A stretch of DNA of 56,904 nucleotides from a virus (taxonomy: Duplodnaviria; Caudoviricetes): positions 1 through 56,904 of the IMG/VR virus record IMGVR_UViG_3300015082_000001; one strand, given 5' to 3'. Below the pieces are notes generated by a model. The model ran no database searches. It saw nothing but the letters and a program-made list of their open reading frames with translations, and was not told the DNA's origin. The position numbers and the translations under genes were made by a program. Shown piece by piece: positions 1-56,904 of the stretch (position 1 is the stretch's first letter; each line of letters starts with the position of its first letter).

Positions 1-10
1 GCATTACTAC

Positions 11-247
11 TTGATGTCTGAGGCCGCTCTCTACGAGCTCCTTACGTCAGCCGCATCAGGTCGAGGGCTTGACCGATTGATGATGGATATCTATAGGGTT
101 GCGGATCAGATGGACTTAAATACCAAAATAGCTACCTCCCCCATCTCCGAGCTCCCCGAACTTGCCGAACTTTTGGACGAGGACTATGAGGGGCAAATAA
201 CCATTGAGGGACAAATAACCATCTATACCCAAGATTGGGTAGCATGA
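11..247 (+). CDS. hypothetical protein (start uncertain, window edge)
   Basis: 78-aa ORF; its stop overlaps the next ATG (ATGA). Confidence 0.5.
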   Translation: MMSEAALYELLTSAASGRGLDRLMMDIYRVADQMDLNTKIATSPISELPELAELLDEDYEGQITIEGQITIYTQDWVA

Positions 248-384
248 GCCCCCGCACCCTAGCCCTAGCCCTAGCCCTAGCCCTAGCCCTAGCCCTAGCC
301 CTAGCCCTCATTGCTCTACTATATCACCTTTTTAGACCTCGTCCTTACCCTCAATGGTGGAAGGATTTACATAATGAGTGCTGA
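244..384 (+). CDS. 46-aa single-TM microprotein with (LA)8 tract (not in ORF track)
   Basis: ATG overlaps upstream TGA; translates MSPRT(LA)8LIALLLYHLFRPRPYPQWWKDLHNEC*; overlaps next start at 374. Confidence 0.55.
   Translation: MSPRTLALALALALALALALALIALLYHLFRPRPYPQWWKDLHNEC
257..308. repeat. tandem hexamer (CCCTAG)8 + CCCT
   Basis: eight perfect copies read directly. Confidence 0.97.
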
Positions 385-646
385 GTACACAGGCAAAACA
401 GATACAGGATCTGATGGAGTCACAAAAACTCTGAAGGTTCTCCCTCGTCCCCTAGCTTCCACTCGTCCGCAGGATAGGATTCGGTCCCTAAACCTTACAG
501 GAGATGATACGGGACTCAGAGATGTTAGCTTCAATGATGGGATGTACTGGCAAGGTCTTGAGGACTTTGCGATGCATCATCTTGAGGGTGTGGAAGAAGC
601 CATCGCCGGCCGCTTCCAGGCCATAGACGAAGCCTGGTACGATTGA
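374..646 (+). CDS. hypothetical protein
   Basis: ATG 374 in frame with the 311 ORF, with an upstream GAAGGA. Confidence 0.6.
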   Translation: MSAEYTGKTDTGSDGVTKTLKVLPRPLASTRPQDRIRSLNLTGDDTGLRDVSFNDGMYWQGLEDFAMHHLEGVEEAIAGRFQAIDEAWYD

Positions 647-690
647 ATCCCATGCTGCTAACCTAACCCCACAGAAAAGAGAAAAACGGC

Positions 691-1689
691 ATGGTTCGAA
701 AAAACAGTTATGACTTTGATGTTGCGGGGGTTACTGACCTTTCCTCCGAGGCAGGTATTGCTAGAGCTGCGGAGGCTGCAAAGATTCCCAACAGCCTGTT
801 GACAACCAAGGGCGATCTGATAGTAGCCTCTGGAGCATCTACGCCTGTTCGACTGCCAGTTGGAACTAATGGCCAAGCTTTAGTAGCTGATTCTACGCAG
901 GCCGCTGGGGTAAAGTGGGCATCAGCAGGTGTGGCAGGCCTCAGTATTGGATCTGGAGTTCCTGATAATGGATCGGGGAGCGTAGGTAACTACTTTCTTC
1001 GGACCGACACGCCGGGAGTAGCTAACCAGCGGTTGTATGTGGCCGAGACTCCGCCATCGCTTGCTTTCCGTGACGTGGCCCAGGGCGACAACGTGAACCC
1101 AACCCATCTGATCGTACCTTCAACGGTTCAGATCGGGGACATCATGCTGGTGTCGGCCTTTATGGACCGAGCGGGCACGGTGACGATGCCGGCGGGCTGG
1201 GTAAACCTGTTCAACGATGTCATCGGGAGCGGCGCCCACACCACGCTTTGGTGGAAGGTAGCTGCTTCGGGTGATGTGGGTGGGGCGCACAACATTGATC
1301 CGACCTATGATGTGGGCGGCTCCTTCCAGTACGTATTGGTGGCCTATTCAGGGGACTTGACTTCGGCGCCGATCCAGTTGTCAGCTTCCACTGGGACGCC
1401 AGGCAGTCCTGCAGCGGGCATAACTGGCCCCGCCATGACCGCTCCGGCCGCTGGCTGGCGGGTGGATTTCTGTACAAACATCGGAGCTGCGGTAATCACA
1501 TCCCCAGCTACAGAACGAGCCAACTTCGGTACCTATGCCAACCTCAAAGCGTCAGTCTCCGACGTGGAGGTAACGGCGGGGGTTCTTGGCAACCGGGCGT
1601 TCACATTTACGAGCACTAAGGCTGTAGTTCAGTCTGTCCTCTTAGCGCCAGCGGCTGTCTCAGGGGTCAACTGGGTCGGTATTGCCTAG
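691..1689 (+). CDS. putative virion fibre/decoration protein
   Basis: TTKGDLIV..PVRLPVGTNGQALVADS..GVKW fibre-type motif; Gly/Ser/Thr-rich beta domain resembling parts of the 18262 tail protein. Confidence 0.55.
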   Translation: MVRKNSYDFDVAGVTDLSSEAGIARAAEAAKIPNSLLTTKGDLIVASGASTPVRLPVGTNGQALVADSTQAAGVKWASAGVAGLSIGSGVPDNGSGSVGNYFLRTDTPGVANQRLYVAETPPSLAFRDVAQGDNVNPTHLIVPSTVQIGDIMLVSAFMDRAGTVTMPAGWVNLFNDVIGSGAHTTLWWKVAASGDVGGAHNIDPTYDVGGSFQYVLVAYSGDLTSAPIQLSASTGTPGSPAAGITGPAMTAPAAGWRVDFCTNIGAAVITSPATERANFGTYANLKASVSDVEVTAGVLGNRAFTFTSTKAVVQSVLLAPAAVSGVNWVGIA

Positions 1690-1691
1690 TT

Positions 1692-3155
1692 ATGGCTAAG
1701 CCCCGTATGAAGATACCCTCAGCGGGGCGAGTTCTCGATAAAACAAAGTGGTTTGAGGAAACTGAGTATGAACCACACCTCGGGCAGGCGGCGGTCCATT
1801 ACGACGATCATCGACATAGGGTGCTCTGTAATGGCCGCCGCTGGGGCAAAACTTTGCTGGGAGGCAAAGAGGTTGAGCCCTGTGCTTTTATCCTTAACCG
1901 CTTGGGGCAACCGCAACGAGGGTGGATAGTTGGTCCTGAATATCAGGACTGTGAGAAAGAGTTTCGCATTGTCTTTAATACATTTAAGAAGCTTAGTATT
2001 GACCAGGTCAGCCATAAGTTTCTGAATAACATTGACAATGGCAACATGCATATCCAGACTCGATGGGGCTTTGACCTTGAGTGCCGCAGTGCAAAACATC
2101 CTGAGACCTTGACAGGAGAAGGACTTGACTTTGTTCTGATGGTTGAGGCTGGGAGGCAAAAACCCCGTACGTGGAAAGAGTTTATCCGTCCTGCACTTTC
2201 GGATAAGCGAGGTTGGTCACTTCATTCTGGGGTCCCGGAGGGGGCTACTGAGACCTCTTTGCTTTACGCCTTGTGGCAACGAGGGCAGGCAGCTCTAACC
2301 TCCCGAGGTAATCGGAATCCATGGCGATCCTGGAGAATGCCCTCTTGGACTAACACCGTAATGTTTCCTGGGGGCCGAACTGACCCAGAGATCCTTGATG
2401 CTGAGGAGGATCTTACTAAGGACGAGTTTGATCGTCAGTATGGTGCACGCTTTGTTGAGCGGGTCGGCAGGGTGATGCAGGAGTGGGATGATGAGGTTCA
2501 CTTAAGGGACCTCAAGTTCGAGCGGTCATGGCCGCTCTATGCCGGTATCGACTACGGCTATACTAATCCCTTCGTTCTGTTGTGGATCCAGGTCGACCCG
2601 TTCAACAATGTGTACGTCATACGAGAGCATCGGTGGCAACTCAAGGATACGATGACCATAGCACAAGAGGTTATGGATCATCCTCTTGAGAAACATCTCT
2701 TGTCGCTCTTGGTAGCATTTTATCCTGATCCAGCTGAACCTGATGACACTGAGACACTCAGGAGACTTTGGCGAAAGCCTGCACGGATGAATACTGGGGG
2801 TGAACTGCGGACAAGGCTCAATCTTATCCGCCATCATCTTAAGATTCATAATCTACACTTGCCGGAAGGTCATGCTGATCGGCAACCTCGGCTTTTTGTG
2901 GATCGACGTTGTACTCAGCTCGCATGGGAGATGCGGGAGGGTTATAGGTGGCCTGAACACAAATCTGAGACGAAAAGCGAGTCTGAGAATCCCATGGACA
3001 AAGATAACCACGGCATTGAGGCCCTGGGTCGTTTTATGAAGGGGTATATGGAGGTAGTGGGCGATTCTCGCCACACCATCCAGAAAACCGCCTACATTGG
3101 CCCAGGTCGACTCAAGGATATCCGTAATCCGAGCCTAAAAGTAGGACGGGGGTGA
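1692..3155 (+). CDS. terL: terminase large subunit
   Basis: Walker A GRRWGKT, GEGLDFVLMVEA Walker B region, nuclease GIDYGYTNP, C-terminal DKDNHGIEAL; upstream of portal. Confidence 0.95.
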   Translation: MAKPRMKIPSAGRVLDKTKWFEETEYEPHLGQAAVHYDDHRHRVLCNGRRWGKTLLGGKEVEPCAFILNRLGQPQRGWIVGPEYQDCEKEFRIVFNTFKKLSIDQVSHKFLNNIDNGNMHIQTRWGFDLECRSAKHPETLTGEGLDFVLMVEAGRQKPRTWKEFIRPALSDKRGWSLHSGVPEGATETSLLYALWQRGQAALTSRGNRNPWRSWRMPSWTNTVMFPGGRTDPEILDAEEDLTKDEFDRQYGARFVERVGRVMQEWDDEVHLRDLKFERSWPLYAGIDYGYTNPFVLLWIQVDPFNNVYVIREHRWQLKDTMTIAQEVMDHPLEKHLLSLLVAFYPDPAEPDDTETLRRLWRKPARMNTGGELRTRLNLIRHHLKIHNLHLPEGHADRQPRLFVDRRCTQLAWEMREGYRWPEHKSETKSESENPMDKDNHGIEALGRFMKGYMEVVGDSRHTIQKTAYIGPGRLKDIRNPSLKVGRG

Positions 3156-3162
3156 AAAATCT

Positions 3163-4788
3163 ATGAGTCAGGCCCAGTATAGCAACATCAGATCCTACAT
3201 ATCCTCGGATGATGCGCCACGGTGGGTTCCAGAGGAACATCAGGAGCGGTTGGCGGCTTATACGAAGTATGAGCAGATTTATTGGAACACTACAGAGGCA
3301 TTTAAGCTCATGCGTCGTGGCGCGGAGCTACATCCGATATATGTTCCAAACCCCATGACAATCTGCGATGAGACCTCTCACTACTTGATGAAAGGTCTTA
3401 ACTTTGATGCCAAAGAGGCTACAAAGACTCAGTTTTTGGATCCATTCCTTAAACAATCTAAGTTCCTCTCTAAGTTCCACATAAACAAGCATGCGGGTGT
3501 GGCTCGAGGGGACTTTATCTTCCACATGGTGGCAGATGAGGATGAAGAGCCGGGCAAAAAGATCAATATCTACACCGTTGACCCCGCTCGATTCTTTCCA
3601 GTGTACGATGATGATGACATTGATCTTTGTAATAAGGTACACTTGGCTGAGACCTTTGTTGACTCAGACCGCAAGGTTAGAATCCGCAAACTAACTTATG
3701 AGCGCATTAAGATCGGGGGTAAGTGGCGGATTGCTACTGAAGAAGGGGTTTATGAGAACGATCAAGGTAAATGGGCAGGAGATGCACCGCCTCTTAACCG
3801 CATGCTCAATCCTCCTCGGCTTTTGCCTGAGGGTATTACCGCGATTCCTATTTACCACTTTAAGAACCGCGATTGGCAAGGCGATGAGTTTGGTTCTTCG
3901 GAGATTCGCGGCTATGAGCGGATTATGGTCGGAGTCAACCAGGCTATCTCGGATAATGAGCTTGCCCTGGCGCTTGAGGGACTGGGTGTCTACGCGACTG
4001 ATGCTGGTAGCCCCTTGGACGTCAATGGCAAACCCACAAACTGGGAGATTTCGCCTGGTCGTGTTATGGAGATACCTTCGGGGGCGACTTTCAAGCGTGT
4101 GGAGGGCATTGGCGACATTACTCCTGTCCTGGAACATCTTAAGTATCTTGAGACAAAGATGTTCGAGGGGTCGGCTACTGCTCGCTTGGCTGAACTTGAC
4201 GCTCAGGTGGCCCAAAGTGGGATCGCTCTTACAGTCCATTTTCTCCCCACATTGGCAAAGCTCGAACAACGAGATGTTGCAGGAATCGACGAAGTCAACG
4301 CCATGTTCGAACAATGGCGAACCTGGATGGACGTCATTGAGGGCGACACCATCTCAGACGAGTTTATTGTTGAACTTGGAGATAAACTACCCATCAACCG
4401 GGTCGAGTTTATTACCGAGCTCAATAACATGCTGGACCGAGAGGTTATTTCGAGAGCTGAGTATCGGCGGCAGCTAACGCAGAAGCTTCAGTATCACTTC
4501 CCCACCGATGATGAGATGATGACTGAGATTGAGGATGAGCTTGAGCAACTTGCAGCATTTAAACTCTCAGGCACTCTTGCTGAACCTCAGGCTACTGATG
4601 AGAATGGCAATCCTCTCTCCCCCACTACTGGAGAACCTCTAGATGGTGTGGATCCCACAAAGCCGGCTAAGGCGGGAAATACTCTTCATCGTCCAAACAA
4701 ATCCAATAACAGAGGTCGCCCGAACGAGTCGCGTGGCACAGAACCCACGCAGACCGGTCGTAGGCAACAAAAGGTCCAGCCGCGATGA
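3163..4788 (+). CDS. portal protein
   Basis: 541 aa directly after TerL; IPIYHFKN..FGSSEI motif of SPP1-like portals. Confidence 0.88.
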   Translation: MSQAQYSNIRSYISSDDAPRWVPEEHQERLAAYTKYEQIYWNTTEAFKLMRRGAELHPIYVPNPMTICDETSHYLMKGLNFDAKEATKTQFLDPFLKQSKFLSKFHINKHAGVARGDFIFHMVADEDEEPGKKINIYTVDPARFFPVYDDDDIDLCNKVHLAETFVDSDRKVRIRKLTYERIKIGGKWRIATEEGVYENDQGKWAGDAPPLNRMLNPPRLLPEGITAIPIYHFKNRDWQGDEFGSSEIRGYERIMVGVNQAISDNELALALEGLGVYATDAGSPLDVNGKPTNWEISPGRVMEIPSGATFKRVEGIGDITPVLEHLKYLETKMFEGSATARLAELDAQVAQSGIALTVHFLPTLAKLEQRDVAGIDEVNAMFEQWRTWMDVIEGDTISDEFIVELGDKLPINRVEFITELNNMLDREVISRAEYRRQLTQKLQYHFPTDDEMMTEIEDELEQLAAFKLSGTLAEPQATDENGNPLSPTTGEPLDGVDPTKPAKAGNTLHRPNKSNNRGRPNESRGTEPTQTGRRQQKVQPR

Positions 4789-5585
4789 CTGGGTCAAGCT
4801 GCCCCGAGATGGGGCAAGAAAGGAATACACGCGTGATGCGTCGAAACATTCCCGAGTCAAATCTACCTATTTGGCTCCTCCACACTCCTATTATCCTAGG
4901 CTTCACCGAAGAATCCGAGGAGGAAGAAGAATCCGAGGAAGAAGAGGGTGAAGAGGGGGAAGAGGAGGAAGGTAAAGGCAAGAAGGGCAAGGAGGAGGAG
5001 GAAGAGGAAGACAAAGGGGATGCGGGTCTTAAGTCAGCCCTCAAAAAGGAGCGGCTCGCAAGGCGAGAAGCCCAGAAGAATTTCAAGACTCTGAAGACAG
5101 AGCTTGATGCTCTTAAGGCCGCTGCAGAAGAGGGCAAAAGCAAAGAGGACAAGGACAAAGCGGTCCAAACCTCTGAGGCCCAGAAGAAAGCCGAGGCAGC
5201 TGAAGCCAAGACATCTCGTCTTGCTGCGAGGCTGGCCACCGCGGCAGTTGACACCGCCATAACCCGCGTTCTGCAGGATCCTAAACTGAACGTGAAGTTC
5301 AAGGACGCTGACGATGTACTTCATCTGCTCAATCGCAAGGACATCGACGTGGATCAGGATGATGATGATCCTTCGGAGATTGAGGTTGATGAGGATGACA
5401 TTCGTAGGGCTATAAAGGCGTTGGCAAAGCGGAAGCCCCATCTGCTCGTAACCGCGAAGGAAGGCGAGGAGACTGAGGGTGGAAACTCCGGTGGTAAGTT
5501 CGGTGGTTCAAAGGGTGGTAAGGCTGATAAAGAAGCCGAACGAGCCGCCCTGCTCAAGAAATATCCGGCGCTCACGCGTCGCTAA
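4785..5585 (+). CDS. capsid scaffolding protein
   Basis: acidic N-terminus, coiled coil (LKSALKKERLARREA), position before capsid genes; true start may be slightly downstream. Confidence 0.8.
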   Translation: MTGSSCPEMGQERNTRVMRRNIPESNLPIWLLHTPIILGFTEESEEEEESEEEEGEEGEEEEGKGKKGKEEEEEEDKGDAGLKSALKKERLARREAQKNFKTLKTELDALKAAAEEGKSKEDKDKAVQTSEAQKKAEAAEAKTSRLAARLATAAVDTAITRVLQDPKLNVKFKDADDVLHLLNRKDIDVDQDDDDPSEIEVDEDDIRRAIKALAKRKPHLLVTAKEGEETEGGNSGGKFGGSKGGKADKEAERAALLKKYPALTRR

Positions 5586-5602
5586 CCTGAAAGGAGCCAC
5601 AC

Positions 5603-6052
5603 TTGGCTCGGTATGACAAATACGATAGTGAGAATGGTGGGTTCAGGGCAGTCCTGGCCGCCTCTCTCACCCTGACCAGCGGATCAGTGGGTCCCATTGG
5701 AGTGAGTCTCGACGCAAACGGTCGAGTCCTCGTCGGTGGGCCTAACAACTCCGGCCTCGTTGGCATCCTGGTGAAGAACATGCCAGGCCAGGCCATGGCT
5801 GGAAGTGCTTTGCTGACCCAGATCACATCTCCCGGTTCGCTTGCTGGAGATGTGGTTGACATCATGACCCATGGTGAAATCGTGGATGTAGCCCTGGTTG
5901 CAGGGACGAACTACTTCATTGATGGCATCACTGGAGTCCTTACCGCCGGTACTGGAGCCGGCACGGCTACAGGGCCTGTCACAGCGGGCACTAAGAAAGT
6001 CGGGTGGACTGTGGAAGCCACTCGCCTCGTGGTGAGGATGCAAGGCTCATGA
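5603..6052 (+). CDS. capsid decoration/cement protein
   Basis: 149-aa Gly/Val-rich beta protein between scaffold and MCP; RBS GAAAGGAG. Confidence 0.65.
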   Translation: MARYDKYDSENGGFRAVLAASLTLTSGSVGPIGVSLDANGRVLVGGPNNSGLVGILVKNMPGQAMAGSALLTQITSPGSLAGDVVDIMTHGEIVDVALVAGTNYFIDGITGVLTAGTGAGTATGPVTAGTKKVGWTVEATRLVVRMQGS

Positions 6053-7317
6053 CGATCCCGACCCTCCGACCCTACTTTGGTGGTGGCGGTATCGTCACCG
6101 GGGAGCAGACGCTCAAGGAAGGCGATGGCTACAAGATCGTCTCTCGTGACATCATGCATCCTATGTCAGACATTGGGCAGCGACTGCTGCTGCCCGGCTC
6201 TGGTGGTTTTCAGGGCTTTGCGGCATCTCAGGGCACCGATGAGCGCGCTGATGTCATCTATCAGACGCTTGACGGAGCAGACCTGAATAAGATGTGGGCT
6301 GAGTTCCAGCGCATCATTGCCATGCGTAATGAGCAGAGGGACCGCCTCATCAACTACCTGACGTATGGTGTAGCTGACCCCATCGTGCAGGTCAGGTACC
6401 CACAGGGTGACAACTTCGAGCTTGCCTCGGAGTATGGTGAGCCTGTCGGGATTCGGCTGCCTCCGGCCTTCAACATGGGCTTCGACTTCCAATGGTATGA
6501 TCTTGCCATTCGCTACACGTGGCAGTTCATTCTGGAGGCGTCGCAGGCTCAGGTCGAAGCTCTGCACAACGACGCACTCGAGGCTGATGATCGCCTGATG
6601 TTCAACAAGGTGTTCAAGTGCCTCTTCAACTCGCTGGACCTGGCGAGCAGCATTCGGAACATCCCCGTCACGGTCTATAAGTTCTGGAATGCGGATGGCA
6701 TTGTCCCTCCGTACTACAAGACTTATGTCCATGATGGATCCCACAACCACTACATCACGAGCGGTGCGAGCTCCCTGGCGACTGCGGGTCTGCAGGCAGT
6801 CGAGACTCACCTCTACCACCATGGGTACTCGCTCATCAACGGGTACAAATTGGTGCTCGGTGTGAACCGCCAGGAGGGCGTGCTCCTCCGTGCGGCTCGT
6901 GTGGTGAATGGCTGGGAGTATGACTTCATTCCGAGCAACCAGGTCGGCGGTGGAGTCATTCTGCCTGCGTCGATGGGCATTGTTGGTGCTCCTACGGGGG
7001 GCGATGGGACTGGGATTCCGGCGATGATCGGAACCTATGGCCCATTCTACGTGGTGGAGGAGGACTACATTCCTGCGGGATATGTGGTCGCTCTCGCCTC
7101 TCAGGGTGCTGACAACCTTGATAACCCCATTGGCATCCGCGAGCATGCGAACCCCTCAGGTCGGGGTCTCAAGCTCATCGGTGGGGATGACAACTACCCC
7201 CTGATCGACAGCTTCTACCGTCATGGCTTCGGCACTGGGATTCTCCAGCGCGGAGGCGGTGTGGTGATGCAGGTCACTTCGGCAGGTAGCTATACCATCC
7301 CATCCATCTACACGTAA
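6049..7317 (+). CDS. major capsid protein
   Basis: size and position, strong C/G-ending codon bias, followed by a strong hairpin; ATG overlaps upstream stop. Confidence 0.82.
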   Translation: MTIPTLRPYFGGGGIVTGEQTLKEGDGYKIVSRDIMHPMSDIGQRLLLPGSGGFQGFAASQGTDERADVIYQTLDGADLNKMWAEFQRIIAMRNEQRDRLINYLTYGVADPIVQVRYPQGDNFELASEYGEPVGIRLPPAFNMGFDFQWYDLAIRYTWQFILEASQAQVEALHNDALEADDRLMFNKVFKCLFNSLDLASSIRNIPVTVYKFWNADGIVPPYYKTYVHDGSHNHYITSGASSLATAGLQAVETHLYHHGYSLINGYKLVLGVNRQEGVLLRAARVVNGWEYDFIPSNQVGGGVILPASMGIVGAPTGGDGTGIPAMIGTYGPFYVVEEDYIPAGYVVALASQGADNLDNPIGIREHANPSGRGLKLIGGDDNYPLIDSFYRHGFGTGILQRGGGVVMQVTSAGSYTIPSIYT

Positions 7318-7340
7318 CTCCTCCTAATCGAGGAGAAGTT

Positions 7341-7388
7341 CTGGCGGGGGGCGTTTTGGGTTGCAGCCCCGGGAGCGCCTCCCGCCAG
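7341..7388 (+). terminator. GC-rich stem-loop after MCP
   Basis: CTGGCGGGGGGCG...CGCCTCCCGCCAG inverted repeat. Confidence 0.65.
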
Positions 7389-7417
7389 TAGTACCCACAC
7401 CTAGCTAAAGGAGTAAG

Positions 7418-7966
7418 ATGACCAAGGTCAAACTGCCTGAGGTCGACGGGGATGCCCTGAGGGAGTCCCTTGATCCTCAAAACGAGATTGAGGCCCGGTG
7501 GCTTCAGGATCATTGTCTGCTGCCTACTAGTCATCCCCTATATGGGCAGCCTGTTGTTTTTCATCTCCCCAACGGGGAGCAGGTCAGCAATGACCCGAAC
7601 TTTGCTGCTCGGCAGCAGTTGAATCTCAGCAATAACTTTGACGAGGCAGTCAAGGCTGCTGCGCAGGAGATGGCTCAGCAACTGTTCCAGCAGAAGATCA
7701 TGGAGCATCAGCAGGGGGCTGTCGCAGTTAGTGGCCTCAATGATGGCAGTGCCTCCACGGGTCCCGTGAGTCATTCCCCGGTGGGAACATCTGCCCCTCC
7801 AGAAGCTCAAACGACGGAGGTTGTTACTGAGGAGGCGCCCCCTTACCACACTTGGTCTAAGGATGATCTTAAGACTGAGGCGAGCATTCGGGGTATTTCT
7901 ACCTCTGGTACCGTAGCCGAGTTGGCTGCGCGTCTTGAGAAGTTTGACGAGGCAGAGAAGGAGTAA
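7418..7966 (+). CDS. protein with C-terminal SAP/HeH-like DNA-binding motif
   Basis: WSKDDLKTEASIRGISTSGTVAELAARL fits the SAP consensus. Confidence 0.7.
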   Translation: MTKVKLPEVDGDALRESLDPQNEIEARWLQDHCLLPTSHPLYGQPVVFHLPNGEQVSNDPNFAARQQLNLSNNFDEAVKAAAQEMAQQLFQQKIMEHQQGAVAVSGLNDGSASTGPVSHSPVGTSAPPEAQTTEVVTEEAPPYHTWSKDDLKTEASIRGISTSGTVAELAARLEKFDEAEKE

Positions 7967-7969
7967 GTT

Positions 7970-8317
7970 ATGCTGGTTGTTGATCGGCTGAGAGCTTATG
8001 TGGGGGAAAGAATCCCCACTGGTGGTGCAGACACTGACACTATGTTTACCGACGATGAGATCAATGATCTGTTGACCAACTTTCAATCTCCTCTTCAGGG
8101 CAATGAGGGTCTTTACCTTGCAGCCGCTGAAGGGTGGGAGAGGAAGGCATCGAACTATGCAGATCAGGCTGACCATGAGCAAGGCGGTGCTAAGGATACA
8201 CTCAGTCAGCTAAGGTCTCAGGCGGTTCAGGAGGCGGATAGGTTTAGGAAACTTGCCTATGGTCGCTTTACGCCTCGTGTCGGTCGCATCGTTCGCCCAG
8301 GAACCACAGCGACGTGA
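7970..8317 (+). CDS. head-tail adaptor
   Basis: LRAYVGE..MFTDDEINDLL motif; synteny. Confidence 0.7.
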   Translation: MLVVDRLRAYVGERIPTGGADTDTMFTDDEINDLLTNFQSPLQGNEGLYLAAAEGWERKASNYADQADHEQGGAKDTLSQLRSQAVQEADRFRKLAYGRFTPRVGRIVRPGTTAT

Positions 8318-8730
8318 GTGCCAAGTCTGCTTTCCTCATCCAAATCCAGAAGAGGCAAACCGACTCTTTCATCTTGGTTGACCCCTCGATGGTTGTGTTG
8401 CATCGCTCTGGTGGAACGGGGAAGCCAGTTTCTGACGGTGCTGGTGGACGTAGCTTCATTGGAAGCTATACCACGCTAGCAGCACAACAATGCCGCATTG
8501 TTCCAGCTCGAAGCCGATCAACTAACCAGGTCAATACTCTCCCCTCTGGGGAAGAAATAGTAACCAAAGACTGGACTCTGGTTGCTAGGGCTACTTTTGA
8601 CATTCTCTTAAACGACTGGTTTACCTGGGGTAATCAGGACTTCACTGTTACCTTCATCTACTCAGATCGCCGCTATCAGATACAAGCCCAGCTTGACCTT
8701 ATGGGGCAAGACTTTCGTGAGTCCATCTAG
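8314..8730 (+). CDS. head-tail stopper/closure protein
   Basis: DILLNDWFTWGNQDFTV beta pattern; synteny. Confidence 0.6.
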   Translation: MSAKSAFLIQIQKRQTDSFILVDPSMVVLHRSGGTGKPVSDGAGGRSFIGSYTTLAAQQCRIVPARSRSTNQVNTLPSGEEIVTKDWTLVARATFDILLNDWFTWGNQDFTVTFIYSDRRYQIQAQLDLMGQDFRESI

Positions 8731-8959
8731 GCTTTGGGATCAGGATATTCCACCCACCATGATCTGGCATCCTGAACCCCCACCTTCTGAACTACCAGTC
8801 TGCTGGGCCAGCGTATCTTGGCCTCACAACCTCAGAGAATGCGGTAACCTCGCAGTTACGGGGCTTGGATTATGTGAGAGCTGTCATCGCAAAATAACCG
8901 GTCACGATTCGGATTGCGTTAAAGAAAGCGTAGGGAAGCGTAGGGAAGCGAGGGTATAG
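8717..8959 (+). CDS. hypothetical Cys-rich protein
   Basis: small ORF with C..C..CESCH pattern. Confidence 0.4.
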   Translation: MSPSRLWDQDIPPTMIWHPEPPPSELPVCWASVSWPHNLRECGNLAVTGLGLCESCHRKITGHDSDCVKESVGKRREARV

Positions 8960-9005
8960 CGATCGCTCGTGATCGCATCATCAGCTTACTTGAGGAAGGT
9001 AGGGA

Positions 9006-9227
9006 ATGATGGATAAAACAATTGCGGAACTCGAGGCCGAGCTTAAGGCAGCTGAGGCAGCGAGGATTGCTGCGGAGCTTAAGGCAGCTGAGGCGCTCGC
9101 AGCTGTTGTCCCAGAGGGTGTGGAAGATGCGGCAGTAGGGTCCAACTACGTTGCGACGCCTGAGAATGATGGGCATCCCGGCTATGAGCCTCCACACTAT
9201 TCTGATGCCGACCTTGGCATTGGGTAA
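9006..9227 (+). CDS. hypothetical protein
   Basis: ORF with internal AELKAAEA repeat; RBS present. Confidence 0.6.
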   Translation: MMDKTIAELEAELKAAEAARIAAELKAAEALAAVVPEGVEDAAVGSNYVATPENDGHPGYEPPHYSDADLGIG

Positions 9228-9634
9228 TGCCCTACGGGGATTCAGGGATTACCTGGCGTGTAGTCAAGGATGACTCTGCGGCATGGTCAGCACGACTGAG
9301 ACAACGGGTGGCTACAGAGGCACTTGCTTTTGCTGAAAATGTTTTGGCTCAGGCTCGAGCTACAGTTGCAGTCGATACGGGTGTTACTAGAGATACAGGG
9401 ACCATTGTTCAGCTATCTTCAGATAGTCGGATTATATATATGGTTGAGTTCATGGGCGCAGCGCTCTATCTTGAGTTTGGGACTGTTAATATGCCCGCCC
9501 AGCCTTTCCTCTCTACTTCAGTTGCTGCTATGGAGCATACTTTCCTTGCCCGAATAGCCCAGACCACACAGGGTCGTGTAGTTGTAGACTGGCAAACTGT
9601 AGGTTCAGTTCAAGGCTTTTCTGGCCCTTACTAG
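9227..9634 (+). CDS. HK97 gp10-like neck/tail completion protein
   Basis: VAVDTG and YLEFGTVNMPAQPFL motifs. Confidence 0.85.
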   Translation: MPYGDSGITWRVVKDDSAAWSARLRQRVATEALAFAENVLAQARATVAVDTGVTRDTGTIVQLSSDSRIIYMVEFMGAALYLEFGTVNMPAQPFLSTSVAAMEHTFLARIAQTTQGRVVVDWQTVGSVQGFSGPY

Positions 9635-9644
9635 GGAGAGAACT

Positions 9645-10109
9645 ATGACACAAGGGTTAGAAAGCTGGGCAGCGGATGAGTTTATCTATGCCAAGCTGAA
9701 GAATGATTCAACACTCTTGACTTTGATTCAGGCAGTCTATACCAAGTATGGTCAGACTGTACCTACAGACCCTGAGATTTATGCAGATACAGTACCCCCA
9801 ACAGTTACCTTCCCCTATGTGAGTTTTCAACTGCGTACTCCCTGGCCTGATACGACAGTGGCTAATGGGGTGAGGATCTTTGCCAGGATGGATTACCTGG
9901 TCAAAGTAGTGGATCGAGCTCAATCCTATGCGGATATGGTTCCGATCTACAATCAGATAGACAAACTATTGCACCTAGCTACTGGGACAGTGGCTGATGG
10001 TGTAGTTCTATTTACTCAGAGGATGCAAATCTTCCGGTTCCCTGAGATAGATGATGCCATTCAGTATCGGCATCTGGGTGGCATTTACCGTCTTACTGTC
10101 CAAAGTTAG
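9645..10109 (+). CDS. tail terminator protein (DUF3168-like)
   Basis: IYADTVPPTVTFPYVSF motif; immediately before tail tube gene. Confidence 0.7.
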   Translation: MTQGLESWAADEFIYAKLKNDSTLLTLIQAVYTKYGQTVPTDPEIYADTVPPTVTFPYVSFQLRTPWPDTTVANGVRIFARMDYLVKVVDRAQSYADMVPIYNQIDKLLHLATGTVADGVVLFTQRMQIFRFPEIDDAIQYRHLGGIYRLTVQS

Positions 10110-10122
10110 CTAAAGGAGCGAC

Positions 10123-11364
10123 ATGGCAGAACGTAGTTATGTTGTACAGAAGACTAGTATTGGGGTGGAAACTACGCCTGGTACTGGGGTCCCTACTACG
10201 CAGCAACTTCAGACCCTGTCAGTTGATACTGAAGCTATGTCGACTGTCCAGGACTTTCGTCCCATCGGCTACAAATACATCACCACAGTAGCGCTTCAGA
10301 AAGAATGGGTGGTTGCTCCTGTTAAGGGCTACCCAGCTTTTTCGGATATCGTCTATCCCCTGAGCTCGGTCATCAATACTCCGGTCATTACTGAGTACAT
10401 GGATGGAGCAACTCACACGGGAGCATTCAAGTGGGTCTTCGACTCCAATGTCTCAACTGAAGATACTCCCAAGACCTTTACCATTGAACAGGGTTCTTCG
10501 GTTAGGGCACATAAGTTCACCAATGGAATCTTCCACGATATTGGACTCAAGTTTTCTCGATCTGCTGTTGAGCTCACGGGGAGTTTGCTCGCCCAGCGAC
10601 TTCAGGATAACATCGTCCTCACTAGCGGACTGACGCAGATTCCAATCGTCCCCATGCTCGCTTCTGGGTTCGATGTGTTTATCGACCCCACTTATGGTGC
10701 TCTGGGCACGACCAAAATGGGTCGGTTGTTCGATGGAGACTTCAAACTGAATAACCGGTTTGGGCCTCTCTGGGTCGTCGATTCCTCCCAGGCCTCGTTT
10801 GCGAACACGGTAGAACTTACCCCCACATCAACCTTTACGATGATCGTGGAAGCTGATGCGGCAGGCATGGCATACCTCAATACCATGCGTCGAGGCACCA
10901 CAGTTTTTGCGAGAATCAGAAATCTCTCATCAACTACTACTGGCGCCAACGTTGATGGTGTAGTGGCATACGCAGGTCGTCAAGATACTGTTGCCTCCTG
11001 GTCATCCGGGGCTACGGTCATCACTGACTCGGCCTGCGTCTCTGGGGATGCAGGAAAACCTGTAGCGGCTATCGCTGGGTCAACTGGAGGTATCCCTCCC
11101 GGCGCAACGGTGGGTGTGGTGACTGGAGGCGTCAGCTTTACACTGGTTGGTGGACCTACTACCTCTGCAGGAACTGGAGCTGCTATCGGGCAACAGATAC
11201 CTTACAGCAGTACCCTTGATGTTGCACTTAAGGTTAACAAGGTCGGTAAGTTCTCTGACCAAGAAGGTGTCTATGCCATCGAGTTTGACTTCACCACAGT
11301 AGCAGATGGTGCTTGGACTAAGGCCTTCCACTGGGAGGTCGTCAACACCCTCGCGGCCCTGTAA
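10123..11364 (+). CDS. major tail tube protein
   Basis: IGVETTPGT N-terminus, PKTFTIEQG; position before tail chaperones. Confidence 0.82.
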   Translation: MAERSYVVQKTSIGVETTPGTGVPTTQQLQTLSVDTEAMSTVQDFRPIGYKYITTVALQKEWVVAPVKGYPAFSDIVYPLSSVINTPVITEYMDGATHTGAFKWVFDSNVSTEDTPKTFTIEQGSSVRAHKFTNGIFHDIGLKFSRSAVELTGSLLAQRLQDNIVLTSGLTQIPIVPMLASGFDVFIDPTYGALGTTKMGRLFDGDFKLNNRFGPLWVVDSSQASFANTVELTPTSTFTMIVEADAAGMAYLNTMRRGTTVFARIRNLSSTTTGANVDGVVAYAGRQDTVASWSSGATVITDSACVSGDAGKPVAAIAGSTGGIPPGATVGVVTGGVSFTLVGGPTTSAGTGAAIGQQIPYSSTLDVALKVNKVGKFSDQEGVYAIEFDFTTVADGAWTKAFHWEVVNTLAAL

Positions 11365-11372
11365 GGAGAAAC

Positions 11373-11825
11373 ATGGGCATCAAGATGCATGAGATGGCTC
11401 GCGGTGAGGCTACTGCGATGTTCAACTGGGAAGGTCATACTATCCATGTAACCTTCAATCCAAATGACTACACTGCTCAGGCAGAAGCCGAGTGGACTGA
11501 GGTTGCTACCACGACTATGGGGGGTGAGACTGCCTGCGCTTTCGTGAAGAAACTCGTCAAGAAGTGGGATGTTTATGGCGATGTTGAGTTTGAGTTAGAT
11601 GGCAAGGGCAATCGAATCCCACACTCAGGTCGTCTGGTAGAGGGTGTGGAGGGTGTGCCTTTTCCTCTAGATGACATGGAGAAGCTTCGCTACATTCCTC
11701 TTGAGCTTCTAGGGGAGGCGGTGGACGCGATCCAACGCGAGATGATCGTGGGAAAAGCGATGAGACAGGCCTCAGAAGATGGCTCCGCCACGGCGGAGAT
11801 CCAACGTCGCCTGAGCACAACATAG
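11373..11825 (+). CDS. tail assembly chaperone (short form)
   Basis: between tube and tape measure genes; contains slippery GGGAAAA. Confidence 0.8.
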   Translation: MGIKMHEMARGEATAMFNWEGHTIHVTFNPNDYTAQAEAEWTEVATTTMGGETACAFVKKLVKKWDVYGDVEFELDGKGNRIPHSGRLVEGVEGVPFPLDDMEKLRYIPLELLGEAVDAIQREMIVGKAMRQASEDGSATAEIQRRLSTT

Positions 11826-12031
11826 GTGGGGGCTATTCACCCTGGTGGTATGAGTGGCTTCGTGCTGCGGATCGACTTCATACCACACCTTGGGGTCTAA
11901 TGGAGGTGGATAAGATCTCAGTTTTCTGGATCTCTGTAGGTGCCTGTGCTGACCGTTGTGAGGGTGATGCTAATGCCTATCAGCAGGCTCAGCTGAATAA
12001 CTCCATAGCCGCGATGGGAGGTGGAATGTGA
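11373..12031 (+). CDS. tail assembly chaperone, -1 frameshifted long form
   Basis: G-GGA-AAA at 11750-11756; the -1 frame stays open (..SDETGLRRWLRHGG..) to TGA 12031, overlapping the tape measure start. Confidence 0.8.
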
Positions 12032-14901
12032 GCTCAATGGGTTCTGGCTCTAGTGGTGGTGGAGGCGTAAACATTGCCCAGGTTAATGTTATCATGGGCG
12101 CAGATACCTCTAAGGCTGAGGCTGCAGCTGCTGGTCTTGCTCAGAGGATTGTTGAGGGTGCTCCTAAGGGAGCTACTGTAAACCAATGGGGAGCCTTCGG
12201 TAATACTGCTGCAGGTAGTAGTCGTATGGGGCTTATGGGTGTGCAGTCTTTGAATATGGCTATGGGTCCCGCTTCTCCCATCGGGCCCTTTGTCTCAAGC
12301 CTTTCTGCAGCGCAGTTTGGTCTCATGGCGATGGATACCAGTGGCCAAAAAGTTGAGAATCGCTTTCAGAAGATGGCGGTTGCTGGACAGAAGCTAGCAG
12401 GTGTGGGGATCATCATTGCTGGGCTGGGCGCAGTTATGACTCAGTTCGGTAAGCCCCTGCAAGAAGCTGAGGCAGCCCTGGGTGTGGCGATTCAGAATAC
12501 CACCGATAAGCTTACAGGGCAAGCTAATACTCTAGCTGCTTTCAAGACTCAGATTGCAGCAGCAGATGTAACTGGGCAAAAGTATGGTTTTACGATGGAT
12601 CAGGTTGCTAGTGCTCTGAGTAAGTTGACAGTCCAGACTAAAGATCCTAATGAGGCTCTGAAGGAGATGACCTTCACTGAGACTCTCGCAGTTGCTACGC
12701 ATCGCACCTTGTCTGATGCTGCAGATCAGGTAGGTCGTATGCACGCAGGTTTGTTTAGGTCCTTGCGACAGTTCGGTATTCAGTTGCCTAACATCACTAA
12801 CGGGGCTAAGGATCTAACTAAGGCTGAGAGTAACCTAACTAAAGAAACTGCAAAGTTAGCCCTAGATCAGCAAGCCTTAGCTGATTTCACTGCTAAGGTA
12901 GCAGATGCTATGGAGAAGTCTAAGGCTACTTGGGCAACTAAGGTAGCCACCGCAGATGCTACGGCTACGTCAGCAGATGCAGCATATCAGGCCGCTCAAC
13001 AGCGTCAACAGCAAACTCAGCAGGCCATGGATACTGCCCGAGTTCAAGGTATCCAAGATGCCAACCAAAAAGTTATTGATGCTACTGCAGCCTTGAATGA
13101 CATGCAGCAGGTATGGGCGGATACTGACATAGCTCGCTCTCAGGCTATTGCGGATGCTCGGGCGGCAGCTGCTACTACCACATTGAACTCGATACAGAGT
13201 TTGCAGGACAAAGAAGAAGAGTATGCCATGACTCCAGCGAAGACTGGAGCAGAGCAGTTTGCTCGTATGGTAACTCTGAGAGATATGGCGCGGACAGTAG
13301 CTGCGAATAAGGCTAAGGAACTTGAGGCAGCTGAGTTAGTAGTAGTTTCAACTGCAGAACAGGTTAAAAGAAACCAGGCACAGCTCAAGGCTCAGCAGGC
13401 CATTGTTCTATCTCAGCAGGCGCAGGTCAAAGCTGAAGAGGCAGCTACGAAGGCGACTGAGGCGAATGTTAAGGCAGTTCAGTCAGTGGCTAAAGCCTTT
13501 GAGAAGATGAATGCGGATAAGGCAAAACTGACTACGGCACAGGCTGGAGAAGCTGCTGCTGGTACTATGACTGACCCTGAAGCAATCCAACAGCGGAAAC
13601 TTCTCGCTAAGATTGCTACGGATCAGAAAGGTATTGATGCGGCTAATGCTCTAAAGAAGAGTGCTCTCGATCAGGATGCCAAACTTCAGGCCGCTTTCCT
13701 TGTAGCCGAGGGTAGATTTATGGCTAAGGAGAAAGGACTGCTTGAGGCTAGGCAGAAAACTTGGGCAGGACATCTCTCAGCTATAACTGCTACAATCAAA
13801 AACATAGCAGAGCAGTCAGGCAAATGGGCACCTCAGGTTTTGGCTGGAGGCATGGGCATCAGTGCCATCGGCGGAATGATGGATATCCTAGGTAAACTAG
13901 GGGGTCACTTTGGTAAGGCGGGTAAAGCAGCAGAGGAGATGGAGAGGGTAGCAGGCAAAGCTGGGGCAATGGGAAAGTTGGAAGGTGAGGGGGTCAAGCT
14001 TTCAACCACCTTTGGACCAGTAGTCTCAGGTATGGGTGGCCACTTTGCTAAGATAGCTGAGGGTGCCAAAGGCATGGCAGGTAAAGTTGGAGGTGTTATC
14101 TCAGGTATCGGGCCTATGTTTGAGAGTCTCGGGACGATTCTACTGGGGCCTGTAGGGATCATTATCCTCGTTATTGCGGGGATAGCCCTAGCTGGATATC
14201 TCATCTACCGAAACTGGGGAACTATCAGCAAAGGACTAGCAGCGACATGGAACTGGATTGCCAAGGAGGCATCCGGGATTTGGAATGGCATTACCTCCTT
14301 CTTCCGCAATGTCGGTCGAGGATTTGAATCTGTAGTAGGGGATATTGTAGGCTTCTTCGAGAAACTACCAGGTCGAGTCCTTAATGCTCTTCTATTCCTG
14401 CCTAGATTGCTTCTAAAGGTGGGTATAGATATGATGCAAGGATTGTGGAATGGTATCCAGAGTATGGGGGGCTATATTCTGCAGGGTATAAAAAGCCTTG
14501 TTGAGAAGGTTATCCCTGGTCCAATCAAAAGTATTCTGGGCATCCATAGTCCTTCCGCAGTTATGCATGGTCTTGGTCAGCAGATCATGGATGGGCTGCA
14601 CCAAGGTATGTTGTCTAAGGCTGATCTGATAAAGTCCACTACTGAGCAGATTGCTAAGAGTACTGTGTTTGATCCTAAGAAACTTCTCACGACTGGGGCT
14701 GGAGCTGGTAGTATAACCCCTTTCAATGGAGTAGCTGCTGGGGCTACTACTCAAGGGCAAACTGTTAATGTGAACTTTACCATGCCTGTTGCTGGGACTA
14801 TCACTTCAGAGAAAGATCTCATGGCACATGTTAAAGAGTTCATCCAGAAAGGTGCACAACAGTCAGGTGGCCTTGCGCGATTCCTCTCAGTGCAACCATG
14901 A
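12028..14901 (+). CDS. tape measure protein
   Basis: 957 aa, Ala/Gln-rich helical, TM-like segments, W-periodic repeats, LGIHSPS motif. Confidence 0.92.
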   Translation: MSSMGSGSSGGGGVNIAQVNVIMGADTSKAEAAAAGLAQRIVEGAPKGATVNQWGAFGNTAAGSSRMGLMGVQSLNMAMGPASPIGPFVSSLSAAQFGLMAMDTSGQKVENRFQKMAVAGQKLAGVGIIIAGLGAVMTQFGKPLQEAEAALGVAIQNTTDKLTGQANTLAAFKTQIAAADVTGQKYGFTMDQVASALSKLTVQTKDPNEALKEMTFTETLAVATHRTLSDAADQVGRMHAGLFRSLRQFGIQLPNITNGAKDLTKAESNLTKETAKLALDQQALADFTAKVADAMEKSKATWATKVATADATATSADAAYQAAQQRQQQTQQAMDTARVQGIQDANQKVIDATAALNDMQQVWADTDIARSQAIADARAAAATTTLNSIQSLQDKEEEYAMTPAKTGAEQFARMVTLRDMARTVAANKAKELEAAELVVVSTAEQVKRNQAQLKAQQAIVLSQQAQVKAEEAATKATEANVKAVQSVAKAFEKMNADKAKLTTAQAGEAAAGTMTDPEAIQQRKLLAKIATDQKGIDAANALKKSALDQDAKLQAAFLVAEGRFMAKEKGLLEARQKTWAGHLSAITATIKNIAEQSGKWAPQVLAGGMGISAIGGMMDILGKLGGHFGKAGKAAEEMERVAGKAGAMGKLEGEGVKLSTTFGPVVSGMGGHFAKIAEGAKGMAGKVGGVISGIGPMFESLGTILLGPVGIIILVIAGIALAGYLIYRNWGTISKGLAATWNWIAKEASGIWNGITSFFRNVGRGFESVVGDIVGFFEKLPGRVLNALLFLPRLLLKVGIDMMQGLWNGIQSMGGYILQGIKSLVEKVIPGPIKSILGIHSPSAVMHGLGQQIMDGLHQGMLSKADLIKSTTEQIAKSTVFDPKKLLTTGAGAGSITPFNGVAAGATTQGQTVNVNFTMPVAGTITSEKDLMAHVKEFIQKGAQQSGGLARFLSVQP

Positions 14902-17393
14902 CCCTCAATGCCAGAGCTCAACTACTTGTCGCATTCCCGAATGGGTTGTTTGATCCCACACCCACCTATAGTGATATAACCCCAGATGTTCGGGATGATA
15001 GTCCACTTAAGGTCAGTCGGGGTCGTACTAATGAGTTAAGTAAGTTTGATACAGGGAGTCTTGACTGTATCTTGGACAATCGGCATCGTCATTACGACCC
15101 CACTAACGCGGGCAACATTGCACCCTATGCTGGGAATATCTTCCCCCTAAAGCCGACTCAGCTTGTGGGTGAATACCCTTGGTTGCCTGGCCTGCTACCT
15201 GAGGAGGGTGCTAGGAACTCCGGATGGGCCGTCAGTGCAAATGGCACTGGGCTCGCTCTCAGTTCCACTGATGGCTACCTAACTGGTCTCCAGCCTCCTA
15301 AGGCATTGACGTGGACATCAGTAGGGGCAGGGGCGAGTAGTCTCCTTGGTCCTAGTCTACCTTGTATTGCAGGACAATATCTCACCTTCCACTTCCGAGG
15401 GCGATCTCTTACTGCTGCCAGAAATATGATTGCGGGGCTACATTTCTATGATGTTAGCTCAGCAACTGTTTCAACCCCAGTAGGAACTGCAGTATCTTGT
15501 ACCACACCCTCCTGGGGAGGGGCAGTAAAGATAACAATCGTGGTACCCTCTGGCGCAGTTACAGTAAAGCCTACAATAACTGCAACTGCAGTAGGGGGCG
15601 GAGAGGTCTTCGAGGCAGATTGCCTGGTACTAGATAATACTTCTGCCTATATCCGCAAAACCTTGTTTCAGGCTTACGCGGATGACTGGAAACAACTATG
15701 GAAGGGTCGAGATGCTTGGGTAGTCTTTAGAGCCTTTGATGCCATGGCAACTTTTGCCGCTAAAGATATTAACTCAGTGGGGTATGTTACTGCAGTTCAA
15801 GCTTTAACACCTAGTCACTATTGGCGACTTAGCAATGGACTAAACTATATAGGTACTACTACCCCTGACCTGGGGAGTGTACCTACCCCGGCTAACATTG
15901 TAGGCTCGGTAACTTTTGGAGTACCCGGCCCTCTCTTAGCTGATCTAGGGAGTGCTGCAGGGTTCTTTAATGAGCCACCTTTCGCTGGGTATGTTGACTG
16001 CGGTAATGTTGCAGCAATGACCACAATAGCCTATGCTCTAGGGTTCTGGCTTCAGACCCCCACTGCCCCGGGTGGTATTGTGTGGACTCAGGGTGATCCT
16101 ACTGATCCTCTGTCAAGCTTCGGGTCTATTACTATTACTGCTAATGCCGCAGTACCTGGGGGGTATACTTTCCATGCTTGGTTTTGGCCTAGCGGTACGG
16201 GAACGGGGCTTAAGACTGAAGTAGCCTTTGACTTTGTGCCTCCTAATGTTCAACCAGATCTGATTCACCCTGGCTCATTTCTGCCTGGTGACTTCTTCGA
16301 TACTAACTGGCATCAGGTGTGGCTGATGAGATCCTCAGACCAAAAAACTTATAGCATTTGGGTTGATGGTCTTCAAGTAAAATGCCACATGAACTATCTT
16401 GGTATGGGTTATCAGGGTAGCGATGGACTTAGTGCGGTAGCTTTTGGGACTATGCCCTATCCTCCCTCTCGGTGTCTCTTCGCTGGGAATAATGGGCAGC
16501 CGACCATGTTTGGGCAAGGCTGCGAGATTGCAGTTTATCAGGGCTCAGTTTTAACTGGAGCTCAGGTAGCAAACCTATATGCTCTTGCTAGGCAAGCATG
16601 GTTTGGACAATCTCCGGGGCAGCGGGTTGGAGCAGTTCTAGATGTTGTAGGGTTTCCTTCGAGCATGAGACTACTTGATCCAGGCAGTTCTACCTTGATG
16701 CCTGAGGTGGGTGATCTTCAGAAGGTTAATGCTCTGGATTATATTCACTATGTTGAAGATAGTGAACTAGGTTGGTTCTTTGTTGATGCCGCAGGTAATG
16801 CCCGGTTTATAGCCAGAAATAGTTTCACGAGACCGCCGCTTAATGCTGTTTCTTATACTGTGGGTGACATATGGCCACCTAGTAATACTGAGTTGCCTCT
16901 CGAGGATACTGACATTGATTATGGCAGTACTCTAGTTTATACAGAGGCTGAGGGGACTAGGCAAGGTGGGGATACACAGTATGTGTATGCGGATCAAGGG
17001 ACCCTTGATGGCTACGGTAAAAGGACCATCAGTTTAACCAATATGCTCAACACCAGTGACCAGGAAGTCATTGGTCTTCTAACCTACCTGGTTCAACAGT
17101 ATAAAACTCCTCGGTTGCGGATTCAGAAACTGATCCTCAACCCCTTGGATAACGACCTTGTATGGCAGATGGTATTGAACATAGAGATAGGGATGGTCAT
17201 CGAGATAAAGTTGAGACCTCCAGGTGGAGGCGACCCTATCCAGGCAACTGGTCGCATCCAGCACATTGACCATACCATCAGTAAAAAGAAATGGGTATGC
17301 GAGGTAGCTCTTGCATCTACCGATGTTCAAAACTATCTGATCCTCGATGACTCAGCTCGAGGGTTGCTCGATTCTTCTAATCTGTACGCCTAG
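14898..17393 (+). CDS. minor tail/baseplate protein with inserted CBM-like and LamG-like domains
   Basis: SRGRTNEL..G.L..ILDN N-terminus; PSHYWRL, WHQVWL..IWVDG LamG-type motifs. Confidence 0.75.
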   Translation: MTLNARAQLLVAFPNGLFDPTPTYSDITPDVRDDSPLKVSRGRTNELSKFDTGSLDCILDNRHRHYDPTNAGNIAPYAGNIFPLKPTQLVGEYPWLPGLLPEEGARNSGWAVSANGTGLALSSTDGYLTGLQPPKALTWTSVGAGASSLLGPSLPCIAGQYLTFHFRGRSLTAARNMIAGLHFYDVSSATVSTPVGTAVSCTTPSWGGAVKITIVVPSGAVTVKPTITATAVGGGEVFEADCLVLDNTSAYIRKTLFQAYADDWKQLWKGRDAWVVFRAFDAMATFAAKDINSVGYVTAVQALTPSHYWRLSNGLNYIGTTTPDLGSVPTPANIVGSVTFGVPGPLLADLGSAAGFFNEPPFAGYVDCGNVAAMTTIAYALGFWLQTPTAPGGIVWTQGDPTDPLSSFGSITITANAAVPGGYTFHAWFWPSGTGTGLKTEVAFDFVPPNVQPDLIHPGSFLPGDFFDTNWHQVWLMRSSDQKTYSIWVDGLQVKCHMNYLGMGYQGSDGLSAVAFGTMPYPPSRCLFAGNNGQPTMFGQGCEIAVYQGSVLTGAQVANLYALARQAWFGQSPGQRVGAVLDVVGFPSSMRLLDPGSSTLMPEVGDLQKVNALDYIHYVEDSELGWFFVDAAGNARFIARNSFTRPPLNAVSYTVGDIWPPSNTELPLEDTDIDYGSTLVYTEAEGTRQGGDTQYVYADQGTLDGYGKRTISLTNMLNTSDQEVIGLLTYLVQQYKTPRLRIQKLILNPLDNDLVWQMVLNIEIGMVIEIKLRPPGGGDPIQATGRIQHIDHTISKKKWVCEVALASTDVQNYLILDDSARGLLDSSNLYA

Positions 17394-17411
17394 TATACCT
17401 AAGAAGGGACT

Positions 17412-17855
17412 ATGATCCTTGTAGCCGAAGACTATTATACTCCCGTTGAAAGCATACCCGCTGCTGGGTGGGCCTATGTTACTTTTAGGAAAAGCAGAGG
17501 ACTCTCCACTGACCTACCTTCAGAAGTGTCGGAACTTTTGAGCGTCCAAGCTCATGTCAACGCTGGACGCTGGAGTATCCTTTGCCCATGGTGCCCAGGG
17601 AGTGAGTATGCCTCTCGGACAGACCATCGGTTCCTCTGCGCTAACTGTTGTAACGTAGAGGTAGAAGGTAAGTGGATCACCGTAGAGTGGCCCGCCCCTA
17701 TACTAGTGGAAGCGATCGAAGCAATCTTAAGTCTTCGAGGACGTCCTGAGACACAATGGTGGAATCCAGGCGAAACTCTTGCTCAACTTGTAGAGGAGAA
17801 TGAGCAACATAGTATTGAGACGCGGAATACCCTAAGGCTAGGTAAGGTCTTTTGA
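17412..17855 (+). CDS. Cys-rich (CPWC/CANC) hypothetical protein in tail operon
   Basis: ORF with RBS and two CxxC pairs. Confidence 0.6.
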   Translation: MILVAEDYYTPVESIPAAGWAYVTFRKSRGLSTDLPSEVSELLSVQAHVNAGRWSILCPWCPGSEYASRTDHRFLCANCCNVEVEGKWITVEWPAPILVEAIEAILSLRGRPETQWWNPGETLAQLVEENEQHSIETRNTLRLGKVF

Positions 17856-18262
17856 CCTGGAATGCTACCAAGACTTGGAACACAGGGGACATGTTTACCT
17901 CCGTCGATGCTAACGCATACTGGCGGGATAACATAGCTTACCTGGGTGACCAAGCGCCTTGGGTGATCCCCACACTGTCAGCAGGGATCTCTCAAGATCT
18001 TATGTATATGAAGGCCGGCGGTGTGGTCTACATGAAGGGTGGCATCTTTGCCCCGATTGGTACAGTAATCTTTACCCTACCCTCTGGATTTATTCCCCCT
18101 ATGCCTGGAGCTGGACCCTATATGTTTCTTGTTAGTACAGAAAGTGCTCCAGCTATGAGTGTGATTAGCAGTGGAGGTGTGGTAACCCACCTTGTAGAGG
18201 GGAACATGGATGCTGGTAATGTTTATGCCTCATACTCTGGCGTATTCTTTGGGTGGGTCTGA
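17852..18262 (+). CDS. minor tail protein
   Basis: W..KTW N-terminal module plus VYMKG..IFTLPSGFIP fibre-tip motif. Confidence 0.7.
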   Translation: MTWNATKTWNTGDMFTSVDANAYWRDNIAYLGDQAPWVIPTLSAGISQDLMYMKAGGVVYMKGGIFAPIGTVIFTLPSGFIPPMPGAGPYMFLVSTESAPAMSVISSGGVVTHLVEGNMDAGNVYASYSGVFFGWV

Positions 18263-21200
18263 TGGGTAACTGGGTTTATAAGGGGTCTGTAGCAGATAAC
18301 TGCGGCGCAGTTACTACAGATACTGGGTTTACTTTCCATGCACCTCCGGGAGGATCTCTGGGTGATGTTCTGGTAGTTTGGCTCATTACCGAGAATCTCA
18401 GTACTTTGGACTTATCTGCTGTAGCATCTACTGGAGGTATTAATGAGTTAGTACCTCCTATAAGTGGTCCTGAGATGGATGAGCCTATAGGGTGGCATGC
18501 TATCTACTCGGACATCATTCATCCCATATCCGGGCAACCTCTACAGGCTATACTACTAGGGAAACTATTTTACCCTGGTGATATAGGTAAGACTTGGCAT
18601 GTAGGGTTTACTGGTACTGGAACATGGGCTTGGGCTTCTGGACTTTGGGCGGGTACTGCTCAGCTTAATAGGTTTGGCGATCCTATTATGCAGATACAGG
18701 GGCCTAACAAGATTGATCGTAGTAATCCCCTAACTCTTGGCCCTACCCATTATGGTGGCGACGAATCAGGGGGAGGACCTAGTCATACTTTCGGTGCTCT
18801 CTCAAGATTATACTCTCAGTGGCCTGCGGGAGATCATCCCGGAGATGGGGATTATGTTATTCTTACTTACACTATTTTTGATCCAACTAATACTGTAGAT
18901 ATTACTCTCCCTTCCGACTGGGTTTTAATAGAGCGAGTACTTGGAACGGGTTCAGGCGGTTTTGTTCATATAGCATTGGGGCATGTATGGAATGCCGCGG
19001 TTGATGAGGTCATTGTACAGAATGTAGATAACTGGGGTGTCTGGGAAGCTTGTACTTTTTTCCCTCTAAGTTTTGACTGTAGTTGGGTTGGTTTTTGGTG
19101 GTCTTGGCCGGGTGTTGATTCTTTAGGCGCTCATGCTTCAGTAGGAACTACTTCAGATACTATTACCATAGTAGTTCCATCAATAACCACTACTACCCCA
19201 GATGCCACGATTGTAGTACTTCACGGTCGATCAGGTTCTAACTACCCTGGAGTAACTTTTACTAACCCTACTGGGCTCATCAGTCTCTATGGAGCTACTT
19301 CGCTTACTCCCTCACCTTTAGGGTTTGCAGGAACTTTGCATACTGCAGGAGCAACTGGAGTTACTGATATAGAGAACTTTGATGACTTTACCAATAGCCC
19401 TGAAGCTGTTACATGTACCGGTATAGTCCTAGCTCTTGAGGGAGTACCTCCTACTTCTACAACTATCAACTTCGGGTCAGCTGATGACAGTGCATCCACA
19501 CCTCCTGAGACTGATGCACTCTTGGTAGTAGCTGCGGGACTTGGTGGGGGAGGTCAGATTGGGGGTGCTCCTACCGGATGTACTGAGAGGATACGTAGTG
19601 ATTCAACTCATCTTTCTCTATCTCTCTCAGAACATGTACTAACTACAGATATTAGTACTCCAGGTACTATCGCAGTTAGTAGTGCTGTAGGAGCCCCTTG
19701 GATTACTGTAGCTCAGATGCTTCGATCTTTCCAGTGGGCTAATGACATAGCAACTGCTGGAGCACCCGTATTAACTGGGGCAGCTACTGCTACCAATACT
19801 GTAGATCTTAGTTGGACTGCCGCCACTGCTGCGTTTGGCGCCATCACTGAGTATGATATTCTTAGAGATGATGGTGCTGGTGGTCCAATGGTGGCTTTGG
19901 CTACAGTCGCCGGGGCTATGCTCGTATACCATGATCGAACTTCAGCTTACAGTAAAACCTATAACTATGAGGTGTATGGGAAAGCTTCTGGGATTTCTGG
20001 GGCTATGTCCAATGTTGTAACAGTAACTACCCCTTCTAGTGGGCCGGTATCACCTCCCTCAATCCCCACTGGACTTAGGTATACACTAAACAATGGGACA
20101 GAGGTTGATCTTGTATGGAACCCTTCAGTCCCAGGTAGTTCCGCAATCACTGGGTATACTATCTATCAAGATGGTGTTCCAATAGGGACCTCAGTTCATC
20201 CGAGCTACCATGATACCAGTGTTCAGCCTGCGACGACTTACACTTACACTGTCGATTGCTATGATGCTAATGGGGCACAATCTGGAGAATCATTACCCCT
20301 CTCTGTAACCACACCTAACATCGGGCCTGATGTAACTCTACCCAGTATTCCAACTGCGTTAGCTGCCACACCTATCTCTGGTACTGAGATTGACCTGACC
20401 TGGACTGCATCCACTGACCCTGATAGCCCAGCATTAGGTTATACGATCTACCGAGATACCAATCCTGTAGGCGCAGTAACTGGTACATCTTTTGCGGATC
20501 ATGGGTTAACACCCAGTACTTTATATACTTACAATGTCGATGCCTATGATCCTGCTGGTAATCACTCAGCCCAGTCACCCAATGCCTCTGCAACAACTCT
20601 TGCAGATACCGGCCCTTCTGCCCCTGGTGGATTGACAGGGTTTGCTAATGGACCCTATGGAGTATGTCTTGCCTGGTCTGTAGCAACTGCAGGGAGTCAC
20701 GCAGTAGCTGGATATACAGTCCTTAGAGACGCGGTAGTGATTGGAACTACTACAGCCCTCAAGTTTACCGATGTAACCTGCGACCCTGCTCGGACTTATG
20801 TTTACACAGTTCAGGCATTCGATACTATAGGCCTTGTCTCTGCGGCATCCTCGGGCCTAAGTCTAACCACACAATCTACTCTTTGGACTCCCCCGAAGGT
20901 TTGGGAGCTAAGTGATCCAGCCACCAGCATTGAACTCAATACCTATGGCCGAGATAACCTTCTACATCTAAAGGGTACTACTTGGACCTCATTTACTTAC
21001 CTTAATAGCTTTACTGGGTATCATGGTGATGCTCAGTATCGTCGGCTAGGGCCGTGGATCTATCTTCAAGGTATGGTTGCAGGTCCAGCAAACAATGCAA
21101 TCTGTACTCGACTTCCTCCAGGTTTCTGCCCTTTGAGGGAGGTTGTCAAGATAGTATGGGGCAGGATTGGGGCAATGAACGTCGGTCCTATGAGAGTAAA

Positions 21201-21306
21201 CATTCTACCTACTGGAGATATAGTGATTGGCGGAGGTGTGGGATTGGCTGGGGTCGTGACTTACTGTAGTCTCAATCAGATCTGCTTCTCACAGGATGGT
21301 CGCTGA
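18262..21306 (+). CDS. large tail fibre/adhesin with four FN3 domains
   Basis: four P..P..L......V.L.W / Y.Y.V.A.D FN3 repeats; C-terminal RLPPGFCP fibre-tip module. Confidence 0.82.
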   Translation: MGNWVYKGSVADNCGAVTTDTGFTFHAPPGGSLGDVLVVWLITENLSTLDLSAVASTGGINELVPPISGPEMDEPIGWHAIYSDIIHPISGQPLQAILLGKLFYPGDIGKTWHVGFTGTGTWAWASGLWAGTAQLNRFGDPIMQIQGPNKIDRSNPLTLGPTHYGGDESGGGPSHTFGALSRLYSQWPAGDHPGDGDYVILTYTIFDPTNTVDITLPSDWVLIERVLGTGSGGFVHIALGHVWNAAVDEVIVQNVDNWGVWEACTFFPLSFDCSWVGFWWSWPGVDSLGAHASVGTTSDTITIVVPSITTTTPDATIVVLHGRSGSNYPGVTFTNPTGLISLYGATSLTPSPLGFAGTLHTAGATGVTDIENFDDFTNSPEAVTCTGIVLALEGVPPTSTTINFGSADDSASTPPETDALLVVAAGLGGGGQIGGAPTGCTERIRSDSTHLSLSLSEHVLTTDISTPGTIAVSSAVGAPWITVAQMLRSFQWANDIATAGAPVLTGAATATNTVDLSWTAATAAFGAITEYDILRDDGAGGPMVALATVAGAMLVYHDRTSAYSKTYNYEVYGKASGISGAMSNVVTVTTPSSGPVSPPSIPTGLRYTLNNGTEVDLVWNPSVPGSSAITGYTIYQDGVPIGTSVHPSYHDTSVQPATTYTYTVDCYDANGAQSGESLPLSVTTPNIGPDVTLPSIPTALAATPISGTEIDLTWTASTDPDSPALGYTIYRDTNPVGAVTGTSFADHGLTPSTLYTYNVDAYDPAGNHSAQSPNASATTLADTGPSAPGGLTGFANGPYGVCLAWSVATAGSHAVAGYTVLRDAVVIGTTTALKFTDVTCDPARTYVYTVQAFDTIGLVSAASSGLSLTTQSTLWTPPKVWELSDPATSIELNTYGRDNLLHLKGTTWTSFTYLNSFTGYHGDAQYRRLGPWIYLQGMVAGPANNAICTRLPPGFCPLREVVKIVWGRIGAMNVGPMRVNILPTGDIVIGGGVGLAGVVTYCSLNQICFSQDGR

Positions 21307-22406
21307 TGGGGTATACTGGAGTTAAAACCTGGAATACCCTAGAGCTCTTCACTAGTTCAGACCATAACAACTATTCTAATGGGGATCTGAACTATTTCTA
21401 TGGAGATGCACTGTGGTCTCCTATTCCTCAGTATGACAATGGCTGGACAGTATCGGGGTTAGATGTAGCAGAACTTACTTATGCTTGGCCGAGTTATCGT
21501 AAGTCAGGCAACTGGGTTCGCCTTCGAGGCTTGTTAGAGAACGGTATAGGACAGCAGGGATTACCTGCCTTCACTTTGCCTCTCGGTGCAATCCCTCTCG
21601 ATAGCCCTAGCAATATAGGTTACCTCGAGTGGGCATGCTGGTCAGATTGCCCTGGAGGCTTTGCCATAGTACGCATCTATTGTATAGAGATGTTCGGGTT
21701 TCCTCCGGGTACAGTGTGGCCGAACTTCAGAAATGCCGGAGTTTTCGGGTCTCAGTATAACTTTGCTCTTGATGGGGTACTCTTCAACGCAGGAGCGGGC
21801 GCAGTTATTGTAGCTCCGGGCAGTGGAGGGCCTCCTCCAGTTCCCACACCCACCAGTGTACCGGGTAGTCCAACTAACGTAGTTGCAGTTGCTGGAAATG
21901 GGTCCGCAGTCGTTTCCTGGTTTACGCCCCTGAGTAATGGGGGCTCAGCTATAACTGGGTATACTGTTACTGCCACTCCCGGCGGTATAGCGGTTACCAC
22001 CGGACCTGGCGCTAACAATGCCTATATACCCGGGTTAATCAATGGATTGGCTTATACCTTCCAGGTCGTGGCTACTAATGCGGTGGGATCTAGTACACCT
22101 TCTAATGCCTCTTCGCCAGTTACTCCTCTAGTATCTATCACCGTACCGGATGCACCCACTGGCGTAACTGCAGTTGCGGGGGTCAACTCTGCCACCGTTA
22201 GTTGGACAGCTCCTTCTAGCGGTGGTAGTCCTATAACCCAATACACTGTACTATCTTCCCCTGATGGACAGGTAGCTACAACAGTGGGTCTTACTGCTAC
22301 AGTGTTTGGGCTCACCCATAGTACTGCTTATACATTTACTGTAAGAGCTATAAATGCCTTGGGTGCTGGTGCGGCTTCTAGTGCTTCGGGTGCAGTGACC
22401 CCCTAG
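21306..22406 (+). CDS. minor tail protein with two FN3 domains
   Basis: PGSPTNVVAVAGNGSAVVSW and PDAPTGVTAVAGVNSATVSW. Confidence 0.82.
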   Translation: MGYTGVKTWNTLELFTSSDHNNYSNGDLNYFYGDALWSPIPQYDNGWTVSGLDVAELTYAWPSYRKSGNWVRLRGLLENGIGQQGLPAFTLPLGAIPLDSPSNIGYLEWACWSDCPGGFAIVRIYCIEMFGFPPGTVWPNFRNAGVFGSQYNFALDGVLFNAGAGAVIVAPGSGGPPPVPTPTSVPGSPTNVVAVAGNGSAVVSWFTPLSNGGSAITGYTVTATPGGIAVTTGPGANNAYIPGLINGLAYTFQVVATNAVGSSTPSNASSPVTPLVSITVPDAPTGVTAVAGVNSATVSWTAPSSGGSPITQYTVLSSPDGQVATTVGLTATVFGLTHSTAYTFTVRAINALGAGAASSASGAVTP

Positions 22407-22419
22407 AGAAAGAGGTGAG

Positions 22420-23313
22420 ATGTTTATCTTCGATGAGTCTTGGACTAAGACCGACCCTAAACTTCTAGTAGCCGCTGGGTATACTGGAGGTTTCGTCTAC
22501 TGCTCCTATGATCGCACAGGCAAGAATGGTACACCTGAGTATATCAAGGTTTGCCATGATGCCGGACTGCATATGGGGTTGGTGTGGGAATCATTCGGCC
22601 AAGCTGCTCAGGGTGGTGCTGGAGTAGGGGGTACTGAGGCTCGGGACTTCATAGCTCAAGCTAGGGCACTAGGGGCTATAGGGGGAACACTCTGGATGGC
22701 GGTCGAGGATCCTACTAAGGAACCCCCCGCTAACTGGCCGGGACCTGAAGCTTATTCTGCTGCAGCATACCCCATGATACATGCTGCAGGGTTTATGCTG
22801 GGGGAATATGGTTCTGAAGCTCTCATCAATGATCTCCACACCAAGGGACTAACAGATCGTAAGTGGTTCGTCGGAGGGTGGTCTCAAGATACTAATGCAG
22901 ACCTGATCCAGCAATCTAATAACCCTGGTGCTTCCAACTTTGCTGGAGCAGTGGATTGTAACTATGCTCCTGCTGATAACTGGGGTTGGACTGAGTTTGG
23001 GATATCCACACCTTCTGTTCCTAATCCTCCTGCGCCCCCTGTTCCAGCATCATCGGGACTTACAGTAGATGGAGTTTTTGGTCCCCAGACTATCGCAGTC
23101 ATGCAACGAGTACTTGGAGTAACACCTGATGGGGTCTATGGAGTAAACACACGTAAGGCTCTACAGGCTCATCTCCATGTAGCAGTAGATGGTATTGTTG
23201 GTCCTTTCACCATCCGGGCATTGCAGAGTAAAGTTGGCAGTCAAGTCGATGGGGTGTGGGGACACAATACTACTTATCGTCTCCAGGAGGCATTTAACGC
23301 TGGGAGGTTCTGA
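22420..23313 (+). CDS. endolysin (DUF1906/GH25-like glycoside hydrolase + peptidoglycan-binding repeats)
   Basis: AAGYTG..GLHMGLVWES..ARALG TIM-barrel pattern; repeated VDGVFGPQT PG-binding motifs. Confidence 0.88.
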   Translation: MFIFDESWTKTDPKLLVAAGYTGGFVYCSYDRTGKNGTPEYIKVCHDAGLHMGLVWESFGQAAQGGAGVGGTEARDFIAQARALGAIGGTLWMAVEDPTKEPPANWPGPEAYSAAAYPMIHAAGFMLGEYGSEALINDLHTKGLTDRKWFVGGWSQDTNADLIQQSNNPGASNFAGAVDCNYAPADNWGWTEFGISTPSVPNPPAPPVPASSGLTVDGVFGPQTIAVMQRVLGVTPDGVYGVNTRKALQAHLHVAVDGIVGPFTIRALQSKVGSQVDGVWGHNTTYRLQEAFNAGRF

Positions 23314-23708
23314 TGTCAGAGGCAAGACCCATCGCTATCTACAATGATGAACCTATCCTAGTGCAACTCGCACGACTTGAGGGAAAACTAGATAGGGTGA
23401 ATGATCGGGTCCTGGATATCCGAAGTGGTGTGACTGGGCAACAGATTGACATTGATGTACTCAAGTCCCTAACCCAGACGTTGCAGGAAGGTGCTGCTGC
23501 GGCAAAAGAAACTGCCCTAGCTCTTGCTCTTGCGCTTAAGGATGCGAAGGAGACTCAGGAGGCAACCCTTAGGGCTGAAACATCAAAGCAAAACCAAGCA
23601 ACACTACAGTCGGAGCAATCTTGGGTGCCTTATGCCCGAATAATCACCATTGTCATTGCCGTTGTAGCCATAGCGACCTTGGCTATCCAAGCAAAGATTT
23701 TCGGTTGA
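23313..23708 (+). CDS. lysis-cassette membrane protein (coiled coil + C-terminal TM)
   Basis: LARLEGKLD coiled coil; IITIVIAVVAIATLAI TM. Confidence 0.7.
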   Translation: MSEARPIAIYNDEPILVQLARLEGKLDRVNDRVLDIRSGVTGQQIDIDVLKSLTQTLQEGAAAAKETALALALALKDAKETQEATLRAETSKQNQATLQSEQSWVPYARIITIVIAVVAIATLAIQAKIFG

Positions 23709-23714
23709 AGACGT

Positions 23715-23963
23715 ATGGTGTGGGATGGAGTAGAGCGCAGAGCTTATGACGGGGAGTGGACTGAGCGAAGAGGTCCTACGAGTATTCGGAGAGGGCGTAC
23801 CGCATCTAAGGCAGCGGCTCGAGCAAGACAACGTCTCATTGAAGCGCACCGAGAGGAGTATGAGAAATACTTCGCTGAGGAAAGAGAGATTCTACAACTG
23901 GAACCCATCAAAAAATCCATGAGAAGAACGAAGTCAGATGGGGATAAAACTCGGAATAACTAG
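23715..23963 (+). CDS. basic hypothetical protein
   Basis: Arg-rich 82-aa ORF. Confidence 0.55.
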   Translation: MVWDGVERRAYDGEWTERRGPTSIRRGRTASKAAARARQRLIEAHREEYEKYFAEEREILQLEPIKKSMRRTKSDGDKTRNN

Positions 23964-23979
23964 AGAGGAAGTATTAGCC

Positions 23980-24366
23980 ATGACTCCCCCGAATCAAACT
24001 GTGTCTAACACGGGACCTGCTGCAACTCTCAACTTCACTGACCCCTCCACCTGGGTCATGATTCTCTCTATTATCGCAGGCATAGTTGCTGCAGTATGGC
24101 CGGGCAAGGATTTGAACCCTCAGGTTCAGGCCTTTGCTCCTGTTGCGGCTTCTATCGTTACTGCTGGAGTGCTCATCAGCAAACACCACTTGGCCGCAGC
24201 ACTCGTCTCTACTGCAGTACTGGTTCCTCAGATTGTGTCTGATGAGCATGCTGTAGCCGCAATCATCTCTCAGCCTGCCCCTAAACCCACACCGGCAGTC
24301 ATTATCCAGATGACTGCTCCTCCTGCACCTCCTTCGATTCCTCCGCTGCCCACACCCTCAGTTTAA
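23980..24366 (+). CDS. putative holin
   Basis: 2-3 hydrophobic helices, downstream of endolysin, RBS GAGGAAG. Confidence 0.6.
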   Translation: MTPPNQTVSNTGPAATLNFTDPSTWVMILSIIAGIVAAVWPGKDLNPQVQAFAPVAASIVTAGVLISKHHLAAALVSTAVLVPQIVSDEHAVAAIISQPAPKPTPAVIIQMTAPPAPPSIPPLPTPSV

Positions 24367-24380
24367 CGTTACCACCTCTT

Positions 24381-24424
24381 CCGTCGAGCTCATTGCGATC
24401 ACTATGATCGCGATGGTTCGACGG
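24381..24424. terminator. long hairpin ending the lysis operon
   Basis: CCGTCGA..CATTGCGATCA-cta-TGATCGCGATG..TCGACGG. Confidence 0.6.
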
Positions 24425-24468
24425 CAGAGTTGTGTAGGGAAGCATAGGGAGTCATAGGTATGCTCGAG

Positions 24469-24516
24469 TGATGTGATCGCGCATTATCGAATCTTCGAGA
24501 CCTTAGGGAGTCGTCT
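24469..24516 (+). repeat. 48-bp perfect inverted repeat, copy 1 (partner 40916-40963)
   Basis: TGATGTGATCGCGCATTATCGAATCTTCGAGACCTTAGGGAGTCGTCT is the exact reverse complement of 40916-40963. Confidence 0.97.
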
Positions 24517-24541
24517 GGCGTATATCCGACTACACAGAGCA

Positions 24542-24569
24542 GAACCCCCCGCAGACGTTTGGGGGGCTC
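24542..24569 (-). terminator. terminator of the 24617-25135 gene
   Basis: minus strand GAGCCCCCC-loop-GGGGGGTTC stem. Confidence 0.55.
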
Positions 24570-24616
24570 AATGCTCAGCCGAGGGAAGGCACGCGTGCGA
24601 GCAGTGCTACCTCGGA

Positions 24617-25135
24617 CTACTCGTCGTCTTCGACCTCGAAGTCCTCGTCCTCATCAACCTCTTCAACGACTGGGGCGGGCTTCTTCTTGGCCTTGGCCTT
24701 CGGAGCAGTCTTGGCAGCCGCAGCATCCTTGGCAGCCTTCTGCTCCTTGAGTCGAGCAAGCGCTTCCCGCTTCCCGGCCTCGAGCTCGCCCTCCTTGACT
24801 GCCTTGATGACCCGCTTGACCTCGGGGTCAGCAGTGCCATTGGGCCAGTCGTAGCGAGAGCGGTTGCCGGGGAGGATCTCTCGGTCGAGGCGACCATCCT
24901 TGGCCATCTTCCTCAGGAGAACTCGCAGGTCACGAGGGGAGATCTTCTTCCCAGTGACCTTGGCAAGGTGTCGAGCCAGATCGCTAGCGCCGAAGGTAAC
25001 CTCTTCAGTCTTCTTGGCCTTGGCGGGTGCCTCTTCCTCGTCATCATCCTCGAGCTCGTCGACTACCTCGTCCTCATCCTCTTCAAGCTCAGACTCGGGC
25101 TCCGGAGCAGGCTTGACTTTGGTCTTCGTTGCCAT
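24617..25135 (-). CDS. HTH (MerR/Xis-like) DNA-binding protein with acidic and Lys/Ala-rich tails, paralog 1
   Basis: FGASDLARHL..SPRDLRVLLRK..PGNRSRYDW; own promoter and terminator; strong GC3 bias. Confidence 0.7.
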   Translation of the reverse strand: MATKTKVKPAPEPESELEEDEDEVVDELEDDDEEEAPAKAKKTEEVTFGASDLARHLAKVTGKKISPRDLRVLLRKMAKDGRLDREILPGNRSRYDWPNGTADPEVKRVIKAVKEGELEAGKREALARLKEQKAAKDAAAAKTAPKAKAKKKPAPVVEEVDEDEDFEVEDDE

Positions 25136-25173
25136 GGGCAGCTTACCTTTCGTTGGGTTGCATCATCGTGAGT

Positions 25174-25202
25174 ACCTTATCACGAATCGGTCGTGATGTC
25201 AA
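25174..25202 (-). promoter_or_regulatory. sigma70-type promoter with palindromic spacer
   Basis: TTGACA-17-TAAGGT, TGA before -10; ATCACGA-N5-TCGTGAT at 25179-25197. Confidence 0.75.
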
Positions 25203-25260
25203 TAGCCCCCGTAAAAATAGTTTATTTTTGTTCCAAGCTTCCATAGCATCAACATAAAGA

Positions 25261-25289
25261 TTGACTCTCAGCGATGAGGATGATATAAT
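25261..25289 (+). promoter_or_regulatory. sigma70-type extended -10 promoter of the replication block
   Basis: TTGACT-17-TATAAT; TGATATAATG duplicated in tandem; followed by AACTATGCGATGCGATCG. Confidence 0.85.
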
Positions 25290-25338
25290 GTGATATAATG
25301 AACTATGCGATGCGATCGACGAGAGGGGGTGATTCTTC

Positions 25339-25773
25339 ATGGCTCCCAAGGAGGTACCAAAGGTTGCCCGATATGCCGGAACGAAGTCGGTCTGTCTTGT
25401 CACTGGAGACAGATGGTGGACTGATAGGGATCTCATTCTGCGGGCTTTACGAACGCTACCTGACCACACTGTTATCATACATGGCAATGCTGCCGGTGCA
25501 GATAACTTTGCTGACCTCGCTGCGGCTGAGCTCGGGTTACCGAGAGCCCAAGTTCCTTACTTTGGTTGTTTCCACCGAGCAGGCGGACCCATTCGGAATA
25601 CCTTTATGCTTCATGTGGTATGCGGTCTTCGAGACCAAGGATGGACAGTCCACGTTTTCGCCTTCCACGATGACCTCGATCATTCTCGAGGGACTCGGGA
25701 CATGGTGATGAAAGCAAAAGATGCTGGCCTGCGCGTACAACTCGTGCGTCATAAAAAGAAAGGGGCGGTATGA
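25339..25773 (+). CDS. SLOG-family protein (YspA/DUF2493-like)
   Basis: LVTGDR, IIHGNAAGAD, AGGPIRN, SRGTRDM motifs. Confidence 0.85.
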   Translation: MAPKEVPKVARYAGTKSVCLVTGDRWWTDRDLILRALRTLPDHTVIIHGNAAGADNFADLAAAELGLPRAQVPYFGCFHRAGGPIRNTFMLHVVCGLRDQGWTVHVFAFHDDLDHSRGTRDMVMKAKDAGLRVQLVRHKKKGAV

Positions 25774-25895
25774 ACATGGAATGCCCTAAGGGGCATACTT
25801 GGGTAGAAACTTTCCCGAAGGAGAGTATCCATTTTGGCATCTGTCCACGATGTGGTCTGAAAGGTACAGAGTTTGCATTCGAGGAGGAGAAGTGA
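25770..25895 (+). CDS. 41-aa Zn-ribbon microprotein (not in ORF track)
   Basis: MNMECPKGHTW..CPRCG; ATGA and GTGA coupling on both sides. Confidence 0.6.
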   Translation: MNMECPKGHTWVETFPKESIHFGICPRCGLKGTEFAFEEEK

Positions 25896-26155
25896 AGATT
25901 CAGTATGAGTTTGAGGATGAAGAAGGCAATGAACTAGATGATCTGGGAGAGTTAACCTGGAGGATTTTAGATACCTTTGTTGAACGGGGGCTCGTTGACG
26001 ATGAAGCCGATCTCGTTTTTACTTACCGCGTCAAACCTTTAGATTTTCTAGCCATTACAGATCCTGGCCCTGATTCTCTTGATGTGACTCTGGATCAGGT
26101 TGGGGATGTTTGGGGTGATATTGATGCCGACTGGAGAGAACAGGAGCAGGAATAA
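25892..26155 (+). CDS. acidic hypothetical protein
   Basis: GTG start after GAGGAGG. Confidence 0.6.
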   Translation: MKIQYEFEDEEGNELDDLGELTWRILDTFVERGLVDDEADLVFTYRVKPLDFLAITDPGPDSLDVTLDQVGDVWGDIDADWREQEQE

Positions 26156-26534
26156 ACATGAGATAATCAGACAAAGGAAGATTGCGGAGAAACAACAGAA
26201 GGCTATCGACCAATGGTCTCCGCATGATGTAGATAGGTCGTGGATGAAATGGACTCGATGCAAACTTTGCACTGTGAGATTTTGTTGTAACAACTATGGA
26301 GATCACAAGGTAAGAGTGCATCGGATCAAGGGGGTTGTAGTTTGCCCTAGGTGTTGGTACATGAAGGGCAGTGAGCAGTTAGTTGAGATATATCTGCTCG
26401 GCAAAAAGCTTGCTGAGCATGGTTCACCTAGTGCAAGGAGAGTGTTGAGTGACTTCGAAGTACGTTTTAGAGGCAATGAAGAACGACCGAGCAGCAGTAC
26501 TGAAGAAAGGGCCGATCAAACCACGAACGTTTGA
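26124..26534 (+). CDS. Cys-rich hypothetical protein
   Basis: CKLC..CC..CPRC. Confidence 0.5.
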   Translation: MPTGENRSRNKHEIIRQRKIAEKQQKAIDQWSPHDVDRSWMKWTRCKLCTVRFCCNNYGDHKVRVHRIKGVVVCPRCWYMKGSEQLVEIYLLGKKLAEHGSPSARRVLSDFEVRFRGNEERPSSSTEERADQTTNV

Positions 26535-26721
26535 GGAGATTCTGCCGAATCAACGAACGACTAGGCAAAAAGAGATTCTTAGGCAAGCCTATGTATGGGT
26601 TGAAGAAGTACATGCTCGGGATATCGCCGCGTGTGATCTAAGGATCGCACTCTATGAGGAAGAAGGGATCATCGACCATGACCGTCTACTTGGTGGGGGA
26701 AGCCCCCCCGCCGGGAGCTGA
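26449..26721 (+). CDS. hypothetical protein
   Basis: ORF with AGGAG RBS. Confidence 0.5.
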   Translation: MTSKYVLEAMKNDRAAVLKKGPIKPRTFEEILPNQRTTRQKEILRQAYVWVEEVHARDIAACDLRIALYEEEGIIDHDRLLGGGSPPAGS

Positions 26722-27151
26722 TCTACCACACAAACCCTTTAGGGGGAAATCAGGTCAAGTTCTAAGTGAACTTTGTGGATTCAAAGTTTCAGAAGTGTTT
26801 GAGACTTGCAATCTCCTACCCTACATACCTGAGGTTAATCCTGTAGGTGGAATGAGGTTTCCTCTCAAAGAGGGGAAGAAATATGCTCGAGAGTTTCTTA
26901 AGAAGCTCGATCCTAAGGATAACTTCATCATAGTTGGAGTTAGGTGCACTCGGGCTTTTAGGATGAGACATGGGGTGGAACCCTGTTCATGGACTACTAT
27001 CTCCTTAGGTACAACTTTGACGATAGGCCTGGATATAGAGTCTATTGTATTCGGTTGGATTCCACACCCATCTGGAGGATACAATAGGTGGTATAAAAAC
27101 TCTCAGAATGCTAGATCAGTACGTAGATTTTTGCGAGGGGATCGTGAGTAA
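26678..27151 (+). CDS. uracil-DNA-glycosylase superfamily protein (family 4/5-like, stand-alone)
   Basis: VGEAP, PFRGKSG, CNLL, PHPSG..NRWY motifs. Confidence 0.8.
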   Translation: MTVYLVGEAPPPGADLPHKPFRGKSGQVLSELCGFKVSEVFETCNLLPYIPEVNPVGGMRFPLKEGKKYAREFLKKLDPKDNFIIVGVRCTRAFRMRHGVEPCSWTTISLGTTLTIGLDIESIVFGWIPHPSGGYNRWYKNSQNARSVRRFLRGDRE

Positions 27152-28655
27152 TACTTACAGATATAAACGGAGACCCTACCACCATCAGGTAGCTGCGCTG
27201 AAGAAGTTACTTAGTACTGACTTCGGTGGTGCGTTGTTGATGGAGCCGCGAACCGGGAAAACCAAGGTTATTATCGACTACGCGTCTGTGTTACATCAGC
27301 TAGGTCGCGTCGATAGAGTACTGATAGTTTGCCCTATCTCAGTCATGGGGGTGTGGGAAGACGAGATAAATCTGAACTGCCCCTGGCGCAGGCGTGTGGT
27401 GGTGTGGGATAAGAGAGGACGTAAGCGGGTAGAGTTGCCAAAGTACGGTCATGACATTCTCGACTTTGTTATTATAAACTACGATAGTTTCTCCACACCA
27501 GGGCGTATCCGGGGACGAGATGAGGAGGGCAATATCCTCAGATCTAAGACTCGAGGTGGACGCTTTGAGATGAAGCGAGTCTTCAAGGCATGGGCTCCGC
27601 AACTAATAGTATTGGATGAGAGCCACCGGATAAAATCCCCGAGCGCACGCAAGACGACAACTCTATGGAGTCTCAGTAGTGTCGCTCAGTATCGCGTTCT
27701 TGCCACAGGGACTGCAGTGACAAAGAAGAAACGAGTCTTTGACATCTATTCTCAGTGGAAGTTTATGAATCCTGAGGGCTGGATCAAGGATTATACCTCA
27801 GCTACATTCAAGGCTGAGTTTGGGATTTTTAGATCTATGGGGAACTACGAGAGGTTCATCAGGAATCAGAATCTGCCCAAGTTACGACGACTAATCCATG
27901 CAGATTCCTTTGCAGTTAGGCGAGATGAATGTTTCGATCTTCCCCCTTCTCGCACTCAAGTTTTTCACATTACTCTGGATGAGGAAGAAAGTAGAATCTA
28001 CGATGAGATGGCAGAGGCTCTTATTGCTAGGATCAAAACTGGGGAGGTCACTGAGGCGCAGATCAAACTGGTTCAGATACTACGCTTGGCCCAGATTACA
28101 AGTGGCATTGTTAAGACTACTCCTGACGATGGTTCTGCGGGTCGCCTCGTTAGAATCGGAAGATCGAAACTCGTGGCGCTTCAGGATAGGCTCGAGGATT
28201 TGTTTGAAGCTGATGAAAAAGTTGTGGTCTGTGCAAGGTTCCTTGCGGACATTGGGGGCGCACTCGACATCGGTAAGAGACTTAGGGTACCTGTATTCCC
28301 CCTCTACGGGGCTATCAAACGACGAGATAGAGACCTTAATATCCGCAACTTTCGGGATCATCAAGGAGCCGCCCTCTTTGTAATGCAGCCTCAGGCTGGA
28401 GCTCTGGGCATTGACCTTAGCACATCTGCTACCATGATATGGTTTAGCTTGACCAACAGCATGGTTGATTGGACGCAGTGTAATGATCGGATTGCGTTGT
28501 CACCTCGAGGGACGGTTATTGAGTACATGTTGGCGCGGGGGACTATAGATGATCTGATGTTTGAAGGACTTCAGGAAGATAAGAATGTAGCTCGTCAGAT
28601 CACTGAATCGCCAGATGTGCTTCGACGTAACTGGAGAGCGAAGAGGTTGGAATAA
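27144..28655 (+). CDS. SNF2/DEAD-like helicase
   Basis: MEPRTGKT, LDESHRIK, ATGT, GIDLS motifs. Confidence 0.92.
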   Translation: MSNTYRYKRRPYHHQVAALKKLLSTDFGGALLMEPRTGKTKVIIDYASVLHQLGRVDRVLIVCPISVMGVWEDEINLNCPWRRRVVVWDKRGRKRVELPKYGHDILDFVIINYDSFSTPGRIRGRDEEGNILRSKTRGGRFEMKRVFKAWAPQLIVLDESHRIKSPSARKTTTLWSLSSVAQYRVLATGTAVTKKKRVFDIYSQWKFMNPEGWIKDYTSATFKAEFGIFRSMGNYERFIRNQNLPKLRRLIHADSFAVRRDECFDLPPSRTQVFHITLDEEESRIYDEMAEALIARIKTGEVTEAQIKLVQILRLAQITSGIVKTTPDDGSAGRLVRIGRSKLVALQDRLEDLFEADEKVVVCARFLADIGGALDIGKRLRVPVFPLYGAIKRRDRDLNIRNFRDHQGAALFVMQPQAGALGIDLSTSATMIWFSLTNSMVDWTQCNDRIALSPRGTVIEYMLARGTIDDLMFEGLQEDKNVARQITESPDVLRRNWRAKRLE

Positions 28656-28670
28656 ATATCATAAATAGTA

Positions 28671-28699
28671 TTGACACGGAATCAGCAAGATGATAGTAT
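28671..28699 (+). promoter_or_regulatory. promoter of the nucleotide-metabolism operon
   Basis: TTGACA-17-TAGTAT, TGA before -10. Confidence 0.75.
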
Positions 28700-28734
28700 G
28701 CCTCTATCAACTTGACTGAGGGAGGTAGAGGTAT

Positions 28735-29121
28735 ATGATAAGCAAACAGCCCCCATCTGAGTATTGGAGTATCCTGGTAACATCCCCAGATGTTATGGGA
28801 GATTCTTCTCCAACATCAGTTCTGAGTGCTCGAGGTTTTATGCAAGGTATGATGAATCGGATGGGTGTGTCCTATCACAAGTATGGGACTATTCAGAACA
28901 ACTTCCCACACCGACGGGTGGGTGTGGATAATGCACTTCAGCGCATCGATATGTACCAAGAGGATGGTAACCTAGAGTGGCTGATTGACGCAGCCAACTA
29001 CCTTCTCATAGAGAGTCTTCGCCCCTCGCATCCTAAGGCTCACTTCGAAGCTACAACCTCCGAGCAATCTCCAGGTGCCATAAACCGTGATGGCTCAGTA
29101 AGCTATGGGAAGGACGTATGA
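28735..29121 (+). CDS. possible all-alpha NTP pyrophosphohydrolase-like protein
   Basis: NRM..SYHKYG...RI..Y..GN.E.LIDAANYL helical pattern; next to a dUTPase. Confidence 0.45.
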   Translation: MISKQPPSEYWSILVTSPDVMGDSSPTSVLSARGFMQGMMNRMGVSYHKYGTIQNNFPHRRVGVDNALQRIDMYQEDGNLEWLIDAANYLLIESLRPSHPKAHFEATTSEQSPGAINRDGSVSYGKDV

Positions 29122-29570
29122 ATACCAAAGATATAATCTTGGACTTTCAGAAGATTCCTTGGAAGAGTGCAAACATGGCTGAATGGGGGGATGACCTGCT
29201 GTGCACTATCTGGGAATCGCAGAAGCATCTCATCAGAAAGTATCACGACATCGAACGGAGGAATGGCTGCGTTGTTATCCCCGAGGTCAACTGGGGTGAT
29301 CTGGATGATCGCTATGTTCAGATGCGACTGAAGGATCTGATGCAGCGCTGCGTCGAGGAACTAGGCGAGGCGATGAACTGTCTCAAAAACAAGCCTTGGA
29401 AGAACTCGTATGTTGAGACTGATAAGCCTCACTTCGAAGAAGAACTGGCAGATGCCCTTCATTTCTTTGTAGAGTTGTGTTTGACTGCAGGAGTTTCGGC
29501 CGAAGATCTGTTCACGTTGTACATGAAGAAGCACGCGGTAAATGAGTTTAGGCAGGATTCAAACTACTAG
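29118..29570 (+). CDS. dimeric (all-alpha) dUTPase/dCTPase
   Basis: EELGEA, KPWK, EEELADALHF, K..VN..RQ..NY motifs. Confidence 0.88.
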   Translation: MNTKDIILDFQKIPWKSANMAEWGDDLLCTIWESQKHLIRKYHDIERRNGCVVIPEVNWGDLDDRYVQMRLKDLMQRCVEELGEAMNCLKNKPWKNSYVETDKPHFEEELADALHFFVELCLTAGVSAEDLFTLYMKKHAVNEFRQDSNY

Positions 29571-29579
29571 AGGAGACTG

Positions 29580-29825
29580 ATGCTCGGAACTAAGGTACAT
29601 GGCAAAGCAGCGAAGATCATCATGGATGTGGATGGTACGGATGAACCCATCTTTGTACTGAGAGCGAAAGACATCTTCGCTACTATGGCGATCGTCGAGT
29701 ATCTCAGGGTAGTTGACTCCTATGCCCCAGATGACCATGAGTTTGAGGAATCTATTGTCAATATCCTTGAGCGGTTCAAGACCTGGCAAAAGGAGAACAT
29801 TCAACGCGTGAGATACCCAGATTGA
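29580..29825 (+). CDS. hypothetical protein
   Basis: DEPIFVLRAKD motif; AGGAG RBS. Confidence 0.65.
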   Translation: MLGTKVHGKAAKIIMDVDGTDEPIFVLRAKDIFATMAIVEYLRVVDSYAPDDHEFEESIVNILERFKTWQKENIQRVRYPD

Positions 29826-30049
29826 TGGCTACATATCGTGGGCACATGAGGAGTGGTAATCCCTATCGGATGCCCTGGCATGCTCGGGTTAAGGTAGATC
29901 ATATAGATTTTTCTCTAGGGTACTATGAAACTGAGGAGGAAGCGATTCAAGTTGAGAATGAGTTTAGACTACGTCTGACCGGGAAAGCCCAAAACAGATT
30001 GAGAAAACATGCGAGCGTTTCGAGCGCCGACGTTAACTGCCCTACATGA
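29822..30049 (+). CDS. stand-alone AP2-like DNA-binding domain protein
   Basis: WHARVKV....SLGYYETEEEA. Confidence 0.65.
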   Translation: MMATYRGHMRSGNPYRMPWHARVKVDHIDFSLGYYETEEEAIQVENEFRLRLTGKAQNRLRKHASVSSADVNCPT

Positions 30050-31037
30050 CCGACTCTGTGAAACACTGATCCATGCCCAACCGCATGAGCTAGACCTTGT
30101 TACTTCCGTAGATGTTCAGATCCACAATACCATGTGTGAAGCCCAGTCTATGGACTGGGAGTTTAATCTTAAGAACATGTGGTTGACTAAGGGTCGCTGG
30201 TCTATGATGGTAAAGCAATACCTAGACCCAGATGATCTAACATTCTGGTTAGGTAAGTGCGTAGCAGGGATCGGGCTCAAAGGGAGGGGAATCAGTGTAC
30301 TGCGTACGAGAGTGGTTAAACCCCGTGGAGGAGCACACGTGGGAAATAGGGAGACTCGGAGGTGGGGGTCCTGTATGCTTAATCTATCATACAAGGCTAT
30401 CCCCCAGCCTCAGATCACACTCTATTCCAGAACATCGTATCTGGGTTACATCGGAGCTCTTGATCTTTCAGTGGCATGGATGGCAGCTAGATATCTGGCC
30501 AAAGAGATGGATGTCCATGTTGAGGACTTTAGTTTCCTCTGGTATAACCAGGCTTTACAGTGGCATAACTTCAAGAGCCTGGCTTATATGCTCAACCATC
30601 ATGACCCCGAGAAGCGCAAGCGGTATCGAAGACTTATGCTCACGCCCGAACCGAAACTCACAGGGGAGGAACATCTCTTCGTCACCTCGTCCCCTGCCCT
30701 AACTATGTCAAGGGCGTGGATTCAGAAGGTCATTGCTGAGGATAAGCGGCATGATACTCTGGGAGATATGACTTACAATACATACCGCCGTATTCGTCGG
30801 CGCTACCACACCGAAGTTCGTGGGTATGAATATGCCAAGCAGTTCGAGGGATGGTCTTACCACACCAAGGGTGAGCAAATGGGTGAACCCAAAGAGTTCT
30901 TCAAGGCTTATCAGCCTCTACCCTCTATTGATATCCATGACTGTGACTTCAAGAATATCGGTCTCCCGTTTGACCGATCTCTTGGAGTTCAGATGAATGA
31001 TGAGGTTTCAGATGAGGATGAGGACGAGGATGAGTAA
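30009..31037 (+). CDS. divergent thymidylate-synthase-fold protein
   Basis: GSCMLNLSY...ITLYSRTSYLGYIGALD...A..LA aligns to the TS C..Q/RS.D..G...N core. Confidence 0.65.
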   Translation: MRAFRAPTLTALHDRLCETLIHAQPHELDLVTSVDVQIHNTMCEAQSMDWEFNLKNMWLTKGRWSMMVKQYLDPDDLTFWLGKCVAGIGLKGRGISVLRTRVVKPRGGAHVGNRETRRWGSCMLNLSYKAIPQPQITLYSRTSYLGYIGALDLSVAWMAARYLAKEMDVHVEDFSFLWYNQALQWHNFKSLAYMLNHHDPEKRKRYRRLMLTPEPKLTGEEHLFVTSSPALTMSRAWIQKVIAEDKRHDTLGDMTYNTYRRIRRRYHTEVRGYEYAKQFEGWSYHTKGEQMGEPKEFFKAYQPLPSIDIHDCDFKNIGLPFDRSLGVQMNDEVSDEDEDEDE

Positions 31038-31054
31038 AAATGTACCTCCTCGAT

Positions 31055-31083
31055 TTGACTTGGAGTGACAGATCTGATATAAT
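31055..31083 (+). promoter_or_regulatory. extended -10 promoter
   Basis: TTGACT-17-TATAAT, TGA before -10. Confidence 0.85.
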
Positions 31084-31136
31084 GGGGTTGATGATGAGGG
31101 GGAATGCCCTCGCACACTATAAGTTAAGGGGGATGG

Positions 31137-31286
31137 ATGAAGGTCAGTGAATACATCGAGAAACTTCAGGCACTAAGAGTTGACCATGGAGATCTTGAGT
31201 GCGTCGATACTCGAGATAATCCCATGCCTAACCCAGAGTTCAATGATGATGTTGAACCCTGTTTCGTTCTGGCGGAAGATGGATGA
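31137..31286 (+). CDS. 49-aa hypothetical protein (not in ORF track)
   Basis: MKVSEYIEKLQALRVDHGD..; RBS AAGGGGG; stop overlaps next ATG. Confidence 0.6.
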   Translation: MKVSEYIEKLQALRVDHGDLECVDTRDNPMPNPEFNDDVEPCFVLAEDG

Positions 31287-31372
31287 TTGTTCTTCAGGCC
31301 CTGTTAGTTTGGCTTAACCTCTCCTTCATAGTTGCGGGTCTTTTTTCTTGGACTCTAAGGCATACTCGGTGA
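31283..31372 (+). CDS. 29-aa single-TM peptide (not in ORF track)
   Basis: MIVLQALLVWLNLSFIVAGLFSWTLRHTR; ATGA/GTGA coupled. Confidence 0.55.
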   Translation: MIVLQALLVWLNLSFIVAGLFSWTLRHTR

Positions 31373-31458
31373 CTCTTAAGCAACGTTGGCTGATTATTCT
31401 CATGCTCTTCATCGCCTACTTCATTACAGTAGGGTTACTTGTTTGGAGGATGGGATGA
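31369..31458 (+). CDS. 29-aa single-TM peptide (not in ORF track)
   Basis: MTLKQRWLIILMLFIAYFITVGLLVWRMG; GTGA/ATGA coupled. Confidence 0.55.
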   Translation: MTLKQRWLIILMLFIAYFITVGLLVWRMG

Positions 31459-31598
31459 ACATCGTGGATCGAATCAAGCAGCTGACGTGTCCTAAGTGTC
31501 AAACGAAAGGGAGGTTGTTACCTGGCTCATTCTACAGTAGACTCAGAGTTCGTTGTCTCAACTGTGGTGCAGTCCTCAATCTAAGGAGAAAAAAGTGA
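31455..31598 (+). CDS. small Zn-ribbon protein
   Basis: CPKC..CLNC; coupled start. Confidence 0.6.
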   Translation: MNIVDRIKQLTCPKCQTKGRLLPGSFYSRLRVRCLNCGAVLNLRRKK

Positions 31599-31750
31599 TT
31601 AACTGGGCAGCCCTAGATCGAGCTATTACCATTACTGGTATGGCGGCGACAGATACCACTGTGAAACCTGTTGAGTTGGCTAAGCAGGTACTAGAGATTA
31701 GGGATATGATTCTATCAGCAGACACCGACACAGATAAGGAGGAGTCATGA
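31595..31750 (+). CDS. hypothetical protein
   Basis: GTG after AAGGAG; coupled. Confidence 0.55.
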   Translation: MINWAALDRAITITGMAATDTTVKPVELAKQVLEIRDMILSADTDTDKEES

Positions 31751-31944
31751 ACTGGAAAGAGTTTAAGGAAGAAGTTGAAGGGGTTGTTCCCCCAGAGGGT
31801 GTGGACATCAACGAGTGGGAGGTTATCATCACAGTCAGAGGCGAACGGCAACATGAGTTTGCTCCTACTGGGATTGCTTACGATGAGGATACAGACAATG
31901 AGGAGCCCCAGCCCTTCATCATCATCGAGGCTCGTCGGCAATGA
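31747..31944 (+). CDS. acidic hypothetical protein
   Basis: AGGAGG RBS; coupled. Confidence 0.65.
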   Translation: MNWKEFKEEVEGVVPPEGVDINEWEVIITVRGERQHEFAPTGIAYDEDTDNEEPQPFIIIEARRQ

Positions 31945-32654
31945 GATCTTTCAGGAACTTCATTGATGCGAAGAATGAGATCACACGAGACCTCAATGAA
32001 CTTGGCATATCTGTCTTCGCAGGCTACCAGTCCAAGGAGGTGAGCGAGGCGGATGTAGAGAAACTCACGACCAAGGAACTGAGAGACTATGATTACATCG
32101 TTCTTCAGCCTAACCCACTCGATCTAAGGCCCACACAACCTTGGGCTGATGCGGAATGGGCTGAGCGGCGCAAGGGTATCAATGGAAACCCGCTTAACCC
32201 GGGGCGAGCCTGGAAACTGCGACCGGATGTGTGGGAACCTTTGCTCGAGGATGTAAGTATTAGACCGGGAGAGATTGAGCAACGTTTCTCCTATACTTAC
32301 GCAGCACGCTTGGCGGTGAATGATATTCCTCATATGTTAACTGAGATGAGGAAACATCCCACCTCTAGACAGATCTACATCAGCATCTGGAACCCTCAAC
32401 TAGATAGTCAACGGGTAGGAAGGCGGCGAGTACCTTGCACCTTGGGTTATCAGATCATGTATCGGAATGGGAAGATCGACATCGCATACCATATGCGGTC
32501 TTCAGACTTTGCTACCCATTTCGACAATGACATCTGGCTTGCCTTGCAACTTCAGCAGTTCTTTGCAACTGCCTTAGATCAACCCATCGGCACCTTCACC
32601 CATAAGATAGGGAGTCTGCATGTTTACGCAAGCGAGGTAAGTCATGCCTTCTGA
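31941..32654 (+). CDS. thymidylate-synthase family enzyme, dCMP hydroxymethylase/methylase type
   Basis: SRQIYISIW, PCTLGYQ, MRSSDFATHFDND (Asp at the ThyA Asn177 position, as in T4 gp42), GSLHVY. Confidence 0.85.
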   Translation: MRSFRNFIDAKNEITRDLNELGISVFAGYQSKEVSEADVEKLTTKELRDYDYIVLQPNPLDLRPTQPWADAEWAERRKGINGNPLNPGRAWKLRPDVWEPLLEDVSIRPGEIEQRFSYTYAARLAVNDIPHMLTEMRKHPTSRQIYISIWNPQLDSQRVGRRRVPCTLGYQIMYRNGKIDIAYHMRSSDFATHFDNDIWLALQLQQFFATALDQPIGTFTHKIGSLHVYASEVSHAF

Positions 32655-32991
32655 TCTTCCTGGTATGCCTAACAATGGCATGCCGCCCAATATCGAAGAG
32701 TTGGTAGGTAGACTCCAGCAACAATCTGAGCAACAGAATCAGTTCATCGACCCCTTCTCCTCTCATGGTATGCCTCTTCATCCTGACAAGGTTGACTGGT
32801 GGGCTGAGGGTGCACAGGATGCTGAGGGGAGGGCCTACTGCCTCCTCTATGTGATGTCTGCCAATAGCCTTGCGAGGGTATGGCTTAACACTCAGGACAT
32901 AACTAAGTTTATCGGTTTCCTTGAAGAGATCAAAACTAAGATGGGTCCCATAGTTCCTCCCCCGCCAGGTTTTCATGTCCCAAGAGCCTGA
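32644..32991 (+). CDS. hypothetical protein
   Basis: ORF with GAGG RBS. Confidence 0.6.
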   Translation: MPSDLPGMPNNGMPPNIEELVGRLQQQSEQQNQFIDPFSSHGMPLHPDKVDWWAEGAQDAEGRAYCLLYVMSANSLARVWLNTQDITKFIGFLEEIKTKMGPIVPPPPGFHVPRA

Positions 32992-33224
32992 TGCCTCCGA
33001 CCGAGCATCTTTGCCATCACCCGAGGTGTTACCTCGTAGTACCGAGGAGACTTCTCGCGTGCTCCCGCCATTGGTATCAACTGCCCAAGAAGCTCAGGAA
33101 CAAGGTGTGGACCGCATACAATCCTGGGCAAGAGACCCGTGGGGACATATCAGACGAATACAATCAAGTCATGAAGGAAGTTCAGGCATGGTGGAAGAGC
33201 CACTTAGACCAACCCGCGACGTAG
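32991..33224 (+). CDS. small Cys/His-rich protein
   Basis: HLC..C..LAC..HW..LP pattern. Confidence 0.6.
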   Translation: MPPTEHLCHHPRCYLVVPRRLLACSRHWYQLPKKLRNKVWTAYNPGQETRGDISDEYNQVMKEVQAWWKSHLDQPAT

Positions 33225-33637
33225 TGTTAATGGAGATAGCACATGTCATCGCCAAAAGATCTACCTGTAGTAGAGCTCAGGTGGGCGCGCTCATCTGCAC
33301 AGCAGGTCGCATACTTAGCACAGGCTATAACGGCGCTCCTGCGGGAATGGCCCACTGCAACCATCGTTATCAGCCCCCCGACGATCCTCGTGGGTGCAAC
33401 ACTGCAGTCCATGCAGAAGCGAACGCTGTTGCTTGGGCCGCCCGTTACGGAGTTCGAACTGAAGGAGCTACTCTCTACAGTACCCTCGCTCCTTGTCTCG
33501 CGTGCGCACAACTGATTATCAACTGCGGAATCAAGCGAGTAATCTTTGGTACAAGGTATCGTGATCCTGCAGGTTTCCAACTTCTTGCTGCAGTAGGGAT
33601 AGTAATGTATAACCTTTCTCAAGAAGATGATGTCTAG
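33188..33637 (+). CDS. dCMP deaminase
   Basis: RSTC..VGA, TGYNG, HAEANA, PCLAC. Confidence 0.93.
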   Translation: MVEEPLRPTRDVVLMEIAHVIAKRSTCSRAQVGALICTAGRILSTGYNGAPAGMAHCNHRYQPPDDPRGCNTAVHAEANAVAWAARYGVRTEGATLYSTLAPCLACAQLIINCGIKRVIFGTRYRDPAGFQLLAAVGIVMYNLSQEDDV

Positions 33638-36110
33638 TATCGAGGATCTCCTCAATCCGAACTGCACGAAGTGTAAGTTACATAAGTACACAGAGTATGT
33701 GTGTGATCCCGGGTGGGGAAACTTTGATCCACACATAATGGTTGTGAGCAAGATGAGTAACTCAGTTACTTACCAGAGAAGTTTAGAGGCTGACTTAGCT
33801 GAGGCTGGTCTTGAGCCTCAAGATATGTATTGGACTGCGGCACTGAAGTGCAAGACCTTCGATGCTAATGCCAGTAACCTTGATGTCAAGATGTGCAGGG
33901 AGTATCTGGATATCGAGATAGAACACTTCAAACCTAAGTGGATACTGAGCTTAGGTAACGAAGCATTGTTTTCGACTACAGGACACTCAGGGATCACCAA
34001 GTATCGCGGGCGCGTAATCACTAAGGGCGACTATTCCGTGTTCCCTACAATCTCCCCAGCATCTGTGATGCGCAACCCTGGTCAGCGTCAAGCGTATATG
34101 GCTGATCTACAGCTCTTTGCTGCTCATGTCTATGAGAAATCTAGCACAGTACCCCAGCCTACTATCTGGGTTGTTAATACCAAGCGCAAGGTTGAACAGC
34201 TCAAAGGTATGCTTGAGGTAGCTGACCTGGTGTCCTATGACATAGAAACCACCCGCGACGATGAAAGGGTAGGTAAGATCGTATGCCTCTGTGGTACTAT
34301 ACCCAAAGCTATGAAGGACCGCTCGGGCGAGCCCAGAAATATCACATTTGCTCTGCCGCTTTTCCACCCTCAGAGCCCCTTCAAGGCGGTGTGGAGGAGC
34401 TTGTTGCGGCATATTTCGACCTCGTTCCAGAGAGTTCCAAAGCAGGTCGCCCACAATGGCAAGTTCGACTCCAAGTGGTTGAGGCAGTATGGGGTCGAGG
34501 CAAGGGTTTCTTTCGATACGATGATAGCGGCTCACATCTTAGACGAGAATCGCCAGAAGGGTCTAAAGCCCCAGGCGAGTTCAAGACTGGGAGTGGCACC
34601 ATGGGCGATAGAAACAAAGGACTTACTGAATACCTCACTAAATCAGGTCTTACGATACTGTAGTCTTGATACCTGGTATACCTATCATATCTACCTAGAC
34701 ATTCGAGCTGAGTTGATCGAGCAACCTCGGTTAGCTCGTATCTTCAGTAAGATCCTTATGCCTGCAGGCGAGATCTTTACTGAAGCTGAGATGAGGGGGA
34801 TATGGATAGATAGAGAACGACTTGCTACGAATACCAAGATAGCGGGAGACATGATCGAGGATATCACCCACAATCTAATGCAGTGGGTGCCTACATCTAA
34901 AGATACAATGTGGCCCACTTACAAAAATGGGAAGGAGGTTGGGATAAACTTTGCACCCTCAATCTTCTCGAGGTGGTTGCTTTTCAAGCATTTAGGATTG
35001 CCTATCTTGGCAAGGGGGAAAGAAAAGCCTGATGGTAGTCCTGGCGATCCTAGCATGGCTGAGGGGGTTATGCTAGAGCTTAAGGGTCATCACCCCGTCA
35101 TCGAGGTTATGCTTAAGCGACAAGGCTGGCTGAAGAACTCACAGTTCCTACAAGCCTACGAGGAGTTGGCAGACGACAATGACAGAGTCCACACCACCTT
35201 TAAACTTTATGGAACAGTTACGGGGAGGCTCTCTTCGGGAAAAGCTGAAGCTGATAAAGTCTCAGGACGTGCTCCAATCAGGGGTATTAACTTGCAGCAA
35301 GTGCCTCGGGATGTATTTATCCGAGGACTCTTCGGGGCAGCACCTGGTTTCACGTTTGTTGAGGTCGATTTCTCTCAGGTCGAGCTACGCGTGGTGGCTT
35401 TTTTATCTCGAGATAGGACGATGCTGCATCTGTACCAGACGGGCCAGGATATACATCGGGCTACGGCTGCATGGGTCCTGGGGATTCCTGCCTCTAGAAT
35501 AGATAAGGTTCAACGCAAGAAAGCTAAGGCAGTTAATTTCGGTTTCGCTTATGGCATGGGTGCTAAAAAGTTTGTACAAACTGCCTTCGAGAAATACGAA
35601 CTTCACTTCACTCTAGATGAGGCACAAGGGATTCGTCGTCAGTTCTTTGAACGCTTCTCTGGGTTGCTGCCCTGGCATGCTAGGCAACGGAGGTTGGTGC
35701 ATGAGTACGCTCGAGTTCAAAGTCCTATTGGTCGTGTTCGGCATCTACCTGATATTCGTTCTCAAGACCCGAACGTGGTAGCTGAAGCAGAGAGGCAAGC
35801 GATAAATAGCCCCGTGCAATCTTTTGCCTCAGATATGAATCTGCTTGGCATGATTACTACAAAGAAAGCATTCGAGGAGGAAGGCCTCGAGGCTCACATT
35901 GTGGGCAATGTTCATGATGCCACTTTGTTTGAGATCAAGACTGAGCAGGTACCTCGAGCTCTCTCCATCATCAAGTATAAGTTCGAGCATCTACCCCTCA
36001 AGAAGATGTTCGGTGTGGAGATGGACGTCCCTATAGTTGCGGACTTGAAGACAGGGGGTTGGTGGGGGGATGCGGTTGAAGTTGATCCGAAAGAGATTGA
36101 GGATTATTGA
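33627..36110 (+). CDS. DNA polymerase, family A, with N-terminal UDG-4-like domain and 3'-5' exonuclease
   Basis: CTKC..C-x14-C UDG-4 cysteines; YDIETT, HNGKFD; TGRLSS, DFSQVELR, KAVNFGFAYG, VHDA. Confidence 0.95.
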   Translation: MMSSIEDLLNPNCTKCKLHKYTEYVCDPGWGNFDPHIMVVSKMSNSVTYQRSLEADLAEAGLEPQDMYWTAALKCKTFDANASNLDVKMCREYLDIEIEHFKPKWILSLGNEALFSTTGHSGITKYRGRVITKGDYSVFPTISPASVMRNPGQRQAYMADLQLFAAHVYEKSSTVPQPTIWVVNTKRKVEQLKGMLEVADLVSYDIETTRDDERVGKIVCLCGTIPKAMKDRSGEPRNITFALPLFHPQSPFKAVWRSLLRHISTSFQRVPKQVAHNGKFDSKWLRQYGVEARVSFDTMIAAHILDENRQKGLKPQASSRLGVAPWAIETKDLLNTSLNQVLRYCSLDTWYTYHIYLDIRAELIEQPRLARIFSKILMPAGEIFTEAEMRGIWIDRERLATNTKIAGDMIEDITHNLMQWVPTSKDTMWPTYKNGKEVGINFAPSIFSRWLLFKHLGLPILARGKEKPDGSPGDPSMAEGVMLELKGHHPVIEVMLKRQGWLKNSQFLQAYEELADDNDRVHTTFKLYGTVTGRLSSGKAEADKVSGRAPIRGINLQQVPRDVFIRGLFGAAPGFTFVEVDFSQVELRVVAFLSRDRTMLHLYQTGQDIHRATAAWVLGIPASRIDKVQRKKAKAVNFGFAYGMGAKKFVQTAFEKYELHFTLDEAQGIRRQFFERFSGLLPWHARQRRLVHEYARVQSPIGRVRHLPDIRSQDPNVVAEAERQAINSPVQSFASDMNLLGMITTKKAFEEEGLEAHIVGNVHDATLFEIKTEQVPRALSIIKYKFEHLPLKKMFGVEMDVPIVADLKTGGWWGDAVEVDPKEIEDY

Positions 36111-36135
36111 CATGGAGAGTGAGATATGATATGAT
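36107..36135 (+). promoter_or_regulatory. extended -10 promoter
   Basis: TTGACA-17-TATGAT, TGA before -10. Confidence 0.8.
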
Positions 36136-36155
36136 TCTACAGATGAGCGAGGAGC

Positions 36156-37208
36156 ATGATGGGTAGCATCTACAGGGACCCCGAAACTGGGGCAAGTATT
36201 GCCACACATTCGATGTTGAAAACGTTTCGTCGTTGTCCTATGCAGACGAGGTATAAATACCTCCTACGTCTAAAGCCTAAGATAACTGGGAAGCCACTAC
36301 ATCGAGGCTCCTGGATTCACAAACTGTTAGAGGTTCACTACAAAGGGGGAGACTGGGAGGCAGAACATCAGCAACTGAGTCTCAAGTTCAATGAGATGTT
36401 TGATGAAGAAAAGGAGCAATATGGGGATCTACCTCGAGAGATACGCCAACTTATGCAGTCTTATTTCTGGCACTATCAGAAGCATGATTGGAAGATACTA
36501 GATGTCGAGTTCACCCTCGAAACTGAACTTCCAGATGGCACCTTCTACCGAGGAAAAATCGACCTACTCGTTGAAGATCAGTATGGACTCTGGATTGTTG
36601 ACCATAAGTCTCATAAGCGACTCCCGGAGTTTGGATATCGACTCCTCGACTCCCAATCCGCTCTCTATATCTGGGCTGCGCTGCGCAACCATATACCAGT
36701 GCAAGGTCACATCTGGAACTACATTAGAACGAAGTCTCCCACTGTCCCCCAGCTTCTTAAAACAGGTGATCGAATCTCACGGCGTGCGATTGATACCGAC
36801 TACCTCACTTACGGACGAGCTCTAAAGAAGTATGGAATCTCTATCACAGGAGACTACGCCCTTAGACTTAGGCAACTCAAGGCTCAGCAATACCAGCATG
36901 GAGAACCTCAACTCTCAAGTTTCTTCAGACGAGATATACTGGAGAAGTCTAATGAGATGGTACGAAGAGTCGCCCAGGAAGGATATCACACCGCGAGGAG
37001 AATGAATGATTATCCATGGGACAAGGAAGGATCCATCGAGCGAGTTCCTGACCGAAGCTGCACTTTCACATGCGACTACATGGACCTCTGCACCACTGAA
37101 CTCTTTGGTGGAGATATCCGCCCCCTTATCCGACAAAGATACCAAGTTATCGATCCCATGTACTACTATTACGACGAGCGAGAAGGACATGAAAAAGGAG
37201 ACGGATGA
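36156..37208 (+). CDS. PD-(D/E)XK RecB/Cas4-like exonuclease
   Basis: THSML..F..CP, GKIDL..IVDHKS, C-terminal C...C....C. Confidence 0.88.
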   Translation: MMGSIYRDPETGASIATHSMLKTFRRCPMQTRYKYLLRLKPKITGKPLHRGSWIHKLLEVHYKGGDWEAEHQQLSLKFNEMFDEEKEQYGDLPREIRQLMQSYFWHYQKHDWKILDVEFTLETELPDGTFYRGKIDLLVEDQYGLWIVDHKSHKRLPEFGYRLLDSQSALYIWAALRNHIPVQGHIWNYIRTKSPTVPQLLKTGDRISRRAIDTDYLTYGRALKKYGISITGDYALRLRQLKAQQYQHGEPQLSSFFRRDILEKSNEMVRRVAQEGYHTARRMNDYPWDKEGSIERVPDRSCTFTCDYMDLCTTELFGGDIRPLIRQRYQVIDPMYYYYDEREGHEKGDG

Positions 37209-37555
37209 CCACACTATCATCATCCCGGAAGACATCGAAAGCCAAAACATCCACAAACGGTCATGGAGTACAGAGCAAGAAAACTCCCATGATGCAAGGA
37301 TCCCTCCCTTTGACCTCGAGTTTACCGAAGTCTGGTGGGTCAGAAAAGTTCCTAGAACACCCATTCACTCTAACTCTGCACTTCGAGATTCAAGGGTACG
37401 GGAAAACGCCGCAACACGCGAGGGCTATGGCGATCAGGGCCCGACGACGTCTATCCCTTGACCATCCTCAAGGAATCAAGGTAGGCATCTGGTGCACAGA
37501 AGAGATGCTTGAAGCCGAGGATATCCCAGTAGAAGATCCAGATCATCATGGCTGA
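37205..37555 (+). CDS. hypothetical protein
   Basis: coupled ORF. Confidence 0.5.
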   Translation: MTTLSSSRKTSKAKTSTNGHGVQSKKTPMMQGSLPLTSSLPKSGGSEKFLEHPFTLTLHFEIQGYGKTPQHARAMAIRARRRLSLDHPQGIKVGIWCTEEMLEAEDIPVEDPDHHG

Positions 37556-37793
37556 GACCTATTCCAAAACAGATGTACTTCAGGTTTTACTAGATACTCA
37601 AGTACTAGCGGGAGATTTGTTTGATGCAGTAGAAGCTGATACATTCGTAGTGACCCGAGAGTTGATAGAACGACTAGGTAACTTAGTTAGTAGGTTAGCA
37701 CCACTTCATCGTCTGATGGTTATAGAATATGCTTTCTCTAGTCGGATAACTGCTGATTTCTTCTCTGATATGAGAAAGGGACTAAATGGTTGA
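37548..37793 (+). CDS. hypothetical protein
   Basis: overlapping-coupled ORF. Confidence 0.55.
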   Translation: MAETYSKTDVLQVLLDTQVLAGDLFDAVEADTFVVTRELIERLGNLVSRLAPLHRLMVIEYAFSSRITADFFSDMRKGLNG

Positions 37794-38595
37794 AAAGAAT
37801 TACCTTGCGTTAGCTAAGAAGGCAGTAACTCGACCAAAGGATCACGAGGGTTACCGCAAGATCTTGATTTATGCCCGCAATAAGAAGGGCAAAACTACCT
37901 TCGGTTGCTCGGCGGGTGTGGAGAATACTTTAGTGCTGGACCCCGAAGATGGCACTGATACTATGAAAACTCTCAATCCATACCGTTGGCCTATCCGGAG
38001 GTGGGAGGATGTCTCGGACGCATACGGTGCTCTTCGTACTGGGAAACTTAGTCCTGCTCTACTCGCTATGGGTAGTTCTAAGCAACCCTTTACGTGGGTT
38101 TCTGTTGATGGGCTTACTCGGATTAATAACTTTGCGCTACATTATGTCCGGAGAAAGCGAGAAGAATCAAACCTCGAGCAACGACCAGGAATGATTGACC
38201 GCCGAGACTACTTCAAGTCTGGTGAACTGATGAAGCAGCTCCTGGCCAACTTCCACACCCTCAAGATGAATGTGGTCTACACCGCGCAGGAACGAGTGAT
38301 TGGGAGTAACTCAGATGACCCTGAAGAAGAAGAGGCGCAGATGTTTGTACCTGACCTTCCGAATGCCGTACGAGGTTCCGCTAACAGCCTCGTCGAAGTC
38401 ATCGGAAGACTCTATGTGGCAACTGCACAGTTTAAGGACAAAGCGGGTAACGTGGTGGAGAAAAAACAAAGAAGACTTTGGCTCAGCATCCACGACTCTT
38501 ACGACACAGGATATAGATCGGATTATGAGCTCCCTGACTTCATCCGCAATCCTACACTACCTAAGTTAGTCTCAACAATGATGACTGGCGAATGA
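37786..38595 (+). CDS. AAA_24/Sak4-like ATPase (recombination)
   Basis: IYARNKKGKTTF, VSVDGLT, VVYTAQE; located between exonuclease and SSB. Confidence 0.82.
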   Translation: MVEKNYLALAKKAVTRPKDHEGYRKILIYARNKKGKTTFGCSAGVENTLVLDPEDGTDTMKTLNPYRWPIRRWEDVSDAYGALRTGKLSPALLAMGSSKQPFTWVSVDGLTRINNFALHYVRRKREESNLEQRPGMIDRRDYFKSGELMKQLLANFHTLKMNVVYTAQERVIGSNSDDPEEEEAQMFVPDLPNAVRGSANSLVEVIGRLYVATAQFKDKAGNVVEKKQRRLWLSIHDSYDTGYRSDYELPDFIRNPTLPKLVSTMMTGE

Positions 38596-38630
38596 GAAAG
38601 TGGGGTATTGTCCAAAAGTTTTCTAGGTCA

Positions 38631-38659
38631 TTGACAAGCGGAAGGGGAACTGATATAAT
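38631..38659 (+). promoter_or_regulatory. extended -10 promoter
   Basis: TTGACA-17-TATAAT followed by GACTATGCGATG. Confidence 0.9.
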
Positions 38660-38668
38660 GACTATGCG

Positions 38669-39058
38669 ATGAATGATGTATACCCCCCCACTGAGGTTAC
38701 TGAGACAAGGTATTGCTTTCGTTGTCAACAGAGAAAACCTCTTACCGAGTTTAACCGAAAGCGAGGTGGGTATCAAGTTCGCTGTCGTGAGTGCTGTGCT
38801 TGGGTTCAGTTAAAGATCAAGTATGGCATCACCCAAGAACAATACGAGGCAATGTGGGCAGAACAGCAAGGAGTTTGTGCTATTTGTCATCAGCCAGAAA
38901 GGATATGGACGCGCTTAATACCTGACCATAACCATGAAACTATGGTAGTGCGAGGGTTGTTATGCTCAAGTTGTAATCCCATGTTGGGTTATGCTAGAGA
39001 AGATCCAGAGGTGCTGCGAGAGGCAGCCCTTTACCTAGAAAGGAATGCAGTTGCCTGA
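38669..39058 (+). CDS. endonuclease VII-family (homing-type) nuclease
   Basis: KYGIT..Y..M..Q.GVCAIC..DHNH..VRGLLCSSCN..LG. Confidence 0.9.
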   Translation: MNDVYPPTEVTETRYCFRCQQRKPLTEFNRKRGGYQVRCRECCAWVQLKIKYGITQEQYEAMWAEQQGVCAICHQPERIWTRLIPDHNHETMVVRGLLCSSCNPMLGYAREDPEVLREAALYLERNAVA

Positions 39059-39707
39059 AAGCGTTGTAATAGATTTTACGAATGTCCGAGACCGTGACTT
39101 CAACATCAAGCACCTCCCGCCAGGGGATTACCCAGCGAAGGTCACGAAGATCATTGACCACGTGGCCAAGTCGGGCAATGCCAACTGGCTCTACAGCTTC
39201 ACCATCACCTCCGGCCCCGGCAAGGGTGCGGTCTATCCCTACTATGCGGGGCTCGATACCGAGCAGGCTTGGAAGATCAGGAATATCTACAGCGCTTGCG
39301 GGGTGGTCATCCCCAAGAAGAAGGTGCGCCTGAAGAGGGAGCAGGTTCTCAATCGGACCTGCGCTATCACCCTCGACGATGATGAGTACGAGGGGAAACT
39401 CAAGTCAGTCATTGCTGCAGTTATCCCGCTCTCGGATCTCGAGGGAGATGACGGTGTCGCAGATGCAGACGAAGAAGACGAAGAAGTTGCGGAAGCGCCA
39501 ACGCCAATCCGGAAGCCCAAGCCTAAGCCAAAGCCTGCCCCCGTCGAAGAAGATGAAGAGGAAGCTGAGGAAACCGAGGACGAAGATGAGGACGAAGAGG
39601 AAGCTGCTCCTCCTCCGCGCAAGAAGGCGAAGCCTGCAGCAGCAAAGAAGCCTGCAGTTGCAGAAGACGACGATGAACTGGAAGAACTCGAACTCGAGGA
39701 TTTGTAG
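39045..39707 (+). CDS. ssDNA-binding protein (DUF669-like OB fold) with long acidic tail
   Basis: LPPGDYPAKV..KSGN..DEYEGK; E/D-rich C-terminus; next to Sak4-like ATPase. Confidence 0.78.
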   Translation: MQLPESVVIDFTNVRDRDFNIKHLPPGDYPAKVTKIIDHVAKSGNANWLYSFTITSGPGKGAVYPYYAGLDTEQAWKIRNIYSACGVVIPKKKVRLKREQVLNRTCAITLDDDEYEGKLKSVIAAVIPLSDLEGDDGVADADEEDEEVAEAPTPIRKPKPKPKPAPVEEDEEEAEETEDEDEDEEEAAPPPRKKAKPAAAKKPAVAEDDDELEELELEDL

Positions 39708-39791
39708 GCAGTAGAGACAGGGTAGCCGAGAGTGAGGTAAGGGCTGAGAGGCTTAAGGCAGAAGTTATGCTGATCCTTTCAGTCGCCACCA

Positions 39792-39849
39792 AATGAGAGC
39801 CGCGCACAGATCGTCCTTCCTCGGTCAGGATGTGTGCGGCTCTCTCATT
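39792..39849 (+). terminator. long hairpin after SSB
   Basis: AATGAGAGCCGCGCACA...TGTGTGCGGCTCTCTCATT. Confidence 0.6.
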
Positions 39850-39901
39850 GTGTAAAGTTGAGAAGACCAACTTAAAAGTTCGTTCCAACTCAGGAGAAAC
39901 C

Positions 39902-40003
39902 ATGACTCGGTTTTTTGCTTGGAACTTGTGGCCTGCGTATCTATTCGCTGTGAGCTGGACTGCTTTGTTTCTTCTTTTTATTCTCCTCGGAAAGGATTTA
40001 TAA
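39902..40003 (+). CDS. 33-aa single-TM peptide (not in ORF track)
   Basis: AGGAG RBS; MTRFFAWNLWPAYLFAVSWTALFLLFILLGKDL. Confidence 0.6.
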   Translation: MTRFFAWNLWPAYLFAVSWTALFLLFILLGKDL

Positions 40004-40405
40004 GTGGATTTATTTCAAGAAGGTACTTTCCATCTCCATAGCGGAGCTTTCTCACGATGGAAGATTGAGTGCGATGCTCTGTCTGAAGGTGAGTGGGATA
40101 CACTAGGCTTGATGCTCAGTGAAATCTTGCCTCCCTTCAGTGAGGTGGTGGGGGTTCCTCGAGGAGGTATTAAGTTAGCTCAAGCTATGCAAGAGTTTAG
40201 GACACCAGGCGGGTTTTTGCTCATAGTAGATGATGTATTAACTACGGGGAATAGTATGCGAGAGGAAAGAGCCTTTAGGGAGACAAGGCATGGGCTATAT
40301 CCTCAAGACATACAAGGAGCCGTCATTTTTGCTCGAGGTGCCTGCCCCATATGGGTTACTCCACTCTTTCAGATGTATCCCCTAGGTACTGCGAAGGGAA
40401 GTTGA
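40004..40405 (+). CDS. type I phosphoribosyltransferase (orotate PRTase-like, short)
   Basis: FHLHSG, GVPRGG, PRPP-binding loop LIVDDVLTTGNS. Confidence 0.85.
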   Translation: MDLFQEGTFHLHSGAFSRWKIECDALSEGEWDTLGLMLSEILPPFSEVVGVPRGGIKLAQAMQEFRTPGGFLLIVDDVLTTGNSMREERAFRETRHGLYPQDIQGAVIFARGACPIWVTPLFQMYPLGTAKGS

Positions 40406-40410
40406 AACTC

Positions 40411-40713
40411 ATGACACAACGAGAAGCTAAGATATCAAGGCAGATTTTGGCTGCTTTGAGAGAAGAAGGTATTTTTTGTTTCAAGGTGTGGGGGAATGAA
40501 CTTCAGATGCAAGGGCTTCCAGATATCCTGGCTTGTGTGGATGGACTCTTCGTCGGCTTTGAAACAAAGGTGCCTGAGAAAAGAGATAACCTCAGCCCCC
40601 GTCAAGACTATGTAAAGGAGCAGATTGAACGATCACAGGGTAGAGTTTATGTAGTTTGTGGAGTACAAGAGGCTATTAACCTGGTTAAAGAGTTACGCTA
40701 CCGAGGGAAATGA
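40411..40713 (+). CDS. VRR-NUC nuclease
   Basis: GLPDI..G.FVGFETK..LSPRQ. Confidence 0.88.
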   Translation: MTQREAKISRQILAALREEGIFCFKVWGNELQMQGLPDILACVDGLFVGFETKVPEKRDNLSPRQDYVKEQIERSQGRVYVVCGVQEAINLVKELRYRGK

Positions 40714-40729
40714 AGGGTGAGGGAGAAGA

Positions 40730-40948
40730 ATGCCATCTTCATACAAAGCCCGTCGAGGAGTATACCGAGCTTATGTTACTTGGCGTAATCGAGGTTACTT
40801 CATTGGACATTATAACTCAATCGAGGAAGCGGAGTTAGCTGAGGTTAGGTTCAAGATGGGTATGCTGAGTGATCGTGAGCAAGAGTTATTGGATATCATT
40901 CAGAAAAATAAACTTAGACGACTCCCTAAGGTCTCGAAGATTCGATAA
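40730..40948 (+). CDS. stand-alone AP2-like DNA-binding domain protein
   Basis: YRAYV....YFIGHYNSIEEA. Confidence 0.6.
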   Translation: MPSSYKARRGVYRAYVTWRNRGYFIGHYNSIEEAELAEVRFKMGMLSDREQELLDIIQKNKLRRLPKVSKIR

Positions 40949-40963
40949 TGCGCGATCACATCA
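40916..40963 (-). repeat. 48-bp perfect inverted repeat, copy 2
   Basis: reverse complement of 24469-24516. Confidence 0.97.
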
Positions 40964-41069
40964 AGTGATGAACCTAAAGTCTCTGGAACTTCCCTACGGC
41001 TCTCTGCGAAAAATCTGCGATGCGATTCGGTGATGCGATGTGCGAGGTATGGGGTTATGGGGTAACACG

Positions 41070-41111
41070 ACTGCACCCTCCTTCGAAAGGGAATAAGAAG
41101 GAGGGTGCAGT
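41070..41111. terminator. 15-bp perfect stem between convergent transcription units
   Basis: ACTGCACCCTCCTTC / GAAGGAGGGTGCAGT. Confidence 0.75.
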
Positions 41112-41199
41112 TTGGTACCTGGGAAGGTTCCCCCATCCCCGTACCTTGGTGCCTGATGGAGGTATCGAGCCTTCATCAGGTGGTGTGGCTTGTGAGGGT

Positions 41200-41592
41200 C
41201 TAGCCCTCGACCTCGTCGACCTCGTCAACCTCGAGAACTGCCTCAACGGCATCGTCATTGAGGTTCTCGACGATGTCCTCACCATCGCCATTGAGATCCT
41301 CGAACTCGAGGTCCTCAGCGTCGGTGTCGAGATCTTCGGCCTCGATCGGAGCGACCTCCTTGGCGACCTTGCGGGCGCGCTTGGCGGCGTTCTCGAGGTA
41401 TGCGGCCTTGAGTGAGTCGGCCTCCTCGGGAGCGAAGGAGTAGCGCCCGCCCTGTCCAGGGAGGTTCTCGAGCCCGAAAGGATTCTCATCCTCGTGAGCG
41501 CGCTCGTACTCGCGGATGAACTTCCGGAGGGCCTTCGGGTCGATGTGAAGATCAGTTGCGATCTCCTTTGCGGTGAACATCTGAGCAGCCAT
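41200..41592 (-). CDS. HTH (MerR/Xis-like) DNA-binding protein with acidic tail, paralog 2
   Basis: FTAKEIATDLHIDPKALRKFIR..PGQGGRYSF; own promoter; strong GC3 bias. Confidence 0.78.
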   Translation of the reverse strand: MAAQMFTAKEIATDLHIDPKALRKFIREYERAHEDENPFGLENLPGQGGRYSFAPEEADSLKAAYLENAAKRARKVAKEVAPIEAEDLDTDAEDLEFEDLNGDGEDIVENLNDDAVEAVLEVDEVDEVEG

Positions 41593-41665
41593 GGGATTTT
41601 CTTTCCTGCGGGATGAGGAGAGTGGGGGGTAGTTCCCCCTCAATCGCATCGCATCGCATGTAGTT

Positions 41666-41694
41666 ATTTTATCATCCGATACTACCTATGTCAA
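41666..41694 (-). promoter_or_regulatory. extended -10 promoter
   Basis: TTGACA-17-TAAAAT followed by (ATGCG)3. Confidence 0.85.
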
Positions 41695-41712
41695 TATCCT
41701 GAGTAAACGTTT

Positions 41713-42675
41713 TTAACCTTTGTTACCTCCCTCTCCTCCCTCTCTAACATGAGCTTTCCACTGGTCAGTAAGCCACCGGTAAACTCCATCTTTTGCTGGT
41801 AATGCGGTCTGCTGAACAGTTCTGATAGTCCAACCACACTCACAGCCATAAACCCCTTTGCCTTGATATCCGAAAAAACGATGTTTACTCGGCATAATCC
41901 TCCGGCTCCTCTCGCCCATCTTCTTCATCGAGAACCTCATTAGGACAATTCCAAGAAGAATGAGCACCTCCGCAAAGTTCACAGTACTCAACATCTATTG
42001 CTCTGGTACTCCATCCAAGAACTTCACCCTCCTCATTGTAATGGATCTCATCATGTGCGCCGGGGAACATTATGCTCTCCGGTTCATGTAGGGTTTGGTA
42101 TCACTCGATACTCTCCAAGCATTGATGATGTGAGTTACAGGAATCTCCTGAGTCCCAGCCACTGGACGAGCACTGAAAACATAATCTTTGCCACTGTAAC
42201 CACCTCGTCCAATGTACTTCATCACATGAACTCGAGCGTACCGCTGGACTCCAGAAATCATTGTAGTGAGCTTGTACATCTCACCCTCGGTCAGGTTCAT
42301 CAGAACACCTTCACAATATCGAAGTCGTCATCGTAGACAATGGATAGGGCATAGGTTTCTGGAGTGGCAGGCTCTGGTTGTATCATGACCTCCCGTACAC
42401 CCCAAAAGTCGATGTCAGCCTGCAATGCCTGGATCAGCTCAGCCGTGGTCATCTGCTGATGCCCCCTCTTCGTTGTCCCACATCGCTTTCCAACACTCGG
42501 GATGAGTGCCGGTCATCAGTTGCTCGCGTTGATCTGGTGTAAGGTCGGGGAGCATCTGCTGAATGGGCCCTAGACCTTGTCCCCACTGGCGAGCACGCTC
42601 AAGTTGATCTTCTGTCAGCTCGAGCGTACCCTCCTTTTTGCACCAGGAGCACTTCTTGGTCCTAACCGTTTTCAT
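41713..42675 (-). CDS. run of coupled small hypothetical genes (41713-41895, 41885-42070, 42070-42300, 42300-42452, 42439-42675)
   Basis: overlapping start/stop junctions; several CxxC motifs. Confidence 0.6.
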
Positions 42676-43135
42676 TGAGAAAAGTTCCGATCTCTTCACC
42701 GAGCTTCAGGAGTGCAACATCTGAAGTGGAAATGGTCATGGAGGATGAAGTGGAGGGGGTGGGAGGCGCCGGCGCAAGTGCAGGCTTCTTATAGATGAGG
42801 CGCAGGCATGACGCTGGCATCCGAATCCTGCCTGATCTGAACTTCCCCACACCATAATCAAGCTGGACCCAAAGGGTAAACTGCTTGTCATTCTGCCCGG
42901 AGGGTGTGGGGATAATAACGCCTCGTTGGTTCTCGAGGTACTTGGGCTTAATGCCCGAGCTAATGCTGACTCGGTCCCCAATCTCGAGGGTAGCAACCAT
43001 CTCGAGGGCCTGGCGATCACGCAGATATTTCCTGCGTCGCGACAGGGCATCAACTACCGAGTCTAGGTGTTCATCCACCTGACCTCGTAAGATGATCCTC
43101 ATCATCTTTTGAGCTAGTTCATCGGAGTCGGGCAT
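42662..43135 (-). CDS. hypothetical protein with SH3/KOW-like domain
   Basis: LEIGDRVSI..PKYL..RGVI..VQLD; RBS GAAAGGGA. Confidence 0.6.
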   Translation of the reverse strand: MPDSDELAQKMMRIILRGQVDEHLDSVVDALSRRRKYLRDRQALEMVATLEIGDRVSISSGIKPKYLENQRGVIIPTPSGQNDKQFTLWVQLDYGVGKFRSGRIRMPASCLRLIYKKPALAPAPPTPSTSSSMTISTSDVALLKLGEEIGTFLNENG

Positions 43136-43183
43136 AGTTCCCTTTCTGGAAATAAACTCTGCGATCATTTTGATCGCATAGTT

Positions 43184-43213
43184 ATTATATCATCCGGGGA
43201 TATCTTAGAGCAA
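43184..43213 (-). promoter_or_regulatory. extended -10 promoter with downstream palindrome
   Basis: TTGCTC-18-TATAAT; GCGATCA-N3-TGATCGC at 43161-43177. Confidence 0.7.
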
Positions 43214-43244
43214 GTTCTCGAGTCCAGGGGTAAATACTTTGTAC

Positions 43245-43514
43245 CTACTCTTCTGAGGGTATCCAACACCTTTCATCTGCTCCGGAACATCCACAGGCGC
43301 AAAACATCTCGTCACCTGTATCGCCGCAGTCTCGAACATGAGGTTGTCTCGGGATACAGGGAGGATAACCCAGCCAGCGAATTGAACCCCAAAGTTGACC
43401 TGTGGCATCACCATACATCTGAATCTTGAGACGAGTTAGTTCTTTAGGGTTGTTAACATAGTCTAGACAAGCTTGCTTGAACTCTTCGGCGGTAGTGATT
43501 CTATCGCTTGGCAT
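43245..43514 (-). CDS. hypothetical protein
   Basis: coupled ORF with Cys cluster. Confidence 0.5.
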   Translation of the reverse strand: MPSDRITTAEEFKQACLDYVNNPKELTRLKIQMYGDATGQLWGSIRWLGYPPCIPRQPHVRDCGDTGDEMFCACGCSGADERCWIPSEE

Positions 43515-44214
43515 TCGGTACCTCCCGGATGAAACGATCTAGGTTACGGTAGGCGCGGTCATCAACTTTCCCATTACCTGAGAGCTTCTTGATATTCTCC
43601 TCGAGTTGGCGCTTGAGAGCTATGAGCCCACGATTCTGGTGGGTGAGGGCTTGAACTTGATCTTCAGTTATCTCGAGCTTGCGTCGCAGTTGCTGATTCT
43701 CCTCGAGCAAAGTGGATACTCGATCTGCCAAGATCATATCCTGAGAAATAACGGGTTCGCCCAAAACCTCGAGGATCAATCCAACTGCAGCTGCAAGCCG
43801 CTCATGAGGTGTGGTCGGGTTCTCTGGCGCGGGTGGCGCCTCGGGTAGAGGTAGGGTTTGAATCCCATTCGGAGAAATGACGAGGTCAGGAGGGATTATG
43901 GGGTCAGGAGGGAGAAGTGATGCAGTAGCAGGGCGGGTACCTTTCTCCCAGCCCTCAGGAACTTCTAGAAGTTTTAGGCTCAAAGGGTGTCTCCCATCCA
44001 ACCCCATCTGTATCGCTATGATACCCTCTTCTGCCATTCTCTTGATCGCTTTTGCTACCCCCTGAGGGGAGGCCTCTATAGAGTCTAGATTGCTGAGATT
44101 GTAGGCTAAACTACCCTTTCCGGGAGGAGTCCATGACCCTTCGTAAGGCGGGCAGGCATTCTCCCTCAGAAGCCTGATAATCTCCAAGCTTAACTTGGTT
44201 TTTCGAAGGGTCAT
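43501..44214 (-). CDS. winged-helix + coiled-coil protein
   Basis: SPQGVAKAIKRMAEEGII wHTH pattern; C-terminal heptad repeats; GAGGAG RBS. Confidence 0.6.
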   Translation of the reverse strand: MTLRKTKLSLEIIRLLRENACPPYEGSWTPPGKGSLAYNLSNLDSIEASPQGVAKAIKRMAEEGIIAIQMGLDGRHPLSLKLLEVPEGWEKGTRPATASLLPPDPIIPPDLVISPNGIQTLPLPEAPPAPENPTTPHERLAAAVGLILEVLGEPVISQDMILADRVSTLLEENQQLRRKLEITEDQVQALTHQNRGLIALKRQLEENIKKLSGNGKVDDRAYRNLDRFIREVPNAKR

Positions 44215-44304
44215 GGATTTCTCCTCAGTTGTAGTAGGTATAGTGGAAAAAAAGTTTTCGAAGATTTTTCAAACTATCAACCTCGTCATCTCGATGAAGA
44301 TAGG

Positions 44305-44529
44305 CTATCGGGGGTACCTTCTGCGATCTCTTTGGGGGCAAGGAGACTCATTGATGTGAGCCTCCCAGCCAACTGAGCAAGCCATGCAGTTAACACCCTG
44401 TCGCGGTTCACCTTGAAGAAAACCAAAAGGTTCTCCATCAGGGGCCGCACCCACTATCTCTACAGGTTGATATGCCATCATAGTCCACTGATGACCCTTT
44501 ACTTCGGTAAGCTCAGTATCCGCCGTCAT
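44305..44529 (-). CDS. hypothetical protein
   Basis: RBS GGAAAGGGA; own promoter. Confidence 0.6.
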   Translation of the reverse strand: MTADTELTEVKGHQWTMMAYQPVEIVGAAPDGEPFGFLQGEPRQGVNCMACSVGWEAHINESPCPQRDRRRYPR

Positions 44530-44580
44530 TGTTTCCCTTTCCTTCGTTAGCTGGGGGGGCATAATCATTCGATCAAGGTC

Positions 44581-44609
44581 ATTATATCATATCCTGAACC
44601 ACGAGTCAA
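44581..44609 (-). promoter_or_regulatory. extended -10 promoter
   Basis: TTGACT-17-TATAAT. Confidence 0.85.
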
Positions 44610-44622
44610 TGCCTGGAAGTCA

Positions 44623-45579
44623 CTAAGGTTTTCTCTTATTCCACACCCACTTAAGCCAGTCTCCTAGTGCTCGTTTGCTATCCGAGGGTGGCCAGATTTC
44701 TATCTCCTCATCGGGAACATTTTTGATATTGAAACCCTCAGGGCTCTCGAGACTAAAATCGGGGTCTGTATATCGAGGAGGGGTGACGAGAGTTCGGGGG
44801 ACTGGGGGGTTATCCGCTGCTCGAGGGAGTGCTGGGAGAGGCGGATTGATCCCAGAAGATCGCTGAACTGAAGTAAACATTGTTCCTGGCGGAGGCGGTT
44901 TATCCTTTGCCACGTTGAAACCTCCTGACGAATACTGTTCGAGCGCCGCAGATACGACACCTCTGGAACTGCCGGCTTAGGTCAAAGGGCATTGCATGGT
45001 GTCGAGTGAAGTAACCGAAGATACAAGGTCTACGACAGTATGGACACCACTGGTGTTCTGGAGGCATCTCCCAGGAGGTGAGGGTAGATTTGGTATTGAC
45101 TTTTCGACGTACACGGGGAGGCGTCCAGCCTCGGTTTGAAGAGTTAACCGCCCCATCTAGAGCCCCGAACTTAAGAGCTCTGATGAGGTGGTTATAGCTT
45201 TTGATGTATGACTCGGGGTGTGGAGATTCTTTGAACCAGCGGCCATTGGGCCCCTGTATCCACACACCCCAAAGAGGTTGCGGGCGAGTGTCGCCGGGGT
45301 GCACGACAGGAACTCTTATGACCCATTGTTTATAGATGGGATCTTTAAGGAGTTCCGCAAAAGTGAGTTGAGTTCTCACTCGAGGATGAGATAGAGAGTA
45401 GAGATATCATCGTAGTGACCTGCGGTTATCTCAAACGCTAGCATATCGGGGGTAGCCTCGTAGTGAGGGGGGTTACCAACCTCAATCTCATCGAGGAGTA
45501 CCACCCTGACTGGAGTGTCGGGAGACCAGTAAGACAACATACGCATGAGGTCTCCAACAGTGGAACCAGTAGCGTCCAT
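44623..45579 (-). CDS. three coupled hypothetical genes (44623-44913, 44900-45379 with Zn-ribbon, 45376-45579)
   Basis: overlapping junctions; CPYC/CRIC in the middle gene. Confidence 0.6.
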
Positions 45580-45772
45580 TATATCCTTTCAGCTGGGATC
45601 GTTAAGCCGAGTTGCCTCGGCGAGGGCCAGGATGGCCCAAACTGTACCTTGAGCTGGGTAGTCCCGGGCTGATTTAACTGCCCGTGCGACAAAGATGTTA
45701 TACCGACGAGAGGAGGGGAGGCCGATTGCCGCAAAGGCACTGGCGGCCTCCCCACCCCCGAAGGGCAGTGAG

Positions 45773-46204
45773 TCACTCTGCATTAGAAGCAGCCGCCTTG
45801 GTTTCCTTGCGGAGGCGGAGGATCTCCCGAGCCTTGTCGATGATGGCGTCCTCGGAGTTGAGGTCGATCGTGCGGTGGTAGTGATCCACCAGCATGTTGA
45901 TCGCGTCGCCCATGGAGGGCGTTGTGCCCGTGTCGTACATGATCTTGCCGACGATCCGGGCGAGCTTCGAGCGCACCTCCTCGGTGAGGCGAACGGAGGT
46001 CGCACCCGCGGCAGAACCGTTGGTGTGGGGCTCGTTGATCCTTTTGAAGACGAAATCAACCTTGCGTCCTTCGACCTTGGCAAGACCCCGAAGCCGAGCA
46101 ACCGCAATCTGCGCCTCATCCTGGTTCTTCGGAGGGGCGATGTTGTGCTCGGCAAGATCAATGATCTTCTTGCCGGGTGTCTCCATTATCTCGTAGTTAG
46201 CCAT
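45773..46204 (-). CDS. protein with ribbon-helix-helix-like DNA-binding segment
   Basis: TSVRLTEEVRSKL..SMGDAINMLVD; strong GC3 bias; own promoter. Confidence 0.65.
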   Translation of the reverse strand: MANYEIMETPGKKIIDLAEHNIAPPKNQDEAQIAVARLRGLAKVEGRKVDFVFKRINEPHTNGSAAGATSVRLTEEVRSKLARIVGKIMYDTGTTPSMGDAINMLVDHYHRTIDLNSEDAIIDKAREILRLRKETKAAASNAE

Positions 46205-46269
46205 TGGTTCTCTTTCTTTTTTAGGTCGATGGGGTCATCGCCGCTGCGCCGATCAGCGCATGCAAAGTC

Positions 46270-46298
46270 ATTATATCATTTCCCCGCATGCAAGTCAA
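46270..46298 (-). promoter_or_regulatory. extended -10 promoter
   Basis: TTGACT-17-TATAAT; GCATGC at 46258 and 46286. Confidence 0.85.
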
Positions 46299-46369
46299 GC
46301 AGGAGTTCGAACCTTGGTTAAACCCAAAAAACATTTATTCCATTCGTTCCATGGAGAATGACCTAGGTA

Positions 46370-46398
46370 TTGACATTAGGACTAAGGTGTGATAAAAT
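46370..46398 (+). promoter_or_regulatory. promoter of primase-helicase (divergent pair)
   Basis: TTGACA-17-TAAAAT, TGA before -10. Confidence 0.85.
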
Positions 46399-46431
46399 GG
46401 GAAAATCGCAGTACCGAGGGAGGGAGTAACG

Positions 46432-48393
46432 TTGGATATACCAGGTGCTTTTGAGATGATGGAGGAAGCCTGGGGGAAGGGAAGAAGTGGATATGCTTTT
46501 CTGCCTTTGTGGCCAGGAAATGCAAAAACCGATGAAGAGAGGAAACTAGGCTATCAAGAAGGTAAAGCCTGGTCATGGCCTCGTGAAAGAGATCAGATGA
46601 TCTCTTACATTGAGGAACACCGGGATGATGACATCTGTTGGTGTCCCAATCTTTTTCTCAAGAAAGACCGTAAAGCTAAGTATTCGATGGATGAGCATTG
46701 TCTTTATGCTGACCTTGATGAGATTGATCCTCGAGGGATCTCCGATTATCCTCCAACAGTAGCCTGGGAAACTTCGCCAGGGAGATATCAGGCTCTATGG
46801 ATCTTTGTACGAGGAGAGTATTATCCAGGTGCTTCCTGGTCGGGGGAAGTGAACCAGAGACTTACCTATAATCTCAAAGCTGACCTCAGCGGGTGGGATA
46901 CTACCCAGATTCTCCGGGTACCTACTTGTGGTAACCATAAGCCCCAATACAAAAAGCAGTACGGAGGACCTCCTCCTGGTACTTGGGTTTGGTCTCGACG
47001 AGAGTGGAAGTTTGAGCGTCAGAGGTATCAGGTAGATGACTTTACAGACCTGCCTGAAGTAGAAGGGGCAGTAGAGATTGATGAGATCCTCGATGGCGCA
47101 ATAGATAATGTAGATCGCAACAAGGTTTGGGCTGAGGTTCGATTAAAGATCAGTAAGCGAACGAGGCAGTTGGTTGACTCTAAGTATGCCTCAGGTGACC
47201 GCTCAGCTACACTATGGTCGATCGAGAGAGATCTTGCAGACGCTGGGTGCGTAGCCTCTGAGATTATCGCTATAGTTCGAGATACGGTCTGGAATAAGTA
47301 TGCAGGTAGGCAAGATGAGCTTCTCAGGTTAAGTGTTGAGGCTCAGAGGGTTATTGCGGCAATACCCTCTACTGTTAAACCTCAGAAGCCTATAGAAGAC
47401 TCGAGGGACTTGGTACCTCAGAAGTTCTTTGAGTTCCTCGATAGTGTAAAAGACCCGATCTATTTAGTTGATCGGATGTTCAATCGCGGCATGTGCGGAT
47501 TCATCGCAGCTATACCAAAGACTGGGAAGTCACTGATAGGAATGGACCTGGTTTTTTCCGTAGCAACTGGGACCTCATTTCTTGATACCTTCGAGGTAGT
47601 TGAACCCGGGCCAGTATTATACATTCAGGAGGAGGATGGTGGTCCAACTCTAAAGCGAAGGCGAGAACTCTTTCTCAGGAAGTGCGGGATAGAAAATCCA
47701 CCCATTGCCTCTCTCGTGTTATCGGGGTTTAACATCTGTGATGAGAGTCATCAGGAACGCCTGGATGAAATCCTAAAAGAGGGTTTCGATGGTTCACCTT
47801 ATGTGCTGATGGTCTTTGATACCCTAGTATCTCTTGTCGGGGATGTTGATTTTAACAGCTTCACCCAGCTCAATGCGACAGGACTTAAACGACTGAAACA
47901 ACTCTCAGTCAAACACAATGTTACTGCCATCATGCTACACCATATGAATAAGTCTGATGGGTCAGGAAAACACGGAGGTCAAAAGATGTTAGGCTCTCAG
48001 GCTATCCATGCCTGGGCTGAAGATTCTCTCTATATCTGGGAGACTGATAAACCTAATATCTTCGCCGCAGAACGAGAGAGTAAACTTGCTCCGAGGTTAG
48101 GCTTTAAGCTGCGTGATCTCCACCTCGAGGCTATCTGGGAACCAAAAGTAACGGATATCGTCAATGAGGATGACCTAGTTCCCGAGGGGCAAGCTAAGAT
48201 TCACCCAGGCAAACGACCCCCTCGACATCGCACACCCCACTCAGCCCCAGTAGAGGTTATTAAGACTCAAGGTCCTATGACACCCTCACAACTAGCAAAA
48301 GCCTCGGGTCGAACCCTCAGCCAGATCGGAAATCTTGTGAGAAGAGGAACTTTAATACGTAATCCCCAAACTCAAATGGTTGACCTTCCCTGA
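46432..48393 (+). CDS. primase (RepB-type AEP) fused to RecA/AAA_25 helicase
   Basis: LYADLD, ETSPGRYQALW, LRVP; AIPKTGKS, VLYIQEED, VFDTL, LHHMNK, GSQA. Confidence 0.9.
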   Translation: MDIPGAFEMMEEAWGKGRSGYAFLPLWPGNAKTDEERKLGYQEGKAWSWPRERDQMISYIEEHRDDDICWCPNLFLKKDRKAKYSMDEHCLYADLDEIDPRGISDYPPTVAWETSPGRYQALWIFVRGEYYPGASWSGEVNQRLTYNLKADLSGWDTTQILRVPTCGNHKPQYKKQYGGPPPGTWVWSRREWKFERQRYQVDDFTDLPEVEGAVEIDEILDGAIDNVDRNKVWAEVRLKISKRTRQLVDSKYASGDRSATLWSIERDLADAGCVASEIIAIVRDTVWNKYAGRQDELLRLSVEAQRVIAAIPSTVKPQKPIEDSRDLVPQKFFEFLDSVKDPIYLVDRMFNRGMCGFIAAIPKTGKSLIGMDLVFSVATGTSFLDTFEVVEPGPVLYIQEEDGGPTLKRRRELFLRKCGIENPPIASLVLSGFNICDESHQERLDEILKEGFDGSPYVLMVFDTLVSLVGDVDFNSFTQLNATGLKRLKQLSVKHNVTAIMLHHMNKSDGSGKHGGQKMLGSQAIHAWAEDSLYIWETDKPNIFAAERESKLAPRLGFKLRDLHLEAIWEPKVTDIVNEDDLVPEGQAKIHPGKRPPRHRTPHSAPVEVIKTQGPMTPSQLAKASGRTLSQIGNLVRRGTLIRNPQTQMVDLP

Positions 48394-48546
48394 CGTGGTA
48401 GGCTGCACTACCTGTGGCGACGTGGTAGGCTGCACTAAAAACAACATAATGGGGTAAGCCCAAGATCAAAAGCAATCGCTTGCAAGAGGCAGTCAGACGG
48501 GTATATACACTATATAGTGTATACCCTCTGGCTGCACTCGCAGCGA
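48392..48546. other. probable replication origin: 19-bp direct repeat + AT-rich cruciform
   Basis: GACGTGGTAGGCTGCACTA at 48392 and 48419; perfect 20-bp palindrome TATACACTATATAGTGTATA 48504-48523 inside a longer imperfect stem. Confidence 0.55.
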
Positions 48547-48603
48547 GCATTGATCGTTCGGGGGAAGGGGAGGTATAATAGGTCTTGATTGGATTAAAGG
48601 GTA

Positions 48604-48632
48604 TTGACTTGGAAGAGAGGAAGTGATAAGAT
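48604..48632 (+). promoter_or_regulatory. extended -10 promoter, probably leaderless transcript
   Basis: TTGACT-17-TAAGAT; ATG 6 nt after the -10 box. Confidence 0.75.
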
Positions 48633-48638
48633 ATAACT

Positions 48639-49241
48639 ATGACAAACAATAATCGAACGCAGATTGAGCTCGAGGTTCAACGAAGGGTCTGTGATGCTCT
48701 AAGTTCTGCCGGCCTGAGCGAGGGTAGTTTAAGTCGAGAAGTGTTGTATATGCTGCCCGACCCTTTTGTTAGGTCTTATGTACGCCTGTTCAATCGCTCA
48801 CTGAAGGAGGGTGTGGTAGGAGCTCACTACGGGAATCCACAGGAAGAAGTTGCGAGGGTTAAGACTGGGCCTGGGTCTTATGGGAATCGGGGCGGCACAT
48901 CGAACCACCCATTTCCTAAAGGCGCAATAGGCGAAGGGGGTAAACGGTATAGGACTTATTGGACTATTATGAGTGAGGAGGCTTTCTTTGTTAAGAAGAG
49001 TATTGATCGAAAACTCCGTCGGCTGAGCTCGACGATTGATGACTCACTGATCGAATGTAGAAGCGATTCTAAGAAGCGTAGGGAAGGCGTAGGGAAATCA
49101 GGTATATGCTCGATATGTCGATACGCGATTGGCCTACTTGAGGAGCGAGCTGAGCTCTCTACGCTGATTTTATACTGCCCGATGTGCGGAACGAGAAGAG
49201 AAAAGAATGAGCAAAAAGATCCGGTTGACGTGGTTGAATGA
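48639..49241 (+). CDS. hypothetical protein with C-terminal Zn-ribbon
   Basis: CSIC..YCPMCG. Confidence 0.7.
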   Translation: MTNNNRTQIELEVQRRVCDALSSAGLSEGSLSREVLYMLPDPFVRSYVRLFNRSLKEGVVGAHYGNPQEEVARVKTGPGSYGNRGGTSNHPFPKGAIGEGGKRYRTYWTIMSEEAFFVKKSIDRKLRRLSSTIDDSLIECRSDSKKRREGVGKSGICSICRYAIGLLEERAELSTLILYCPMCGTRREKNEQKDPVDVVE

Positions 49242-49461
49242 GGGGGAAACGGTTGTTGAGGAGTGTCTACTTATTTCTGAGACCGACCACTGTTATACGC
49301 GAGGTTTAGGTTCAGGTTCAGGTTCAGAAGAGATAGTTGAGGGGGTTTTTGAGGGGGTTTTTGAGACATTGATGGCAAATGGAGCAGTTGTATTTGAGGA
49401 TGAGCGGGGTATATTTTGTCTCAGGCCTGAACAAGTAGTTGATATTGAGATACAGAGCTGA
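49207..49461 (+). CDS. hypothetical protein
   Basis: overlapping ORF. Confidence 0.5.
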   Translation: MSKKIRLTWLNEGETVVEECLLISETDHCYTRGLGSGSGSEEIVEGVFEGVFETLMANGAVVFEDERGIFCLRPEQVVDIEIQS

Positions 49462-49519
49462 GATACACCAACAGACCCAGCTTATCACTGAAAGTGATAA
49501 GACTGGGTACTGTGGGGAC

Positions 49520-49630
49520 TTAGTTAACGCCGTGGAGGGCTTGACCGAGGAATACGAAACCCATGGCAATAGCCATGAGGACGAAACCTAGGACGATGAG
49601 GCAGTGCGCTATGAGGCTGAATGTTTTCAT
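49520..49630 (-). CDS. 36-aa TM peptide (not in ORF track)
   Basis: GAGGAGGTGA RBS; MKTFSLIAHCLIVLGFVLMAIAMGFVFLGQALHGVN. Confidence 0.65.
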   Translation of the reverse strand: MKTFSLIAHCLIVLGFVLMAIAMGFVFLGQALHGVN

Positions 49631-49668
49631 TCTTTTTCACCTCCTCTTTTTTTCTCTCTTCTCATTTT

Positions 49669-51308
49669 CTACCCCCTTTCCCAAATCAACGCGGTGTCGA
49701 GGCATGCGGCGAGAAGACGTCCAGGCTGCTCTTGATGCCCGGGGAACTTGATGTATCTGACAAAGAGCAGCGCGGCCGCATCGAGAACCCTGAGTCGGTC
49801 GATCGGAGTATAATCGGAGGACCCCAGTTCTAAGAGGTTGGAGTGGGTGTGGGCCAAGGTCTCGCCGGCGAGGAAGCGGATCTCTGTCGCTTGGTCGAGG
49901 GCCAGATCGGTGTTGGAATTGAGGTTGTAGGGGGGCTTTTTCATCTGGGGGGTTCATCCCCCTCGCCGCACCATGGGCAGTACCCGGCCTCGTTCAGCAT
50001 GATGTTATGCTGAAAGTCGTTGATAGGGAAGCTATTAACTTCGTTATTAGCAAGGAAGATATTGCCATCGGGTTCGGTGCAGGGCCCGTCACCACTGTCG
50101 GTATCGGGCGAGTCATCGTATTGGAAATGGGGTTTGCGTCTGGGCATGTTGGGTTTGCTCCTTAGTTGAGGGTTGAGAGGACTTCGCTGGCAAAGATGCC
50201 GAGGGCTTTGGCATTCACTCCGGCAGCGCGGGCTGCGGTGACGATTGCACCCTTGAGACCGTACTTGACATATTTGGGAAGTTGTGAGAGTTCGTTAGCG
50301 CGGACACGAACCCTTTCTCCGGATTTGGTTTCGCCCCAGCAGTAGCTGAGATCCCAGCAGGGGAATCCGGGATCGCTGAGGAAGCGGATGCGGGTAATGC
50401 GGGCGAGACTGGGATCGGTCCAGTCGATGGTTCGAGCGGAACTAGGAAGCCAATCGACCATCCCTACATCTCTCAAGTTGTTGGTTTCAGAATAGCAAGG
50501 TATAGTCATTGTGTTGTCCCTTTCTGGGTATTGATATGTCGGTTGACACCCCAAGACCGACCGGGTTAGGGTCGGGATTGAAGGTGATAGGGGGATGAGG
50601 GGATAGGAGGATGGGGGATAGGAGGATGAGGATCAGCGGCAGTGGGGGGAAAGGGTATTATGAGTACCCTTGCGGAGCAAGGTGATCTTCTGGAGCGCAC
50701 CAACCCGGAAGACCTCGCCTTCAGGGTGATCGTCAGTGGGTGTGGATACCACTCGCGGGCACCAGAAGGGGTCGAAGTTGATGGTATCGACTTCGTATTC
50801 GCCGATGGTCACGATTGGAGGGGAGGGATTAGGTCCTGACCCCTTGTCCTCCCATCGAACCATGAGAAGATCGCCAGGGCGAATGTCGCGGGCAGTAGCA
50901 CCCCAGATTTGCCAATAGCCGGGTTGACTGGGTTGAAGAACGCCCTGGGCATCGAGCGCGGCGGTCACTGGGCCCGGTGTGATGGGAGTGGGTGTGGGAT
51001 TAGTCATTGGTAACTGCCTTCCATGGGTTGGGGATGATGTAGGGGATAGGGGAGGCTCCGGAGGGGGATGTTGGGGTTTTGGGGGTGGGGACGATGGAGC
51101 AGGTATTGAGCAAGTCGACAAGATTGGCGGCCTTGTCAAGGGCATACTCGAGAGTGGTGACGTAGGTGATGAGCTCGGAGAGGGTCTCGAGAGCGAGGGT
51201 TTGAGAGGCGAAAGCGGGGGGGAGGGTGAGCACATCGTGGATGAGCTGGACCTTGTCGGTGAGATTGCTGCGGGTTATTTTGGAATTGGAATCGATTGGT
51301 GTGGTCAT
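49669..51308 (-). CDS. operon of hypothetical genes (49669-49944, 49941-50147, 50162-50509, 50633-51007, 51000-51308)
   Basis: coupled ORFs, GAAAGGGA RBSs, promoter at 51431-51459. Confidence 0.65.
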
Positions 51309-51321
51309 GGTGTTATCCCTT

Positions 51322-51392
51322 TCGTTTGGATCGTTTGGATCGTTTGGATTATTGGAGTATGCGAGGGATTGGGATTGGGATTGGGATTGGGG
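51322..51392. repeat. (TCGTTTGGA)3 and (GGGATT)4GGGG tandem repeats in a 5' leader
   Basis: read directly at 51322-51348 and 51365-51392. Confidence 0.9.
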
Positions 51393-51430
51393 TTTTTGAT
51401 TTTTTGAAGAATCAATCGATCGCATGGTTC

Positions 51431-51459
51431 ATTTTATCATCTCTGGAAACTCGTGTCAA
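51431..51459 (-). promoter_or_regulatory. extended -10 promoter
   Basis: TTGACA-17-TAAAAT then GAACCATGCGATCG. Confidence 0.85.
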
Positions 51460-51637
51460 ATCAGGGAAGCGCCGGGGATATGCTCTGGAATTGCCTTATT
51501 CTGAAGAGTGATCTTTGGGAAGGGGAAGGGGTGGGGATGGAGGTTTGTTCCTTCTTAGATGTTTCTCTGATGGTGAGGGAAATGGATCTTTGGAACTGCT
51601 GGATATTTTTCTTTGGACCGAGGAACAAACAAAAGGT

Positions 51638-51666
51638 TTGACTCTGGGCATGGGAAATGATATAAT
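51638..51666 (+). promoter_or_regulatory. extended -10 promoter (divergent partner)
   Basis: TTGACT-17-TATAAT then GAAGTATGCGATCG. Confidence 0.88.
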
Positions 51667-51753
51667 GAAGTATGCGATCGAATGATTCTGCGATGATGAA
51701 TCCGAACCGCATGATGATGATGATGCCAACCAAACGAAAGGGAGCTTGATCTC

Positions 51754-54114
51754 ATGACTAATCCACGACGCCCGCGCACTAAACTGCGCCCTAGGAATGC
51801 TAAGGTTTGGACCGATGCATCTATCATCTGCGATCTTGCTGATGCCTCGACGACACATATCCCCGACATGACAGATTACAAACTTGCATCTGATTCTGAC
51901 TGGGATGCACTTGCCGCTCCATTCAATGCTTCGATCTTGCCGAACGCTACCTTCGATGCTCGCTTCGAACGCCTCCTGACTCACGAAATGCCGCAACGAC
52001 GCGATGCCATCTCAATCATCAACAATGATCTTGACCATCGCTACATCAAACAATCTGATCGCAACTCTGGGAATGGGGCTCAAACTCGCACTCTTGCTCA
52101 ACTTCAACAACTGATCGCCGATGCCGAGGCATCCAAGGCCGACGCCTCCAAGGCTGTTACTGACGCTGAACTCAATCGCGCTTACACGAGGCGCCTGCTC
52201 AACGCGACGGATGGCCTGCCCACCGATTACTTCTTCGATGATGACAACGCCGATGCCTAAAACCCCCGATTTCTTCGACGACACCTCGCTCCTCCAGGTA
52301 ATACTCGCGGAGGAGATCGGGACGATTGCGAACATCATCCAGGCTGCATCCGAGCTCGAGGGCGATCTGCACACTCGACTGAGCGCTGCGAACTCACCAA
52401 CCGCGACCCTGCGGCCGAAACCGACATCATCCGGCTTACAGATGACGATTCAAACGACACTGACGATACGAAAGGGACATGACCATGCTGATCAATACCA
52501 CTAACCAATCCATCGCTTGGAATGACAAGGGCGAACCGACTGCGACCACACCGCACTACTCCCTGATGCTCTTCGACTATCATGGAGAGTACACGGGGGA
52601 TCTCAAAGGGGTCTATGCCCCCGCGGACAACGCTTATAGCGATGCGAACATTGTCTTCGATCCGAGGAAAATCGAGGATCTCCTCGAGACGCGACTGGGC
52701 CTGAGCGGTCTGAACTACGACAATCCTGCGAGGAAAGAAGGGGAAACGGTGGTAGGGGCCCTGATGACTGAGATTGCAAGGAAGGTGCTGGGTGAGGACC
52801 TCTACACGGCGCTCGAGGCTGAGCATGGTGAGATGGGGACAGTAGGTGGCTATCACTGGCTGATCGCAGGGACACGCGAGGGCTTGATCCGGGTCTTCGA
52901 CCAACTCTTCGCTGCCTTGGCGAACAAGGATGAGTCGAGAAAAGACTGGGGAGGTTATGGGAGACCCACGGGTGATGACGATGTTTTCGATTACTGGCCT
53001 AACACGATGGATATGCTTTGGGCTTTTGCTAACGACCTGGATGGGATTGACCAGGTTGAGGGGAAAGGTGAGGTGCAGGGATGGGCTGACAAGGTGCAGG
53101 TCATGGCTGCTGCTGTTGCTCGGCTGACGTTTGCTGATGACCCCTCCTACTGCGAGTGGGGCCGGGATTGGTTGCCCGCAGGATGGGAGGGTTGAGGTAA
53201 GGGTTGAGGCTTTGACTTCGATTCTCTCGAGGCTTATATAGCTCGAGGGTATTGGGGTGTCTCCTGAGAAATGCTTGGGAACAGAAATGCTGGGAAAGGG
53301 AAAATCATGGTTGAGGAATATTTGTAGGATGACGATAGGATGCAGCTGTTGCTGCAAACTTACTGCGACTACCTGAACAATTGGGGAGTCGACGATCCCT
53401 CTCCTTTCCATTACACTCCTGCTAACTTCGGGTTTGACATGGGTGATGGTAAGGGAGTGAATGAGTATGGTACAGCAAGGGTCCTCACTGAGGTTGACAT
53501 GCTCAAGGAGTCGGAATATGTCATCTGGGTTGTCCTGGTCGGGGATGAGGACGAAGGAGGTCCGGCTGAGTTATTAGTTTGGTGGGAGGAGGTCAGTGAT
53601 TGGGTCTGGGATGTACAGGATATCTCGGGCCACAAGGTGCCGCGAGGCTGGGTCTTGAACGATGGTATCCAGACTTTCGATACCTACCGCAACTTCTTCA
53701 TCAAGGAAGGGATTACGCAAGGTCCAGATGGGGGAATGGGGGAACTAAAGGTGAGGTGCAGGGATGACATTGGACAGGAATGAGAGGTTGAATGAGGTAC
53801 TGCGGTTGGCGGGGGAGATCGGTAAACTGATGGAAGCGGAATACCCAAGGTTGGTGCAGGTAGATCGGGATCCAGAGGATCCGGGAAAGGGATGGAGGTG
53901 GGTAAGCCGAGATAATGAGGGTGTGGAAGACTCAGGTATTGGGATAGTGGACAAGGAGCATGTGAGAGAGGTTGCTGAGGGGATCACTGAGGTTGTTGCT
54001 GAGATTCTGCAGGCATGGTTGGATGCGGGGTCGGAACGGGAGGTCACGATGGAGGACCTGGGACCAGTGATCGAGGAGCATGTGAAGGGTTGGTCTAATG
54101 CAGGGAAGTGTTGA
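51754..54114 (+). CDS. hypothetical early-type genes (51754-52260, 52253-52504, 52479-53195, 53340-53783, 53764-54114)
   Basis: coupled ORFs; CGAAAGGGA RBS before 51754 and 52479; no recognisable domains. Confidence 0.65.
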
Positions 54115-54273
54115 GTTGCAACTGATGTCAATCTAAAGCCTGGATGATCGCGGGATGCGATCGTCTTGATATGTAACGGAGAAACTGAAAGTTTGGAGGG
54201 GACATTGTGTGTGTGGATAGGGCCAAAACATTTTTCGGGGTTGTGATGGGTGTTTTGAGCTCGACAAGGTGTG

Positions 54274-54302
54274 TTGACTTGTGGGTAGGAGAATGATATG
54301 AT
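54274..54302 (+). promoter_or_regulatory. extended -10 promoter
   Basis: TTGACT-17-TATGAT. Confidence 0.75.
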
Positions 54303-54370
54303 TATGTAAGATGGCGAGAATGGTCGATACTGATTTCTCGTAGGTTTGTATCATAGGGGATAGGATTTAA

Positions 54371-55075
54371 GTGGAGTCCCATCCTGAAGGTTTCGGTACA
54401 TGGATGAGCAACGTAACCAGGAGAATCCGGTCGGGAAGGGACCAAGGCTTAGGAGGTGTAAGTACTGTGGAAGTAAAAACAGATGAATTTGGGCGTAGGC
54501 CACGGAAACCTCCTAAAACCAGAGAACAACAATTGGAAGAGAAGGCCCTACGGGCTAGAATTCGGCGGGCTGGTGAGAAGTCAGGGCCTAAAACCCGAGC
54601 CAAAGTTACTGCCCTCCAACATGAACGACTCTACAAACCTATAGATGAATGGGATCAAGAGGAGTTAGCCCGAGGTAAGCCTCGAGGTGCGGATGGACTA
54701 TTCCACGGCCCTGCACCGGGGTTTATGAGTCGGCAGGTCCATGAGGAGGCAATCAAGAGGTTCACGGACTTGGTTCATTCCGACATGCGGGCTATTGTTC
54801 CAACCGCGATCGAGACCGTGAGATTTATCCTCGAAAATGAGGCAGTGGATAGACGTGGCCGTCCGTTGGTCCCTATGTCCACTAAACTTGACGCAGCAAA
54901 GTGGGTAGTGGAGCATCTCGTGGGTAAGCCAACGGTGAGAGTGGAAGCGGATATATCCGTCCGACTTCAGTCTTTGCTTGGAGCGGTTATGGTGAGTCCG
55001 GAGGAGATCCCCGATGGACATCGCTTGGCTATAGATGTCCCCTCTGTGGAAATAGATGAGACTGATGAGAGTTGA
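54371..55075 (+). CDS. putative terminase small subunit
   Basis: EWDQEELARG.PR..DG.F.G motif, helical core, KLDAAKWVVEHLVGKP..VE C-terminal pattern; lies a few kb upstream of TerL if the genome is circular. Confidence 0.55.
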   Translation: MESHPEGFGTWMSNVTRRIRSGRDQGLGGVSTVEVKTDEFGRRPRKPPKTREQQLEEKALRARIRRAGEKSGPKTRAKVTALQHERLYKPIDEWDQEELARGKPRGADGLFHGPAPGFMSRQVHEEAIKRFTDLVHSDMRAIVPTAIETVRFILENEAVDRRGRPLVPMSTKLDAAKWVVEHLVGKPTVRVEADISVRLQSLLGAVMVSPEEIPDGHRLAIDVPSVEIDETDES

Positions 55076-55367
55076 GAAGAGTAAAGTGTTGGTTACTTCC
55101 AACCTGGAGGCTTCCGCAAGGTGAGGAGGAATCTCTGGATTGTTCCACACTACGGGGTTTGATCCGGAGATTGTTCCACGGTCCGTTCCCTCGGTCCGTT
55201 CCCCGGCCTGTTCCACGTAGGGTGGGGTTCCATCCAAAGTTGAGAAGAGTTAGATTAATCCAACTCTCTGGCCGGTTCCGCGGCCTGTTCCGCGGATCGT
55301 TCCCGCTCTGGCTCTGTGCCGGTGGACCGGACCGGTCCCAGCCAGCATTGAGAAGTGTTGAGAAGTG
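55070..55367. repeat. iteron-like array: AGTTGAGAAGAGT x2, ~12-bp CGGYCYGTTCC-type units, TTGAGAAGTG x2
   Basis: GTTCC at 55142, 55173, 55185, 55198, 55210, 55227, 55275, 55287, 55299; 13-mer at 55070 and 55238. Confidence 0.8.
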
Positions 55368-56043
55368 TCCGGATCCGGACCATTCCGCAGGATGCGGCGC
55401 GGTGCGGAGCGTCGCAGCATGCGGAGCAGAGCGGAGCAAGGCAGGTAGAGAGCGAGCGAAGTGAGCGCGGAGCAGTCGGTTGAGGTTGATTGCGGAGCGC
55501 GCATGCGTCGAATGCGAGCGGCGCCTAATGGGCGCCGCTCGCATACGCTTCAGCGCATCGCTCGTTTAGCTGCCAGCACAACAAGTGCGCCGTTGATCCG
55601 ATTACGGGCAAGTCGTATGCATGATATGGGCATGCGGCCCATGTCACGCCGTAGGGGAATGCCCATTTCCAGCATTGCCCACAAGTCTTCACGATCGGCC
55701 TCGAATACGCATCGTCCTAGATCGCATGCGATCGCATCGGAGAAGCGTTCATGCTCGCACGTTTCGTCAATCTCACCGAATCCAAGATGGGCGATTGTCA
55801 TGGGATTGTTTGAATGATGCGAGCGGCCCATTCGAGATTGAGCATGCGATCGGCAGTAATCGCCGCTTGCTTATCTGCTTCGAGCGCATGCGCCAGCGTA
55901 ATAGCGAAACGTTGTGACGTTTGCTCACGACGCAGCCAGACGGCGGGAGATTCTTTCATTCGCATATTGTCCCTCTTTCGTTGTTGGATGCGACGCATCC
56001 GCTAGCGCATGCGCTCGTCGTTGAGCGAATGCGCTAGCGCATG

Positions 56044-56076
56044 CGTGCGGGGCGCCCCGGCAGGCGCCCCGCATGC
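56044..56076 (-). terminator. GC-rich hairpin after HTH paralog 3
   Basis: GCGGGGCGCC/GGCGCCCCGC stem. Confidence 0.6.
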
Positions 56077-56082
56077 GCTCGC

Positions 56083-56376
56083 TTAGGACAGATTGTCCTC
56101 TGCTTCGGCCGCTTCGGCCGCTTCGGCCTCTGCCAGTAGTGCGCGCAGCTCGGCGAGTGAACGGGGAGCTGCTTGCGACGCATGCGTCCGATTCGACGCT
56201 TTGAATGCAGCGACGATGGCGGATGCGTCCGCAACGTCAATCGCATAGCGATTGCCCTGCCCGCATGCGTCGAGCAAGCCGGAGCCCGTTTTGGCCGATG
56301 AACGGATGAAAGAGCGCATGCGCTTCGCATCGGTGCCAGCCAGGACGGCCAGCTCTTTCGCTGTGATAGTTGCCAT
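56083..56376 (-). CDS. HTH (MerR/Xis-like) DNA-binding protein, paralog 3
   Basis: ITAKELAVLAGTDAKRMRSFIRS..CGQGNRYAI; RBS CGAAAGGGA. Confidence 0.75.
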   Translation of the reverse strand: MATITAKELAVLAGTDAKRMRSFIRSSAKTGSGLLDACGQGNRYAIDVADASAIVAAFKASNRTHASQAAPRSLAELRALLAEAEAAEAAEAEDNLS

Positions 56377-56653
56377 TTGATTCCCTTTCGTATGCGGGAG
56401 GCGAATGCGCTCCCGTTTCCCTGCTTGTATATATTATATCGGCATATGCGGCCCCGGCTTGAGCGAATCGCATGCATTATCTTTTTGTCTTATTTGCTAA
56501 AGGGCATGCGCCCGCATGCCGATAAGCGACGCATGCGCTCAACCCCCCCCGGCCGATCAAACCCAAACCGATCCGCACACGACCGCGCGCCACCTTACAA
56601 AAACACTGTCGAAATCTACCAAACCGTATACCCCGTTAAAAAGGAGGTATCCC

Positions 56654-56899
56654 ATGCCCAGCCCAACCATTGAGGCTGCAGCGGAGAGTATGGCCTCCGC
56701 TATCCATCAGTGGCAAAAGACTAAAAAGCCCTTCGATGCCCCATCTCCCACTACAGCCCAACGTCTAGCACATAAGGAAGCGGAAACCAGTCTTCTGGTC
56801 GCTCTTGAGAACTACTTCCGAGCCAATCCCCGATCCCTAGTCAATCCCCGAGCCCCCCGTGTTGGCAGATACCGCGTCGGCCCCTTTGCCAACTATTAG
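56654..56899 (+). CDS. hypothetical protein
   Basis: AAGGAGGT RBS before ATG 56654. Confidence 0.65.
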   Translation: MPSPTIEAAAESMASAIHQWQKTKKPFDAPSPTTAQRLAHKEAETSLLVALENYFRANPRSLVNPRAPRVGRYRVGPFANY

Positions 56900-56904
56900 G
56901 CTCT

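Follow-up and report, generated by a model that had tools for sequence, protein, structure and literature searches.

The 56,904-nucleotide stretch of phage DNA analysed here (the window; IMG/VR record IMGVR_UViG_3300015082_000001) carries a 342-codon ORF, gene 30009, that lies between a pyrophosphatase gene and the gene for a thymidylate synthase (TS) homologue, gene 31941 (Table 1). The two TS-related genes are separated in the window by 904 bp, which hold about four small ORFs and a promoter-like site. The GC content of the phage is ∼50%.

Table 1. Features of the gene 30009 region; E. coli ThyA numbering is used for TS residues.
Feature	Coordinates	Strand	Evidence
SNF2-type helicase, upstream end of conserved block	27045..28655	+	PF00176 E 4.9e-18; in 79/82 loci
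All-alpha NTP pyrophosphatase (dimeric dUTPase/MazG type)	29118..29570	+	PF08761 E 1.9e-10; PF03819 E 8e-4; phrog_12184 E 1.9e-35
Gene 30009, 342-aa ORF, ATG start, unnamed phage family, predicted diverged TS fold	30009..31037	+	ORF; PHROG 13667; structure model
Tyr71 codon, likely counterpart of TS Tyr94 (C5 proton abstraction)	30219..30221	+	Tyr 241/241; low-confidence global alignment
Cys122 codon, putative counterpart of TS nucleophile Cys146	30372..30374	+	pairs with Cys166 of 31941 protein; Cys 242/242
Arg141 codon, putative counterpart of TS Arg166 (phosphate binding, R-S-x-D motif)	30429..30431	+	alignment; Arg 242/242
Tyr144 codon, at the folate-pterin Asp169 position	30438..30440	+	alignment; Tyr 153/242, Glu 53/242
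Asp152 codon, at the base-specificity Asn177 position (Asp = cytosine type)	30462..30464	+	Asp 238/242, Glu 4/242
Arg261 codon, basic helix YRRIRRRYH of the C-terminal helical region; role putative	30789..30791	+	Arg 221/235
Acidic disordered C-terminal tail	31002..31034	+	sequence; pLDDT <60; subfamily trait, 81/240
Gene 31941, bona fide TS-family enzyme, predicted cytosine type	31941..32654	+	PF00303 E 3.8e-14; aligned with AfhB, MilA and the L. casei N229D mutant
dCMP deaminase	32975..33637	+	PF00383 E 5.1e-24; in 76/82 target-bearing loci
Family A DNA polymerase (PolA), N-terminal UDG-superfamily domain, downstream end of block	33627..36110	+	PF00476 E 1.8e-71; PF03167 E 2.7e-12; in 77/82 loci

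The 30009 protein belongs to phrog_13667 (E 1.5e-104), a PHROG of unknown function, and gave no match in Pfam, NCBIfam or the PDB sequences. PF00303 returned nothing even at E ≤ 1, the NCBIfam TS models returned nothing, and phmmer against the PDB gave no hits at E ≤ 10. In a genome-wide scan gene 31941 was the sole match to PF00303, and BLASTP of the two proteins against each other found nothing (best E 2.0). The ESM Atlas yielded nothing but viral clusters without a name and a single cluster bearing a partial PF00303 label; BFVD ranked viral proteins of no characterised function first and TS and dCMP hydroxymethylases after them, and gave no functional name. The family amounts to 919 proteins in one search and to 188 clusters at 50% identity. 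Its phages infect hosts from Actinobacteria through Clostridium, Yersinia, Serratia and Pseudomonas, and outside the active site it is very divergent, with a mean pairwise difference of 0.66 over the 60 loci compared. Our literature search found no paper describing this family.

An AlphaFold model of the 30009 protein (pLDDT 93.8) was compared with 48,161 PDB representatives. Seven of these reached a Z of at least 5, all of them members of the TS family: AfhB (14.5), MilA (12.2), three ThyA structures (10.1–11.1), DHFR-TS (9.8) and the T4 dCMP hydroxymethylase (9.4); the next row scored 3.2. A second structural comparison gave Z scores of 14.8 for AfhB, 14.3 for MilA and ∼11 for ThyA. Among the PDB matches listed by Foldseek, every labelled row was TS family except the designed serine hydrolase 4f2v_B. 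The predicted TS fold of the protein is far above chance. A preliminary description of the locus, made from the sequence, had taken the product for a second TS-fold protein and had regarded a structure unlike TS as the outcome that would speak against its proposals; the model matches TS-family folds alone.

The same description had credited the protein with an extra C-terminal region of about 150 residues ending in an acidic tail. The tail is as described, nine of the final 10 residues being Asp or Glu in a part of the model of low pLDDT. Among 240 relatives, 81 have at least five acidic residues in the last 10; none of 162 TS-like neighbours does, and 242 of 3,172 reading frames of the background do. 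The length is also right, in that 156 residues follow His186, but these do not make up an appended domain, as ThyA rows align with the model to about residue 327. Short relatives (230–275 aa; 50 of 242) still span most positions to ∼280. The real extra segments of the protein are ∼211–225, 281–300 and the tail; the Arg261 region lies in a helix of the model (257–271).

Residue counterparts were taken from a profile–profile alignment (hhalign) of the 30009 family with the 31941 family (probability 45.7%, E 2e-4), and conservation was counted over 242 members of the former, with denominators that vary by column. The numbering of E. coli ThyA follows the available portion of PMC13326640. In this alignment Cys122, Arg141, Tyr144, Asp152, Gln184 and His186 pair with Cys166, Arg186, Asp189, Asp197, His227 and Tyr229 of the 31941 protein. 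The translation contains the motifs GSC (Gly120-Ser121-Cys122), RTSY (Arg141-Thr142-Ser143-Tyr144) and LQWH (Leu183-Gln184-Trp185-His186), and Asp152 sits 11 residues past Arg141, a spacing equal to that from Arg166 to Asn177 in E. coli ThyA. Retention of the Cys, the Arg and the specificity Asp had been noted before, as had RTSY in place of R-S-x-D and LQWH in place of H-x-Y; all of these hold, and the retained residues are those conserved across the family (Table 1). Gly120 (233/234) and Arg/Lys63 (240/241) are conserved as well. Gln184 and His186, at the positions of the TS residues His207 and Tyr209 that hold the sugar (deoxyribose 3′-OH), show moderate conservation (Gln 153/227, His 151/239).

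The remark that no SR dipeptide occurs was wrong as worded, since Ser140-Arg141 and Ser233-Arg234 are both present; what is absent is the S-R-R loop of TS. A low-confidence global alignment places Gly92-Arg93-Gly94 there, but its pairings of Tyr71 with Tyr94 and of Arg93 with Arg126′ have an alignment probability of only 0.8%, and Arg93, the possible stand-in for Arg126′, is shared by only 108 of 240 relatives. Conserved arginines of the close subfamily are Arg63, Arg93, Arg99, Arg117, Arg261, Arg263 and Arg265. The residue at the Leu143 position, three before the Cys, is Trp119 (Trp in 156/234) and not acidic, an approximate assignment, with the register off by one relative to TS; an acidic residue at that position has been tied to non-methyl products (PMC13326640, available portion).

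The word ‘degenerate’, applied earlier to this protein, does not suit it. Cys122, Arg141 and Tyr71 are invariant and residue 152 is acidic in all 242 relatives, so that by its residue pattern the protein is diverged, with what reads as a working site rather than that of a decayed partner subunit. A catalytically dead partner subunit (pseudoenzyme) was considered and rejected, the catalytic residues being neither lost nor drifting in 242 divergent relatives. Transfer of a non-folate group, which had also been suggested, is plausible because the position of the folate-pterin Asp169 is occupied mostly by Tyr, or by Glu (Table 1). For the same reason, a Tyr at the Asp169 counterpart, the protein probably uses methylene-tetrahydrofolate in a non-canonical way or not at all.

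The neighbouring gene encodes a more conventional member of the family. In 31941-type proteins the Asn177 position is Asp in 160 of 160 and the Leu143 position Arg in 160 of 160; the Asp169 position is kept (157 Asp and 3 Glu of 160), and the motif S/T-R-Q in 147 of 152 sequences retains one of the two trans arginines. The 31941 protein itself has Ser/Thr at the His147 position. Asn196, rather than Asp197, was tried as the Asn177 counterpart and rejected: of 160 sequences, 101 have Asn and 57 have Asp in its column, while the next column is Asp throughout. According to the available portions of PMC8670742 and PMC13326640, Asp at position 177 switches TS to dCMP. As judged from these residues, the 31941 product is of the cytosine type and not an ordinary dTMP synthase, a point that the preliminary description had missed. 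Comparison of 31941-type proteins with and without an accompanying 30009 homologue in four active-site motifs revealed no difference.

Related loci were collected with a 32-sequence alignment of the 30009 family, which gave 79 loci where the single protein gave one. A 31941-type TS homologue lay just downstream in 81 of 82 loci bearing a 30009 homologue, and the sole miss is truncated by a contig end. The dependence is one-way: the 31941-type gene occurs alone in 7 of 78 evaluable loci, the 30009-type gene never does. This fits a step that relies on the product of the neighbouring enzyme. The preliminary description had proposed co-occurrence across phages as a check, and 30009 homologues were not found to occur independently of the 31941 family. 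The order helicase–kinase–pyrophosphatase–30009–TS-like–deaminase–PolA is conserved at identities from 74% down to 26%, and recurs in Curtobacterium phage Shrew, Mycobacterium phage Muddy, Clostridium phage Clo-PEP-1, Yersinia phage P744 and a spring-water phage. Cultured carriers of the pair include Muddy (host M. smegmatis mc2 155), GTE2-type phages (Gordonia terrae), Triscuit and Huwbert (Microbacterium foliorum) and PMBT14 (P. fluorescens). The two TS-related genes directly abut in Muddy and Shrew, and are up to ∼2 kb apart in loci L011 and L026. A dNMP kinase is carried by 79 of the 82 related loci and is missing from the window, so that phosphorylation of a modified dCMP would here need a host enzyme. 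Ten IMG/VR loci and MW202455 encode ThyX no more than 7 kb from the pair. Asp177-bearing TS domains are reported to be accompanied by pyrophosphatases of the PRA-PH/MazG type and by dCMP deaminases specifically on those contigs that come from cytosine-modified phage DNA (PMC8670742). Our literature search, which included a term search of PMC11269248, found no DNA modification documented for any phage carrying the pair.

The best structural match to the 30009 protein is AfhB, the flavin-dependent dCMP 5-hydroxylase of phage HY126 (PDB 9iqu, 9iqc; Z 14.8/14.5, rmsd 3.9/3.7, 187/185 residues, within model residues 1–202). The 5-hydroxy-dCMP synthases AfhB, RB69 gp48 and DLP3 gp80 share with it a compact TS fold, a Cys nucleophile, an Asp at the Asn177 position and a changed Asp169, and in this group the change, with the signature Asp169→Asn, marks a non-folate cofactor (PMC13326640, available portion). 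There are differences too: identity to AfhB is 9–10%, with no sequence-level match; the diagnostic Asn of the flavin-dependent 5-hydroxy-dCMP synthases does not rank among the five most frequent residues in the Asp169 column of the 30009 family, where Tyr or Glu is found; and the 30009 protein is ∼100 residues longer, with its helical C-terminal region and acidic tail. MilA, the CMP 5-hydroxymethylase of mildiomycin biosynthesis (PDB 5b6e, 5jnh; Z 14.3/12.2; top Foldseek match, E 1.6e-6), is likewise a TS homologue of the cytosine type; at 318 aa it is close in length to the 30009 protein, and it carries an extension at the C terminus. Identity to MilA is 6–7% in the structural alignments (9–11% in Foldseek), and MilA keeps R-x-x-D and H-x-Y and matches Pfam-level TS profiles through its relatives, whereas the 30009 protein does neither.

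With ThyA (PF00303) the protein shares the fold (Z 10–11.6) and counterparts of Cys146, Arg166 and probably Tyr94. It differs in lacking a PF00303 match, in the changes Asn177→Asp, Asp169→Tyr, His207/Tyr209→Gln/His and His147→Met, and in the loss of the S-R-R loop. T4 gp42, a deoxycytidylate hydroxymethylase, has the same fold (Z 9.4 to 6l18) and the same Cys and Asp logic on dCMP, and the T4 set for deoxycytidine replacement (gp56 dCTPase, gp1 dNMP kinase and cd dCMP deaminase) resembles the module described here, with its pyrophosphatase, TS homologue and deaminase and, in relatives, a kinase. The gp42-like role would be better filled by the 31941 neighbour, which keeps Asp169, and T4 has no counterpart of the 30009 protein, an extra and far more diverged protein of the TS fold.

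From the observed fold, conserved residues and gene linkage we infer, with moderate confidence, that the 30009 product is an active cytosine-nucleotide C5 enzyme of the TS fold working in a deoxycytidine-replacement module; its substrate, chemistry, cofactor and oligomeric state are read from these observations. The substrate would be a cytosine mononucleotide, either dCMP or a 5-substituted dCMP. By analogy with TS, Cys122 would attack C6 of the pyrimidine, Arg141 would hold the phosphate, Asp152 would read and protonate cytosine N3/N4, and Tyr71 would act at C5. The enzyme would share its pre-replicative module with the NTP pyrophosphatase, the Asp-type TS homologue, the dCMP deaminase and, in most relatives, the dNMP kinase. 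It may install a different C5 group with another cofactor, or it may re-activate the product of its neighbour (e.g. 5-hydroxymethyl-dCMP) through an exocyclic methylene intermediate for a second substitution. Whether as a second nucleotide-level substitution on the neighbour's C5 product or as the addition of a new C5 group by means of a cofactor other than folate, we tentatively suggest a reaction new to the TS fold, and a cytosine modification, as yet undescribed, packaged by widespread phages; we regard this as possible though doubtful. The phages concerned are Muddy-, GTE2-, Shrew-, Clo-PEP-1- and P744-like, together with hundreds of soil viruses. The modest conservation of the sugar-site residues Gln184 and His186 tells against an active cytosine-nucleotide enzyme, as do the low probability behind the pairings of Tyr71 and Arg93, the missing dNMP kinase of the window and the negative outcome of the search for a documented DNA modification.

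TS enzymes are obligate dimers whose active sites are shared between subunits, and the preliminary description had proposed a heterodimer of the two proteins encoded here. In such a complex the 30009 protein would pair with a 31941-type enzyme, through the TS sheet interface or another surface, and regulate or complete that enzyme, its own site being a nucleotide-binding or allosteric one. The strict one-way co-occurrence and adjacency of the genes, which abut in Muddy and Shrew, the dimeric nature of TS, the retention by 31941-type enzymes of only one of the two trans arginines, and the possibility that Arg93 occupies the trans-arginine place in the close subfamily would all fit. Nevertheless, co-variation with the TS-like protein is not in excess (r 0.73, as compared with 0.90 for PolA and 0.93 for the helicase), and a mirror-tree test over 60 loci gave a partial r of 0.056 once shared phylogeny was removed, with no signal beyond common descent. 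Furthermore, the TS-like enzyme occurs without the 30009 protein in some lineages, intervening genes between the two are tolerated, and a mere partner subunit would not need catalytic residues that are invariant in 242 relatives. Prediction of the complex from the two alignments scored 0.00 in two runs without controls and counts neither for nor against binding. The proposal gained no positive evidence from the partial correlation, the lone TS-like genes or the gene separation, all of which are compatible with binding. The heterodimer idea is neither supported nor excluded by these data, and we consider a heteromeric partner of this kind unlikely.

The conserved arginines and the acidic tail would also suit binding of nucleic acid or protein, and acidic tails of this kind are found on phage SSB and helicase proteins. 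The protein could then act on DNA or RNA that has already been made, flipping out a cytosine, or one that is itself modified, and altering it, with the basic helix binding nucleic acid and the tail docking on the replisome. The arginine cluster including YRRIRRRYH, the confinement of the tail to the 30009 side of the pair, the position of the gene among replication genes and a divergence that tracks those of PolA and the helicase are consistent with this. We know of no TS-fold enzyme that acts on polymers, however; the TS nucleotide pocket closes around the 5′ phosphate and 3′ OH, the closest structures are all of mononucleotide enzymes, and two thirds of the family have no acidic tail, which makes action on a polynucleotide improbable. 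We think it more improbable still that the protein is a non-catalytic binder or inhibitor, a decoy or dominant-negative that ties up dCMP or dUMP, or that poisons the thymidylate or deoxycytidylate enzymes of the host as the phage takes over. Base-replacing phages of the SPO1 and PBS2 types do shut off the competing host pathway, and a TS-fold protein whose cofactor site is changed (Tyr144) could serve that end, but binding alone would require neither an invariant nucleophilic Cys nor an invariant Tyr, and the hosts, from Actinobacteria to Pseudomonas, differ in their TS systems. Lastly, the module might only boost dTTP, the 30009 protein being a dTMP synthase or dUMP enzyme that has diverged. 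The annotations given to the neighbours (dUTPase, thymidylate kinase, thymidylate synthase, dCMP deaminase) would add up to a dTTP pathway, a phage GC of ∼50% is in line with this, and the zinc dCMP deaminase and the pyrophosphatase would fit a plain dTTP-supply module equally well should the neighbour have been misread as Asp-type. However, both TS-fold proteins have Asp, not Asn, at the uracil/cytosine switch (or, in four 30009 relatives, Glu), the folate Asp is lost from the 30009 protein, and 11 phages carrying the pair also encode ThyX; ordinary thymidylate supply is accordingly very hard to credit.

The TS fold was long seen as one for folate-dependent one-carbon transfer only, a picture changed by the flavin-dependent dCMP hydroxylases described in 2025–2026 (PMC13326640, available portion). 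The 30009 family is a further branch of this predicted fold: large, invisible to Pfam and NCBIfam and undetectable by Pfam-based association screens such as that of PMC8670742, it has kept the nucleophile machinery but differs in the residue that stands at the cofactor position. It is tied to another TS homologue of the cytosine type, and this pairing, with the retained catalytic core, points to a pyrimidine chemistry as yet undescribed in a large phage group to which the therapy phage Muddy belongs. Should the two enzymes produce a modified deoxycytidine, this would add one more DNA-modification pathway, would explain part of the evasion of restriction and other DNA-targeting defences by these phages, and would matter for the way in which well-used phages such as Muddy are sequenced and engineered and for the prediction of host range.

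The target gene, which encodes a protein with a predicted thymidylate synthase (TS) fold, lies in a complete virus record of 56,904 bases (CheckV completeness 100), siphovirus-type and of ~50% GC, in which terminase, portal, capsid and tail genes are followed by a replication block. No Pfam family was found for the protein, even at E<=1, no NCBIfam model matched it, and a PDB sequence search returned no chain at E<=10; its sole sequence-level assignment is PHROG 13667, of 'unknown function' (E 1.5e-104). One search recovered 919 family members at E<=1e-3, with no name or Pfam domain among the 120 matches listed, and at the level of cluster representatives the family comprised 188 clusters (50% identity).

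An AlphaFold2 model built on 97 relatives (mean pLDDT 93.8, pTM 0.91) was weak only at loop 101–120 and the tail. Alignment of the model, independently of Foldseek, to 48,161 PDB representatives gave seven with Z>=5, the next row scoring 3.2: the dCMP hydroxylase AfhB (14.5), the CMP hydroxymethylase MilA (12.2), three ThyA (10.1–11.1), plant DHFR-TS (9.8) and the T4 dCMP hydroxymethylase (9.4). Realignment of Foldseek's own list gave Z 14.8 for AfhB (9iqu; rmsd 3.9, 187 residues, model 1–202) and ~11 for many ThyA entries, with alignments reaching ~residue 327; the labelled Foldseek rows were all TS family, bar one designed serine hydrolase (4f2v_B). The TS-like structure proposed in the preliminary description was thus borne out, the model matching the TS family alone at Z>=5.

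Profile–profile alignment of the target family with that of the TS-like neighbour, the 31941 protein, was weak (probability 45.7%, E 2e-4), yet it fixes the register: C122, R141, Y144, D152, Q184 and H186 of the target fall on C166, R186, D189, D197, H227 and Y229 of the neighbour and on Cys146, Arg166, Asp169, Asn177, His207 and Tyr209 of Escherichia coli ThyA (numbering from PMC13326640, sections 24 and 28). The motifs listed earlier are all found in the translation (G120-S121-C122, R141-T142-S143-Y144, L183-Q184-W185-H186 and D152), as is the acidic tail, where nine of the last ten residues are Asp or Glu. The statement that there is no SR dipeptide is literally untrue, S140-R141 and S233-R234 both occurring; what is absent is the S-R-R loop of TS. 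The extra C-terminal region is there (156 residues) but is not an appended domain, since relatives of 230–275 residues cover most positions to ~280; the genuine extra segments are ~211–225, 281–300 and the tail. The acidic tail, present in 81/240 target relatives as against 0/162 TS-like neighbours and 242/3,172 background frames, is the trait of a subfamily.

Conservation was assessed in 242 distinct relatives (cluster representatives and open reading frames of 163 loci, from four profile-search rounds). Cys122 (242/242), Arg141 (242/242) and Tyr71 (241/241) are invariant, and position 152 is always acidic (Asp 238, Glu 4). Gly120 is kept in 233/234 and Arg261 in 221/235, and position 63 is Arg or Lys in 240/241; position 144, the place of the folate-pterin Asp169, holds Tyr in 153 and Glu in 53 of the 242. 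An invariant nucleophile, phosphate Arg, acidic base-reading residue and Tyr are the equipment that a working pyrimidine-C6/C5 site requires. Because a decayed partner subunit would not keep such residues, the family is diverged, and the earlier term 'degenerate' is wrong.

The nearest known proteins are the cytosine-type TS homologues AfhB, MilA and T4 gp42, with which the target has in common its fold as well as the Cys and Asp residues. Unlike TS family members, however, the target does not match the family's sequence profile, and it lacks the Asp169 of folate enzymes (here Tyr144), the Asp169-to-Asn signature of flavin hydroxylases and the His-x-Tyr motif of TS (here Gln184-Trp-His186). 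We therefore place it within the TS fold but outside every characterised subfamily; literature searches found no description of the family.

The 31941 product is a genuine member of the TS family (PF00303, E 3.8e-14). Among solved structures it is closest to AfhB (3.1e-9), MilA (2e-8) and a dCMP-bound crystal of the L. casei N229D mutant (2.7e-8), and its Asp197 falls on their Asp in all three alignments. Among 162 TS-like proteins from the fetched loci, two of them gapped, the Asn177 position is Asp in 160/160 and the Leu143 position Arg in 160/160, the His147 position is Ser or Thr, and Asp169 is retained (157 Asp, 3 Glu). The residue preceding the conserved Asp was rejected as the conserved uracil reader, since it varies between Asn (101) and Asp (57). 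TS is switched to dCMP when position 177 carries Asp (PMC8670742; PMC13326640, section 24), and PMC8670742 further reports that Asp177 TS domains are accompanied by PRA-PH/MazG-type pyrophosphatases and by dCMP deaminases, an association specific to cytosine-modified phage DNA contigs. That set of pyrophosphatase, Asp-type TS homologue and dCMP deaminase is present in the window.

Features in and around the replication block of the window
Feature	Position	Strand	Remarks
ORF, 144 aa, upstream of replication block	25339-25773		SLOG-family domain PF10686 YAcAr, E 8e-8, above cut-off
ORF, 165 aa, upstream of helicase	26654-27151		separate ORF, weakly UDG-like, E 0.035, below cut-off
Promoter-like site after helicase	28671-28699		10-11 of 12
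ORF, 128 aa, in the place of the kinase	28735-29121		no Pfam, PHROG or NCBIfam match
Dimeric-dUTPase/MazG-type pyrophosphatase	29118-29570		Pfam
ORF, 75 aa	29822-30049		overlaps target start by 41 bases; weak similarity to C-terminal part of HNH endonucleases (phrog_99, E 3e-6)
Target ORF	30009-31037	+	ATG start, 342 aa
Interval between the TS-fold genes	31038-31940		
Promoter-like site after target gene	31055-31083		11 of 12
Zinc-ribbon protein, small ORF in the interval	31386-31598		PF13717 E 3e-4, below cut-off
TS-like neighbour	31941-32654	+	
dCMP deaminase	32975-33637		Pfam
Family A DNA polymerase	33627-36110		N-terminal uracil-DNA-glycosylase-superfamily domain, PF03167 E 2.7e-12
Promoter-like site after PolA	36107-36135		10-11 of 12

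By tblastn the target was found in 85 phage records, with hosts all Actinobacteria (Gordonia 68; Mycobacterium 9, with Muddy gp47 and FF47; Streptomyces 4; Microbacterium 2; Curtobacterium 1; Mycobacteroides 1). A divergent branch occurs, with gene order unchanged, in Clostridium perfringens phages (10 records) and in Serratia, Pseudomonas, Yersinia and Brevundimonas phages (16 records). Two of its members, in Yersinia phage P744 (L165, 4995-5828) and MW202455 (L166, 2909-3679), are labelled 'pyrimidine hmase synthase', which we take to be an automatic label from a conserved-domain name. Labels in this branch are inconsistent: 'colanic acid biosynthesis glycosyltransferase' in Clostridium phage CPAS-15 (MN417334.1) and elsewhere 'hypothetical protein'.

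The TS-like gene lies just downstream of the target in 81 of 82 target loci (79 from IMG/VR, one more on the same contig as locus L007, Shrew and Muddy), the lone exception, L027, being a match at a contig end; homologues independent of the neighbour's family were thus not encountered. The block order, helicase (79/82), pyrophosphatase (54/82, from a strict single-sequence search), target, TS-like gene, dCMP deaminase (76/82), PolA (77/82) and exonuclease (70/82), persists down to 26% identity. A thymidylate-kinase-like dNMP kinase lies between helicase and pyrophosphatase in 79/82 loci and has no match anywhere in the window's genome. The dCMP deaminase of Muddy is gp45 (L002, 8667-9209; PF00383, E 2.5e-18), which is annotated as hypothetical; with it, this phage has the full set of kinase, pyrophosphatase, target-family gene, Asp-type TS homologue and deaminase. 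In the reverse set of 81 loci picked by the TS-like gene (80 from IMG/VR and Clostridium phage Clo-PEP-1), a target-family gene was found in 64 initially and in 71 once the profile search had been iterated; three are cut upstream, and in seven (L124, L139, L141–143, L145 and L152) the surrounding 7 kb contain no such gene. The neighbour can thus do without the target: the dependence is one-way. In L124 and L152 the gene order is kinase, pyrophosphatase, TS-like gene, with a family B DNA polymerase (Pfam) next in L124, and L145 has the same pyrophosphatase–TS adjacency; these loci seem to carry the module in a minimal form of three genes, within a different replication lineage.

Strong linkage of the two genes favours the target being a heteromeric partner of the TS-like enzyme, as had been suggested. 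This is nevertheless unlikely, because across 60 non-identical loci (of 64 with all five proteins near full length), whose target proteins show a mean pairwise difference of 0.66, target divergence correlates more closely with that of PolA (r 0.90) and of the helicase (0.93) than with that of the TS-like protein (0.73); with PolA and helicase removed, the target/TS-like partial correlation is 0.056. Intervening genes are also tolerated: in the window, 904 bp lie between the pair, with some four small ORFs and a promoter-like site that scores 11 of 12. The two genes abut in Muddy and Shrew. All three intergenic sites tabulated are near-consensus sigma-70-type, and in each a TG precedes the -10 hexamer; promoter-like sites in the region are no commoner than in shuffles (15 vs 14.6).

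An arginine-rich helix and the acidic tail would suit an enzyme acting on DNA or RNA, a role that we think improbable, and there is only a slim chance that the target is a non-catalytic binder or inhibitor. Plain dTMP synthesis is scarcely credible: it is contradicted by the Asp residues of the TS-fold pair and by co-resident ThyX, which is encoded no more than 7 kb from the pair both in 10 IMG/VR loci (L015, L040, L057, L123, L128, L129, L133, L135, L137 and L153) and in MW202455 (L166, 1839-2495), so that in those phages, at least, the pair is not the dTMP source.

The chances seem evenly balanced that the target is catalytically active, with dCMP or 5-substituted dCMP as its substrate. This reading draws on the TS fold, the intact cytosine-type Cys/Arg/Tyr/acidic tetrad, the changed cofactor position and the one-way dependence on an Asp-type TS homologue, in a module type linked with cytosine-modified phage DNA. 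Against it, the sugar-binding positions are only moderately conserved (Gln184 153/227, His186 151/239) and the window is without the module's dNMP kinase; the literature searched documents no DNA modification for any phage carrying the pair. In all TS-fold enzymes, to our knowledge, Cys addition at C6 activates C5, and by analogy Cys122 would add to pyrimidine C6 and activate C5. Tyr in place of the folate-pterin Asp may then point to a different donor or cofactor; flavin-dependent hydroxylases have Asn at the Asp169 place and another cofactor (PMC13326640, section 28). Alternatively, the target may re-activate the neighbour's product, via an exocyclic methylene intermediate, for a second substitution; this version fits the one-way dependence on the neighbour, but its probability is rather low.
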